From a virus (taxonomy: Duplodnaviria; Heunggongvirae; Uroviricota; Caudoviricetes), in the IMG/VR virus record IMGVR_UViG_2917398303_000004, positions 1 through 40,414 of that record: a DNA stretch of 40,414 nt; one strand, 5' to 3'. The position numbers were made by a program, and so were the translations under genes. Below, one piece after another: positions 1 to 40,414 of this stretch; position 1 is the first letter of the stretch, and every line of letters starts with the position of its first letter. The notes under the pieces are model-generated. The model did no database searches. It was not told the DNA's origin and was given only the letters and a program-made list of their open reading frames with translations.

Positions 1-120
1 TTATATCACAGCAAACCCATGTGATGTCTCAATCACCAGGCTGTTAGCCGTAACTCCGCAGATCATATCAACATTCAGCTTTTTATCTACGTAGTCTTTT
101 GCTGGACTTGGAAAACCCAT
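1..120 (-). CDS. Short UmuD/S24-like N-terminal fragment (39 aa, MGFPSPAKDYVDKKLNVDMICGVTANSLVIETSHGFAVI)
   Basis: Own translation of the reverse complement of 1-120 (ATG at 120-118, TAA at 3-1); GFPSPAxDY motif resembles UmuD just after its Cys-Gly cleavage site; LexA box 19 nt upstream. Confidence 0.35.
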   Translation of the reverse strand: MGFPSPAKDYVDKKLNVDMICGVTANSLVIETSHGFAVI

Positions 121-137
121 AGAGCACACCTCACAAA

Positions 138-157
138 TACTGTTTATGCATACAGTA
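138..157. promoter_or_regulatory. Putative LexA (SOS) box TACTGTTTATGCATACAGTA
   Basis: Matches CTG-N10-CAG / TACTG(TA)5CAGTA consensus; palindromic; sits just upstream of the minus-strand short ORF. Confidence 0.55.
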
Positions 158-329
158 CTCTACATCTTGGCTATCGATCAACTTTGGTGATGATGCTAGA
201 CTTGTGAAATATCCTAAAAGAGAGGGCTACGGCTGCTACTCTTTCAAGAATATGCCGTTCTTAAATCAAAGTTAACGTTGCTCTATTGCAGCGTTTTTGT
301 TACTTAAAATTCATTGATACGGGTGTAGA

Positions 330-1439
330 GTGAGCAAAAGAATCGAGTTTGCAAACACGATACGAGGCGTTGCCAGCATGGTTGTTATGTTGGCTCATTA
401 CATAATATCGTTTAATGCCTTCTCTGGTGGCTATGGAGGCCTCCCAAAGATAGAAGGAGGTGTTTTTGATTATGCCTCTGGCCTGTTAGGTTTTGGGATG
501 CCAAGTTTCAGTTACGGAGCATTTGGTGTTGCTCTATTTTTTTTAGTTAGCGGCTTTGTAATACCATTATCTCTAACAAAATTAACAACTCAGCGGTATG
601 GTATACTTGCCTTCATGGTTTCACGAGTTCTAAGGATATGGCCCGTATATGTAATTGGTTTTTCCATATCTATGCTATTCCGATGGTTGTCATTCAATGG
701 CTCAGAACTTAGTGACGCCTACAACATTTATGATGTCATATACCACCTAACTCTTTTCAGGGATTGGATTGGCGGAATGCCTTTAGATGGTGTTGGCTGG
801 ACGCTTGAAATTGAGATTAAATTCTATCTGCTATCAGCAATATTTGCTTATGCGACGGTAAAAGGTAAGCAGTACATTACGATCGTTGCTATGGCAGGGG
901 CGTTTGCTGGGTACTACTTTGGCGTTCAGACGCCTATATATTTTATATTCCCGCACAGCATCCTGTATTGCTTCCAGTTCATACTGTTCATGACCATAGG
1001 CACTAACTTATACTTACTGTACGCTGGAGTGATCAGCAAGAACAAGGCCATACTATGGATAGGGGTGTCGTTAGGTTCATTTATTTATGTTTGCCCTCCT
1101 GATTCCAAAGTTGGATATCTTGTCGCATTTTTAGTGTTCCTGTCATGTTATGTCGCAAGAGATAGCTTTAATGGAGGTGCGATAACATCTTTCTTTGCAA
1201 AGATTAGCTACCCAATGTACGTTGTGCATGCTCTTTTTGGATATGTGACAATGTGGTACATGATAAATCTTGGTTTAAACACCTACGTCGCCCTGATTTT
1301 ACAAATATTGATGACAATATCGATATCATACTTAATGCATTTGTATGTAGAGATCCCCTCCCAAAAATATGGAAAAATCGCGTCTGACTTCATAACGGGT
1401 AGAAGGAAGGTAATTCCTGCTGGTATGGCTGTATCGTGA
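330..1439 (+). CDS. Acyltransferase family 3 integral membrane protein (O-antigen acetyltransferase-like lysogenic conversion candidate)
   Basis: 369-aa multi-TM protein, N-terminal R-G-x-A...LAHY motif typical of acyltransferase_3; GTG start; AT-rich relative to neighbours. Confidence 0.7.
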   Translation: MSKRIEFANTIRGVASMVVMLAHYIISFNAFSGGYGGLPKIEGGVFDYASGLLGFGMPSFSYGAFGVALFFLVSGFVIPLSLTKLTTQRYGILAFMVSRVLRIWPVYVIGFSISMLFRWLSFNGSELSDAYNIYDVIYHLTLFRDWIGGMPLDGVGWTLEIEIKFYLLSAIFAYATVKGKQYITIVAMAGAFAGYYFGVQTPIYFIFPHSILYCFQFILFMTIGTNLYLLYAGVISKNKAILWIGVSLGSFIYVCPPDSKVGYLVAFLVFLSCYVARDSFNGGAITSFFAKISYPMYVVHALFGYVTMWYMINLGLNTYVALILQILMTISISYLMHLYVEIPSQKYGKIASDFITGRRKVIPAGMAVS

Positions 1440-1446
1440 TAAGTAA

Positions 1447-1466
1447 GGGCCAGTGGTTTCTGGCCC
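1447..1466. terminator. Stem-loop between convergent acyltransferase and tail-fibre genes (GGGCCAG-N6-CTGGCCC)
   Basis: 7-bp perfect inverted repeat in the 34-bp gap between convergent stops. Confidence 0.4.
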
Positions 1467-1473
1467 TGCCTTA

Positions 1474-1917
1474 CTAAAAATTACCCTCTGACAGGAATGA
1501 ATAGGTTCCAGGCCCACCAGTAATGTTACACGTCCACGCTTTAGGCTGACCAGAGGTAGGATTACTATTGACTACACGCTCACCTTTTACCCATTCACCA
1601 GTGGTGGGAACGGATGCTCTTTTAAATTCAGTTTTTTTATAGGGAACTTTGTAATATGGTGTTCCCAAAATCATCAAACTAGGATCACAAATTAGCGCGG
1701 AGCCAGTGCCAACCTTAGAAAAGGATAACTGAATATCAGTTGCATCGCCTGGTACTTTTAAACAAATGCTTTTATAAACCCACGCATTACTTCCACCAAC
1801 TGGCACTGTTGCATCTTCTGAAAAATCACCGTTAATTGCCAATCGCAATTTGGTGGGGTTACCAAGGTCATTAACCCAAGCCCCGAACCAGACAAAATTA
1901 CTCCTCAGGAACGCCAC
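1474..1917 (-). CDS. Tail fibre C-terminal segment, in frame with and directly downstream of the 2029-3645 tail-fibre ORF
   Basis: Same reading frame as upstream ORF, separated by a single TAA (2029-2031) and 37 sense codons; GTG start at 1917. Confidence 0.45.
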   Translation of the reverse strand: MAFLRSNFVWFGAWVNDLGNPTKLRLAINGDFSEDATVPVGGSNAWVYKSICLKVPGDATDIQLSFSKVGTGSALICDPSLMILGTPYYKVPYKKTEFKRASVPTTGEWVKGERVVNSNPTSGQPKAWTCNITGGPGTYSFLSEGNF

Positions 1918-2028
1918 ATCATTTGTGATACTTGACCAAACCCTATCGCCATCAGTTACCTCAAATGCGAAATTACCATTAAGAACATACGACTTTTTAT
2001 TCAGAGCACCTGTAGTTCCGCTGACAGC

Positions 2029-3645
2029 TTACCATTCAAGTAGATTTCTGTCGGCAAAATTTCTATTGAAACTCGCACCATCAATATCAATAAAATGACT
2101 TGTGGATGGGTTCTCTATATTCCCATTCGACATATTTCCAAGATAGTTAACGGTGTTTTTTGAATTCGAACCGATATGCAATGGTGAATTTACTTGTGAA
2201 TACTTATTGCTTTTATATAAAGCGAGTAAATCATTAACCTTCGAAGTATCAAGTATCTGAGTTTTCTCAATGCTCAAGTTAGAGGCAAAGTTAGTAAAAA
2301 CAAATGAATTATTTTGTATTGTAGGAATGGTAAATCCAATTGGTGTAACATGCGAGTTTTTAACAGAAACGCATTGATTTATATATGGAAGGTCTAAAAC
2401 TAAGGTTTGCGTATTTAGATTAGATAGCAGATGAATATCTGATCTAACTAATACAACCTCTGGGGCCTGATAAGTTATTCCTAACTCACAGTTGGCCTCA
2501 TAATAGTTACTATCAAGATTAAGTGACTTGCAATTTACAGCAACTATTGCAGCCTTTTTATTCCCCTCCATGTTATTATAATTAACATTTATACTTAATC
2601 CTGCAAGCGGTGACGATGGGGTAATGGTAACCGCTACTCCATTATTGGCGTAAAATTTATTTCTTTGAACGTTAACATTATTGGCAATCCCAGTTATTTT
2701 GATGCTATCGCCAAAATTAGAGAAAACGCGACACCCTGTTATATCGTTACTATAGCCACCAAGATCAATGGCATATCCAATTGTGTTTGTAACAATAATA
2801 TTATCAATTTTAGTGTGATTACTCTCAGGAAGTAAAACTCCTTCCGTTAATCCATTACCATTAATACTGAAATCACTTAGCTCCAAAAAAGCAATTTCAC
2901 CAGATTGCTGGGTTATAAACGGAGATCCAGCCTTTGCTGAAAATAATGATGATTGATATGGCCCCTGACCTTCAATTTTTACTAGTTTGTCTTTTATGGT
3001 AATCCCAGGATCAACGTTAAACCCTCCCGCTGGTATTATAAACTTTGTTGCGCCAGAAGCATCATCAATAGCTTTCTGGAATGCTGCTTTGTTCTGAGCC
3101 CCAGTATTCCCGACTTTAAATCCGTAGTCAGAAAGCGTTACCAAATCCACAGCGAATTTGTCAGATACCGACATCGAAACGCCATCATTAAACTTAGGTG
3201 TATATGTAACGATGTCAGAACCCTTAATGGGGTTGTCACTGATTAAGTCTCCCCTCAGTGTAGCATCGCCAACACTCAACCATGCACCTGGCCCTATACC
3301 GCCTGTAGACGCAGGTGTTGACCCAGGAGGAACTAACTTAGGTAACAGCCCATCCCATCTGTAATATTCGCCATCACCATCAGGGAGCTTCCAGCGTAAT
3401 GCCTGATCTGCACGAGTTAAATCTGCACCGTCCTGGAATGAATCCATCATCGTCCATCCCATGGAGGATAGTTTTTCCTGATAACGCTTTTCCATTCCAT
3501 GCCATGTCAGTCTGGTCTTACCAAATCTATCAGGACATGTCTCATTTGATTGATCGTTTGAAAGGTAATCGAAGTTCTGCGCATTATCATACAAATCTTT
3601 TGCGGCAGAAGACCCCAGCGGATTGCCGGTGTTATAAGTAGTCAT
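2029..3645 (-). CDS. Tail fibre / tailspike protein (beta-helix-like repeats)
   Basis: Start at MTTYNTGNPLG with GAGG Shine-Dalgarno 6 nt upstream; repetitive N/G/S-rich beta-strand-like sequence; last gene of tail operon. Confidence 0.65.
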   Translation of the reverse strand: MTTYNTGNPLGSSAAKDLYDNAQNFDYLSNDQSNETCPDRFGKTRLTWHGMEKRYQEKLSSMGWTMMDSFQDGADLTRADQALRWKLPDGDGEYYRWDGLLPKLVPPGSTPASTGGIGPGAWLSVGDATLRGDLISDNPIKGSDIVTYTPKFNDGVSMSVSDKFAVDLVTLSDYGFKVGNTGAQNKAAFQKAIDDASGATKFIIPAGGFNVDPGITIKDKLVKIEGQGPYQSSLFSAKAGSPFITQQSGEIAFLELSDFSINGNGLTEGVLLPESNHTKIDNIIVTNTIGYAIDLGGYSNDITGCRVFSNFGDSIKITGIANNVNVQRNKFYANNGVAVTITPSSPLAGLSINVNYNNMEGNKKAAIVAVNCKSLNLDSNYYEANCELGITYQAPEVVLVRSDIHLLSNLNTQTLVLDLPYINQCVSVKNSHVTPIGFTIPTIQNNSFVFTNFASNLSIEKTQILDTSKVNDLLALYKSNKYSQVNSPLHIGSNSKNTVNYLGNMSNGNIENPSTSHFIDIDGASFNRNFADRNLLEW

Positions 3646-3701
3646 ATGGACCTCATAAACGAAAAACCACCGAAGTGGGTTTGTTAAGATGTTGTTTGTG
3701 A

Positions 3702-6419
3702 TTAAGCTACATTGCCGGGGTAGGAGGCATTGTCGTATTGATAGAAGGAGTCGCGGTATTCTTTTGCTGTAACCTGACATGTTCCGTCAGACTGCGGTGA
3801 AATCTCTGAGATTAGTGCGCTGTAACCAACACGTGAAGATTCGCAGAATATAAGGCGTGGAGGTTCGATAGATTGATCATTCAGTATGATGCCGATGAAC
3901 TCATCCTGTTCAGACACCGATAATTCATAATCACTAACCTTAGTAACTGGAAGCAAACCAGACGCTGAGCCATCCTGATAGCGAATTAACGCGCGCGGAT
4001 TGTTGAATGTCCAGTCAAGTGGTTCTGATACAGCGATAGTTGTTACACCACCTACAGTTCTCATATGATCAATCAAAGTGCTGATTGTTTTGCTACCTGG
4101 AATGTCATCAGTAAAAACAATTCGGTCGCCTACGTTATAGCAAAGCGCGTCCATTTCCGTGGTCGTGGTATGGGTCAAACGCTGCTGCCTGTACTTCATC
4201 AGCCTTCGCATGCCTATCTGATAAGCTCTGTCCTGATCAAGCACGCCATCAAGCGTATAATCTTCAACTTTAACTGGAGTAGGATTACCCGATGTTCTGC
4301 ACTGAACCGTCTCTTCAGCCCACGTAGTGCCATTAATGTAAGTGACATCCACGCCATCATAATCATCGGCTGATGGTGCAACGAAGGCCGTTTGAAGCGC
4401 TTCTGTCATTTCCTGCGGGCTAATGATTCCCGTCCACGTTTTCACCCCCTCCCTTCCAACAGAAGCCATACCATCAGACAGCAGGAAATAGCTTTTACCT
4501 GCACTGGTGACTTTCTGAAACATTTCAAGAGCGGAAACTGAGTCTGTTGTTGCGTAATCGAAAAACTCGCTATCAGGCGTCCAGTAAGATGATTCCAGCA
4601 TATCAATCGCTTCGTTATCCATCGCAAGCCCCAGCTCATTTCCAATGTGGTATAGCGCACCTGAAATGCTCCTGGAAATACCGGAATCATAAATGCGTGT
4701 GGCGACTACGTTGACACGGCGATCGGACTGAGCGGCAAGCTTTCCACCCGTTTCGACTGAGACAGCCATAGTGGTTACACCAGAGTATGATGATGGTCTT
4801 GAAAGCAACCTCCCCCTCAATGACTGCCAGTACATGTTATCCCTGCTGTTATCCTGACCTTGTTCGTTCGTTCTCCTGCATCTAACCTCTACCAAACCGG
4901 CTGATGCCAACGTGATACGCTCAGTAAAACCTAACCCATTAATATTTTGCTGATTGTAAGATCCAGTTTTGCTGGTCCAGCCTGAACCAGAACCGTAAAC
5001 ACGGTATTGAATTTCCCACTGAACAATCCTGTTCTGCTTCCTGCCCTTCTTGTTATACCCACAAATACCGTTTGGGAAGAAGAAATTGACCTCAAACATA
5101 TCAACGACTTCATTATCTGGACATGTGAGAAACGGCCCCATCCATTTATTGTTCTGATTTAATCCGTTTGCTTCAAAATCAAGCACTGTACGCGGCGTGA
5201 AACCTGGCCATTCCGGGTCAACAGCACCCTCTACAACACGCTGTAAAGTAACGGTGCTGGCGTCGATTTCCAGAATTTTATATTCGCTGCCTGAGTGCGA
5301 TACTGATAAACGAATGTATCCTTCAGGAATACCAGTAAATGCTGTTCCGGTTGCGCTTTCATACGCCAGAGCGATTGACGCCGTAACAACGTCTTCATCA
5401 ACAGGTTCTGAATGGGGGATGTAATCAGCAATGAAAAGCTGGTAATCGATACTGTTGTACCAGAGAGTAACTGGCATACCGATGTATGGAGCAATCTCTT
5501 CCAGTGTGTCACTGGTTATTCTGCTGTATGCGCCATCATTGGTGACAACATAAGAATCTGGAACAATCAGTTCAACAATTGCACCTTCTGTCCATGAGTC
5601 AGGAAGGTCGTTTGTATCAGTATTTCCATCGTCAGTACTAAGGCCGTTAAAGGTGATATCTGCACCAGATACCGTTAATGAATCTGCTACAACATCCTGT
5701 GTATCCGGGGCTGTCTGCGCCATATCAAGACCAGAACCAGATGCCGTTCCGCCTACTTCTGTTGAGTTGAACCAGTTTTCCGTTCGCTGATCACCGATAA
5801 TGTTCTGTCCTGGCTGATATACATTATAGGTAAACCCATCACCAAGAGAGGCGATTGGCGTTGACCCAACGCGAATGTCGCCATCACCAAATGAAAAACG
5901 GCCCATACCCAGCACCACAAACATTTCAACCGTCATTACAGTCGGATCATCAGTTGAGAATCTTGTTACTGGTTGCACTGCATAATCTGGATAAATACGG
6001 CTGCGACCAAATAACTCGCGTATCGGATCACCCAATTTCGCGTTATTCGCTTTAGCAGGATTTACATCAAGTGGATTACCTGTTCCTGATGAATAACCAC
6101 CAAGATCACCAACACCAGGAGCAAAGAATAAAGCGTAAGCTACAGACGCAACTGATACGGCAACTGCAATCCAGGCGAGAGCTACAGCACCGTAAGGAAC
6201 AGGATAAATTCTGACGTCGCTATCCGGGCTGATTGCGAACTCAAACCACGCCTGAGATGGAATATTTTTCCCATCAACGTCAATTGTGATCGGCTGTTTA
6301 ATATCAGGCTTATAGCCCTCTACTTTTTTTGACAGCCATTGATGTATGGTTATAGCGCCATGTTCATGTGTTTCCAGCGGTTCGCCGGGGATGCGGGAGG
6401 GGTAAATTCGGATAGTCAC
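3702..6419 (-). CDS. Tail tip / host-specificity (central fibre, J-like) protein
   Basis: 905-aa protein immediately downstream of NlpC/P60 tail assembly gene and upstream of tail fibre; start overlaps upstream stop. Confidence 0.6.
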   Translation of the reverse strand: MTIRIYPSRIPGEPLETHEHGAITIHQWLSKKVEGYKPDIKQPITIDVDGKNIPSQAWFEFAISPDSDVRIYPVPYGAVALAWIAVAVSVASVAYALFFAPGVGDLGGYSSGTGNPLDVNPAKANNAKLGDPIRELFGRSRIYPDYAVQPVTRFSTDDPTVMTVEMFVVLGMGRFSFGDGDIRVGSTPIASLGDGFTYNVYQPGQNIIGDQRTENWFNSTEVGGTASGSGLDMAQTAPDTQDVVADSLTVSGADITFNGLSTDDGNTDTNDLPDSWTEGAIVELIVPDSYVVTNDGAYSRITSDTLEEIAPYIGMPVTLWYNSIDYQLFIADYIPHSEPVDEDVVTASIALAYESATGTAFTGIPEGYIRLSVSHSGSEYKILEIDASTVTLQRVVEGAVDPEWPGFTPRTVLDFEANGLNQNNKWMGPFLTCPDNEVVDMFEVNFFFPNGICGYNKKGRKQNRIVQWEIQYRVYGSGSGWTSKTGSYNQQNINGLGFTERITLASAGLVEVRCRRTNEQGQDNSRDNMYWQSLRGRLLSRPSSYSGVTTMAVSVETGGKLAAQSDRRVNVVATRIYDSGISRSISGALYHIGNELGLAMDNEAIDMLESSYWTPDSEFFDYATTDSVSALEMFQKVTSAGKSYFLLSDGMASVGREGVKTWTGIISPQEMTEALQTAFVAPSADDYDGVDVTYINGTTWAEETVQCRTSGNPTPVKVEDYTLDGVLDQDRAYQIGMRRLMKYRQQRLTHTTTTEMDALCYNVGDRIVFTDDIPGSKTISTLIDHMRTVGGVTTIAVSEPLDWTFNNPRALIRYQDGSASGLLPVTKVSDYELSVSEQDEFIGIILNDQSIEPPRLIFCESSRVGYSALISEISPQSDGTCQVTAKEYRDSFYQYDNASYPGNVA

Positions 6420-6796
6420 TTCCAGAACTCCACTTTAACAAAGCGCCGTTTGAAACGAGAAACAGGAAGAAATGTCACATTCATTCCCGGATTACATTCA
6501 GCAACGTGAAGTTGACCGTTTATCTCAACAACGACACCAACGTGGGTAACGGTTGACCCGGAATAACACGCAGCGCCTGCACCGACACAAGGATCGCATT
6601 TCTCAAGCGACCGCATCAGCTTTACTGCTTCTCGGTTAAGACCACCATCATCTTTAGTCACCCCGGAACAATCAGGCCAGAGAGGTAAACCGAGGTCTTT
6701 GCGTACCTCATTGACGATGCCGAAACAGTCAAGTTCAGGATAAACGCGCCCGCCCTTCTGCCAGAAGACTGAAAGGTATTTGTCAGGGTTGAACAT
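6416..6796 (-). CDS. NlpC/P60 (C40 peptidase) tail assembly protein, lambda K-like
   Basis: LDCFG...THVGVVV motifs consistent with a Cys/His NlpC/P60 active site; position after tape measure and minor tail genes. Confidence 0.65.
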   Translation of the reverse strand: MFNPDKYLSVFWQKGGRVYPELDCFGIVNEVRKDLGLPLWPDCSGVTKDDGGLNREAVKLMRSLEKCDPCVGAGAACYSGSTVTHVGVVVEINGQLHVAECNPGMNVTFLPVSRFKRRFVKVEFWK

Positions 6797-6805
6797 TGTT
6801 GCTCC

Positions 6806-7300
6806 TTAACTCATGTAACGGAGGCCAGGATAATATGGAAGGGTGTAACGATGACGGGGCCAGGCAGTATCGAGGACATTCATATAGCCTGCCGTTATCT
6901 GCGCCTGCGTAGATGTCCACGAACCACTCTTAATAGCCAGAGTATAGGGAACTGAAGCGGGTGCACTAAGGTCGGTAGATACGTAGTTACGATAGGTTAA
7001 AGATGCCTCTGATAGGTTATCCAGCGCGTTACGAATCGCAGTAGAAGTAACTCCATCAATATTGTCGATAGCAAACTGTAAATCCTGTGTACCGTCACTA
7101 TTTCTGGCAGGAAGAGCAATATCGATAGCTGCTGACTGAAATGTCACTTCATCGCCATTTTCAGTGACAGCCGTGATATCTTCGAAGCCTTTGCACAAGT
7201 AATAAACTTCAGTTCCAATGTTTATTTGCAGTGTTTCGATAATCACCTCTTCACCAGAAGAGGCGTAAAGACGATTGAGAATAGTCATGGTCTTGGCCAC
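6806..7300 (-). CDS. Minor tail protein (L-like position)
   Basis: 164-aa ORF in tail operon between tape measure and NlpC/P60 gene. Confidence 0.45.
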   Translation of the reverse strand: MAKTMTILNRLYASSGEEVIIETLQINIGTEVYYLCKGFEDITAVTENGDEVTFQSAAIDIALPARNSDGTQDLQFAIDNIDGVTSTAIRNALDNLSEASLTYRNYVSTDLSAPASVPYTLAIKSGSWTSTQAQITAGYMNVLDTAWPRHRYTLPYYPGLRYMS

Positions 7301-7758
7301 TCCCTGTTAAGCGCAATATCAATGATGCTGCTGTTGATAATGTAATCGGGGAACTCTCCCCAACCAGGAGCAAGAGCAGGCCTTTCCCATAGCTCAAGCG
7401 TGGCAGTAAATCGCCAGTAATTACCGCCCTCGATGGTTGGACCCTCGTAGATGTCTACGAACCGGCATACATACACGTCGATAATGCCAAGTGGTGAGCG
7501 AAGTGGCATGTTGAACCAGTCAGCACCATCTTTGATGGTGTCTCTGTACCACGCTTCAAAGAGTTGAGCCTCCGGATCTGTAAACAACCATGCCACTGAT
7601 GCCTGAGTTGGCGTTGAAGTGTACAGACGGCGTTGTCTTGCCCTGCCTGATGTAAGTTCTGTTCTCAGCAATGGGCTAACAGGCTTTAACCCGAACCCTT
7701 CCTGCAATGGAATAGGCAGGTAATCATTCGGATAGTTAATGCTGGTAGTTTTAGCCAT
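7285..7758 (-). CDS. Minor tail protein (M-like position)
   Basis: 157-aa ORF starting at the stop of the tape measure gene. Confidence 0.45.
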   Translation of the reverse strand: MAKTTSINYPNDYLPIPLQEGFGLKPVSPLLRTELTSGRARQRRLYTSTPTQASVAWLFTDPEAQLFEAWYRDTIKDGADWFNMPLRSPLGIIDVYVCRFVDIYEGPTIEGGNYWRFTATLELWERPALAPGWGEFPDYIINSSIIDIALNREWPRP

Positions 7759-10283
7759 TAACCCGTTCTCCTGTTAGTGTTCCAGCGCATCATCGCTTTT
7801 GAAATGTTTCCCTTGCCCCTTGCCAGGTCACTTGCTGCCTGTTGATAACCAAGTTTTGCTCCTTCTGTAGTTGCTTGTTTCATCATGGCAATCTGAGTGT
7901 CGGAAGGGTCACCGTTAACATTCATGTTTATAACGGGTGAGAAACTAGCCCCCTGCGTGGACTGCTGATTCACCCTGTCGAGTGTTTCATCAAGCTTGGC
8001 AGAGGTCTGGGAAGTAACGACGCGCTCCCCTTTCTGAAGAAGCCAAGTCCCGGTTTCTGGAACGCTGTCGATACCATCGTGCGCCATACCTGCAAAGGCA
8101 GAAGTGCCAACGGCTGCTACAAGCGGTGCAGTTACCGCCGCCGCTGTTGCCATCGCTGCAGGCGCAAGCGCTGGACCAACGATAGGAATTGCCGCTGTAG
8201 ATGCATAAGCGGCGATCTGAGCCTGTAAAGATGAAGCCTGCGCGTTTGCCAGCATTGATGCCGCTGCGCTTGCCTGAGTTGATTTACCTACCAGCAATTG
8301 CACCGCCTGATATACCAGCCATTGCGCCGCCATATCAGAAAGGGTTTTAATAATTGTTTCACCAAGTCCAGAGAAAATATTACTGAAGAAATCACCTAAA
8401 TCCTCTGCCCCGTGCACAAGATCATTCAGGTTGTCAGAGATGGATTCCGTTGCGCCATTGAGAATGGAGGTCATCGCATCGGCGGCGGTCTGGTAGTAAT
8501 CAGCAGAGTTATCAGCGTAATCATTCAACGCATCCATAATGCCGCTTTGCCAGTCACCCATCTGTGCGTCGGACTTTTTGTAATAGTCCTGCTGAATATC
8601 GAGACGCTCATCAAGTGCCTGCTGTAACGCTGCCGTCTCCTGGTCATAAAGCGATTTACTGATATCGCCGCTTTGGTATTGCTTCTGGAGGTCTGCCTGT
8701 CTGTCGAGAAAACTACGCTGAATATCCAGCAATTCCTTCATGCGCTGGCGAGTCTTATCGCCCATGCCTGCGCCAATAAAATCAGAATCATTAGCTGCCT
8801 GGTCATTCTGATTTTGTTTGCGTAAATTAGCGGTGAATTCGACAAGTTTCAGGTTTTCTTCGTTGGCTTTTTTCAGAGAGTTGAGACGGTCTATTTCCGT
8901 AGCAAGCTGCTCAAGGCGCTCTTTCTGTGCTGCATTAATCCCTGTTAATTTTCCGGAAGTGAAATCAAAACGAAGCTTCTCAAGCTCGGTGACCTGCTGA
9001 TTCTTTTTGCCAGTTGTGTCAATTAACGCAATCTGGCGCTGATAGCTCATTTCCAGAGACTTAAACGCTGACTCCAGCTTCTTGGCCCCGGCGTCTGGTG
9101 ATACTTTTCCGTTTGTCTCTCCTGAACCTAAGGAATAGTTTTTGCTGGATGATGATGGCCCACCGATGGTGGCCGGACTGAGAGGAAGATTATTACCGGC
9201 TTTCATAATGGAAAGTTGGCGTTCGAGCTGTGCTATTTCAACTTTCTTCCCGTCAACGTCCATACCAACTCTGTTAAAACTGGCAAGGAAGCCCTGGTCT
9301 TCTACATCCGCTTTGAGGTTGTTGAGTCGACGCTCTATATCAGTTACAGATGCATTGTCACCAACAGCCTTACCGCCTTTGTACAGGTCAATCAACTTAC
9401 CTGCTTCAGCGCCAACTTTCACAAGCCAGGTAGCGAGGTCAACTACGCCGCCAACCAGGTCTGTTAGTCCCTGAATCACCTGAGGGTCTTTGAAAACATC
9501 GCCCATGTCAGTGATCGCATTCTGTATTCCTGACAGGTCAACATTGGCAAGACCGGTAGCAATCTCAATTTTTACGCCGTTTACCTGTGCCTCCATGTCC
9601 TCAAACAGGGAGTTTACTTTCACCAGTTTTTCGATGTCTGCATCATCAGGAGCGACACCAAACTGCTTTGCCGCGTCCATGTACTGACGAAGCTTTTCAC
9701 CACCCTGATCAAGTAAGGGCAGGAGCTTTGACAGGTCATTACCAAGGCTTTCGAGAATGGTTGTTTTTTCGGCGTTTGTTTTTATCTTGCCAAGAGCATC
9801 ACTGATAGCGAGAAGTTGTTTATCAGGTGACTCACCGGCTAATTTTTTAGCGGATAATCCCAGCGCATCAAGCGCACCGACAGCTTCACCAGATTTATTT
9901 AAGACCGCATCACCAATCTTATCGCCAATATCCTTAAAGATATCAGCCATCTGGTCACCAGATACCCCAGCCTTTTCGGCTGCATACTGCCAGGCCAGCA
10001 GAGACTGAGTAGACATATTGAGCGACTTAGCCCAACGGTCTGTTTCAGTGATCTGTTTGGAAGTGGTTTTCAGCAGGTTATAACCAGCAACGCCTACACC
10101 AATTGCTGCAGCGCTTGCTGCTGCCGCAAAAGCGGTGAACGCGGTAGCCGCAGCCTTGGCGTCGGATTGTACCTGTTTTCGCCATTTTTGAGATGCTCGT
10201 TCAGCCTGGCTTAGACCAGATACAAATCCACCAACCTTAGCTACCAGGTCAATGGTCAGCGTTCCTAGGGATTTACCAGCCAT
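7758..10283 (-). CDS. Tail tape measure protein
   Basis: 841 aa, Ala/Gln-rich coiled-coil composition, located after G/GT chaperone. Confidence 0.85.
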   Translation of the reverse strand: MAGKSLGTLTIDLVAKVGGFVSGLSQAERASQKWRKQVQSDAKAAATAFTAFAAAASAAAIGVGVAGYNLLKTTSKQITETDRWAKSLNMSTQSLLAWQYAAEKAGVSGDQMADIFKDIGDKIGDAVLNKSGEAVGALDALGLSAKKLAGESPDKQLLAISDALGKIKTNAEKTTILESLGNDLSKLLPLLDQGGEKLRQYMDAAKQFGVAPDDADIEKLVKVNSLFEDMEAQVNGVKIEIATGLANVDLSGIQNAITDMGDVFKDPQVIQGLTDLVGGVVDLATWLVKVGAEAGKLIDLYKGGKAVGDNASVTDIERRLNNLKADVEDQGFLASFNRVGMDVDGKKVEIAQLERQLSIMKAGNNLPLSPATIGGPSSSSKNYSLGSGETNGKVSPDAGAKKLESAFKSLEMSYQRQIALIDTTGKKNQQVTELEKLRFDFTSGKLTGINAAQKERLEQLATEIDRLNSLKKANEENLKLVEFTANLRKQNQNDQAANDSDFIGAGMGDKTRQRMKELLDIQRSFLDRQADLQKQYQSGDISKSLYDQETAALQQALDERLDIQQDYYKKSDAQMGDWQSGIMDALNDYADNSADYYQTAADAMTSILNGATESISDNLNDLVHGAEDLGDFFSNIFSGLGETIIKTLSDMAAQWLVYQAVQLLVGKSTQASAAASMLANAQASSLQAQIAAYASTAAIPIVGPALAPAAMATAAAVTAPLVAAVGTSAFAGMAHDGIDSVPETGTWLLQKGERVVTSQTSAKLDETLDRVNQQSTQGASFSPVINMNVNGDPSDTQIAMMKQATTEGAKLGYQQAASDLARGKGNISKAMMRWNTNRRTG

Positions 10284-10284
10284 G

Positions 10285-10928
10285 CTATGTCCACTCCTGC
10301 ATAGCCTGCTCCAGTGAAATGGAAGGCTCGTTAATGTGTGGTGTGAAGTCTGTTACTTTGAAGGAGGGGGAATCTTTTCCACGATTGACGTTAGCCAGCA
10401 CAGAAGAGATAAGGCCAGCGGCCCACTCAGTACGCATCATTCCGTTAAGGCTACCGTACTTTTGACGGTAAAGAACCCAGTCGCGATACTCTGTAACGCT
10501 AACGCGTTCTTTTGCTTCAGCAATGGTACGACCGCCGATCCCGTTGAGAACTAATTCACACCAGAATTCGTCTTCTGCGCTGAGTTCGCCTTTCCCAGGT
10601 CGTTAACCTGCTGAATAGCGACAAGCAGAGCAACGGTAAGAGCACCATCAAGTGCGCCGCGCTCAGGGTCTGCTTCACCAGTGATATCGGCGACAGTGAA
10701 AACAGGTGCACCATTTTCATCACAGATTGATGCAGCAATACGCCCTGCAACACCATCAATTTTTCCCACTGCTGAAAGAACATTTGATACCGCGTCGTGA
10801 TAACCCATTGGGCGGATATAAACGGTAGCTGTGATCTCCTTATCACCTTGCTTCCAGGTAATTTCCTTTTCAACAGGACGACCAGTGAACGCCCCTGCCT
10901 GTTTTAACGAATCCATATTCAGTTTCAT
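10285..10928 (-). CDS. Tail assembly chaperone G-T fusion produced by programmed -1 frameshift
   Basis: Own translation: -1 frame is open from the GGGAAAG site (10590-10596) to TAG at 10285-10287, ending 1 nt before the tape measure ATG. Confidence 0.6.
10551..10928 (-). CDS. Tail assembly chaperone (G-like)
   Basis: 125-aa ORF between major tail and tape measure genes; contains slippery heptamer near its 3' end. Confidence 0.7.
   Translation of the reverse strand: MKLNMDSLKQAGAFTGRPVEKEITWKQGDKEITATVYIRPMGYHDAVSNVLSAVGKIDGVAGRIAASICDENGAPVFTVADITGEADPERGALDGALTVALLVAIQQVNDLGKANSAQKTNSGVN
10590..10596 (-). other. Slippery heptamer G GGA AAG (programmed -1 ribosomal frameshift site)
   Basis: Exact X XXY YYZ heptamer, identical to the lambda G/GT slip site, in the zero frame of the chaperone. 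Confidence 0.6.
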
Positions 10929-10978
10929 TTCTTTCCTCTCAATTTGCGGGGTTTCCCCCGCTCATTAATGTCTGGTTA

Positions 10979-11476
10979 TTAGCTTGTTGGTTGGGCCTTT
11001 GGAACCCAAACCCCCTGTCCTGAACGCTGAATAGTTGCTGAGGTTTGTACGACCGTATTAGCCTGGAAGTCGAACGGGAAATCAGAAACATAGCCCTGGA
11101 ATACATACCAGGTACGCGTATCCGGTAAAGAAAGACCATCTACTGCATCTGGATCACCAGAAGTCGCTACCGTTGGTTCATCCGTTCCATCAGCCCAGCC
11201 AATAGCGAAGGTCAGGTTTGTTTGATCGCTTGATTCGGCAAGATTGCTCAGCATGACATGACTGGTGTTTGCCGGGTCTGCGTTAAGAGCTACCGTAGCC
11301 TGACCAGGTGTGCGCAGACCTTTTTTGTAGGAACGAGTACTGGTTTCACTCAGACAGGTATCTTCAATCTGATCTGCCGGGCTACTACCTGGTGAGAACG
11401 AAGTAATACATTCAACTTCACTGACCACACCGTTATTCAGAACGTACATCTGAGTGCCTTGAGTCACTACTGACAT
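10979..11476 (-). CDS. Major tail (tube) protein
   Basis: 165-aa ORF directly upstream of the chaperone pair; preceded by a terminator/attenuator hairpin. Confidence 0.6.
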
Positions 11477-11490
11477 AATTATCTCCGGGT

Positions 11491-11517
11491 ATAAAAAAAC
11501 CGGCTCAAGGCCGGTTG
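11491..11517 (-). terminator. Rho-independent terminator/attenuator upstream of major tail gene (AACCGGCCTTGAGCCGGTT + T-run on minus strand)
   Basis: 7-bp GC-rich stem followed by 7 T on the minus strand. Confidence 0.5.
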
Positions 11518-11528
11518 TGGAAGGTTTG

Positions 11529-11894
11529 TTATCGGTTGACTATCCAGTCAACGTCGAAAGAATATCGATACCTGAGCGTCTCAGGGTCTCGCGTCTGATT
11601 ATCCCAGCGAACAATGTTGGCTTTTACCTCAATCGCATTACGCATGGCTTTAGCGACCGCAATAGCCTCATCAGGGGTATCGGCATAGATATCAACCTGA
11701 AGCGAATACATGTCCGCATCTGGTCGTTGGTTAAGGAAATTTTCAGGAGAGCCGCTGATGTTCTGCCAGACGGCGTATGGATAAACAACGTTATCGTCCT
11801 GAATACCGAAAGGGTAAATTCTTACCGGATTGCTTCCGAGTAGAGCAGTGACTTCAGGACTCGACGCGCAAACAGGAAAAATAGGAGCAATCAT
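11529..11894 (-). CDS. Tail completion / neck protein (hypothetical)
   Basis: 121-aa ORF in head-tail joining gene block. Confidence 0.4.
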
Positions 11895-12376
11895 GCCGTC
11901 TCTCCTTTCTTCTGTGCTCGTTTGATAGCTCGGTCAATCCCCGCTTCGTAGTTAACAGAGAAGGTGTTGAAAACCTCTATCAGCCTGGAATTTGCAGCAG
12001 CACGAACGAGCGGTTTTGCTGCCATCTTTTCAGTGCCAAACTCAAGAAGGCGCCAGTGAGGAGTGGGTGCATCTTTCGCAGTGCTTGGATGCTTTTTTAA
12101 TACGGCTCCCTGAAGAATTCCTATCCTGAAGGCAAGATCACCGGTTTGTTTAAACATACGACCATTCCAGCGCATCGCAGCGTTATCAGCAATGCTACGT
12201 GCGGTGTGAGGATCGTCGATCCGCTCTGCGTTTCTCTTTATCTGAGTTACGATAACGTTTCCCGCCTTCCTCAGTGCGGAGCGCCCTGTTTTGCGCTTAG
12301 TTTCCGTGGTAATGGCTTCTAACTTACCAAGCAGTGAATCTACACCTTCAAGCTTAAACTCAATGCTGTCAGCCAT
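11891..12376 (-). CDS. HK97 gp10-like head-tail joining protein
   Basis: 161-aa ORF, position and composition consistent with the HK97 gp10 family; overlapping stop/start. Confidence 0.5.
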   Translation of the reverse strand: MADSIEFKLEGVDSLLGKLEAITTETKRKTGRSALRKAGNVIVTQIKRNAERIDDPHTARSIADNAAMRWNGRMFKQTGDLAFRIGILQGAVLKKHPSTAKDAPTPHWRLLEFGTEKMAAKPLVRAAANSRLIEVFNTFSVNYEAGIDRAIKRAQKKGETA

Positions 12377-12701
12377 CCTTCACCCCCTCTGAGCACGGAA
12401 GCGTGAGATATTCAAGTCCACTATCAGGATCAGGAAGAATCCCCTCAATGCTGTAGATTTTGCCACGGAAAAGAATACGGTCTTTCTCCTGGATATCTTC
12501 CCGGTATCGGATAGTGATTCTGGCCGTTACTTTTACGTTTGATGCCTGGGCTGTAATGAAATCCCTGACCGAAGAGGCAACCACGCTACCCCACACCTCT
12601 GCAAGGTCATTCCAGGTGTATTCCATTGCACCAGTAGTAGGTGACTGTATAGTCGTTCTCCGCTGGATTGTGATGCGGTGGCGCAGTTTTGCAAATTCCA
12701 A
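12369..12701 (-). CDS. Head-tail adaptor / head closure protein
   Basis: 110-aa ORF with features of the phage head-tail joining family; operon position. Confidence 0.5.
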   Translation of the reverse strand: MEFAKLRHRITIQRRTTIQSPTTGAMEYTWNDLAEVWGSVVASSVRDFITAQASNVKVTARITIRYREDIQEKDRILFRGKIYSIEGILPDPDSGLEYLTLPCSEGVKDG

Positions 12702-12703
12702 AA

Positions 12704-12904
12704 TTACCTCGGCTTGCCATCAAGATAGGTTTGCGGTGGCAAATCATCGTCAATTTCATCAACGAGCGTTTTTGCAATCAGAGATACCAGCGTTTCATCA
12801 GCCTGAGCCAGGCGATTTATCGCTTCTGCCTGTTTGAGTTGAGACGCCGCCAGTGCCTTCAGCGCTACCGTTAATTCGTTTACCTGCTGCTCGTTCATAG
12901 GCAA
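12704..12904 (-). CDS. Hypothetical small virion-module protein
   Basis: 66-aa ORF tightly packed between head-tail genes. Confidence 0.35.
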   Translation of the reverse strand: MPMNEQQVNELTVALKALAASQLKQAEAINRLAQADETLVSLIAKTLVDEIDDDLPPQTYLDGKPR

Positions 12905-12969
12905 TCCTCGTCCACTTTTTTATCCACTCGCGCCGTTTGACGCATCCTGCGCATGCCATACCCGCCCCC

Positions 12970-13296
12970 TTAAAGAATTGTCGGCTTACGGAGGTCGTAA
13001 ATCAGCATTGAAACAGAAAATGGAAGTTCACCTTGTTTCAGCTTCTCTTCCTCTTCGCCGCCACGATTACGGTCAAGATAGCCAAGCAGAACCAACAGGG
13101 CTGTCTGAACGCGAGTAAGCGGCTCACCATCGATAAGTTTTCCAGTGTCATCAACGATCAGTGACCTGCTTCCCTGGATGTAAGAAAGGATTGCTGCACT
13201 TCCACCCTGTATTTTTAAGGTCAGGTCCAAATCACCGTAATCATCATCGATACGGAGATGAATTTTTGCCTCTTCGAGCGTCACCAGTTCAATCAT
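12970..13296 (-). CDS. Head-tail connector protein (gp6-like)
   Basis: N-terminal LEEAKxHLRIDDD motif typical of gp6-like connectors. Confidence 0.6.
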   Translation of the reverse strand: MIELVTLEEAKIHLRIDDDYGDLDLTLKIQGGSAAILSYIQGSRSLIVDDTGKLIDGEPLTRVQTALLVLLGYLDRNRGGEEEEKLKQGELPFSVSMLIYDLRKPTIL

Positions 13297-14177
13297 GGCT
13301 TATCCCTCAGGTCTCGACCTTTCTTAACAGCAAGTGTCCATCCCTTAGAGCCCGTTTCACCTGGTTTGTCGGTAGTAGGTTCGCTGCAGTGCCACATAGA
13401 GCCGCCCCATGTAACAGTGTCGCCAGGCTGATACTCTGTACCGGCTTTAAACACATCACGATAAATAGTTACCGGGATGTCAAAGGACTTAACTTCAACT
13501 GCTCCACTTGCTCTTTCCAGTGAGATTGAGAAGGTTCGCTGTTTATCCTGTTTGATATCGACGTTCGACACGCCATCAACGATGCATTCCCAGCCTCGCA
13601 TGCCGTGCGTCTTTTCATGAGAGCGCCAAAGACCGCCGTTGTGTGTTGCGTAAGTTCCGCGAGGGTAACTTTTCGTCTCGTCAATGAATGGTTCTAGCTC
13701 GATTGATAAAGCATCTTTACCATCGCTGCCAGGCTCAGGAACTTGAATGTTCGCGGCCACATCTTCAGCCAGTTTTTCAACATCTACCGGCTCTGGAAGT
13801 GATGCTGATACAACCTCTTCAACCAGAGAGCGAAGGTCTTCTGCACTGACGCTTTTACCATCCTTAGGCTTGGGTAGTGATTCTAAAGCCTGCTTCACCG
13901 CACTTTCGGCTGCGTCGTCAATGATCTGGCTAAAGTCGGGTAGTTCTGGTGATTTTGGCAACTCAATAGCGCTTACCGCTTCCGCAACCATTTTGGATAC
14001 ATCAGGAATTTCTACAGGTTGAACTTCAGGGATTGATCCCCTCAGTTCTTCAAGTTGCTTTTCCAGATTACTGGCTGTTTTCTCCAGCGCTTGATGAAAG
14101 TCATCTGCCATTTTTTGAATGGCTGTTCCAAACTCTTCACCAAGCGCCTTTATCAGGGATAATTCACGTTCATTCAT
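13293..14177 (-). CDS. Hypothetical head-module protein with coiled-coil N-terminus
   Basis: 294-aa ORF between portal and connector genes; acidic coiled-coil N-terminal half. Confidence 0.4.
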   Translation of the reverse strand: MNERELSLIKALGEEFGTAIQKMADDFHQALEKTASNLEKQLEELRGSIPEVQPVEIPDVSKMVAEAVSAIELPKSPELPDFSQIIDDAAESAVKQALESLPKPKDGKSVSAEDLRSLVEEVVSASLPEPVDVEKLAEDVAANIQVPEPGSDGKDALSIELEPFIDETKSYPRGTYATHNGGLWRSHEKTHGMRGWECIVDGVSNVDIKQDKQRTFSISLERASGAVEVKSFDIPVTIYRDVFKAGTEYQPGDTVTWGGSMWHCSEPTTDKPGETGSKGWTLAVKKGRDLRDKP

Positions 14178-15526
14178 TTTGTTAATAATCCTCTGAGCAT
14201 TGATTTCGCCGCGAAAAGTTCTGTCTCGGTTAATGCTTTTCCACCTTCGTCTACTGGCTCTGGCGATGGCTGCGTCTGTTGCGTCCCTTTCGCGAATGGG
14301 TCTTCTGATGCATCGCGCTTGGCCAGAGCTGCCAGGCTGTAGTTCTGCTGCTGCAGGAAGAGAGAATCACCACCTTCAACAGGAGGAAGGTTTTCACTTT
14401 TACGGGCTTCGTTTGGAGTAAGAATGGTGCTTTTGACGCCATCACCCAACGCTTTCATTCTGCGTTCGCTGTCCATGCGTAATAGTGCGCCGATATCAAG
14501 TTCAACCCGCTTTTTTACACCAAGATCGAAAGCTTCTTTCAGAAGAGACTCGATAGATTCAATCAGCACCTGCAGGCACTGTGAGTAATATTGTTGCTCA
14601 AGCGCTTCAACGTTGTCAGAACTGGGTATTTCTCCTACGCCAGCTTTATATGCCGGGACGTGGAAAGCTGAGCAAACCATTTCAGCAGAGAGTTTCTGCT
14701 GCTCAACAGTCTGTGCATCGACAGCTGACATGGTGATCGCTTTGTATTCTGCGCCGCCTGATAGCAGTCCAGTTTTCCCAGCATTTTCTCCGGTGTAACC
14801 TGTATCCCACCCTGCTTTAATTTCTCTCGCTTTAACTTCATCAATTGAGCCAGGAACAGTGATAACACCGCTTGGTTTACCTCCATTTTTAAAGAAGAAT
14901 GCAGAGCTTTCCTGAATGTGCTTCCCCTGCATTGCGGCGAGTCCGCAGGCGTAGATGGGAGAAATGCCAATAAGAGGATGAAATAGGCAATTAAAGCGAT
15001 CGTGAATGATTTCGCGTGCAGGTACGGTTACTTGTGCCGGGAGACCACTAATCTGGTCAGGACTGATTTGGTAAAAGACAGACCCGTCATCAGCGACCAA
15101 AGGGATGACTTTATCCGGATCAAGAATGCGAAGCTCTGTAATTTTCCCGGTATTATTTTTTACCTTCATCACGTAGGTGTTACCGCGTGAAAGTTTAGAA
15201 TTCATCCACGTTTCAAAGAACTGAATTGTGTTCTGAAACTGGTTAGGTTTGCTGATTAGTTTATCGAAATTGTCATCCGCAACTTCTTTCCAGATGCCAT
15301 TAGAATCTTTGGCCTGAATGGATGGCGACATCTTTGAAATGTCACTGGCAATCAGGGTTATGCAGGAAAACACCGCATAATAGGAAAGTACGGTTTCATT
15401 CCTGATTTCCATGTTTCTTTGCCAGGCGCCTGCGAAAGGTTCTCTGACAAAGGAAAATATTGGAGTCCAGCCGCGAGATGATGGTTGCTGTAGTGCTTTC
15501 TCTTTCCGTCTAAAAGGATTCCACAT
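14174..15526 (-). CDS. Portal protein (HK97 family)
   Basis: 450 aa with NGGKPSGV...GENAGKTGLLSGGAEYK region typical of the Phage_portal family. Confidence 0.7.
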   Translation of the reverse strand: MWNPFRRKEKALQQPSSRGWTPIFSFVREPFAGAWQRNMEIRNETVLSYYAVFSCITLIASDISKMSPSIQAKDSNGIWKEVADDNFDKLISKPNQFQNTIQFFETWMNSKLSRGNTYVMKVKNNTGKITELRILDPDKVIPLVADDGSVFYQISPDQISGLPAQVTVPAREIIHDRFNCLFHPLIGISPIYACGLAAMQGKHIQESSAFFFKNGGKPSGVITVPGSIDEVKAREIKAGWDTGYTGENAGKTGLLSGGAEYKAITMSAVDAQTVEQQKLSAEMVCSAFHVPAYKAGVGEIPSSDNVEALEQQYYSQCLQVLIESIESLLKEAFDLGVKKRVELDIGALLRMDSERRMKALGDGVKSTILTPNEARKSENLPPVEGGDSLFLQQQNYSLAALAKRDASEDPFAKGTQQTQPSPEPVDEGGKALTETELFAAKSMLRGLLTK

Positions 15527-15696
15527 CAGCCATTCTCCGCGTTAACTTTTTTCTTTTTCGGTCCGCCAGCTTTTTTGCCAGTCAAATATTCAGCTTTATG
15601 CAGCAGAACCAGCACCTTTGCGCACTGGTCATTCACATTTTTCTCATCACCTGGCAATGAGTCATGTGTACGCTGTAGGTATCTGATCTTTGCCAT
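15526..15696 (-). CDS. Small Lys-rich ORF (56 aa) translationally coupled to portal gene
   Basis: Own translation; TGATG stop/start overlap with portal ATG; below the ORF-track size cutoff. Confidence 0.3.
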   Translation of the reverse strand: MAKIRYLQRTHDSLPGDEKNVNDQCAKVLVLLHKAEYLTGKKAGGPKKKKVNAENG

Positions 15697-15728
15697 ATGA
15701 AATGGCGGGGTTTCCCCCGCCCTCCTTC

Positions 15729-17375
15729 TTAGCTGGTAGCGCCAGTGCTGTAATCAACGCCGGAGATAACAGCTACTGCTGCATCGCGACGGCGTTTCCA
15801 GTTAATCCAGCGCTCTGCACGAATGGCCACGCTGTTGGTCTGGAACATGGATACCAGTTCCACTGCCGTTGGTGTGGTGCTGTCATGGGTCGGAGTACTC
15901 TGCATTTCCAGAGAAGCTTCGCGAGACATATCAACGGCGACACCGCCGTCATCAGCCAGGTACACATCCGGCGCGTTAACCAATACCAACTGATTGCCAA
16001 CGTACTGGGAGACAATTACTGGCAGACCCTGGAATGTACCGCCCAGCATGGTCATGTCAGGATACTCTTTCTGGCCCAGGGCATTTTTACGCATTGAGAG
16101 AGTGAGAGCCGTAGTACTGGACATCAGCCATACCGCGCCATTCGGCTGCAGGTTATTGGTAATAAATTGACCAAATGCTGCTGCAGCATCGGTATCCGGA
16201 TCGCCAGTAGACGGAATCGCAGTAATGCCGTTGGTAATAGATGCAGGGGAAACATCAGCCACTGCCGCTTTTGCCGGGTCGATGAAGTCGGTATCCAGCC
16301 GCGCGATCACCGCTTCAGCCAGGGCGTTACGCACCAGAGCATCAGCAGATGGATTTGAGAAACGGATCAACTCTTCGGTCAGTACTGCAATAGAAGCCAC
16401 CTTGGAGAAACCGAAGGTGATGGTTGCGAAGTCAAACTTGGTCAGAGGCTTGGCTTTACCCTGACCAACCCAGTTAGCAGAACCTCCGGAGGTCTGCGCC
16501 GGAATTCGAACATTGAACGGAACCTGACGCAGGGACGGGATGTTACCCTGGCCAAAACGTCCGATAATGGTCTGAGGACGCAGAAACTCAACGAAATCCT
16601 GCGCGTAATCCTGATATTCAACCAGTGCACCAGCCCAGGCAGGGTCTGTGGTAGTGCCAGCACTTACCGCAGCTTTCAGAACGTGATGAAGTTTGGTGTC
16701 ATCAGGATACTGGTTTTTCGCAATCTGTAGCGCTTCGGAGCGGCTACCGTTACCAGCTGCCAGAGACTTGGCAAAACGGGCAAAGGCAATACCTTTTTCC
16801 AGCTTAGGCTCTACACGGATGATGGATGGTGCGTTATTCACCACTGTAACTTCACCAGATGCTGCTTTAGTTACTGGCTTGGCGGTTGATGCCATGCTGG
16901 TTTCCATATCACGCAGGCGTTTAAGGTGCTCGTCGACCGCTTTGATTTCAGTAGAGGTGTTGTCGTAGCTTTCTGTTTCTTCCGCATCCAGCGTGCGGCC
17001 TTCATCGGCGGCTTTGCTCATGATGTCGTTCAGTGAAGAGGCCAGCGCTGCACGCTTGTTTTCAAAACTTTTGATCTGTTCAGCGATATTCATCGTTGAT
17101 TTTCCTTTTTGAGAAGATTTATTCGGTGCTGAAGCGCCAGCAGAATTTATGGTTTTCACTACCGGTTTCTCAGTGCCGAGCGCGGCGAGTAACTGGCGGT
17201 CAAACGATTTAACGGTTTGAATCGAACACTCGGCATTCGCCGGGATCGTTACTGCAGAGACTTCAAGAAGCTCCCATTCAAGAAAATGGATGCCACCAGA
17301 GCCGAGATATGCGTATTTAATTGGCTTGAAGCCGATAGAAAGGCCTTTCACAGACCTGATTTGATCGATGCCCAC
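15729..17375 (-). CDS. Major capsid protein (HK97 fold) with N-terminal scaffold-like delta region and the C-terminal part of an S78 prohead protease domain
   Basis: GLSIGF protease Ser motif at N-terminus, coiled-coil segment, then capsid-fold core; in a different frame from the protease N-terminal ORF. Confidence 0.75.
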   Translation of the reverse strand: MGIDQIRSVKGLSIGFKPIKYAYLGSGGIHFLEWELLEVSAVTIPANAECSIQTVKSFDRQLLAALGTEKPVVKTINSAGASAPNKSSQKGKSTMNIAEQIKSFENKRAALASSLNDIMSKAADEGRTLDAEETESYDNTSTEIKAVDEHLKRLRDMETSMASTAKPVTKAASGEVTVVNNAPSIIRVEPKLEKGIAFARFAKSLAAGNGSRSEALQIAKNQYPDDTKLHHVLKAAVSAGTTTDPAWAGALVEYQDYAQDFVEFLRPQTIIGRFGQGNIPSLRQVPFNVRIPAQTSGGSANWVGQGKAKPLTKFDFATITFGFSKVASIAVLTEELIRFSNPSADALVRNALAEAVIARLDTDFIDPAKAAVADVSPASITNGITAIPSTGDPDTDAAAAFGQFITNNLQPNGAVWLMSSTTALTLSMRKNALGQKEYPDMTMLGGTFQGLPVIVSQYVGNQLVLVNAPDVYLADDGGVAVDMSREASLEMQSTPTHDSTTPTAVELVSMFQTNSVAIRAERWINWKRRRDAAVAVISGVDYSTGATS

Positions 17376-17665
17376 GCTTCTTCAAGCCTAGCCACAAGTT
17401 GCGATGGCATGTCAGGTGTTGGCTTAACAAGTTGCGCCGTGATCTGAAGCCCTTCATTCACTTTCTTTGCAGAACAGTTCCCAATAGGTTGGGTTCTGTC
17501 GTGCTGCCAGAGAAAAGGGTTTTCACTGCCGAACTTCGCACCGTCTGGGTCCATAATGTCGCCGTCACGGTCAGGTGATGGTGTGGAAGCAATCCCGGTG
17601 ATTATCCGTTTGTCCTCATCCACCGCTTTCACCGTCATGATCGTACATGCGCGGTCAAGCTTCAT
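17348..17665 (-). CDS. Prohead protease (S78/U35 family) N-terminal portion, frame-broken from the downstream ORF
   Basis: Contains the WQHD catalytic His region; the Ser motif lies in the overlapping ORF 15729-17375. Confidence 0.55.
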   Translation of the reverse strand: MKLDRACTIMTVKAVDEDKRIITGIASTPSPDRDGDIMDPDGAKFGSENPFLWQHDRTQPIGNCSAKKVNEGLQITAQLVKPTPDMPSQLVARLEEAWASIKSGL

Positions 17666-17723
17666 TTACTGTCCTCCAGAAACGAAAAAAACCGCCGCTG
17701 CGGGTTATTAACTGACGTGTTAT

Positions 17724-17996
17724 TTATATAAAAAAAACCTGGTAATCTTTCTTCTTCGCTTCAGGATTAAGTGCCATTAGCGAAACGGCATTAAACAGGG
17801 CCATAAGGGGGTCAATTTTCCCCTTTCCGCTGGCCTGTTTGGTGATGAGGATAGCGTTACCTTTTGGCTCTACTCTGGCGTTGCCTACACACCAGGCCAT
17901 TAATGGCTGTCCACCATGAATAAGCACCTCCCTCTGCAAGCTTGCGCTCTGTTGTCTTAATCGCACCACCAAGTCTCCAGCCCTGGCTGACACCAA
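17724..17996 (-). CDS. Terminase large subunit C-terminal fragment (alternative frame)
   Basis: HGGQPLMAWCVGNARVEPKGNAIL...GKIDPLMA resembles terminase large subunit C-termini. Confidence 0.5.
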   Translation of the reverse strand: MVSARAGDLVVRLRQQSASLQREVLIHGGQPLMAWCVGNARVEPKGNAILITKQASGKGKIDPLMALFNAVSLMALNPEAKKKDYQVFFI

Positions 17997-19383
17997 CCAC
18001 TGAATCTTCAGGTATTTCAGCTTCTACAAGAGCATCAAGAATCTGACCGACACCAGAAGGGTCAATGCCAATTTTATCCAGCAGTTCCGCATCATTAATA
18101 CGGCTGACATATTCAGCGACTTCCTCCGTGTCCTGTCCTACTCGTTTTACGATAGTGAGGTCACCGGCCTTAACGAAATCGTTGAACCTGGATTCCTCGC
18201 TTTTGCGGCGGCGCACAGCTATTTCATGCGCCCAGGCATGGCCCCAGCCAATCCACTCACGGGTTTCTTTGTCACGACCAATAATGTAAAGACCAAGAAG
18301 GTCATCAAGGCCACCACCATCTATCCCAACCGTAGCAACCTCAGCTCTCTGAAGGATATCGCTGAATGTTACCTGCCTAATTTGCGGCTCCCAGAAATCA
18401 ACGCCTGCCCATCGGTCACTGCGGAGGTTCAGACCAATTTCGATATTGAGGTGTTTCGCAAGGAACTGCTGTAATGTGCCGTCTGTTTTGTTCTGGTTCT
18501 TCAGAAGCTGATCGGCAATCCATTCTTCACTTACCGAACGTCCAATATTTGGATTGGTGATGTAGAAATTTTTTGGTTCAAGGTAAGCCTTACTTTCCAC
18601 CATAGAGTCAGGGAATTCATACAGGACGCCGAGTGTTTTAAGGTCATTAATCTTTCCATCTCGCACAGCACGCCAGTAATCAAGGCGTTCTTTGAATACA
18701 CCAGCAGGTGGTTCATCACTTTGTGTAGTCAGGAATATAACCCAGCCTTCGTTGCGAGATACCTGACCACCAAGTGCTTCCATAAACATGGCTTCGGCAT
18801 TAGCTCGCTTGCCAAACAACCAAAGCTCATCAACCAGAATGCGCCCTGACTTTTTACCTGAAACAGTATCGGTGTCAGCTGCTACTACTTTGAGTGTATT
18901 TCGCGTTACTCGGTGTGTGATGGTGCGGATATGGTCCTGAATCTGGAACATATCAGACAGCTCATCATCGGCGCGTATCATCCCGGCAGCAGGTTTAAAA
19001 CTGTTATCTGCAACCTCTTTTGTCGGCGCGAGAATCAGGTGCTCTTCATCTTCACGCCAGCACAGGATTAGCGCGGTCAGCATAATCCCTGCAGCGATGG
19101 TCGATTTTGTGTTCTTTTTCGAGATAAGTAGTCCATATTCGCGGATTAACTGCTTACCAGTCTCTGCTTCATAGCCACCGAAGATGGCATTTACAAAGTC
19201 AAATACCCATTCCTCTGAGCACTCACCAAATGTTGGCTTCCCTGGTAAATCAGAGACGCGTAACTCTTTGAAGATTCCAAGTGCCTGTTCTGCCTGGTCT
19301 GGGAAAATTGGTGGTGGGATGATTGATTGCTTTGCAACCAGAAGAGATTCCCATTCAGGGCAAGCCGTGGTCCATTGAGCCAT
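17857..19383 (-). CDS. Terminase large subunit (frame-disrupted near its 3' end)
   Basis: ATPase and nuclease-like regions; C-terminal terminase sequence continues in ORF 17724-17996 in another frame. Confidence 0.8.
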   Translation of the reverse strand: MAQWTTACPEWESLLVAKQSIIPPPIFPDQAEQALGIFKELRVSDLPGKPTFGECSEEWVFDFVNAIFGGYEAETGKQLIREYGLLISKKNTKSTIAAGIMLTALILCWREDEEHLILAPTKEVADNSFKPAAGMIRADDELSDMFQIQDHIRTITHRVTRNTLKVVAADTDTVSGKKSGRILVDELWLFGKRANAEAMFMEALGGQVSRNEGWVIFLTTQSDEPPAGVFKERLDYWRAVRDGKINDLKTLGVLYEFPDSMVESKAYLEPKNFYITNPNIGRSVSEEWIADQLLKNQNKTDGTLQQFLAKHLNIEIGLNLRSDRWAGVDFWEPQIRQVTFSDILQRAEVATVGIDGGGLDDLLGLYIIGRDKETREWIGWGHAWAHEIAVRRRKSEESRFNDFVKAGDLTIVKRVGQDTEEVAEYVSRINDAELLDKIGIDPSGVGQILDALVEAEIPEDSVVGVSQGWRLGGAIKTTERKLAEGGAYSWWTAINGLVCRQRQSRAKR

Positions 19384-19386
19384 TGA

Positions 19387-19923
19387 TTACCCCTTGTTAT
19401 TAACAACAAGTTTCGGCGGTGCCATTGCCCCAAACTTGCTACCCGTAGCTGCGACCTTCGCGGCGGCATGTCTCGCATCCTTTTTACCGCCTTCTCCTTT
19501 TTTGGGGTGAAGGTATGGCAGCATTGCTTTTGCGGCGTCTTTTCTGACATCTGTCTCTTCTGATACGTCGTTCATCACTGCTTTCAGGAACTCAAGCGGA
19601 TCATCAAATTCCTTCACCGTTCTGTTAACAACTTTTGGCAGTTCATCTGGTTCAGAAACAGCCTGCTCGACAATGACTTCGGCCCCACGTTTTTTACTGA
19701 TAAACGCGATGATATCCGGGTCTTTTGCCAGCCGGGAACCCTGAGACCTCGCGGTTTTCTCGGAGTAACCGGCCTTTCGGGCTGCTTCAGCCTGGGATGA
19801 ACCGGACATCAGCGCTTGTGCGAATTTGCGCTTTTGTCCTGTTAACACGTCAACATCCTCCAAAGGGGAAAATTTTCTGCGCATGAGAGGGGGCGCGGTG
19901 TCCAGCGCGATCGGCGTTGACAC
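19387..19923 (-). CDS. Terminase small subunit
   Basis: 178-aa ORF with helix-turn-helix-like AEAARKAGYSEKTA segment, immediately upstream of terminase large subunit. Confidence 0.7.
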   Translation of the reverse strand: MSTPIALDTAPPLMRRKFSPLEDVDVLTGQKRKFAQALMSGSSQAEAARKAGYSEKTARSQGSRLAKDPDIIAFISKKRGAEVIVEQAVSEPDELPKVVNRTVKEFDDPLEFLKAVMNDVSEETDVRKDAAKAMLPYLHPKKGEGGKKDARHAAAKVAATGSKFGAMAPPKLVVNNKG

Positions 19924-19949
19924 CCACTGATACCCCCCCGGGTGTTTGG

Positions 19950-20318
19950 TCAGAGAATTACGATGCCAGATTGTGATTTATCTTTCGGCACAGAGTGCTT
20001 CAGAGCCTCACCATCAGGCTGGTTCATTGATGCTTCGCGCGATGACTTACCTGAGTGACACTCAATGCACAGAGTCCACAGGTTGCGCTCATCGTTGTCA
20101 CCACCGAACTGTAGAGCTATGCGGTGATCAAGCTCGCTGTCATGAAGGTCAACTACTCGCTTACACATACAGCAGTGACCACCGTCACGAACATAAATAC
20201 GCCGCTTTAGGCTTACCCTTGCGCTACCACTCACACGGCGATGCTCACCATAAACAGGCTTTATTCGGCGTGTGTCGATAGCCTTTAGGCGCGGTTGTAG
20301 TGTCTTTAGCTTAGACAT
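19950..20318 (-). CDS. HNH endonuclease (terminase-associated)
   Basis: CxxC...DH...N...CxxCH motif; GGAGG Shine-Dalgarno 5 nt upstream of ATG at 20318; adjacent to terminase small subunit as in HK97-like phages. Confidence 0.75.
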   Translation of the reverse strand: MSKLKTLQPRLKAIDTRRIKPVYGEHRRVSGSARVSLKRRIYVRDGGHCCMCKRVVDLHDSELDHRIALQFGGDNDERNLWTLCIECHSGKSSREASMNQPDGEALKHSVPKDKSQSGIVIL

Positions 20319-20904
20319 GTAACCTCCATGCTCTACGTCTTTCTGTTCTTGGCTGATTGTCTCTGGCTGGTTCCACTGGCTGTCCGTCAGCGTGGTCAAC
20401 GAGCGAATAGCATGGATAGACAACAGGACCACCGTAAGCATCGCCTACTGCATAGTCTGCTGCTTTGCCGTGATTCCATTTATCCAGAACTCGCTTGATA
20501 TGCTGATGCGGTACGCTGTAGCAGACGCCATGGATCAGGCGTGGAAGTGTGATGTAATCCGTTCTGCTCTTATCTGCTGCGATTAGCTTTGATGCTATAT
20601 CGAGTTGATATTGTGGAGGACGACCAGTACCGAGATAGAAAGAAACCAGCGCATCAGGGAAGCGCTCAATCCACTCAGCGAGTTTGTTGGTGAACCCATC
20701 AACTGGAATTGCATCGTCTTCTAAAATGACCACTCGGCAAGACTGCTCTTCTGCCCATTCAAGAGCACGGCGGTGATTCCAGTTAGCACCGTTATCTCCC
20801 GTGTCGATAAGCAGTAATGCACCTATCGACTCTGCCAGAATTAATGCTTTTTTGTGGCGCAAATGGTGACCAACAACCACAAACTTTACTTGTGCCTCCA
20901 CCAT
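20311..20904 (-). CDS. Hypothetical protein, possible GT-A-like nucleotide-sugar transferase
   Basis: 197 aa; beta-strand/helix start KFVVVGHH and acidic VVILEDD segment suggest a DxD-type fold; overlaps both neighbours. Confidence 0.4.
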   Translation of the reverse strand: MVEAQVKFVVVGHHLRHKKALILAESIGALLLIDTGDNGANWNHRRALEWAEEQSCRVVILEDDAIPVDGFTNKLAEWIERFPDALVSFYLGTGRPPQYQLDIASKLIAADKSRTDYITLPRLIHGVCYSVPHQHIKRVLDKWNHGKAADYAVGDAYGGPVVYPCYSLVDHADGQPVEPARDNQPRTERRRAWRLHV

Positions 20905-22343
20905 GCCAACTCCTTGCCAACGCCTTCAGACTTGAAGATGGTATGAACCTTCGGCCCGGTAATAACCTTGTTGCCAAATGACTTTGCCACCATGCAAAAT
21001 GCACCCATATCAACTTTCGTTTCTGGAGCTTTCTCAATCTTCCAGAAGCGATGGCTTTCAATCAGATAATGCTGACGGATGATACGATGCGCGAACTCCA
21101 TAACGTCTTCACGGCTACCACCTAACAGGCCAGCATTAAGCAGTGGTTCATCGCGATGCTGCTCGATGAAATCGCTATACGCCTTGCCGTGGTGATTAGC
21201 TTTCATCCATTCGTCAGCATACGTCTTGTGCTCTGAGCCAACGTAAATTTTACCCGACTTCATTTCTTCCCATGGCTCTCGCAACATTTCAACGTCAGTA
21301 CCATCAGTGCACCAGACAAGGTGATACTCAGGGTGCGCACGTAGAAACTGATAGATGTGAAGCCAGCGGGCAAAGTATGGGCTCATGTCCACCAGCGGGA
21401 CTTCCCCCAAGCCAGCACCAGTTGGCGATTCTTTTAATTCGTCAGCCAGGACGATCGGTAATGCGCCGGATATTGAGTCAGCCCATGATTGCAAAACCTG
21501 CGGGTCGGGTTTCATCTTCCCGCCGCGCTGTGGGTCTGGCTGGCTTGTGAGTAGCGTCGTAATCACCAGATTTGGGTTTCTGCTGTACGAGGCAAAGCCT
21601 GTATAACCGCTGTCGCGTCGCGTGTTGAAGATGCCAACGTTTCTTTTTACCAGCGCCTCTCGGTCAGGTCGTGGAATTGAGCGCGTGCCCTCTTCGTTCT
21701 CATCCATTGAATGAATCAGTTTTTCAGAGCCGGCCACATCAGCGAACGCCCAGGTCGATAACCCGGCATTGTGAATGCGTAGCGCCAGATCGGGATGCTC
21801 ATACATGCCGCGACCATAAACCGGATCGAAACCGCCAACCTTCACGATCGCGCTGCGGTGGTAATACAACATCACACCGCGTTGTCCGGTGTAAGCGATA
21901 TGCTTATCATCCCGGTACAGCACAGCCATATCATTAAGCTTTCTCGGCCCAGCAAGATCGAGAAACTGGTAAGCCAGGTGCGGCTCGGGGGATTCGATGT
22001 AGGGAAGATGCCAGTTATCAGCGATGGGCCATGCATCATCATCCCATAGGAAGAAATGCTCGCACCCCGCGTCCATAAGTGCTGAAAGGCTGGCGTTCTT
22101 TGATGCAACTATTCCGAGAGATGTTTTATGACGTAGCAACTTCACACCTTCTGGAACTACAGCAGCATGGTTTGAGCCATCATCGATAACAACCACCAGC
22201 GCACCAGATGGAAGATGCTTCATGTGCTGCTCAATAGAGCGTTTAAGCACTTCAGGACGGTTATGGGTTGTTATTGCGATGCCAATTCGCGATGAGTTGG
22301 TGCATTCTGGTACAAAACGCACACCCCCTATTAAGACTTCCAT
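20886..22343 (-). CDS. Family-2 glycosyltransferase domain protein with approx 250-aa C-terminal domain of unknown function
   Basis: N-terminal IGIAITTHNRPEVL...VVVIDDGS...FFLWDDDAWP matches GT2 signature incl. DxD; no TM segments seen. Confidence 0.65.
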   Translation of the reverse strand: MEVLIGGVRFVPECTNSSRIGIAITTHNRPEVLKRSIEQHMKHLPSGALVVVIDDGSNHAAVVPEGVKLLRHKTSLGIVASKNASLSALMDAGCEHFFLWDDDAWPIADNWHLPYIESPEPHLAYQFLDLAGPRKLNDMAVLYRDDKHIAYTGQRGVMLYYHRSAIVKVGGFDPVYGRGMYEHPDLALRIHNAGLSTWAFADVAGSEKLIHSMDENEEGTRSIPRPDREALVKRNVGIFNTRRDSGYTGFASYSRNPNLVITTLLTSQPDPQRGGKMKPDPQVLQSWADSISGALPIVLADELKESPTGAGLGEVPLVDMSPYFARWLHIYQFLRAHPEYHLVWCTDGTDVEMLREPWEEMKSGKIYVGSEHKTYADEWMKANHHGKAYSDFIEQHRDEPLLNAGLLGGSREDVMEFAHRIIRQHYLIESHRFWKIEKAPETKVDMGAFCMVAKSFGNKVITGPKVHTIFKSEGVGKELAWWRHK

Positions 22344-22666
22344 ACACCACCATCAGCAAGATTACGCGTTGCAAGAAAGTCGTTCACCGCACCCCGTAAC
22401 TCTTCTACCTGTTCAACGGTTAATGGCTCACGTGGATGGATCACAAGATGGATCGCGGTAGGTGCGAGAGGGTTATCCAAATTAATGCGCGGTTGGTTTT
22501 CTGAGTGCTCATTACTAAGGTTAAATGTCGCGATAACCTTCGGTATGGCGTTCGGTTCAGTTTCTAATACTGTTGAAGCCTGTCCATCAAGAAGAACACC
22601 ACCTACGGCTATTCCATATCCGAAGAAACGATTACCACGATACAATTTTGCGAGCTGATATTTCAT
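22331..22666 (-). CDS. Hypothetical protein (first gene of glycosyltransferase operon)
   Basis: 111-aa ORF with AAGGA Shine-Dalgarno; 13-nt overlap with downstream GT gene. Confidence 0.5.
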   Translation of the reverse strand: MKYQLAKLYRGNRFFGYGIAVGGVLLDGQASTVLETEPNAIPKVIATFNLSNEHSENQPRINLDNPLAPTAIHLVIHPREPLTVEQVEELRGAVNDFLATRNLADGGVWKS

Positions 22667-22792
22667 GTGCGTTTCCTTTTAGACGTGAGCCTGTCGCACG
22701 GTAACGCCGCCCGAGAGGTAAACGCAACCTAACGGCATTACCCAGGCTCACTACTGAAAGACTCTCTTTGATGTGCGCGTGCGATGCGCATT

Positions 22793-22819
22793 AAAAAAGC
22801 CCCGCTATTGCGAGGCTAT
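22793..22819 (-). terminator. Rho-independent terminator, copy 2 of a 27-bp perfect repeat
   Basis: AAAAAAGCCCCGCTATTGCGAGGCTAT on + strand; hairpin plus T6 on minus strand; identical to 24161-24187. Confidence 0.55.
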
Positions 22820-22836
22820 TTGTTAAGGGGACTTGC

Positions 22837-23091
22837 TTAGTTAATGCTTAAAATTTCCACAGCTTGTCTTATTTGCCTTGAATCTAGGTCTTCAATATCA
22901 GTAGCCACCAAATAGAAGGATGATTCGCCAGTAAGGGATGTAACGTTAGCTGTAATAATCTCTAATTCAACCTCAGTATCATCGGAAAGCATCCAGTTGA
23001 TAGAGCTAAGTCCATCACCTACGTTGATAACCTCAGGTTTTTTACCCTTAAGAATTAAAATGACACTTTTCATATAATTTCTCTGTTCCAT
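22837..23091 (-). CDS. Hypothetical protein (AT-rich)
   Basis: 84-aa ORF inside repeat-bounded cassette. Confidence 0.45.
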   Translation of the reverse strand: MEQRNYMKSVILILKGKKPEVINVGDGLSSINWMLSDDTEVELEIITANVTSLTGESSFYLVATDIEDLDSRQIRQAVEILSIN

Positions 23092-23141
23092 GACACTTCA
23101 AAACATTATCACAGGCACTCATTAAATGCCTGCTGTAATGC

Positions 23142-23375
23142 TTAATCGTCGAGTTGAAGAACGCCGTGTTCCTCTGACTCTGAGTAGGCGATTAAACCTT
23201 CATATGCCGGAACAATTTCGCCACTTTCTGATTCAAACTCAGGGATGGTTGAGCGGGCGATGGTATAGAAAGGCTGGCCTTCCTGCTCTGCAAATTCTGC
23301 AAGGGATTTGATCTGCTCTGCTGTCAGAACTAATGCTGTCATTGCTTTATCCTTTAGAGGGTATATCGATTGCAT
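23142..23375 (-). CDS. Hypothetical acidic protein
   Basis: 77-aa ORF inside repeat-bounded cassette. Confidence 0.45.
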   Translation of the reverse strand: MQSIYPLKDKAMTALVLTAEQIKSLAEFAEQEGQPFYTIARSTIPEFESESGEIVPAYEGLIAYSESEEHGVLQLDD

Positions 23376-23437
23376 TATCCGCTTACGGGGATAATCATTA
23401 TCAAGCCCACCAGCAGATGAGCTTTGTAATGGTCAAA

Positions 23438-24004
23438 TCAGGTGCGGGTTAATTTGCCTTTTCCCGTGTCAGCCAGCCAGAATTCAATCAGTACATTGGC
23501 CTCATCGACCAGAGTTTTGATTTTCGATACATGGGCAGCCTTCACTCCCTTCCACTCATTCAGTCCAGTGCCAAAAAGGCTGGCAATCCCTTTATCGCGC
23601 TTCATGTCCATGCACGCCTGATTGAGTTCTTGCATCACGCTGGACTTGCGGGGATTAACCGCGACACCTTTCGTCCAGTATTCATAGAGTACGTCGTCGC
23701 ATTCATCCTGATACTGGATCACCTTATCGCGGATTTCTGGATTTACTTTGTTGGGGCTGATGGTTTGGAGCCAGCCAGCAAGTTTACGCAGGGGTAGACA
23801 GACCATTTTTCGTGTTTTGCCATCGTCTGCAACCATAGGGATTTCCTCTACAGTTGAGCTAAAGCGTTTTCTTAACTTCGTTAGCTGCCCCATCCAGTCC
23901 ATTCCCATACCCTTAACAATGGGCTTCATCGGGGTATAAGGTTCACCATTATGGTTAACAACATAGAGTGCGCTGCCGTGGAACGGCACGGTAATGGTAT
24001 TCAT
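23438..24004 (-). CDS. Antirepressor-like protein (P22 Ant N-terminal domain type)
   Basis: ITVPFHG...NGEPY...CLPLRKLAGWLQTI...QYQDECDDVLYEYW resembles P22 antirepressor N-domain; AAGG Shine-Dalgarno upstream of ATG at 24004. Confidence 0.55.
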   Translation of the reverse strand: MNTITVPFHGSALYVVNHNGEPYTPMKPIVKGMGMDWMGQLTKLRKRFSSTVEEIPMVADDGKTRKMVCLPLRKLAGWLQTISPNKVNPEIRDKVIQYQDECDDVLYEYWTKGVAVNPRKSSVMQELNQACMDMKRDKGIASLFGTGLNEWKGVKAAHVSKIKTLVDEANVLIEFWLADTGKGKLTRT

Positions 24005-24160
24005 TGCGTTTGCCTTACTTTGAAATGAACCTTCGCCGCAATAGAAATCAGCCCACCGAAGGCTCGCCAGCACTAACTGACTTCTTCGAAGGCTCATATC
24101 AAAGGGTTCGGATTCGGTGTGGTTAGTTGCGCATTGCGGTGCGCGGTGAAATGCAGTTAC

Positions 24161-24187
24161 AAAAAAGCCCCGCTATTGCGAGGCTAT
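24161..24187 (-). terminator. Rho-independent terminator, copy 1 of the 27-bp repeat, overlapping the o-spanin stop codon
   Basis: Same 27-mer as 22793-22819. Confidence 0.55.
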
Positions 24188-24400
24188 AGTTTCTTTCTGG
24201 CAGTTCGCCTGCCACGCTTTGTTATGCGCCAGAATGTCGCGCTTCGTCTGCTTATCCAGCACGTCGATATCGTTGTCGGTCAGATAGATAATTCTGGTCC
24301 ACAAACACCCGGTATCAACCACCACCGGGGCGGGTGAAGTTTTCGCGCAGCTCGCGATCAACATCGTCATCAGGCATATGGTTAACACTCTGCTGTACAT
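24173..24400 (-). CDS. o-spanin (Rz1-like outer-membrane lipoprotein)
   Basis: Signal peptide with LIASC lipobox, embedded in the +1 frame of the i-spanin gene. Confidence 0.6.
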   Translation of the reverse strand: MYSRVLTICLMTMLIASCAKTSPAPVVVDTGCLWTRIIYLTDNDIDVLDKQTKRDILAHNKAWQANCQKETIASQ

Positions 24401-24593
24401 TGCTGGCCTCTCTGGTGACTTCTGCCTGACGTTCCGCCACTGCAACCTTCGCCGCTGCGTTTTCTTCAGTGCGTTGTCGATCGGCTTTCGCTTCTGCTTT
24501 GCTGGTTCCGCTAATATGGCCAAGACCAAAACCACCGGCAGCGGCAACACAGATAGCACCAATAACACCGATGATGATTTCTACTATGCTCAT
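24315..24593 (-). CDS. i-spanin (Rz-like)
   Basis: N-terminal TM helix then charged coiled-coil; ATGA overlap with endolysin stop. Confidence 0.65.
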   Translation of the reverse strand: MSIVEIIIGVIGAICVAAAGGFGLGHISGTSKAEAKADRQRTEENAAAKVAVAERQAEVTREASNVQQSVNHMPDDDVDRELRENFTRPGGG

Positions 24594-25201
24594 GCAATCA
24601 CCGCTTTCGCTTTGGTGTAACGAACACACCTGTCGTTAATGCCGTTCTGACCGCCATTGATAATCTGAGTGATGCGCGCCAGGTCATCGGTGTACTTCAG
24701 ACAACCTTTGGAGACGTAGAACCATGCAGCAGAACGTGCAGCATTAATGTCTTTCTCCAGCAGTTCAGGGTTAGTAACCAGGTCAAGCTTCAGACCATTG
24801 CCGCAATCGCGGTAATTAGTGAGACCGGTAATCTGAATTAACCCGCGTCCACGGTATTTCCAGCCATAACCAGCAGCTTTGTTACCAAGACGGTTGCTGT
24901 ATACCAGGTTTGCGATAGCTTCCTGACTTGCTGGCTTACCGTTCGCACGCCCAAGCATTGATGCCTGATAGTTCGTTGCCCGGCGTCCAAACGTAGTCAG
25001 TAATGCAGCAGGCGTGTAGTTGAAGTTCTCCACCAGCGCAGAGAATCCCGCTGATTCATGGCCTGCCTGAGCAATGAACATCGCCTTATCTTTTGGCTCA
25101 GTGATGCCAAACTCTTTCATTGCATCCGTAATCGGCTGAAACCAGCGCGCAGCTAACCCGGCGCTAATAACAGCCGCCTGTTGAAATTGTGATTGGTTCA
25201 T
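24590..25201 (-). CDS. Endolysin, glycoside hydrolase family 19 (chitinase-like lysozyme)
   Basis: AQAGHESAGF and YRGRGLIQITG motifs of GH19 lysozymes. Confidence 0.85.
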   Translation of the reverse strand: MNQSQFQQAAVISAGLAARWFQPITDAMKEFGITEPKDKAMFIAQAGHESAGFSALVENFNYTPAALLTTFGRRATNYQASMLGRANGKPASQEAIANLVYSNRLGNKAAGYGWKYRGRGLIQITGLTNYRDCGNGLKLDLVTNPELLEKDINAARSAAWFYVSKGCLKYTDDLARITQIINGGQNGINDRCVRYTKAKAVIA

Positions 25202-25458
25202 TAGTGCCTCAGAGCATCAATAAGACGCGCCACGTTTCCCCGAGCCCAAAGCACGGCGGCGCATATCAGGATGTTAACGATGACCACCAGCCAGTGTGAT
25301 TCCAGGTATAGGCCGAACAGATAGCGGAACGGGATGCTGGCATAAACCAGCACCGTGAAATAAGCGAGAAGAGAAACTATCGGGCGATGTCAGGCACCGC
25401 CACGCTGGTAAAACATCAGAGTAAGAACGATGATCGCGCTAATGCCCGCATTGATCAT
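25201..25458 (-). pseudogene. Holin-like small membrane protein interrupted by in-frame TGA (25390-25392)
   Basis: Own translation: MINAGISAIIVLTLMFYQRGGA-stop-HRPIVSLLAYFTVLVYASIPFRYLFGLYLESHWLVVIVNILICAAVLWARGNVARLIDALRH; TAATG overlap with endolysin start. Confidence 0.35.
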
Positions 25459-25468
25459 CGCTGAAGGA

Positions 25469-25864
25469 TCACTTGTTACCATTGCCGGTCCCTCCACCAC
25501 GTAAACGCGAGAGAATTCCAAACAGGCTACCCAAATCCTGGCTGTTGACGAAAGTCAACAGCTTAATAGCAATTGCGGCAACGATTACCGCGCCCAGCGC
25601 ATCAAGTGGTCTGTCGCTATACCCCGTCCATTTGGAGAAGAAGGAGCCAAGCAGTGGCGCGCCAATAACGCCGAAGATGAATGAGGTGATGAAGTAGCCA
25701 GTCAGCTTAAGGCGGCTGATATTAACCGCCGTAGCGACGTAGAATACCGCGCCAGCGAATGCGCCAAACACAACACCATAATCAATACCGGTTGCGATAC
25801 CAAAAACACTGGCTCCCATAAGGCCACCAGCGGCAACCGTAGTGCCAGAAACAGGATCGGACAT
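25469..25864 (-). CDS. Multi-TM membrane protein, putative holin
   Basis: 131 aa, 3-4 predicted hydrophobic helices, first gene of lysis block. Confidence 0.45.
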   Translation of the reverse strand: MSDPVSGTTVAAGGLMGASVFGIATGIDYGVVFGAFAGAVFYVATAVNISRLKLTGYFITSFIFGVIGAPLLGSFFSKWTGYSDRPLDALGAVIVAAIAIKLLTFVNSQDLGSLFGILSRLRGGGTGNGNK

Positions 25865-25948
25865 TTAGCCCCCTCTTATTGCCGTGAGTCCTCTCAAAAC
25901 GAGGGGAATAAAAAAGGCCGCCTTCAGGCAGCCTTCTAGTGAAAATAA

Positions 25949-26626
25949 TTATTGTCTCAATTTAACTCGCTTCCATTCTGTTTTTAAGCATCTTTGACTC
26001 GATTTAATATATAGTTCTTTTAGTCTTCGGTATGCTTTTTCCACCTCTGAACCATCTACATAAAACATACGGATATCTTCGTTCTCGAACATAAAGATCA
26101 TGTTTTTCTGACACGTCAGTATAGCTTTTGATGTCCATTCATGGGGATTTAGCATTAGCTGTATATTGGTAGCCAACTCAAGTATACGATGCTCAGAATC
26201 AATCACCACATCAAAGTATTCGTCTGCTCTCTCATTCGTGCCATTGCCCCATTTAGCACCTTCTCTTTCAGCAGAGTGCATTCGACGAAAACGCTTATGC
26301 TTTTCACAGCTCATAATGAACTCTGAGCAGTAACTTCGAAGGGTATTAATCCATTGTTGTCTATTTGTAGACAACACCTGAGAATCAAAAGCCATTTCAG
26401 CTAAATGACGTTGATTATCTCTGTCTGTTGCGGCTAAATCATCATTCTTTTTGATTGTGTACCATGCCACAGCAGTTGGCAGTGCTGCACCTACAAAAGC
26501 AGCAAGTACAGATCCAAAAATGGTATCCCAACCAATTCCGGTATCAACAATAATCTCAGGTATTTTTGTAACTGCTAATCCAGCATCTACAGTGAAAAGT
26601 GGATAAGGTATCCCTTGCCAAGCCAT
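25949..26626 (-). CDS. Hypothetical membrane-anchored protein (AT-rich moron between Q/tR' and lysis genes)
   Basis: 225 aa, single N-terminal TM helix, low GC relative to flanks; no recognisable domain. Confidence 0.55.
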   Translation of the reverse strand: MAWQGIPYPLFTVDAGLAVTKIPEIIVDTGIGWDTIFGSVLAAFVGAALPTAVAWYTIKKNDDLAATDRDNQRHLAEMAFDSQVLSTNRQQWINTLRSYCSEFIMSCEKHKRFRRMHSAEREGAKWGNGTNERADEYFDVVIDSEHRILELATNIQLMLNPHEWTSKAILTCQKNMIFMFENEDIRMFYVDGSEVEKAYRRLKELYIKSSQRCLKTEWKRVKLRQ

Positions 26627-26661
26627 ATAACCCCCCTAAACATTTTGTGGGGGGATAATAG

Positions 26662-26684
26662 CAAAAAACCCGCACGTTGGCGGG
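26662..26684 (-). terminator. tR'-like rho-independent terminator downstream of Q (CCCGCCAACGTGCGGG + T6 on minus strand)
   Basis: 5-bp GC stem, 6-nt loop, T-run; about 50 nt downstream of candidate pR'. Confidence 0.6.
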
Positions 26685-26733
26685 TTCTTAATGTTTGTTG
26701 CTCTGTTCGCTTTTGCGTCCCGAGCGTAACATA

Positions 26734-26762
26734 ATTTAAGCACCTTCTGGCTCACATTGCAA
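26734..26762 (-). promoter_or_regulatory. Candidate late promoter pR' (TTGCAA-17-TTAAAT) overlapping Q stop codon
   Basis: Sigma70-like -35/-10 with 17-bp spacer on minus strand, directly upstream of the tR'-like terminator. Confidence 0.4.
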
Positions 26763-27356
26763 CTTAAATCTGCTGCTATTTGTGCCGAATGCATCACACA
26801 TTGGTGCATAAAGCATGAATTCTGCCAAACTTAGCCAAGAATCAATTCTGCGGCGGCAGGTCATGTAGCACCACTCTGGATGACGCTTTTGAAGTTGCTC
26901 TGCCATGAAGCGTTTGCTCTTGCGATAGCGGTATCGGTCCAGTAGCACATCAAACAATCCGTTATGACCATTTGAGATCAGCACAGCCGCGATAACGCCA
27001 TCAATGCATACACCCTCATCATCTGAGCAGAACGCAATGCCTGTCTTGTTTTTGCCATCGAGAATTTCACGGAAGAACGCTTCGAGTTCTGGTTTCGACA
27101 GCCCTGATTTCTTCATGCGACGTAAAGCGTCATTGATGGCTGTCTTGGTGATTTTCCCGGAGGCCAACAACTGGTTAAACATATTGCCGCCTGAGCCGCC
27201 ACCTATGAATGACCAGCGGCCCCACATACGTAGTTTGCCCTGAATCCATACACTTTCCAGTGTACGCAGTCGTGCCATTTCCCCGGATTTGCCAACTTCG
27301 GAAGGATTAATCATTTTGCGTCTCCACTTACGCCAGTACACCGGTTGCCAGCGCAT
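26736..27356 (-). CDS. Late-gene antiterminator Q-like protein
   Basis: Position immediately upstream of pR'/tR' and lysis genes; size and Cys/His content compatible with Q family; no motif confirmed. Confidence 0.5.
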   Translation of the reverse strand: MRWQPVYWRKWRRKMINPSEVGKSGEMARLRTLESVWIQGKLRMWGRWSFIGGGSGGNMFNQLLASGKITKTAINDALRRMKKSGLSKPELEAFFREILDGKNKTGIAFCSDDEGVCIDGVIAAVLISNGHNGLFDVLLDRYRYRKSKRFMAEQLQKRHPEWCYMTCRRRIDSWLSLAEFMLYAPMCDAFGTNSSRFKLQCEPEGA

Positions 27357-28317
27357 GATCGATAAAACGAAATATCAGCTCAAGTTGTGAGCCGTATTTC
27401 TTCTCAAATGCCACGGTGTCATCATGAAGCTCCCGGTGATGCAGCCTGCACAACGGCAACACAAAGAGATCATGCGCTTTTGTACCCATTCCACCCTGAC
27501 CGTGGCCTATCAGGTGATGGGGGTCATCTGCCTGCTTGTTACAGCAGGCGCACGGCTGTGATTTAACCCAGCGCGTGTATTTCTCATTCTCCCAGCGACG
27601 GCGCTTAGGCCTGAGCATGAACGATTCCGGCGATTCATCATCAACCTTTATCGTCAGTACCTTTTTCGCCCTTTCCTGCAATACTTCTGTCGCTGCCGGA
27701 CGCGGAACAATGTCACTCTCCCGCATCACTGACTGATGCTCTTCTGGCTTCATTCCCATGGCTTTAGTAGCTATTCCTTCAGGGATGACATCAGCCAGGC
27801 CTCTTCGCACCATCCACCAGCAAAACTCAGGCAGGGTAAGCTGGTGGTCATCACTGAAGCCCAGCTCACGAAGCACTACAGATAAAATCCAGGATACCAG
27901 GTTTTCACGCGCTATGCCTGCCAGTCTTTCCGTGGTCTGATCACGTAATTGGTTATCACATGCCCAGCACAATCTGATTGAGCTTGGATGATGGCGAAAC
28001 AGCGTGAAATGCGGGCTGTGATAGTCGTTGTGGGGCCACTGACAGACGAATGAACACTCTAGCCACCTGTCCAGTGAGACAAGTCCACCAGCCCGCGCTA
28101 TCACCTTCTTGTTCTCAAACACGGCCTTCATCATTGGGTCTTCTGCCAGTGGTTGAGATGCCGGAGGGATTGCCCCTGTTGGGTATGTGGCGTAGTTCTC
28201 CGGCTCTTCTTCAATCAGTACGCGCCCACGTTTGAACAGGTACATCAGGTCAGGGCCGGGACGGAACAATACGATCCCCAGCCCGTTAGCAACTTCCGGC
28301 GTTAACAGTGCTCTCAC
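27328..28317 (-). CDS. DUF968-like protein with C-terminal His/Cys-rich (HNH-like) region
   Basis: C-terminal CACC...HHLIGHGQGG...LCRLHHRELH motif; common partner of Q in lambdoid prophages. Confidence 0.5.
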   Translation of the reverse strand: MRALLTPEVANGLGIVLFRPGPDLMYLFKRGRVLIEEEPENYATYPTGAIPPASQPLAEDPMMKAVFENKKVIARAGGLVSLDRWLECSFVCQWPHNDYHSPHFTLFRHHPSSIRLCWACDNQLRDQTTERLAGIARENLVSWILSVVLRELGFSDDHQLTLPEFCWWMVRRGLADVIPEGIATKAMGMKPEEHQSVMRESDIVPRPAATEVLQERAKKVLTIKVDDESPESFMLRPKRRRWENEKYTRWVKSQPCACCNKQADDPHHLIGHGQGGMGTKAHDLFVLPLCRLHHRELHDDTVAFEKKYGSQLELIFRFIDHALATGVLA

Positions 28318-28916
28318 GCTGCATGCCCCTTAGCAAGATATTCAACCCACAGGCCACCAATCCACTTCACCCCCTTTGCTGTGAATCGTGACTGGCTGAA
28401 GGCATAGTTTGATGCGTTCGTTGTTCCCGTCTTAACCTCAAAACGTCCCGCTTCAGTGTGTTGATGATACGGAGTCAGGACATTGTTAAGGCGGTACATG
28501 ATGTGACTATCAAGCAGGAAAAGACGGAACTCCGGCTCTTTAGCGTGGAGAAGCTTCGCCACCTGCCGGAACGTCATCGAACCAGTAGCAGTAACATAAC
28601 GGTCAACAAACTCTGCTTTCGGCGCGGCAACAGCCAGCTCTTCACTCAGGCGCTGTTTTTGCTCTTCCAGATCAGCAGCAAGCCGCAGAGCTTCAGAGAA
28701 GGATTGCGGAATTGCAGGCTTACTCTCCTGCTCCAGCTCAAGCCAGCGATCGATAATGCGCTTCCGAAGAATCACGTTATAGCCAGATACCAGCGTGAGG
28801 CATAAATCCTTAGGAAGATGGAAACATGGATAGGCTCTTCCCCTGTCATCCCGGTAATCTCCTAAGAACTCAGGAGATTGAATATTGAGCAAACTGAGCA
28901 TATTGGGCAATCTCAA
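28314..28916 (-). CDS. Rha-family regulatory protein with KilA-C-like C-terminal domain
   Basis: N-terminal YPCF...LVSGYNVILRKRIIDRWLELE and C-terminal FRQVAKLL...SNYAFSQSRF segments. Confidence 0.5.
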   Translation of the reverse strand: MRLPNMLSLLNIQSPEFLGDYRDDRGRAYPCFHLPKDLCLTLVSGYNVILRKRIIDRWLELEQESKPAIPQSFSEALRLAADLEEQKQRLSEELAVAAPKAEFVDRYVTATGSMTFRQVAKLLHAKEPEFRLFLLDSHIMYRLNNVLTPYHQHTEAGRFEVKTGTTNASNYAFSQSRFTAKGVKWIGGLWVEYLAKGHAA

Positions 28917-28986
28917 GACTGGTCATCGCCGGGAATCCCGGAGCGTTTTTAACGTTAATTAGTTGATTCATGCTCTTCTCCACTTG

Positions 28987-29376
28987 TCAGGCGGCTGCAC
29001 CCGCCATGGTTTCAAATCGGCTGATCGTTATCTCTACCCTTCCAGGCTTTACTACAGGCCCCCACTCGATTGCCATCCGTTTAACCTGACTGTCGTCTTC
29101 CCAGACTCTGGCATTCGTCAGTGCGTCGAACAGCGCTTTGTTGTAGTTGTCCAGATCCCGCCGTCTGTTATCTGGCGGGAAAAGAACTATGTTTACCTCA
29201 ACGTTGACGTTAACTGGTTTAGGTATACCGCCGTACTGCTCAACAACAGATGCGTAAACGTTCTTCTTGAACTTCCTACCCATCTCACTGATCAGATGCT
29301 TACCCTTTAACGCTCCACGGTCAGGGGACCGGTAATAGGTGTTAACTGTTGGCGGGAATGGCAACGTTAATTTCAT
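28987..29376 (-). CDS. rusA: Holliday junction resolvase RusA
   Basis: RRRDLDNYNKALFDALTNARVWEDDSQV matches RusA catalytic region; start at MKLTLPFPP. Confidence 0.85.
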   Translation of the reverse strand: MKLTLPFPPTVNTYYRSPDRGALKGKHLISEMGRKFKKNVYASVVEQYGGIPKPVNVNVEVNIVLFPPDNRRRDLDNYNKALFDALTNARVWEDDSQVKRMAIEWGPVVKPGRVEITISRFETMAGAAA

Positions 29377-29693
29377 GGCTGGACACCTCTCGCTTCCAGC
29401 CATGACAAGGCGCGTTCTCTTGAATCGCTATCACCGTTAATGAGTGACTTGATGATCGATATCGCGTCTACCTCATCGTTTGCTGAAATAACGGTAATCC
29501 CTCTGGAAACTCCAGGCGCAACTGAGATATATCCCTTCTTCGCTATGGCCTTCACATGCTCCGCTGCAGCGTTCGGTGATGAGCAACCAATCAGCCCAGC
29601 CAGTTCACATATCGTTGGAGGGAATCCGAACCGGCGCTGATAGTTCACGATCGAACCAAGTACTTCACTTTGTCTCACGGTAAGTTTGTTCAC
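29373..29693 (-). CDS. LexA N-terminal DNA-binding-domain-like protein lacking the S24 peptidase domain
   Basis: LTVRQSEVL...FGFPPTICELAGLIGCSSPNAAAEHVKAIAKKGYI...GVSRGITVI parallels LexA residues about 1-70; protein ends at 106 aa. Confidence 0.6.
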   Translation of the reverse strand: MNKLTVRQSEVLGSIVNYQRRFGFPPTICELAGLIGCSSPNAAAEHVKAIAKKGYISVAPGVSRGITVISANDEVDAISIIKSLINGDSDSRERALSWLEARGVQP

Positions 29694-29694
29694 T

Positions 29695-29946
29695 TCAGCG
29701 CTCCTTAATCTGCTTGTTCAGAATCCCGACTTCGAGATACAAATGAGATGGCGTAAAGCCAAGTTGCTTAACCATCCCCATGGCACCGTTAAAAATTGGC
29801 CTGGCTATTTCGTCACAATTCATACCTGGGTTAGCCTTGCGTTTAGCGGCTATTTCCTCGTTGCATCTTCTGGCGATGTTACGAAGCGCGTTTCGTGCTT
29901 CAACGTCCTGCATAAGCCACCTCCAGCAACGGAGCAGGTTTACCAA
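29695..29946 (-). CDS. Hypothetical protein
   Basis: 83-aa ORF (start uncertain) between methyltransferase and LexA-like gene. Confidence 0.4.
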   Translation of the reverse strand: MVNLLRCWRWLMQDVEARNALRNIARRCNEEIAAKRKANPGMNCDEIARPIFNGAMGMVKQLGFTPSHLYLEVGILNKQIKER

Positions 29947-30568
29947 CGTAACCAGGAAACATGATTACATCAGGGTTTTCTGCCTGATTTCCCCAGTGAT
30001 GCCAGCCGGGAACAGCACAGCGGCTGAACAACTCAATACGTGACACATCGCCGTATAATTGCTCCAGACGGTAACGCGCTTCTGCTGGCTTCTGGCTGTG
30101 TTCGCCGAGTGGGCTGTAGATAACCTGTTTTACGCTCGCGTTCTGACGCTCAAGACCTTTCCCTCTGGTGGCAATTAGCAGATCCTCGGTATTGGCACGG
30201 GTATAGTTACCACCGTTCATTCGGGTCTGAGCGTTCAACAGGTCGAGGAAGTCGTAAAAGTCCTCTACTCCACCAGCCTGAAGCGCTTTGTTGATGTGCT
30301 GCTCAGCCAGTGAGTTAAACTTCACCCAGGTGAATCCCTTCATGGTCCGAACCTTAAAACCCCATGCCTCAGCCAACTCAATCGCTTCGCGGGTGTGAGT
30401 ACCGGTGAACCACATGGCCAGAACGGAATCTTCCGCAGCCAGATCCCAGACAGGCAGGCGTTTTATGTCGATGAGTTTCATCGTGCCGTAATGGTTTTCC
30501 GCTGCTCCATTGCTGATGGTGTTCCCGTATTCCCACGGTGGATCGGCGTAAATCAGTGAATAGTTCAT
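29900..30568 (-). CDS. DNA N6-adenine methyltransferase, MT-A70 family
   Basis: DPPW motif (YADPPWEY) and HSQKP...ELFSR...PGWHHWGNQ segments. Confidence 0.85.
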   Translation of the reverse strand: MNYSLIYADPPWEYGNTISNGAAENHYGTMKLIDIKRLPVWDLAAEDSVLAMWFTGTHTREAIELAEAWGFKVRTMKGFTWVKFNSLAEQHINKALQAGGVEDFYDFLDLLNAQTRMNGGNYTRANTEDLLIATRGKGLERQNASVKQVIYSPLGEHSQKPAEARYRLEQLYGDVSRIELFSRCAVPGWHHWGNQAENPDVIMFPGYVGKPAPLLEVAYAGR

Positions 30569-31011
30569 TAACGGCCTCCCGAAAATCTACCAGCCAGATA
30601 GCATCCGTCTTCGGTAATAACTGCTGGTTTAGCCAGGCCAAGACAGCGCTGACGTTCCGCCAGAATAGCCGCCCTCTCTGATTCAATTGCTGATGCGCTG
30701 AACGCCTCCATGTAAATCGTCGCGGCACGATGAAAGAGTCCTTTCGACTCCAGACCTTTCGCCGTTTCCATCAGAGCACTTACTTCAGGAGTTGGTTCAA
30801 ATACCTCGAAGTGGCAATCTGCTGGCGGTTCTGCGTAGTAACGAAATTGGCGACCGTCACGTTTACGTGTTGCCAGTTCTGAACCATACAGGCGGCAAAC
30901 GGCGAGTTGGAGCCTGTCCTGGCTGAACTGGGTCAGACCTTCGATGATGTCCCTGGTCATTGAGCCGGGGTTCATGGCAATAAACATCTGGACCGTTTTC
31001 AGAATGCTCAT
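30568..31011 (-). CDS. Hypothetical protein in the helicase-loader (P) position
   Basis: 147-aa ORF translationally coupled to the O-like gene. Confidence 0.45.
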   Translation of the reverse strand: MSILKTVQMFIAMNPGSMTRDIIEGLTQFSQDRLQLAVCRLYGSELATRKRDGRQFRYYAEPPADCHFEVFEPTPEVSALMETAKGLESKGLFHRAATIYMEAFSASAIESERAAILAERQRCLGLAKPAVITEDGCYLAGRFSGGR

Positions 31012-31013
31012 CG

Positions 31014-31934
31014 TTACCCCCTGAACCCTGGTGGAATAGCGCTGTAATCAGTGTTCTTGAAGCTGGGTTTGAAGATGCCATCTTCACGGGCCCATTCCCC
31101 ATTCACTCGTTCTGGTCGGCCAGCTTTGTCCCAGTTATTTGCAGACTTGAGATATCCCGGGAACTTGGACGGCTGGAAAAGCGTCTGTGGTCGCAGGTAA
31201 TCAGACATCTTCAGGTCATCACCCCACTTCGCGTTGCAGTAATCCACCACCAGCGACAGCTCTTCAACGGTGAACCCTTCGCCGATTCGTGCCCGGATGT
31301 TTTGCAGTGACGTGTTTGAAACCTGGTAGCGTGAGTTCGTGACCTGGTTCAGGTGAACCAAAACCTGTTTAGCCTGATCAGTAATCAACACATCACGGTC
31401 TGGTTGCCCCGCAACCGGACAAGAGTCTTTACCTGTAATCTCTGTAGTACTCTCTGTTGTAATCTCTGTAGGATCATCAGTGCATTTTGACCTGATGACA
31501 GCGGTTCGTTTTGACTTGATGGAGCGTGTCACTTTGACCTCTTCCATCGTTTCATTTTGACCTGATGGAACAGCGCATTTTGACCTCTTCGATTCAGTCA
31601 CTTTGACTTCATCTAATAGCTCGCTTTCATAGTTGATTGTGTAGAAGTTGGTCATGTCGCGTTGAGACTTGTTCAGTTGTTCAATTTTGAGCACACCGAG
31701 GGTCTTCAGGCGGGTGAAGGTTCGCTTCAGAGTCGACTCTGACCAGAACGGGAACTGCTCCAACCACTGTTCAGTCGTGTTGTAAATCCAGCGAACACCG
31801 TCACGCTCCATGCCAGACGTTGTTTCTTTCAGCCAGTAGTTAATCTGCTGCAATGCAATCGCCTCATTCAGGCCAATGCTGTACGCAAGGTCAGGATTTA
31901 TCACTATTGGTCGGGATGTCATTAACAGGCTCAT
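31014..31934 (-). CDS. Replication initiator, lambda O-like, with conserved phage C-terminal domain
   Basis: C-terminal LVHLNQVTNSRYQ...EELSLVVDYCNAKW region typical of phage replication proteins; iterons embedded in the gene. Confidence 0.7.
   Translation of the reverse strand: MSLLMTSRPIVINPDLAYSIGLNEAIALQQINYWLKETTSGMERDGVRWIYNTTEQWLEQFPFWSESTLKRTFTRLKTLGVLKIEQLNKSQRDMTNFYTINYESELLDEVKVTESKRSKCAVPSGQNETMEEVKVTRSIKSKRTAVIRSKCTDDPTEITTESTTEITGKDSCPVAGQPDRDVLITDQAKQVLVHLNQVTNSRYQVSNTSLQNIRARIGEGFTVEELSLVVDYCNAKWGDDLKMSDYLRPQTLFQPSKFPGYLKSANNWDKAGRPERVNGEWAREDGIFKPSFKNTDYSAIPPGFRG
31430..31615. repeat. Origin-like iteron array inside the O-like gene: six copies of RYTTTGACYT at about 23-bp spacing plus two GTAATCTCTGTAG repeats
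   Basis: Copies seen starting near 31484, 31508, 31531, 31554, 31577, 31600. Confidence 0.6.
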
Positions 31935-32103
31935 TCGGACCCTCTATTTCCCTGAATTTACGCTGAAACTGTTCGAGAGGACTGAAGCACTCATGCTCGT
32001 ATCCGTCGCGCAGGTATATAACCCGTTGAGTTTCTGGCTCCCACCGGATAACCCTGACTGGGATGCCGTCGCTGTCTTTGAACCGTCTGTTGAGTGCTCG
32101 CAT
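31891..32103 (-). CDS. Hypothetical protein
   Basis: 70-aa ORF between cII-like and O-like genes. Confidence 0.4.
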   Translation of the reverse strand: MRALNRRFKDSDGIPVRVIRWEPETQRVIYLRDGYEHECFSPLEQFQRKFREIEGPNEPVNDIPTNSDKS

Positions 32104-32282
32104 TCGACCTTCTCCGCCTGGCCGTTGAAATCACCTACAACCCAATCGGCAAACTGGTAGCAGACAGGCTCAAAGCATCCGGATACCATTACCCCATACA
32201 CGAACTGCGCCGGACCTTTTCCACCCGGCATAGGTCGAGCAATAAGTTGCGACCTGCGGTACTGTGTTGTTACACTGTTCAT
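31944..32282 (-). CDS. Hypothetical ORF (overlaps 31891-32103 in another frame; only the 5' part may be genuine)
   Basis: ORF track only. Confidence 0.2.
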   Translation of the reverse strand: MNSVTTQYRRSQLIARPMPGGKGPAQFVYGVMVSGCFEPVCYQFADWVVGDFNGQAEKVECEHSTDGSKTATASQSGLSGGSQKLNGLYTCATDTSMSASVLSNSFSVNSGK

Positions 32283-32496
32283 GCGTTAGTTTCTCCACTG
32301 AATACGACACGCCACGACGCCAGGAGCTGCACACTCGCTGGCGTCACTTCTTTTGACGGCGGCTGAATAAGGCCACAATCGCGCGAATTTCTTCTTCACG
32401 TGCTGCCAGATGGCGGCGGTGCTGTTCCTGAATTTCTTCGGCTTCATGCTTTTCAATCACTCCATCCTCAAGCGCCTTCTGGATAATCTGATCCAC

Positions 32497-32838
32497 CTAC
32501 CCTCTTGCAGCTGCTGTACGCATTGCACGACTGAACAAATCAACACGGTCAAGATCTTCCAGGCTTGGTACGTCCACCAGCAGTGCGCCGCGACGCTTGG
32601 CAAAGTAGTCGGCAACGAATGACGTGTTGGAAATGTCCTCCATCGCTTCCAGCTCAGTGACCTCAAAGAAACGACAACCGTTTTTCTCGTAAAGGTTGTT
32701 GTTGAATTGGGTTTCTGACATGCCCAACGCACCAGCCATAGCCTGACGGCCTCCGGGGTACGCCTTACACATCGCTTTCACCACGTCTTTCAGGGTTTGC
32801 TCTACCATCTTTTTTTTCCTTTGGTAGTTATCAATCAA
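32497..32838 (-). CDS. cII-like regulatory protein (HTH)
   Basis: 113-aa ORF immediately downstream of cro; AMAGALGMSETQF HTH-like segment. Confidence 0.45.
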   Translation of the reverse strand: MIDNYQRKKKMVEQTLKDVVKAMCKAYPGGRQAMAGALGMSETQFNNNLYEKNGCRFFEVTELEAMEDISNTSFVADYFAKRRGALLVDVPSLEDLDRVDLFSRAMRTAAARG

Positions 32839-33097
32839 CTAAAAGTTGCGTACTGTTGGGCTGTACCGGTAATCCATCATGTTTATTTGGGTAAATATCT
32901 GGTCGTAATTGATGTGGCGTTACAGTCCATCCACCCCACTGACATAACTGAATTACCCTTTCTGAAGGGACTCTGTTTTTCGAAATCCAGTTCGCAACTG
33001 ATTGAACTGACTGAAATTCGAATTTTCTTGACACTTCAGAAATTGAGCCAACCGCTTTAACAGCTTTAGCGGTGACATTCTTGTGTTGATCTGACAT
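32831..33097 (-). CDS. cro: Cro-like repressor (YdaS/Cro family HTH)
   Basis: Start at MSDQHK with GGAG Shine-Dalgarno 5 nt upstream; divergent from cI. Confidence 0.6.
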   Translation of the reverse strand: MSDQHKNVTAKAVKAVGSISEVSRKFEFQSVQSVANWISKNRVPSERVIQLCQWGGWTVTPHQLRPDIYPNKHDGLPVQPNSTQLLVD

Positions 33098-33128
33098 GTT
33101 ATCTCCAGTGACTAAGCTTGCATCAATA

Positions 33129-33141
33129 CTACTTATAGTAG
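33129..33141. promoter_or_regulatory. OR operator palindrome CTACTTATAGTAG
   Basis: Inverted repeat CTACT-N3-AGTAG in the cro-cI intergenic region; same motif recurs at 34000-34012. Confidence 0.55.
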
Positions 33142-33166
33142 CAATTATTGGCAACTTAAAATAGAA

Positions 33167-33886
33167 ATGACAACTATGCCTTGTGCGCTTAATCTTCTAC
33201 TTATGGTGGAAAATGCTAAATACAAAGACTTTGCCGACAGGCTAAACAAGTCTCTCCAAGAGCAATCAATTGGAGTTAAAGAATTGTCAGAGTTCAGTGG
33301 TGTCTCATATGAGATGGCGCGACGCTATACTCTTGGTACTGCAAAACCACGAGATGAAAAGATGATTCGAATTGCAGACAGGCTTGCCGTATCCCCTGCT
33401 TATCTTGATTACGGGGTACCTGTTAATGGCGGTGATGCGCCCGCTACCGGGACGGTTAGAATTCAGCAATTGGATGTACATGCATCAGCCGGTTCGGGAT
33501 ATATCAATCAACCGTTTCCAACGATTGTCAGCTCGATAGAAATACCAGAAGATAGGATTTTCGAATTGTTTGGCCGGAGAAGCTTAGATGGTATCGTGAT
33601 GATCAACGTAGATGGCGACAGTATGATGCCTACGTTGTGCCCTAAGGATCTGCTCTTCATTGATAGTAAAGTTGAGCAATTCAGTGGAGATGGTGTTTAC
33701 GTGTTCAACTTCGAGGACAGTACCTTTGTAAAAAGACTACAAAAAGTTAAAGGTCGTCGTCTGGCTGTCCTATCAGACAATGAACACTATCCTCCCTTCT
33801 TCATAGAAGAACACGAAATGAATGAGGTTTACATCTTCGGCAAACTTATCAGATGTTTACCTCTGAAAATGATAGAGTTTGGATAA
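33167..33886 (+). CDS. cI: CI-like repressor (HTH plus S24 LexA-type autopeptidase domain)
   Basis: N-terminal HTH, C-terminal GDSM Ser motif and downstream Lys; possibly leaderless start at 33167. Confidence 0.8.
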   Translation: MTTMPCALNLLLMVENAKYKDFADRLNKSLQEQSIGVKELSEFSGVSYEMARRYTLGTAKPRDEKMIRIADRLAVSPAYLDYGVPVNGGDAPATGTVRIQQLDVHASAGSGYINQPFPTIVSSIEIPEDRIFELFGRRSLDGIVMINVDGDSMMPTLCPKDLLFIDSKVEQFSGDGVYVFNFEDSTFVKRLQKVKGRRLAVLSDNEHYPPFFIEEHEMNEVYIFGKLIRCLPLKMIEFG

Positions 33887-33902
33887 TCATTCATCCATAA
33901 AG

Positions 33903-33926
33903 AACCGGCGAAAGCCGGTTTTTTTT
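33903..33926 (+). terminator. Rho-independent terminator after cI (AACCGGCGAAAGCCGGTT + T8)
   Basis: Perfect 7-bp stem, GAAA loop, T-run. Confidence 0.7.
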
Positions 33927-33989
33927 CGCTATAAAATCTTATGCACTATAAAAAAACAACCTAAAAGATAATTTTTCTACTTTTTGTTG

Positions 33990-34019
33990 TTGCATTTATC
34001 TACTTAAAGTAGCTATATT
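33990..34019 (+). promoter_or_regulatory. pL-like promoter (TTGCAT-18-TATATT) with embedded OL operator CTACTTAAAGTAG at 34000-34012
   Basis: Sigma70-like hexamers; operator palindrome differs from the OR copy by one central base. Confidence 0.55.
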
Positions 34020-34372
34020 CTATTCACCAACAGCAAACAGCCAATCACGGTAAGCATCTCGCAGGGTTCTTACCGGGACTGGAAGAGTTACCACTTGGAG
34101 ACGGTCCTTTTAAATGTCCTGGACAGTGGCGGTACCAGCACCGATAACAGCGGCAGACGTTAAACTGTAAAAACGGAGAGATGCCAGCTCCCTCGACGGC
34201 AGTGACGGCGGGAAGTAGACCGCTGACAGCTCGGAAAGACGAGCACACAACGATGAGAACATTGACGAGCAAGGCATAAAGGCAGGTTCAATTCCTGCCA
34301 CCAGCATAATAATGGTGGTGATGGGCAGGGAAAAGGTCCGTTCAATTCGGACACCGGCAGTGTTCTCTTCGT

Positions 34373-34496
34373 TGTGTTGTAGCTCAATAGGTAGAGCGCC
34401 TCCTGAAGGAGGAGTTGAGCACTAACCAAGGATCATAACCCAGTTATCTCATGCGGCTGGCCAGACGTTATCCGGGTTCGAGTCCCGGCAGCACAA
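34373..34496 (+). ncRNA. tRNA-like element with canonical acceptor, D-arm and T-arm but an aberrant 74-nt central region
   Basis: Acceptor TGTGTTG/CAGCACA, D-arm GCTC-AATAGGTA-GAGC, T-arm CCGGG-TTCGAGT-CCCGG; no canonical anticodon arm could be folded by eye. Confidence 0.4.
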
Positions 34497-34574
34497 CTCA
34501 CAACATGAAAGCGCACTCCTTTACTTACCAGTTATGGGTGACAGGTGTGAAACAGGTGGAGTGCGCTTCCAGTT

Positions 34575-34653
34575 GCGGCATTAGCTCAGTTGGATAGAGC
34601 AACGGCCTTCTAAGCCGTGTGGGTCGCAGGTTCGAATCCTGCATGCTGCACCA
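34575..34653 (+). tRNA. tRNA-Arg (anticodon UCU) with encoded CCA
   Basis: Hand-folded cloverleaf: 7-bp acceptor, D-arm, anticodon stem ACGGC/GCCGT with loop CTTCTAA, 7-nt variable loop, T-arm GCAGG-TTCGAAT-CCTGC; resembles argU-type tRNA. Confidence 0.8.
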
Positions 34654-34997
34654 GAATCACGTAGCCAGCGTGGTACCAGGAAGTAAGAAAGCTGTGTGGA
34701 GTCTTGGCGGTACCAGTACCAACCTTTGAAGTCCCTGGTGCCGCCCTTTTTACTCAACTGAAAGCGCGTTCTGTCCCTTGTCATTAAGTGCCAGTTCGTT
34801 AAATCCAAAACCAGCGGAACGCGCTTTCAATTGAGTGGAGAAACTAACCGGCGATTGCAGTCGCCCGTTTCACTAAGTGCCTCTTGATGGGGCATTTACT
34901 GAAACGAAACCAAAACTTTTATTCGCCTTTTGGCGAGGGATTCGTGCAACCAAAATTCAGCGCCGTGCAGGGCGCATATAACACGGAGAAACTAACC

Positions 34998-35480
34998 ATG
35001 ACGACCACACAGAACGTCACTGAGTTACAACCACGTATGACAAGAGAGCAACTGATCGATGCAGCCCGTAAAGCGGCCCCTCTCCTTCCGGTTGCTTACC
35101 GCGGGATCATGACCGAACTGGCTAACCGTCTTGATATCGTCAGCGTGGCGCTTTGCGAGTCAATGGAACAGCGTAAAGCACTGGCCATCGAGAACACCGT
35201 TTTACGAGACGATGTTAATTGTTGGGCCAAAGAGTGCGACCGCATCGTTGAACGTCATACCAAATCGCCGACCAATATGCACATGCTGGAGGCGCAGAGA
35301 GAATTACGCGAGTTAACTCCGGTAACCGATCAGGTTATTCGCGATATCCAAGCCACTGGCGTGGAAAAGTTCGCAAACGTCACTATTGCCATTGGGAAAG
35401 AAGAGCAACAAGAAACCATTGTTTACGCTGGGAATCAGGCTCTCTTATTCGCTAACCAACTCCGTGAAGGTATTGCGTAA
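34998..35480 (+). CDS. Hypothetical early protein
   Basis: Start at MTTTQ with GGAG Shine-Dalgarno; TAATG coupling to downstream ParB-like gene. Confidence 0.5.
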   Translation: MTTTQNVTELQPRMTREQLIDAARKAAPLLPVAYRGIMTELANRLDIVSVALCESMEQRKALAIENTVLRDDVNCWAKECDRIVERHTKSPTNMHMLEAQRELRELTPVTDQVIRDIQATGVEKFANVTIAIGKEEQQETIVYAGNQALLFANQLREGIA

Positions 35481-36520
35481 TGGCAGCTAACTCATTCAAA
35501 CAGATGTCCCGTGACGGAACCATCAAGCGCACCGATACCGGGATGTTTATCAGCCTTGAACATATCCACGTGCGTGAAGGTTTCAACAAGCGTGAAGACG
35601 ACGAACGCACCCGCCAGGCAGATGATGACCTGTTTAACTATCTGATGAACGGCGGCACCGTCCCTCCACTGGAGGTTATCGCACGTGATGAAGGTGGTGT
35701 GTGGGTTGTTGAAGGCCACCGCCGTCGCCGTTGCTATGCGCGTTGTGCTGAAGCTGGTAAGCCAGTAGACCGTATTCATATCATGCCGTTTAACGGTAAC
35801 GATGTGCAGCGTCTGGCTCGCATCATGACCAGCAATAACCAACTCCCCCTTTCCGATATTGAACAGGCTGCTGTTATTCAGGAGCTTCATAACGCTTTCA
35901 ACCAGACCACCAGCGAGATTGCAAAGCTGGTCAATAAATCCGTGGCTACTGTTGAGAAGTTGCTCACTCTGAGTACCGCTAATTATGACGTTCAGCAGGA
36001 AGTTAAATCTGGTGCCGTATCTGTTGATGTTGCTGTTGACCGCGTTCGCGAGTTTGGCGAACAGGCTGGTGAAGTTCTCCAGCACGATAAAGCCGTAGCC
36101 GCCGCCCAGGGGAAAGCAAAGGTTACGCGCAGTCCTATCGCTCCGGAACTCAACATTAAAAGTGCTCGCCGTTTCGTGGAGTTAATGGCCATGGCGACGA
36201 TCAGCGATGAAGGCGTATTCACTTTGCAAGGCACGGCACTGGCTGAAGCTCTGGTAATAATCGACGAACACAAAGCCATTGCTGAAGCTCGCGAAACCTA
36301 TCGCCTATCACAGCCAATTCCTACGACAGAGATTATCGGGAAAGTGCTGTATGTGAAGCTGGACGGTAAGGAAATCGGCTCGGCAATAATTTATCGCGGT
36401 AAGAACGTCACGCTCGACCTGGGTGACAGAAAAATCATCGCCAGCCAGTCAAAAGCAGTGGCCCACTTCGTTAAACAACACAAACTTCAGCAGGTACATA
36501 CCAATGCAAACGATCAATAA
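35480..36520 (+). CDS. ParB-like nuclease-domain / HTH protein
   Basis: VVEGHRRRRCYA (ParB GxRR box) followed by HTH-like segment. Confidence 0.65.
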   Translation: MAANSFKQMSRDGTIKRTDTGMFISLEHIHVREGFNKREDDERTRQADDDLFNYLMNGGTVPPLEVIARDEGGVWVVEGHRRRRCYARCAEAGKPVDRIHIMPFNGNDVQRLARIMTSNNQLPLSDIEQAAVIQELHNAFNQTTSEIAKLVNKSVATVEKLLTLSTANYDVQQEVKSGAVSVDVAVDRVREFGEQAGEVLQHDKAVAAAQGKAKVTRSPIAPELNIKSARRFVELMAMATISDEGVFTLQGTALAEALVIIDEHKAIAEARETYRLSQPIPTTEIIGKVLYVKLDGKEIGSAIIYRGKNVTLDLGDRKIIASQSKAVAHFVKQHKLQQVHTNANDQ

Positions 36521-37034
36521 CCGTATGACAGAAACTCAAATTGCTGATCTCTTCAGCCTGGCGGTTCAGTTGCAGGTTAAAGCTGAAGAATCAGATGATC
36601 GTGATACTGCCATTTTGGCCTACTCAATTCAAAACGCATGCTCAAATTTAACGGAATCCCAGCGCGAATTCCGGGCAGCAGACGCGACTATTCACAATCT
36701 TGAACTGAAACTCACAGACCAGGCAGTACAGCTCGCTAACGCCGAGAGCAAGTGCAGGGATCTGGCGGCGGAGAATGCATACATCCGGAACCGGTACAAA
36801 GAACTGGACCTGTTAATCGGGAAAAACATCCTGGTAATGCAGGCCGCGATTATCGAATGGCAGGCAACTGGCGACGCGAAGAATGGTTTGGCATGGATTT
36901 ATAACACATTGTTTGGCCCTGGCGAATTGCCGGACGAATCTGAGAAAGATGCTCAGGCCTACTTTGACCACAAATATGCACCGATTGACGAAAAGCTTAT
37001 GGCGCTTCACAAGTGGTTTTGGGAACAAAGTTAA
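36504..37034 (+). CDS. Hypothetical coiled-coil early protein
   Basis: ORF track; likely start at ATG 36504. Confidence 0.45.
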   Translation: MQTINNRMTETQIADLFSLAVQLQVKAEESDDRDTAILAYSIQNACSNLTESQREFRAADATIHNLELKLTDQAVQLANAESKCRDLAAENAYIRNRYKELDLLIGKNILVMQAAIIEWQATGDAKNGLAWIYNTLFGPGELPDESEKDAQAYFDHKYAPIDEKLMALHKWFWEQS

Positions 37035-37079
37035 GCCGAACGTGCCGCCGCTGGCATTGGCGTGAAGGGAGAGTGAGAT

Positions 37080-37373
37080 ATGTGGCGAGGAACGAATCGC
37101 GGCGGTATCCAGATGATACTCACTGCCTACGAATACGCCCCAGAAACCAAAAAATCAAAGTCGGTTTACCTGCTACGGCATCACAGCAAAGTTAAGCAGA
37201 CCACGCTTGAGCAAAAACTTGTTGTTGAGAACGATGCGTTTGGTCTGTTTAAACCGATGGTCGAGCTTGCCGACTTTCCAGAAAGATTAAGCGAACGAGA
37301 AGCGATGCTGAAGCTGGCCGACTGGCTACACCGACTTGGCGTGGCGATTGAAGATAACTGGAGCACACCATGA
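37080..37373 (+). CDS. Hypothetical protein
   Basis: 97-aa ORF in early-left operon. Confidence 0.45.
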   Translation: MWRGTNRGGIQMILTAYEYAPETKKSKSVYLLRHHSKVKQTTLEQKLVVENDAFGLFKPMVELADFPERLSEREAMLKLADWLHRLGVAIEDNWSTP

Positions 37374-37924
37374 CAACTAACCACCCGGCGCACAGCCCTG
37401 TATCACTCAATCGCCTGCACCAGATACGCGAAATACTCAGCAAAGCAGCAGCACAAAGTGATGGTGGTAATCTCGGCTACGCAATGGCTGATGCTGTGAA
37501 GGTGATTGATGGAGTTCTGGAGTCGGTAGCCCGTGAGCAAGTACGCCGTGAACATGCAGCATGGTCACTGACTACTTTCGGCGATGTCGGCCCAGTTGGT
37601 CCGCTGAAGCACCTTTCCAAAGAAGCGCTCGAGGCTGCTGCTGAACCAGACGACCTTAGCGAATGGGCTGACATGCAATTCCTGTTATGGGATGCGCAAC
37701 GTCGTGCCGGTATCAGTGACGAGCAGATTACCCAGGCGATGGTAGAAAAGCTCGTAGTAAACAAGCAACGCGAATGGCCTGAGCCGAAAGACGGAGAACC
37801 GCGACTGCATATCAAAGAGAAATCAGAACTGATGCTTCCGGAAATTGAATGCGATATCTGCGGGCATGTATCTACTGACTCAGAGGGGCGGCACTACTGC
37901 TGCGAGGATAATAGTAATGATTGA
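37370..37924 (+). CDS. Hypothetical early protein
   Basis: 184-aa ORF, overlapping start/stop with neighbours. Confidence 0.45.
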   Translation: MTTNHPAHSPVSLNRLHQIREILSKAAAQSDGGNLGYAMADAVKVIDGVLESVAREQVRREHAAWSLTTFGDVGPVGPLKHLSKEALEAAAEPDDLSEWADMQFLLWDAQRRAGISDEQITQAMVEKLVVNKQREWPEPKDGEPRLHIKEKSELMLPEIECDICGHVSTDSEGRHYCCEDNSND

Positions 37925-38570
37925 TAAATACCGTTTGGAGGATATGCGGCGCGAAAGCGGTGAAAAGGGAGAGCTTGCCCGGTGGGTTATTCAACTCCAA
38001 GCTGACCTTGATAGAGAAATAAGAAAGAGCGCTAGCGAAAGGGCTATGCTATCGCGCCTGGCAGTGATAATGCACGGTTCTGAAACAGATTTAAACCTGC
38101 TAACGGTAACCGCTAAATCGCTGGTTGAGCGCTGCAAAACCTTATCGCATGAGCGTGACGTACTGCCGGCCCAGTCATCTGACGAAGTGAACGCCGCCGC
38201 ATGGAAACTGCATGACATGCTGACTGAACACGGCCCTTTAAATGGGCGTCAGTTCAACAATCTGAAAGGCTGTTTCTACGAGGCATTAAAGGTTGCTATG
38301 AGCAACTCTCCGATAACTCCTGATGGTTACGTGATGGTCCCGAAGAAACTAACCGCTGAGAACGGCGCAAAGAGTGTGCTGTCCGGTGAGTTTTCAGAAA
38401 CGAAATTTATAAACTGCCCAGAGTGTTTTGGTGATGATGAATGCGAAACATGCGACGGAAGCGGAAGAATTGAAATCACCGTTCCTGTCACATGGACGAC
38501 CATCAAAGCTATTTGGGCTAAAGGTGTCGAGCATTTCGCAGCAGCACCTCAGCAGGAGGTGAAGCCGTGA
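37917..38570 (+). CDS. Hypothetical protein with C-terminal CxxC...CxxCxGxG zinc-finger-like motif
   Basis: CPECFGDDECETCDGSG motif; start at MIDKYRLEDM. Confidence 0.45.
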   Translation: MIDKYRLEDMRRESGEKGELARWVIQLQADLDREIRKSASERAMLSRLAVIMHGSETDLNLLTVTAKSLVERCKTLSHERDVLPAQSSDEVNAAAWKLHDMLTEHGPLNGRQFNNLKGCFYEALKVAMSNSPITPDGYVMVPKKLTAENGAKSVLSGEFSETKFINCPECFGDDECETCDGSGRIEITVPVTWTTIKAIWAKGVEHFAAAPQQEVKP

Positions 38571-38794
38571 CTAAATCAGATCTCCTCCAGAAGGTAGCGG
38601 CACTTGCTACAGAGTTTCACACACTGGCCTGCGAGCTGGATATTGGCGATGAACGCACTGAGATGTTTGAGATATACAACGTGCTGAGGAGTCTTGGGCG
38701 CAAAGGATATGCAAGCCAGATAAGCAAAGCTACCAACCCGCTGTTATGGGCGGTTGACGATAACGACGATGATTGGGATGAGGATGATGAGTGA
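38567..38794 (+). CDS. Hypothetical small acidic protein
   Basis: 75-aa ORF with poly-Asp/Glu C-terminus. Confidence 0.4.
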   Translation: MTKSDLLQKVAALATEFHTLACELDIGDERTEMFEIYNVLRSLGRKGYASQISKATNPLLWAVDDNDDDWDEDDE

Positions 38795-38858
38795 TGGCTA
38801 ACCCATACGACGTCGTGATGTTCGTGCTTCTAACCTGGGGCGTAATCGATCAAGAGAG

Positions 38859-39143
38859 GTGCGTATGGTAAGCAAACTCAAACAGCGGCGTACGCGCCGC
38901 CTAAAAGCAGATGTGGCTTGGTGGAAATCTGAAGCTGAGTACTGTAAGGCGCGAGTGTTCGAACAGGCAAACGAAATTGCTGAACTAAGAAGCATGGTGA
39001 TTCGTGTACCAATGCCGGTAATGGTGCCAGTAGAGATACTTCGTCAGCTAAATGGGAAGAGTTCGAAAGAAAGTCCATTATGTCGCAATTGCAACGATGG
39101 AACCCGTCACGGTTGTTCATCGTGTGCTTACAGAATGAAGTAA
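38859..39143 (+). CDS. Hypothetical Cys-rich protein
   Basis: 94-aa ORF with C-terminal CxxC...CxxC cluster. Confidence 0.4.
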   Translation: MRMVSKLKQRRTRRLKADVAWWKSEAEYCKARVFEQANEIAELRSMVIRVPMPVMVPVEILRQLNGKSSKESPLCRNCNDGTRHGCSSCAYRMK

Positions 39144-39176
39144 CCGGGTGCAGCCGGTTTAAGTGGAGAACTATCT

Positions 39177-39404
39177 ATGAGCGGACAAATCCAACGTTTT
39201 CTTACTCCAGATGACCTCTATCAATTAACTGGTTATCGTCGTCCTTCCCTGCAGTGTAAAGCTCTGAGGGATAGTGGAGTATTTTTTATCCCACGCAAGG
39301 ACGGCAGACCAGGAACAACATGGGATCATGTATCAAACCCGGTTGGCCTTAAGTTGATAGTGAGCAATCCAGAGGAAGAAGAACCAAACTTTAAGGATAT
39401 GTAA
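39177..39404 (+). CDS. xis: Excisionase-like protein
   Basis: 75-aa basic ORF immediately upstream of and overlapping the integrase start. Confidence 0.55.
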   Translation: MSGQIQRFLTPDDLYQLTGYRRPSLQCKALRDSGVFFIPRKDGRPGTTWDHVSNPVGLKLIVSNPEEEEPNFKDM

Positions 39405-40414
39405 TGTCTAGAGCTCGCAAAAACCCCGATGATAACTGGATGCCTCCCCGCGTTCGCCGGGGAAAATCTGCTTATGAGTTTCGCACAACAGATGGTCGTA
39501 CCGTCAGGTTGTGCAATCCTGATCTAACAAAATCGCAGGTGTGGGCAGCTTACGAAAACTTCATAAACGATTTAAAGGTTGGGACGAACTTCAACGCACT
39601 TTGTGAAGAGTTCTTTAATTCCGGCGATTTCCACGAATTAGCAACTGAAACACGTAAAGACTACAGAAAATACGGTTCAAAGGTAAATGTTGTCTTCGGG
39701 AAAATGAAGCCGGATAACATCAAGCCCGAGCACATCAGAAAATACATGGATAAACGAGGTGTTAAGAGCAGAGTTCAGGCAAATCGCGAGAAAGCATTTA
39801 TGTCCAGGGTGTTTCGGTGGGCATACGAAAGAGGAAAGGTGAAGATGAATCCTTGCCAGGGGGTTAAGCAATTTAAAGAGCAGGCTCGTACCCGTTATAT
39901 TAGCGATAGGGAATATGATGCACTTTATAGCGTTGCTTCTGTTCCCGTAAAAGTTGCAATGGAATTGGCATATCTATGTTGCGCCCGCCAGGGAGACATT
40001 CTTGACCTCAAAAAGAGTCAAATATTGAGCGAAGGAATTTTAATTCAGCAGAGTAAAACCGCAGTTAGCCAGATCAAGGCCTGGACAAAACGTCTGGAGG
40101 ATGCCGTTAATCTTGCTGACAGCATTCCTCTCAACAGCGGGATGGTGAGTATTTTTGTCATCCACCAGCCATCAGGTCTGCGATATACACGCGATGCTTT
40201 TAATGCGCAGTGGATGAAGACTAAAAAACTTGCTGCAGAAAAATATCCAGACCTCGATTTCCAGTTCACTTTTCATGATCTAAAAGCCAAAGGAATTTCT
40301 GATCTTGAAGGTACGCTGAGTGAGAAGCAGGAAATTTCAGGTCATAAAAACGCCTCGCAAACAGCGAGATATAATCGAAGAATTTCAGTTGTTCCGGTCG
40401 TCGGGGGGCAGTGA
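39404..40414 (+). CDS. int: Tyrosine recombinase / phage integrase
   Basis: C-terminal FHDLKAKG...SGHKNASQTARY matches the H-x-x-R ... H ... Y catalytic region of lambda-family integrases; stop at 40412-40414. Confidence 0.85.
   Translation: MSRARKNPDDNWMPPRVRRGKSAYEFRTTDGRTVRLCNPDLTKSQVWAAYENFINDLKVGTNFNALCEEFFNSGDFHELATETRKDYRKYGSKVNVVFGKMKPDNIKPEHIRKYMDKRGVKSRVQANREKAFMSRVFRWAYERGKVKMNPCQGVKQFKEQARTRYISDREYDALYSVASVPVKVAMELAYLCCARQGDILDLKKSQILSEGILIQQSKTAVSQIKAWTKRLEDAVNLADSIPLNSGMVSIFVIHQPSGLRYTRDAFNAQWMKTKKLAAEKYPDLDFQFTFHDLKAKGISDLEGTLSEKQEISGHKNASQTARYNRRISVVPVVGGQ

Follow-up and report, generated by a model that had tools for sequence, protein, structure and literature searches.

The early-left leader and its control

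The window analysed here comprises 40,414 nucleotides (positions 1 to 40,414 of IMG/VR record IMGVR_UViG_2917398303_000004, Caudoviricetes) and carries a cI gene (S24 peptidase plus HTH), cro-like, cII-like and Q-like genes and an integrase. Past the cI terminator (33900-33927) lies a pL-like promoter with its operators (33977-34019, on the + strand, as are all features described below). Its hexamers were read from the sequence and were not flagged by an automatic promoter scan: a -35 TTGCAT (33990-33995) and a -10 TATATT (34014-34019) separated by an 18-nt spacer. Two copies of the palindrome CTACTTAAAGTAG overlap the promoter at OL, starting at 33977 and 34000 (33977-33989 and 34000-34012), and the same palindrome recurs at OR, at 33129 and 33152, between the cI-like and cro-like genes. 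On the strength of these shared OL and OR palindromes, we read the pL-like promoter as being under repressor control.

The promoter and the ATG at 34998 of the first early-left ORF (34998-35480) delimit an untranslated leader of about 970 nt (34027-34997). A preliminary description of this DNA had called the leader free of ORFs, devoid of N and rich in RNA genes, a picture which is upheld here even though its length of 850 nt up to the first gene fell short. No + strand ORF longer than 48 aa was found between the promoter and ATG 34998, and the window yielded no N-like protein; furthermore, module lengths vary among relatives by non-multiples of three, so that no reading frame is conserved on either strand. 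The whole leader folds with -317.8 kcal/mol (z = -6.0), and single modules reach z values of -3.2 to -5.7. Its last part (34837-35000), as read from the sequence, consists of a 13-nt direct repeat GGAGAAACTAACC at 34837-34849 and 34985-34997, on either side of a 135-nt segment. At its second position the repeat forms the ribosome-binding site of the first early-left ORF, and the motif also occurs 3' of the last hairpin in e14 and F1055.

The leader is a repressor-controlled array of exchangeable structured-RNA modules and not a stray tRNA cluster. In the window the modules follow one another in the order S1, S3, tRNA-like RNA, S5, tRNA-Arg(UCU), DicF-like sRNA and S9. The spacer hairpins S3, S5 and S9 each have a 5' arm that opens with CACAAC and a 3' arm that closes with GUUGUG(G); in alternation with them come cargo modules whose closing helix has the complementary form, GUUGUGG...CCACAAC. 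The first cargo slot holds the tRNA-like RNA, the second holds tRNA-Arg(UCU), and the array ends in an sRNA of the DicF family. Every feature of the preliminary description was found again in its place; what it had overlooked are the DicF-like sRNA with its terminator (34654-34751), the long spacer hairpins, and the common nature of the T-arm hairpins, the tRNA-like element and the tRNA, all of them cassettes in a single modular array that is widespread.

Structured RNAs of the leader

S1 (34036-34152) begins about 10 nt past the predicted transcription start and was delimited by alignment and a consensus fold of eight copies. It is composed of a covarying 5' hairpin, a 57-nt core that is invariant (GGGACUGGAAGAGUUACCACUUGGAGACGGUCCUUUUAAAUGUCCUGGACAGUGGCG) and, on the 3' side, a small hairpin that varies. 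At least 119 viral contigs contain an exact 30-mer from this core, and no match to S1 was found among Rfam families. Epsilon15-like phages and Burkholderia phage Mica have the element too, and inspection shows compensatory changes that keep its helices even in the Burkholderia phage. Its placement elsewhere is diverse: it is not promoter-proximal in L003, it lies within a long ORF-free gap between capsid/packaging genes in the epsilon15-like PAT1, and it sits immediately 3' of the integrase gene in Mica. The tail of the S1 module, S2 (34153-34245), is kept together with S1 in L003, L011 and L025 and ends in a hairpin, GCUCG-GAAAGA-CGAGC (34229-34244), directly 5' of CACAAC; this hairpin-plus-CACACAAC ending is found again in L144, L150 and L151.

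The spacer hairpin S3 (34246-34376; z = -5.7) has a closing stem of 19 bp with arms CACAACGAUGAGAACAUUG and CAGUGUUCUCUUCGUUGUG, and a tip made of T-loop hairpin A (34281-34299), a variable hairpin M (34298-34318) and T-loop hairpin B (34336-34352). Inspection of ten homologues revealed compensatory and wobble changes affecting the closing stem as well as hairpins A and M. The two stem-TTCAATT-stem hairpins recognised earlier, A and B, are present, and they are conserved in ten related loci, where their stems covary, while the ACCA pointed out after the first of them is not conserved and belongs to the next stem.

The tRNA-like RNA (34371-34497, about 125 nt), identified with the Rfam tRNA model and a covariance model, R1, has six helices. 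A 9-bp acceptor-type stem (34371-34379 with 34489-34497), a D arm and a T arm (34472-34488) are accompanied by a hairpin P3 (34399-34412) in the anticodon-arm position, whose loop has 4-6 nt across copies, a long arm of about 13 layers with the loop AUCAUAA (34432-34438), and a hairpin P6 with a GGCC loop (34456-34466). No CCA is encoded, and in most copies the acceptor stem is bulged and extended to 9 bp. Model R1 covers 24 distinct copies, over which 97.3% of pair cells are paired, as against 39-53% in slid controls; 14 pairs show changes on both sides, a level reached by none of 500 shuffles, and the acceptor, D and T arms are 99-100% paired. The loop NUCAUAA on a stem closed by GG/CC is kept in 22 of the 24 copies; two divergent copies carry CGU for CAU, and one copy has U at position 37. 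The copy in the window has a private 1-nt deletion in helix P5.

The element thus has the acceptor, D and T arms and the elbow of a tRNA, yet it lacks the 5-bp/7-nt anticodon arm after position 26, the length of 74-95 nt and the short or class-II variable region of a tRNA. Compared with a canonical tRNA, it has about 53 extra nucleotides, arranged in three conserved helices. That it combines proper acceptor, D and T arms with the lack of a canonical anticodon arm had been noticed before and stands; its 74-nt centre, previously thought not to fold into such an arm, does fold, into these three helices. Among non-decoding RNAs, a D/T-loop elbow is likewise found in tmRNA, the Y RNA YrlA and mascRNA, although the topology of YrlA is permuted and that of the tRNA-like RNA is not. 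ARAGORN detected no tmRNA, Rfam gave no Y RNA match, and tmRNA and mascRNA matches stayed at chance level. As Rfam returned just tRNA matches and sub-threshold DicF matches, tmRNA, Y RNA and further Rfam families were dismissed as identities for the leader elements. Our literature search found no description of a tRNA-like family of such design, and scanning genome contigs with the tRNA-like centre gave no matches; the same kind of scan with the boundary motif gave 17 matches, five of them true enterobacterial ones and the remainder chance or coding. Two further candidates were discarded: a short peptide encoded in the centre (UUG AGC ACU ... UAA after GGAGG), whose stop positions vary among copies, and the idea that other cargo modules are divergent copies of the tRNA-like RNA, as R1 gives just one copy per locus.

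In the unprocessed transcript, the S3 closing helix and the tRNA-like acceptor stem compete for GUUGUG. The predicted minimum free energy fold closes S3 fully (-94.4 kcal/mol), compared with -88.7 kcal/mol when the tRNA-like acceptor stem is forced. Because GUUGUG is common to both helices, the tRNA-like fold may depend on earlier cleavage or on being stabilised by tertiary contacts.

S5 (34499-34574; z = -3.2) has arms GAAAGCGCACUCC (34507-34519) and GGAGUGCGCUUC (34558-34569) and stops exactly where the tRNA starts, 34575 being the first tRNA base. Its homologue in Qin, mEp390 and L012 is the hairpin that precedes dicF, with a compensatory change seen by inspection. A possible kissing contact between the CAU loop of the tRNA-like RNA and the S5 loop (CAUAAC/GUUAUG) was noticed by eye.

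The tRNA-Arg(UCU) at 34575-34653 is canonical, as had been proposed, and in this it resembles canonical tRNAs and phage tRNA sets (argU-type, or ileZ-argN-argO of Stx phages). It forms a cloverleaf with a 7-nt anticodon loop and a G3.U70 wobble in the acceptor stem, encodes its CCA, and carries A20, C35, U36 and A73, which constitute the arginine identity set. ARAGORN calls it tRNA-Arg(tct) and Rfam tRNA scores it at 66.6 bits against a gathering threshold of 29. The tRNA/tmRNA finders and covariance models suggested for the leader recover this gene; the tRNA-like element, on the other hand, is recognised by Rfam (45.9 bits for 34373-34496, gathering 29) and not by ARAGORN, which makes no tRNA call there and rejects all copies. 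Codon usage fits the earlier idea of a rare-codon tRNA supply: AGA occurs 8.85 times per 1000 codons and makes up 16% of arginine codons in the window, several-fold over typical E. coli usage. ATA occurs 10.9 times per 1000 codons.

Immediately downstream lies the DicF-like sRNA unit (34654-34751), related to the E. coli RNA DicF, a regulator of cell division, and defined by its Rfam DicF match and by alignments with DicF and e14. It comprises S7, a hairpin at its 5' side (about 34656-34674), a single-stranded stretch rich in purines with a conserved GCUGUGUGGAGUCUUG, and a terminator hairpin formed by GGCGGUACCAG (34706-34716) and CUGGUGCCGCC (34735-34745) and followed by U5 (34747-34751); by inspection, the terminator stem covaries among relatives. 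Its position is that of DicF, in a pL-type operon and downstream of a hairpin of the RNase III type, and it shares the GGCGG...CCGCC hairpin and the U run. Its Rfam DicF score (RF00039) is, however, 17.0 bits over model positions 1-52, which is below the gathering threshold of 48; relatives score 22.7-29.6 bits and the canonical DicF control 76.7. The 3' region of DicF has been reported to pair with ftsZ and its 5' region with xylR (PMC5069750). The window's RNA does not carry these pairing sequences: its loop is UACCAACCUUUGAAGUCC, as opposed to UUUUACUCCGUGACUGCU in DicF, where the loop lies within the ftsZ-pairing 3' region, its seed is different, and its 5' region resembles that of DicF in part only. 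Directly 3' of the terminator follows S9 (34752-34836; z = -3.6), a long hairpin of about 22 bp, and hairpins homologous to it, obeying the CACAAC...GUUGUG rule, are found 3' of the DicF-like RNA in F1055, phiNP and e14.

The 12-mer TGGCGGTACCAG that had been seen to flank the cluster does occur exactly twice, at 34127-34138 and 34705-34716 (0.12 chance matches are expected at one mismatch or fewer). Nevertheless, the proposal that it marks a recombination junction does not hold, as the copies sit in two unrelated hairpins: the first is contained in the variable 3' hairpin of S1 and the second is the 5' arm of the DicF-like terminator. We also rejected the 12-mer as a duplication, given that the first copy is missing from L010 and L150, which nonetheless have the cluster or the tRNA-Arg/DicF-like part of it.

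Spread of the modules and relation to known loci

The modules occur in other orders and combinations in mEp390, F1055, phiNP, e14, epsilon15-like phages and P1-like phage-plasmids. Across 126 S1-bearing loci, a DicF-like hairpin accompanies S1 in 46 and tRNA-Arg(UCU) in 20, and the full module order is confined to the window and one relative, L009. The unit of spacer hairpin, tRNA-Arg, S7, DicF-like RNA and terminator is also found in an epsilon15-like prophage (L062), a Klebsiella phage (L060) and L150. In the L012 group, it is the tRNA-like RNA that takes the place of tRNA-Arg, immediately 5' of S7 and the DicF-like RNA. The tRNA-like RNA and the tRNA-Arg cassettes of relatives have a common 5' flank, acceptor start and D arm, their beginnings reading CGUUGUGG-AUGUAGCUCAAUUGGUUAGAGC and CGUUGUGG-CAUUAGCUCAGUUGGAUAGAGC, respectively.

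The closest known counterpart is the dicBF operon in the E. coli prophage Qin (ydfC-dicF, RF00039), which is, like the leader here, a repressor-controlled pL-type operon. Its RNA part consists of an S5-like hairpin ending in CGGUUGUGG, a cargo homologous to that of F1055, GCUGCAAC and DicF. As in the window, the S5-type hairpin (GAAAGCGCAC.../...GUGCGCUUCC-GUUGUGG) precedes a cargo of the form GUUGUGG...CAAC, and both sRNAs end in a UUGGCGG...CCGCCCUUUUU terminator hairpin. There are also differences: the ydfABC ORFs precede the RNA part in Qin, whereas the window has no ORFs there; the window has a real tRNA-Arg as the cargo before the sRNA and a second slot with the tRNA-like RNA. A second counterpart is STnc100 (RF02076), whose consensus aligns to e14, covering a cargo UGGUGAAU...CACCGGGAGGCACCCGGCACCA and, at the place of DicF, a terminator hairpin. 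STnc100 thus aligns as one cargo type plus terminator hairpin, a unit of the type seen here with a different cargo, and the Rfam search gave no STnc100 match in the window. STnc100 has been reported to be related to PasD (bioRxiv 10.64898/2026.05.13.724894).

DicF, STnc100, stray phage tRNAs and small 'hypothetical' ORFs, among them ymfH of e14, gp36 of mEp390 and F1055_0036, thereby come together in a single modular RNA locus that follows a simple sequence rule. Several ORF calls in related leaders are probably spurious. The locus moreover yields three conserved structured RNAs with clear boundaries which are absent from Rfam, and a model for how lambdoid phages lacking N obtain both a tRNA and an sRNA directed at the host from early RNA that is not translated.

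A processing model and its alternatives

Rather probably, in our view, the leader is a processed polycistronic untranslated small-RNA array, the same kind of locus as Qin ydfC-dicF. [quoted passage not shown] By its length, the RNase III-dependent 5' end of the 190-nt form would map into the 3' arm of the Qin S5-homologue. By analogy with Qin, RNase III would cut the long spacer stems of the leader, which would be transcribed solely when the cI-like repressor leaves pL. A similar enclosure is known from pre-rRNA, where long flanking helices around each product are cut by RNase III. RNase P and 3' tRNA-processing enzymes would release tRNA-Arg, a step which would also define where a DicF-like sRNA of about 98 nt begins; termination would define where it stops. 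The tRNA could then support the translation of AGA-rich phage genes, and the DicF-like RNA, with its own seed, could target host mRNAs in trans. The DicF-family hairpin doubles as an intrinsic terminator, and read-through would set the expression level of the downstream early-left operon. Points against the polycistronic-array model are this internal terminator, which polymerase would have to pass without N, the low DicF score and deviant loop of the sRNA, the closure of S3 at the expense of the tRNA-like acceptor stem in the predicted fold, and the 1-nt deletion in the window's tRNA-like copy. As for the tRNA-like RNA, S1 and the S3 tip, our best guess is that they are stable end-paired RNAs, serving as processing/stability domains or protein-binding mimics, and have no decoding role.

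A broader and more tentative possibility is that enterobacterial temperate phages (lambdoid, epsilon15-like and P1-like) share a hitherto unrecognised 'RNA cassette array' in early leaders under repressor control, in which end-paired cargo RNAs, swapped among phages in the manner of gene cassettes, are released by RNase III-type spacers, with DicF and STnc100 as two of its products and the tRNA-like RNA, S3 and S1 as new functional RNA classes. If this were true, S1, S3 and the tRNA-like RNA might be, for example, tRNA mimics or binders of RNA polymerase or RNases in the lysis-lysogeny switch.

Could the leader instead be chiefly cis-acting, mediating N-independent antitermination? S1 would then act on RNA polymerase as a put-like element, or the pyrimidine-rich 3' arms (GUGCUCUYUUC) as boxA, recruiting NusB/NusE, shielding the transcript from Rho and taking polymerase past the DicF-like terminator. 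HK022 put and lambda nut/N are likewise RNA elements of the lambdoid early leader, and N is absent here as it is in HK022; there is no room for a nutR site, an intrinsic terminator lies inside the operon, and S1 starts close to the predicted start with a core that is invariant over phage types and hosts, as expected of contact with a conserved host machine. In addition, the 3' arms of some relatives contain UGCUCUUAC or UGCUCUUUUC, which are close to lambda and rrn boxA. BoxA has been described elsewhere (PMC3177189, PMC7665894). We nevertheless consider this reading unlikely. A blastn search (word size 7) returned no similarity above chance between S1 and HK022 putL or putR, and S1 is not promoter-proximal in L003 and has the quite different settings given above in PAT1 and Mica. 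Resemblance to lambda nut/N fails on the missing N ORF and on boxA-like motifs which are weak, the window's matching about 5 of 8 core positions, and base-paired in conserved stems. Given this pairing and the poor match in the window, we keep the boxA reading of GUGCUCUYUUC as a weak rival only.

Less probable still is a role in counter-defence, in which the tRNA-like RNA would decoy or sponge a tRNA-targeting nuclease, or a tRNA-modifying or tRNA-charging enzyme that reads CAU-type anticodon loops, and tRNA-Arg would perhaps replace a cleaved host tRNA. Phage tRNAs have been proposed to evade anticodon nucleases (PMC10264068), which lends this idea some appeal, as do the intact elbow with its D and T loops and the widely kept NUCAUAA loop. 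The version of that loop in JK004, GGCUCAUAACC, has the same sequence as the core of the anticodon stem-loop in a genuine tRNA(CAU) from the CH468 phage-plasmid, which PGAP annotates as tRNA-Ile and which lies about 350 nt downstream of the tRNA-like RNA; the CH468 element is itself about 800 nt from a Tad2 anti-defence gene. However, the CGU and U37 variants speak against such a role, no defence system or nuclease partner was identified, and the element is always found in repressor-controlled leaders and not beside defence or anti-defence genes.

It is very improbable that the tRNA-like element is a decoding tRNA-Met or tRNA-Ile2 (CAU) paired with tRNA-Arg to serve the frequent ATA codons. 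PGAP does label one homologue as a 129-nt 'tRNA-Met', and a CAU element followed by Arg(UCU) is reminiscent of the Stx-phage set, ileZ-argN-argO. Yet the arm that bears the CAU loop has about 13 layers rather than five, another hairpin occupies the anticodon-arm position, the acceptor stem is mostly a bulged one of 9 bp without encoded CCA, the 'anticodon' is CGU in two copies, position 37 is U in one copy, and ARAGORN accepts none of the copies; the PGAP-labelled RNA is probably not a decoder.

Equally hard to credit is the notion that the extra elements are debris, meaning tRNA genes in decay and scars of recombination from mosaic exchange, selection acting solely on tRNA-Arg and perhaps on the sRNA: although the mosaicism is extreme, with module boundaries at short conserved sequences, a 13-nt direct repeat bracketing an insert and a 1-nt deletion in the window's tRNA-like copy, compensatory changes keep the non-tRNA helices P3, P5 and P6 of the tRNA-like RNA, the S3 stem and hairpins and the S1 helices are maintained in the same way, the latter even in a Burkholderia phage, and the exact S1 30-mer recurs across at least 119 contigs.

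The leader and its array architecture

The leader belongs to a lambdoid (pro)phage, some 40 kb in size and in the opposite orientation to the lambda map, with a Q-family antiterminator at 26736-27356 and an integrase starting at 39404. Its cI-like repressor gene, encoding an S24 peptidase and an HTH domain (33167-33886, + strand), is divergent from YdaS/cro-like and CII(CP76)-like genes and is followed by a terminator (33900-33927). 3' of the latter lies a promoter (33990-34019; TTGCAT and TATATT, 18 nt apart). Two copies of a palindrome, CTACTTAAAGTAG, overlap this promoter and two more are found between cI and cro, and we therefore regard it as a repressor-controlled pL. The earliest credible early-left ORF starts with an ATG at 34998. 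In agreement with the preliminary description, the sequence between the two contains no convincing ORF: the largest on the + strand of the leader, of 48 aa, shares sequence with both tRNA-type elements, and the length differences between homologous modules are not multiples of three, so that no frame is conserved on either strand. No N-like protein is encoded in the window, and the overlap of cro and cII leaves no space for a nutR-type site. The leader as a whole is much more stably folded than shuffled controls (z = -6.0), the features originally listed are all present, and the observation behind them is real and beyond chance. The interpretation first offered was partly right, as regards a rare-codon tRNA and processing signals, but overlooked the organising principle of the region and its DicF-family sRNA.

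Database comparison resolves the leader into a mosaic of separately conserved blocks, and reading related leaders side by side reveals a repeated pattern. Spacer hairpins start with CACAAC and a purine-rich arm and finish with a pyrimidine-rich arm and GUUGUG(G); the cargo between them, about 110-130 nt long, has GUUGUGG at its start and CCACAAC at its end and varies by phage, with the tRNA-like RNA or tRNA-Arg in the window and unrelated structured modules, at least three of them, elsewhere. As GUUGUG pairs backwards in the spacer or forwards in the cargo, the two helices are mutually exclusive; between spacer S3 and the tRNA-like helix, the full spacer stem is predicted to be the more stable before processing, by about 5.7 kcal/mol.

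Three spacers are present in the window. S3 (34246-34376, z = -5.7) is a long hairpin with a 19-bp closing stem, CACAACGAUGAGAACAUUG with CAGUGUUCUCUUCGUUGUG, which shows A-U in the window versus G-C in relatives as well as several wobble changes. Its tip holds both stem-UUCAAUU-stem (T-loop) hairpins recognised earlier, a third, freely covarying hairpin and conserved, purine-rich joining strands (GAUGGGCAGGGAAAAG); the ACCA reported after one of the T-loop hairpins is not conserved and is merely the 5' strand of the third. S5 (34499-34574, z = -3.2) extends exactly to base 1 of tRNA-Arg, and S9 (34752-34836, z = -3.6) is again a long hairpin. The final 135 nt between S9 and the first ORF are bracketed by a 13-nt repeat, GGAGAAACTAACC (34837-34849 and 34985-34997), the second copy of which is the ribosome-binding site, an arrangement suggestive of an insertion or a mosaic joint. 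In some phages the spacer 3' arms, at the 5' flank of the cargo, read UGCUCUUAC or UGCUCUUUUC (for instance at about 4878-4896 of the related locus L012), close to lambda nutR and rrn boxA; the arms in the window are weaker (GUGUUCUCUUC, GUGCGCUUCC).

The tRNA-Arg cassettes of relatives open with CGUUGUGGCAU, so their acceptor stem doubles as the cargo-closing helix, and this type of flank, like the D arm, is common to these cassettes and the tRNA-like RNA. The combination of spacer, tRNA-Arg, S7 hairpin, DicF-like RNA and terminator recurs in an epsilon15-like prophage, in a Klebsiella phage and in many contigs bearing the S1 element and, judged by these sequences, is a mobile unit. Another group of loci has the tRNA-like RNA in the tRNA slot, immediately 5' of S7 and the DicF-like RNA.

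S1 and the tRNA-like RNA

Three conserved RNAs of the leader, namely S1, S3 and the tRNA-like RNA, have no Rfam family, and we found no description of them in the searchable literature. S1 (34036-34152) comprises a 5' hairpin with compensatory changes among copies, a 57-nt core and a small variable 3' hairpin. All enterobacterial copies examined, from lambdoid and epsilon15-like phages (including the podoviruses PAT1 and Kp4865-1), have the same core sequence, an exact 30-mer of which recurs in at least 119 IMG/VR viral contigs. In a diverged copy from Burkholderia phage Mica (L055, 1470-1600), CCACU/AGUGG has become CCCUU/AAGGG and GGAC/GUCC has become GGUC/GACC, both compensatory by inspection; because these helices would cross, they suggest a pseudoknot. 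A 12-mer does occur exactly twice (34127-34138 and 34705-34716), but it is not a junction: the first copy lies in the variable S1 hairpin (CGGU-ACCAGC-ACCG; in relatives CGGU-UCCGC-ACCG, CGC-UUCGGCA-GCG and further variants), and the second is the 5' arm of the DicF-like terminator.

The tRNA-like RNA (34371-34497) gives a second Rfam tRNA match (45.9 bits, 34373-34496) and is rejected by ARAGORN. Our set of 24 distinct copies, drawn from viral contigs, Cronobacter phage JK004 and P1-like phage-plasmids and also aligned with MAFFT, fits throughout a six-helix model of acceptor-type stem, D arm, P3, long arm P4/P5, P6 and T arm. Standard pairs fill 97.3% of the pair cells versus 39-53% with partners slid, both partners have changed in 14 pairs, and none of these measures is attained by any of 500 shuffles. 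P3 occupies the anticodon-arm position with a loop of 4-6 nt and variable sequence; a NUCAUAA loop tops an arm of about 13 layers (its triplet is CAU in 22 copies and CGU in two from Salmonella plasmids, and its 'position 37' is U in one copy); the small P6 hairpin, with GGCC in its loop, stands where a class-II variable arm would be; and the acceptor stem is lengthened to 9 bp by GU.../...AC flanks, bulged in most copies and never followed by CCA among the copies compared. These features make it a conserved, structured, tRNA-derived RNA, though almost certainly not a decoder.

The covariance model R1 finds a single copy per locus. Compared with L009, a relative at 99.4% identity, the window copy lacks one P5 G: positions 34440-34446 read CCCAGTTAT here and CCCAGGTTAT in all relatives, a private 1-nt deletion that costs one P5 pair. 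In P1-like phage-plasmids the RNA is located 5' of coi-c1 in a stretch free of ORFs, which is a repressor-controlled leader too, and is preceded by other CACAAC/GUUGUGG modules (L056; L057, 1501-1626; JK004, L002). The homologue in an 89-kb plasmid of E. coli CH468 (L056, 3003-3131) is labelled by PGAP as a tRNA-Met of 129 nt; a genuine tRNA(CAU), annotated as tRNA-Ile, lies about 350 nt downstream of it and a Tad2 anti-Thoeris gene about 800 nt downstream.

The DicF-like unit and the dicBF operon

Directly 3' of tRNA-Arg, the DicF-like unit (34654-34751) consists of the small hairpin S7, a purine-rich single strand with GCUGUGUGGAGUCUUG, a hairpin, GGCGGUACCAG/CUGGUGCCGCC, and U5. The stem covaries, being GGCGGUCG/CGACCGCC in mEp390 and GUCGGCGUC/GACGCCGAC in F1055. 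In the unit, the single strand is rich in ARN and the hairpin carries a U tail, both typical of Hfq-dependent sRNAs, and the seed is unlike that of DicF. The unit aligns end to end with the Rfam DicF model (17 bits) and also with the 'ymfH' region of e14, where an unannotated DicF-family RNA appears to be present (28.5 bits). 'Hypothetical protein' ORFs are annotated over DicF-like, STnc100-like, S1 and cargo modules; the calls ymfH (E. coli K-12 e14, L007, 2343-2564), gp36 (mEp390, L004) and F1055_0036/0037 (F1055, L005) are probably spurious.

The same order of elements recurs in Qin-type prophages. Of 5,426 complete E. coli genomes, 3,969 carry a match to DicF at or near 100%. The ydfC-dicF interval reads S5 homologue (GAAAGCGCACGG...CCGUGCGCUUCCGGUUGUGG), cargo, ...GCUGCAAC, DicF; this cargo has a homologue in Salmonella phage F1055. 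On e14, the Rfam STnc100 consensus covers one cargo type plus the terminator hairpin. Therefore, the leader is a dicF-type locus with other cargo, and the locus is a variant of dicBF-type sRNA precursors: the architecture is conserved, its base pairs covary and it is homologous to dicBF. Further parts of the dicBF operon may belong to the same RNA-module family; the Qin dicF-dicB interval (L063, 1365-1505) has a sub-threshold STnc100 match (38.8 bits versus a gathering threshold of 47), and STnc100 is reported to be related to PasD (2026 preprint, bioRxiv 10.64898/2026.05.13.724894).

[quoted passage not shown] In the window, transcription from pL would yield a polycistronic structured RNA whose spacer stems could be cut by RNase III. 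RNase P and 3' processing would release tRNA-Arg, so giving a DicF-like sRNA (about 98 nt) its 5' end, and the 3' end would come from termination. Instead of, or in addition to, serving as such a precursor, the leader RNA may act in put-like or boxA-type antitermination or in counter-defence through tRNA mimicry.

tRNA-Arg and codon usage

The tRNA-Arg(UCU) at 34575-34653 is confirmed and canonical (A20, C35, U36, A73, CCA), with a G3.U70 wobble pair in its acceptor stem. This pair, the classic alanyl-tRNA synthetase identity element, is found throughout the phage tRNA-Arg(UCU) family (window, L001, L060, L061, L062), including the copy of a T4-like Klebsiella phage, and close relatives have U2.G71 as well. 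A dual Arg/Ala identity is possible. AGA accounts for 99 of the 610 Arg codons in the window (8.85 per 1000 codons) and ATA for 10.9 per 1000 codons over all window ORFs, so that tRNA-Arg plausibly aids phage translation. Despite the frequent ATA, no tRNA-Ile2 is encoded in the window, where a CAU loop is found only on the non-canonical tRNA-like element. In the related prophage of E. coli PCP07014 (L001), sieB is encoded by the opposite strand in the interval that separates the repressor gene from tRNA-Arg, and a sub-threshold match to AgvB, an anti-GcvB sRNA, is found directly 3' of the repressor gene (1972-2024, 30.9 bits).

Follow-up and report, generated by a model that had tools for sequence, protein, structure and literature searches.

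Orphan proteins with a ParB fold are now seen as NTP switches that are widespread among mobile elements, and almost none of those encoded by integrating phages has a known role. The closest described group consists of the orphan ParB-CTPase-fold proteins of prophages and lambdoid phages (PMC12704722), in which the fold is combined with a helix-turn-helix (HTH), neither ParA nor a ParA motif is present, and Box III is divergent. According to that study, orphan ParBs often lack Box III, such a loss is typical of orphan ParBs that nonetheless bind NTPs, and NTP specificity is not predictable from sequence. Orphan ParB-type genes were also noted in both early-left and early-right operons of lambdoid phages (PMC12315714). 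Other relatives include KorB of RK2, which controls transcription without a segregation role of its own in that function and acts with a small partner, KorA. Two further orphan ParB-like clamps of mobile elements serve as functional precedents: HerB/YfjB from the leading regions of conjugative plasmids (PMC13370423), which has CTP-binding and HTH domains and is expressed earliest after entry, and BisD of ICEclc (PMC12409273), a ParB-like CTP clamp of an integrated element that activates genes over a long distance with an adjacent partner and may serve as an analogy here.

We analysed a locus of this kind in a viral record (IMGVR_UViG_2917398303_000004); the window is the whole stretch of 40,414 nucleotides. 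Two overlapping genes, designated ORF-A and ORF-B, had been described in an earlier note on this DNA, and both are present on the plus strand. They share a single base, the last of the ORF-A stop codon (TAA, 35478-35480) and the first of the ORF-B ATG (35480-35482). The main features of the locus are:

33167-33886, plus strand: cI-like S24 repressor
34998-35480, plus strand: ORF-A, 160 aa
35478-35482, plus strand: TAATG stop/start overlap of ORF-A and ORF-B
35480-36520, plus strand: ORF-B, 346 aa, orphan ParB-like protein
39404-40414, plus strand: int

The sequence GGAGAA (34985-34990) precedes the ATG of ORF-A, and a Shine-Dalgarno sequence for ORF-B, GAAGG, lies within ORF-A at 35466-35470. 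The pair sits in the early-left operon, as proposed earlier, of a lambdoid prophage of the Citrobacter type; the gene order, cI-like S24 repressor, ORF-A, ORF-B, a DUF4224 xis-like gene and int, is consistent with this placement. The same order was found in the cultured lambdoid phage mEp390, whose gp034 is a member of the ORF-B family; this E. coli phage could be used directly for genetics of the family. When the region was compared with the phage collection by megablast, nothing matched, and a protein-level search was required to bring up mEp390. In both mEp390 and Pseudomonas phage MD8, the ParB-like gene occupies a conserved early position, on the side of the early-left operon nearer to the repressor. 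Relatives in E. coli are integrated at tRNA genes or icd, for example beside tRNA genes in E. coli TST3. Start/stop overlaps were also seen at other junctions of the same operon.

ORF-B is a divergent ParB, in which a predicted N-terminal fold of the ParB-CTPase type is followed by a ParB HTH. It matched phrog_1033 at 7.6e-82, and its HTH was detected by Pfam HTH_ParB (PF17762, E 1.4e-6, with 28.8 bits exceeding the gathering score of 22.6). Assignment of the N-terminal part to the ParB (ParB/Srx) fold is based on a TIGR00180 match (1.5e-10) below the curated cut-off, on phmmer and hmmsearch matches to ParB sequences in the PDB, and on Foldseek searches with an AF2 model (pLDDT 76.7, with low confidence for residues 218-280, which comprise a linker and putative dimerisation helices). 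The Foldseek matches included CTP-bound M. xanthus ParB (7bnk, E 1e-8), Caulobacter ParB, KorB (8qa8/8qa9, about 1e-7), Noc and Spo0J; those to 7bnk, 6t1f, 8qa8 and 7nfu covered approximately 200 residues, i.e., the N-terminal domain plus the HTH, at E values of about 1e-8. Pfam PF02195, the ParB N-terminal domain, remained silent on the first 127 aa when matches up to E 1 were admitted. Of the earlier description of ORF-B as a ParB-like nuclease-domain protein with a GxRR box and an HTH, the box, the HTH and the ParB-type fold are borne out, whereas "nuclease-domain" is a historical name only. The following motifs and domains were located:

35651-35668, plus strand: Box I (C-motif) loop equivalent, G58-G59-T-V61-P62-P63, from the alignment with 4umk, 6t1f and 7bnk
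35714-35731, plus strand: Box II (P-motif) GxxR equivalent, G79-H80-R81-R82-R83-R84
35828-35842, plus strand: Box III position, T117-S118-N119-N120-Q121, replacing canonical E-N-x-Q-R (ENLQR)
35849-36025, plus strand: ParB-type helix-turn-helix DNA-binding domain, residues 124-182 (PF17762)
36323-36511, plus strand: accessory C-terminal beta-rich domain plus helix, residues 282-344 (AF2 pLDDT about 85)

Motif definitions for Boxes I-III were taken from PMC12704722, and conservation was assessed in a family alignment of 23 diverse homologues. In Box I, the sequence DDLFNYLMN followed by GGTVPP aligned to the ...GLLQP loop of 4umk, 6t1f and 7bnk, and G58, G59, V61, P62 and P63 were invariant. 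Box II (GHRRRR) aligned to the canonical ParB GERRxRA with a change of E to H, and G79, H80, R81 and R82 were invariant. The catalytic and Mg-binding E/N of Box III are not conserved in ORF-B; T117, S118 and Q121 at this position are invariant within the family. The C-terminal beta-rich domain, which had no Pfam match, is confined to forms of approximately 346 aa and missing in forms of approximately 275 aa, and two family members (P0108 and P0113) have other C-termini in its place.

Compared with the prophage orphan ParBs, ORF-B shows no difference in kind and belongs to a specific, uncharacterised Enterobacterales family (phrog_1033). Proteins of this kind have already been noted in such phages. 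Canonical ParB/Spo0J and Noc have the fold, HTH, Box I and Box II in common with ORF-B at about 20% identity; however, ORF-B has lost Box III, has no ParA motif and no enrichment of canonical parS around it, and carries a different, variable C-terminal domain. KorB resembles ORF-B in its N-terminal domain and HTH, but has a canonical CTPase pocket and known OB operators. The small proteins differ as well: KorA is a repressor with an HTH, and ORF-A is an HTH-less coiled-coil protein whose link to the ParB-like gene is inconsistent. HerB differs in being plasmid-borne and in its distinct dimerisation module. When plasmids were searched with ORF-B by tblastn, the best matches included none of the HerB type. 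BisD belongs to another type of element and has another partner.

The explanation that we tentatively prefer, and regard as a serious possibility just short of probable, is that ORF-B is a dimeric nucleotide-gated (likeliest CTP-gated) DNA clamp or site-specific regulator encoded by the early-left transcript, with ORF-A as a separate protein. The protein would be made directly after infection or induction, its HTH would recognise a specific site or sites on phage or host DNA, and the N-terminal ParB-CTPase fold would then engage when an NTP is bound. With its degenerate Box III, the protein probably hydrolyses NTP slowly or not at all, which would make the bound state long-lived; a naturally degenerate Box III would also inform on how ParB clamps work without hydrolysis. 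The output may be regulatory or organisational, such as transcription control or DNA marking as in KorB, BisD, VirB, Noc and HerB, rather than plasmid partition or DNA cleavage. The data show the domain architecture, the state of the motifs, the lack of ParA and of its binding motif, the integration module and the co-occurrence figures, whereas NTP binding, clamp behaviour, regulatory output and target DNA are inferred. The best structural matches are CTP-dependent clamps with an HTH and not nucleases. Against this explanation are the silence of PF02195, the loss of the Box III residues for Mg2+ binding and catalysis, and the finding of no candidate ORF-B binding site among palindromes in ORF-B, canonical parS sequences and an inverted repeat in the leader. 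A more specific proposal, in which ORF-B would be the phage counterpart of HerB/BisD, an early, hydrolysis-impaired NTP clamp that loads at specific sites of the host chromosome or phage genome to reprogram lysis-lysogeny transcription, and in which the conserved N-terminal module of ORF-A would be a clade-specific accessory bringing swappable C-terminal modules, is speculative and rather improbable.

Databases name ORF-B "chromosome partitioning protein ParB", and an 85%-identical copy occurs on a 39.6-kb record catalogued as a plasmid (H46), both of which would suit routine partition work by ORF-B while the phage is plasmid-like or pseudolysogenic. Nevertheless, a six-frame search of the window revealed no deviant Walker A motif (KGGxGK[ST]) and the neighbouring early-left and early-right genes scanned had no ParA-type Pfam match, in agreement with the missing ParA partner reported earlier. 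Neither ORF-B nor any of the 23 aligned homologues contains the N-terminal ParA-binding motif LG[KR]GL. Canonical parS occurred at chance level with no enrichment, and no palindrome conserved at synonymous sites was found inside ORF-B, although a non-canonical site could lie elsewhere. Another palindrome, at 35304-35325 inside ORF-A, was rejected as parS because it is not kept at synonymous sites. According to the MD8 paper, plasmid-prophages yielded no homologues. Since the phage integrates, as indicated by int and the xis-like gene, ORF-B is not a partition protein; this highly improbable reading, which, with a nearby parS and parA, the earlier note had named as one of two cases that would undo its proposal, is largely refuted here, and the database name is misleading. 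The ParB/Srx superfamily also has enzymes, one of which is Osa, and ORF-B could in principle be a nuclease or another early DNA enzyme that degrades host DNA, processes recombination intermediates or acts as an Osa-like ATPase/DNase. Such a function might be expected from the lambdoid early-left operon, the usual home of DNA-transaction genes, which has no recognisable Rec module in this prophage, and sulfiredoxin and SbnI were weak Foldseek matches. However, the E values for the latter were 0.06-0.2 compared to approximately 1e-8 for clamps matched over the full N-terminal domain plus HTH, and no nuclease motif or family was detected in ORF-B. In addition, ParB-like genes were concluded not to be Rec-module genes because they are also found in early-right operons and alongside full Rec modules (PMC12315714). 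A nuclease, one of the options that the earlier note had listed, is the least supported of these and appears improbable. With regard to anti-defence or competition between elements, ORF-B might coat or mark phage DNA against restriction or SMC-type defences, or silence a competitor. Early expression beside the immunity region fits this idea, as do the modular, variable C-termini of the family and neighbours in relatives that include DNA methyltransferases and a DndB-like gene, and anti-defence roles have been speculated for prophage ParB-fold proteins (PMC12704722). On the other hand, the ParB-like gene has no consistent neighbour and PADLOC, which models defence rather than anti-defence proteins, found no defence-system match for ORF-A or ORF-B. 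We consider such a role unlikely as stated, and it would be compatible with a clamp mechanism rather than an alternative to it.

The coupling of the two genes had also been read as a sign of a two-component function, in which ORF-A would be the dedicated partner of the ParB-like protein (as in KorA-KorB, BisC-BisD or ParA-ParB) and the overlap would ensure stoichiometric co-expression. Among the best 80 loci per scan in IMG/VR, the genes were neighbouring and overlapping in 75 of 80 ORF-A-seeded and at least 73 of 80 ParB-seeded loci, i.e., adjacent in about 93% of close relatives, although these are not phylogenetically independent and the adjacency may therefore be plain synteny. The two families occurred in similar numbers of IMG/VR contigs (462 for ORF-A and 452 for ORF-B, the latter being abundant in enterobacterial prophages), both genes diverged jointly in Phytobacter and Kosakonia, and ParB-like clamps with small partners are known (8qa9 for KorB-KorA; PMC12409273). 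Of 164 homologous pairs, 74 overlapped by 1 nt, 78 by 4 nt and 7 by 11 nt. However, insertions of 257-1966 nt with other genes separated the two in 5 of these pairs, and unrelated genes, such as DnaC-like, exonuclease, methyltransferase and small membrane protein genes, were found upstream at 19 or more of 35 species-level ParB-like loci. Homologues with an unrelated upstream gene were detected in Pantoea, Erwinia, Edwardsiella, Serratia, Sodalis, Pandoraea and phage MD8. Conversely, 106 of 109 loci with distant relatives of ORF-A module 1 had no ParB-like gene within 4 kb, and at one locus (L058) a 72%-identical ORF-A homologue had a small gene and then a Dam-like methylase downstream in place of the ParB-like gene. 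The start/stop overlap of the ParB-like gene occurs with whatever gene is upstream, and even unrelated ORFs in that position share the terminal ...TSNG(R), which is read-through of the ribosome-binding site of the ParB-like gene. ORF-A modules were also found separately and fused to other early-gene modules, and the type of ORF-A C-terminus did not covary with long and short ParB forms. Co-inheritance is limited to a clade comprising Citrobacter, Enterobacter, Escherichia, Phytobacter and Kosakonia. Outside it, the pair is not conserved together, which is the other case that the earlier note had named as refuting its proposal. ORF-A and ORF-B are thus a neighbour pair limited to one group of enterobacterial lambda-like prophages, and their overlap is best explained by tight packing of the operon in a single phage clade rather than by an obligate partnership. 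A clade-specific interaction is possible given the adjacency in close relatives, but a dedicated two-component system is unlikely. The practical outcome is negative: the overlap is no ground for postulating a two-gene system.

In our preferred explanation, ORF-A is an early protein of the coiled-coil type that is separate from ORF-B, has been shuffled by recombination and is encoded by the first gene after a structured RNA leader. ORF-A is a real gene because codon positions 1 and 2 are kept while third positions vary across its first 110 codons in 103 distinct homologous sequences. The protein is an all-helical, coiled-coil-like mosaic of small modules:

about residues 13-70: module 1
about residues 60-110: module 2, CWAKECDRIVERHTK
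after module 2, before the C-terminus: TPxTD...GVExFA linker
35328-35477, plus strand: hypervariable C-terminus, residues 111-160

It was assigned to no recognisable family, in line with its earlier label as a protein of unknown function: a fold search gave no PDB match better than E 1.7, and a profile search against PDB sequences yielded only coiled-coil noise. ORF-A also had no similarity to the other coiled-coil early gene of the window. Lambda Ea22/"ead" proteins, which are modular early-left proteins, are likewise small, helical and built of shuffled modules; however, ORF-A was rejected as Ea22-like, with an hhalign probability of 0.3% and no ead/Ea22 match in NCBIfam. In N/nut-type antitermination, a boxB-like hairpin is followed by a first gene for a small basic protein with an N-terminal arginine-rich motif. 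Hairpins exist in the leader and covary, but ORF-A does not match this description, as it is roughly charge-neutral and helical with no arginine-rich motif.

The leader consists of four hairpins located in front of ORF-A:

34850-34975, plus strand: structured four-hairpin RNA leader
34850-34865, plus strand: hairpin HP1
34866-34906, plus strand: hairpin HP2
about 34921-34934, plus strand: hairpin HP3
34960-34975, plus strand: hairpin HP4, with a GUGCAG loop

Its RNA fold had a z-score of -4.3. In 24 sequences, 97.1% of cells were paired and 8 pairs had changed on both sides, a value reached by 0 of 500 shuffles; slid controls were 37-47% paired. A longer in-frame ORF starting with TTG at 34884 was rejected as a gene, since in this stretch base pairs and not codons are kept. 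The 16-nt inverted repeat at 34866-34906, which has GTTTCAC-like ends, was rejected as parS because it forms an RNA stem with compensatory changes, and as a ParB-specific site because it is also present at loci without a ParB-like gene. The leader as a whole was likewise found at such loci, and it accompanies first genes of the ORF-A type rather than the ParB-like gene.

Both open reading frames claimed by the earlier note, and the overlap between them, were borne out in the window. The first gene, ORF-A, ends in a TAA (35478-35480) that has one base in common with the ATG of ORF-B, the ParB-like gene directly after it (TAATG, 35478-35482). GGAGAA (34985-34990) precedes the ATG of ORF-A, and GAAGG lies nine bases 5' of that of ORF-B. 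The features of this region are:

33167-33886 (+): cI-like S24/HTH repressor
34850-34975 (+): conserved leader of about 125 nt with four hairpins, 5' of ORF-A
34998-35480 (+): ORF-A, 160 aa
35480-36520 (+): ORF-B, 346 aa

ORF-A is a real gene, because in its codons 1-110 positions 1 and 2 are kept and third positions are variable among 103 distinct homologous sequences. A longer, TTG-started frame from 34884 was rejected as non-coding since substitutions there keep base pairs rather than amino acids; this stretch is the RNA leader.

The earlier note had taken the coupling as a sign of a two-component function, which our comparisons do not support. Among close relatives the pair is conserved: the two genes abut in 75 of 80 ORF-A-seeded and at least 73 of 80 ParB-seeded IMG/VR loci, with an overlap of 1, 4 or 11 nt in 159/164 pairs and 257-1966 nt inserted in five. 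Because the loci with abutting genes are closely related, simple synteny may account for this adjacency. Among more distant relatives the two genes are not kept together. In a scan with one genome per species, an ORF-A-family gene was found upstream of the ParB-like gene solely in Citrobacter, Enterobacter, Silvania, Phytobacter and Kosakonia, with weak links in Dryocola and Raoultella; two E. coli loci from the search of complete genomes have one as well. The upstream gene is unrelated to ORF-A in Pantoea and Erwinia (where it is DnaC-like), in Edwardsiella, Serratia, Sodalis, Superficieibacter and Pandoraea, and in Pseudomonas phage MD8. Conversely, no ParB-like gene was present within 4 kb in 106 of 109 IMG/VR loci with distant relatives of ORF-A module 1, and behind an ORF-A homologue (72% identical) in locus L058 come a 77-aa gene and then a Dam-like methylase. 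Length classes of ORF-A and of the ParB-like protein were independent in the 164 pairs. The same C-terminal ...TSNG(R), a read-through of the ribosome-binding site of the ParB-like gene, is found in upstream ORFs unrelated to ORF-A, and therefore the overlap belongs to the ParB-like cassette regardless of the preceding gene. A clade-specific partnership of ORF-A and ORF-B, with which the adjacency among close relatives would agree, is unlikely. Elsewhere, C5 or Dam-like DNA methyltransferases adjoin the ParB-like gene (L027, L029 and L033), and in Phytobacter ursingii (L017, 4785-5921) it is followed by a DGQHR/DndB-like protein that also has a ParB fold.

ORF-B matched PHROG 1033, 'ParB-like partition protein' (7.6e-82), TIGR00180 (residues 42-179, 1.5e-10, under the model cut-off) and, as its sole Pfam match, the ParB HTH (residues 124-182, E 1.4e-6); searches of PDB sequences returned H. 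pylori, Caulobacter and Myxococcus ParB. Its AF2 model (pLDDT 76.7; residues 1-210 and 282-344 good) resembled CTP-bound ParBs, KorB, Noc and Spo0J over the N-terminal domain and HTH (E about 1e-8 to 1e-6); for Srx and SbnI E was 0.06-0.2. Despite the PHROG name, a true partition protein is extremely improbable: ORF-B has no LG[KR]GL ParA-binding motif, the window is without a ParA, as the earlier note had said, and it holds no excess of canonical parS. The leader inverted repeat was ruled out as a ParB-specific parS because the leader also occurs in loci without a ParB-like gene. A near-perfect 16-bp palindrome, TGGTTCAGGTGAACCA (31345-31360), within a replication-initiator-like gene (31014-31934, -), is like parS (3 mismatches) no more than chance would give; it may be an origin element.

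PDB and structure alignments, together with a 23-sequence family alignment, placed the ParB-CTPase motifs of ORF-B: the Box I loop is GGTVPP and Box II is GHRRRR, and the position of Box III (canonically ENLQR) is occupied by an invariant T-S-N-N-Q. According to a survey of orphan ParBs, divergence of Box III is common among these proteins, they are able to bind CTP, ATP or GTP, and their NTP specificity is not predictable from sequence (PMC12704722). The family has two length forms (about 346 and about 275 aa) and an optional extra C-terminal beta domain; two further forms (P0108 and P0113) differ in their C-termini. The best-supported reading of ORF-B is a DNA clamp or regulator that is expressed early, gated by NTP and directed by its HTH and that has no partition role, for which KorB, BisD and HerB are precedents; its binding of NTP, its dimerisation, its target sites and its output are all putative. 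An anti-defence role seems doubtful, and a nuclease or other enzyme more doubtful still. The MD8 homologue has been described as puzzling. Lambdoid early-left operons can carry distant ParB-like genes of unknown function at the cI-proximal or the int-proximal end, and early-right operons sometimes have them too (PMC12315714); ORF-B is an uncharacterised example of these already noted orphan ParB-like phage genes.

ORF-A had no family in Pfam, NCBIfam or PADLOC, matched solely PHROGs of unknown function, and is not homologous to lambda Ea22. In its AF2 model (pLDDT 81.5) the protein is built of long helices, for which no structural relatives were found, and PDB sequences gave only coiled-coil noise. 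When 1.84 billion representative proteins were searched with a profile, only 149 clusters matched, every one of small proteins. Judged from the sequences in these clusters, ORF-A is a mosaic protein, with one module at about residues 13-70, a second around CWAKECDRIVERHTK, a linker (TPATD...GVExFA) and a hypervariable C-terminus. The modules also occur on their own, or joined to the N-terminal module encoded by the next gene after ORF-B (36525-37034, +; 169 aa, coiled-coil N-terminus); in other phages (P0298) that module is combined with module 2. This gene matched PHROGs 18739 and 250 and the PADLOC model 'DpdH' (6.9e-37), a label that may have arisen because the model took in a prophage gene.

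The leader is strongly folded (z = -4.3). Across 24 sequences 97.1% of cells were paired, with 8 pairs changed on both sides, a level matched by 0/500 shuffles; slid controls were 37-47% paired. No Rfam family matched. The leader accompanies ORF-A-like first genes, including those in loci without a ParB-like gene, and segments of it are present in phages Ayreon (where the annotation reads 'terminator'), 2H10, ST64B and phiNP. It may act as a put/nut-like element or in translation or processing. A repeated cassette, with a GC-rich 5-bp stem and a (G/U)UGCAG loop, was also observed, in the window and in the cultured lambdoid phage mEp390:

34850-34865 (+): window copy
34960-34975 (+): window copy
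39143-39158 (+): window copy
29005-28990 (-): window copy
27082 (-): mEp390 copy
22935 (-): mEp390 copy

Five such hairpins were found versus 0.5 expected. All copies run in the sense of early transcription; stems vary among copies and covary between phages, and the loop is constant. Both mEp390 copies and three of those in the window have, 3-9 nt behind the hairpin, a (GU)GGAGA-type Shine-Dalgarno with its start codon, and these copies stand before ORF-A, a xis-like gene and a Rha/Ant-like gene; in the fourth window copy (34850) a Shine-Dalgarno-like motif lies 5' of the hairpin.

The window is a lambdoid prophage, nearest to Citrobacter freundii/portucalensis sequences (98% identity). Its minus strand encodes the structural proteins and holds the early-right operon, and along the plus strand lie successively the repressor, tRNA-Arg with a degenerate tRNA-like element, ORF-A, ORF-B, several small genes (one of them for a dATP/dGTP pyrophosphohydrolase, 37370-37924), and finally the DUF4224 xis-like gene and integrase. 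The same order was seen in an E. coli TST3 prophage adjoining tRNA genes, an e14-like element at icd, and mEp390 (gp035/gp034); just 5 of the 5,426 complete genomes of E. coli matched the region with at least 80% coverage (94-96% identity). The early-left operon (34998-39143, +) has no recognisable Rec module (exo/bet, erf, recET), and one of its proteins, ending at 38570 (+), has a CxxC zinc-ribbon-like C-terminus. The tRNA-like element (34373-34496, +; 45.9 bits with Rfam tRNA, no ARAGORN call) has an aberrant anticodon arm and a 56-nt insertion in its variable region, and adjoins a normal tRNA-Arg(TCT) (34575-34653); in TST3 a gene for a BRCT-domain protein, read from the other strand, takes its slot.
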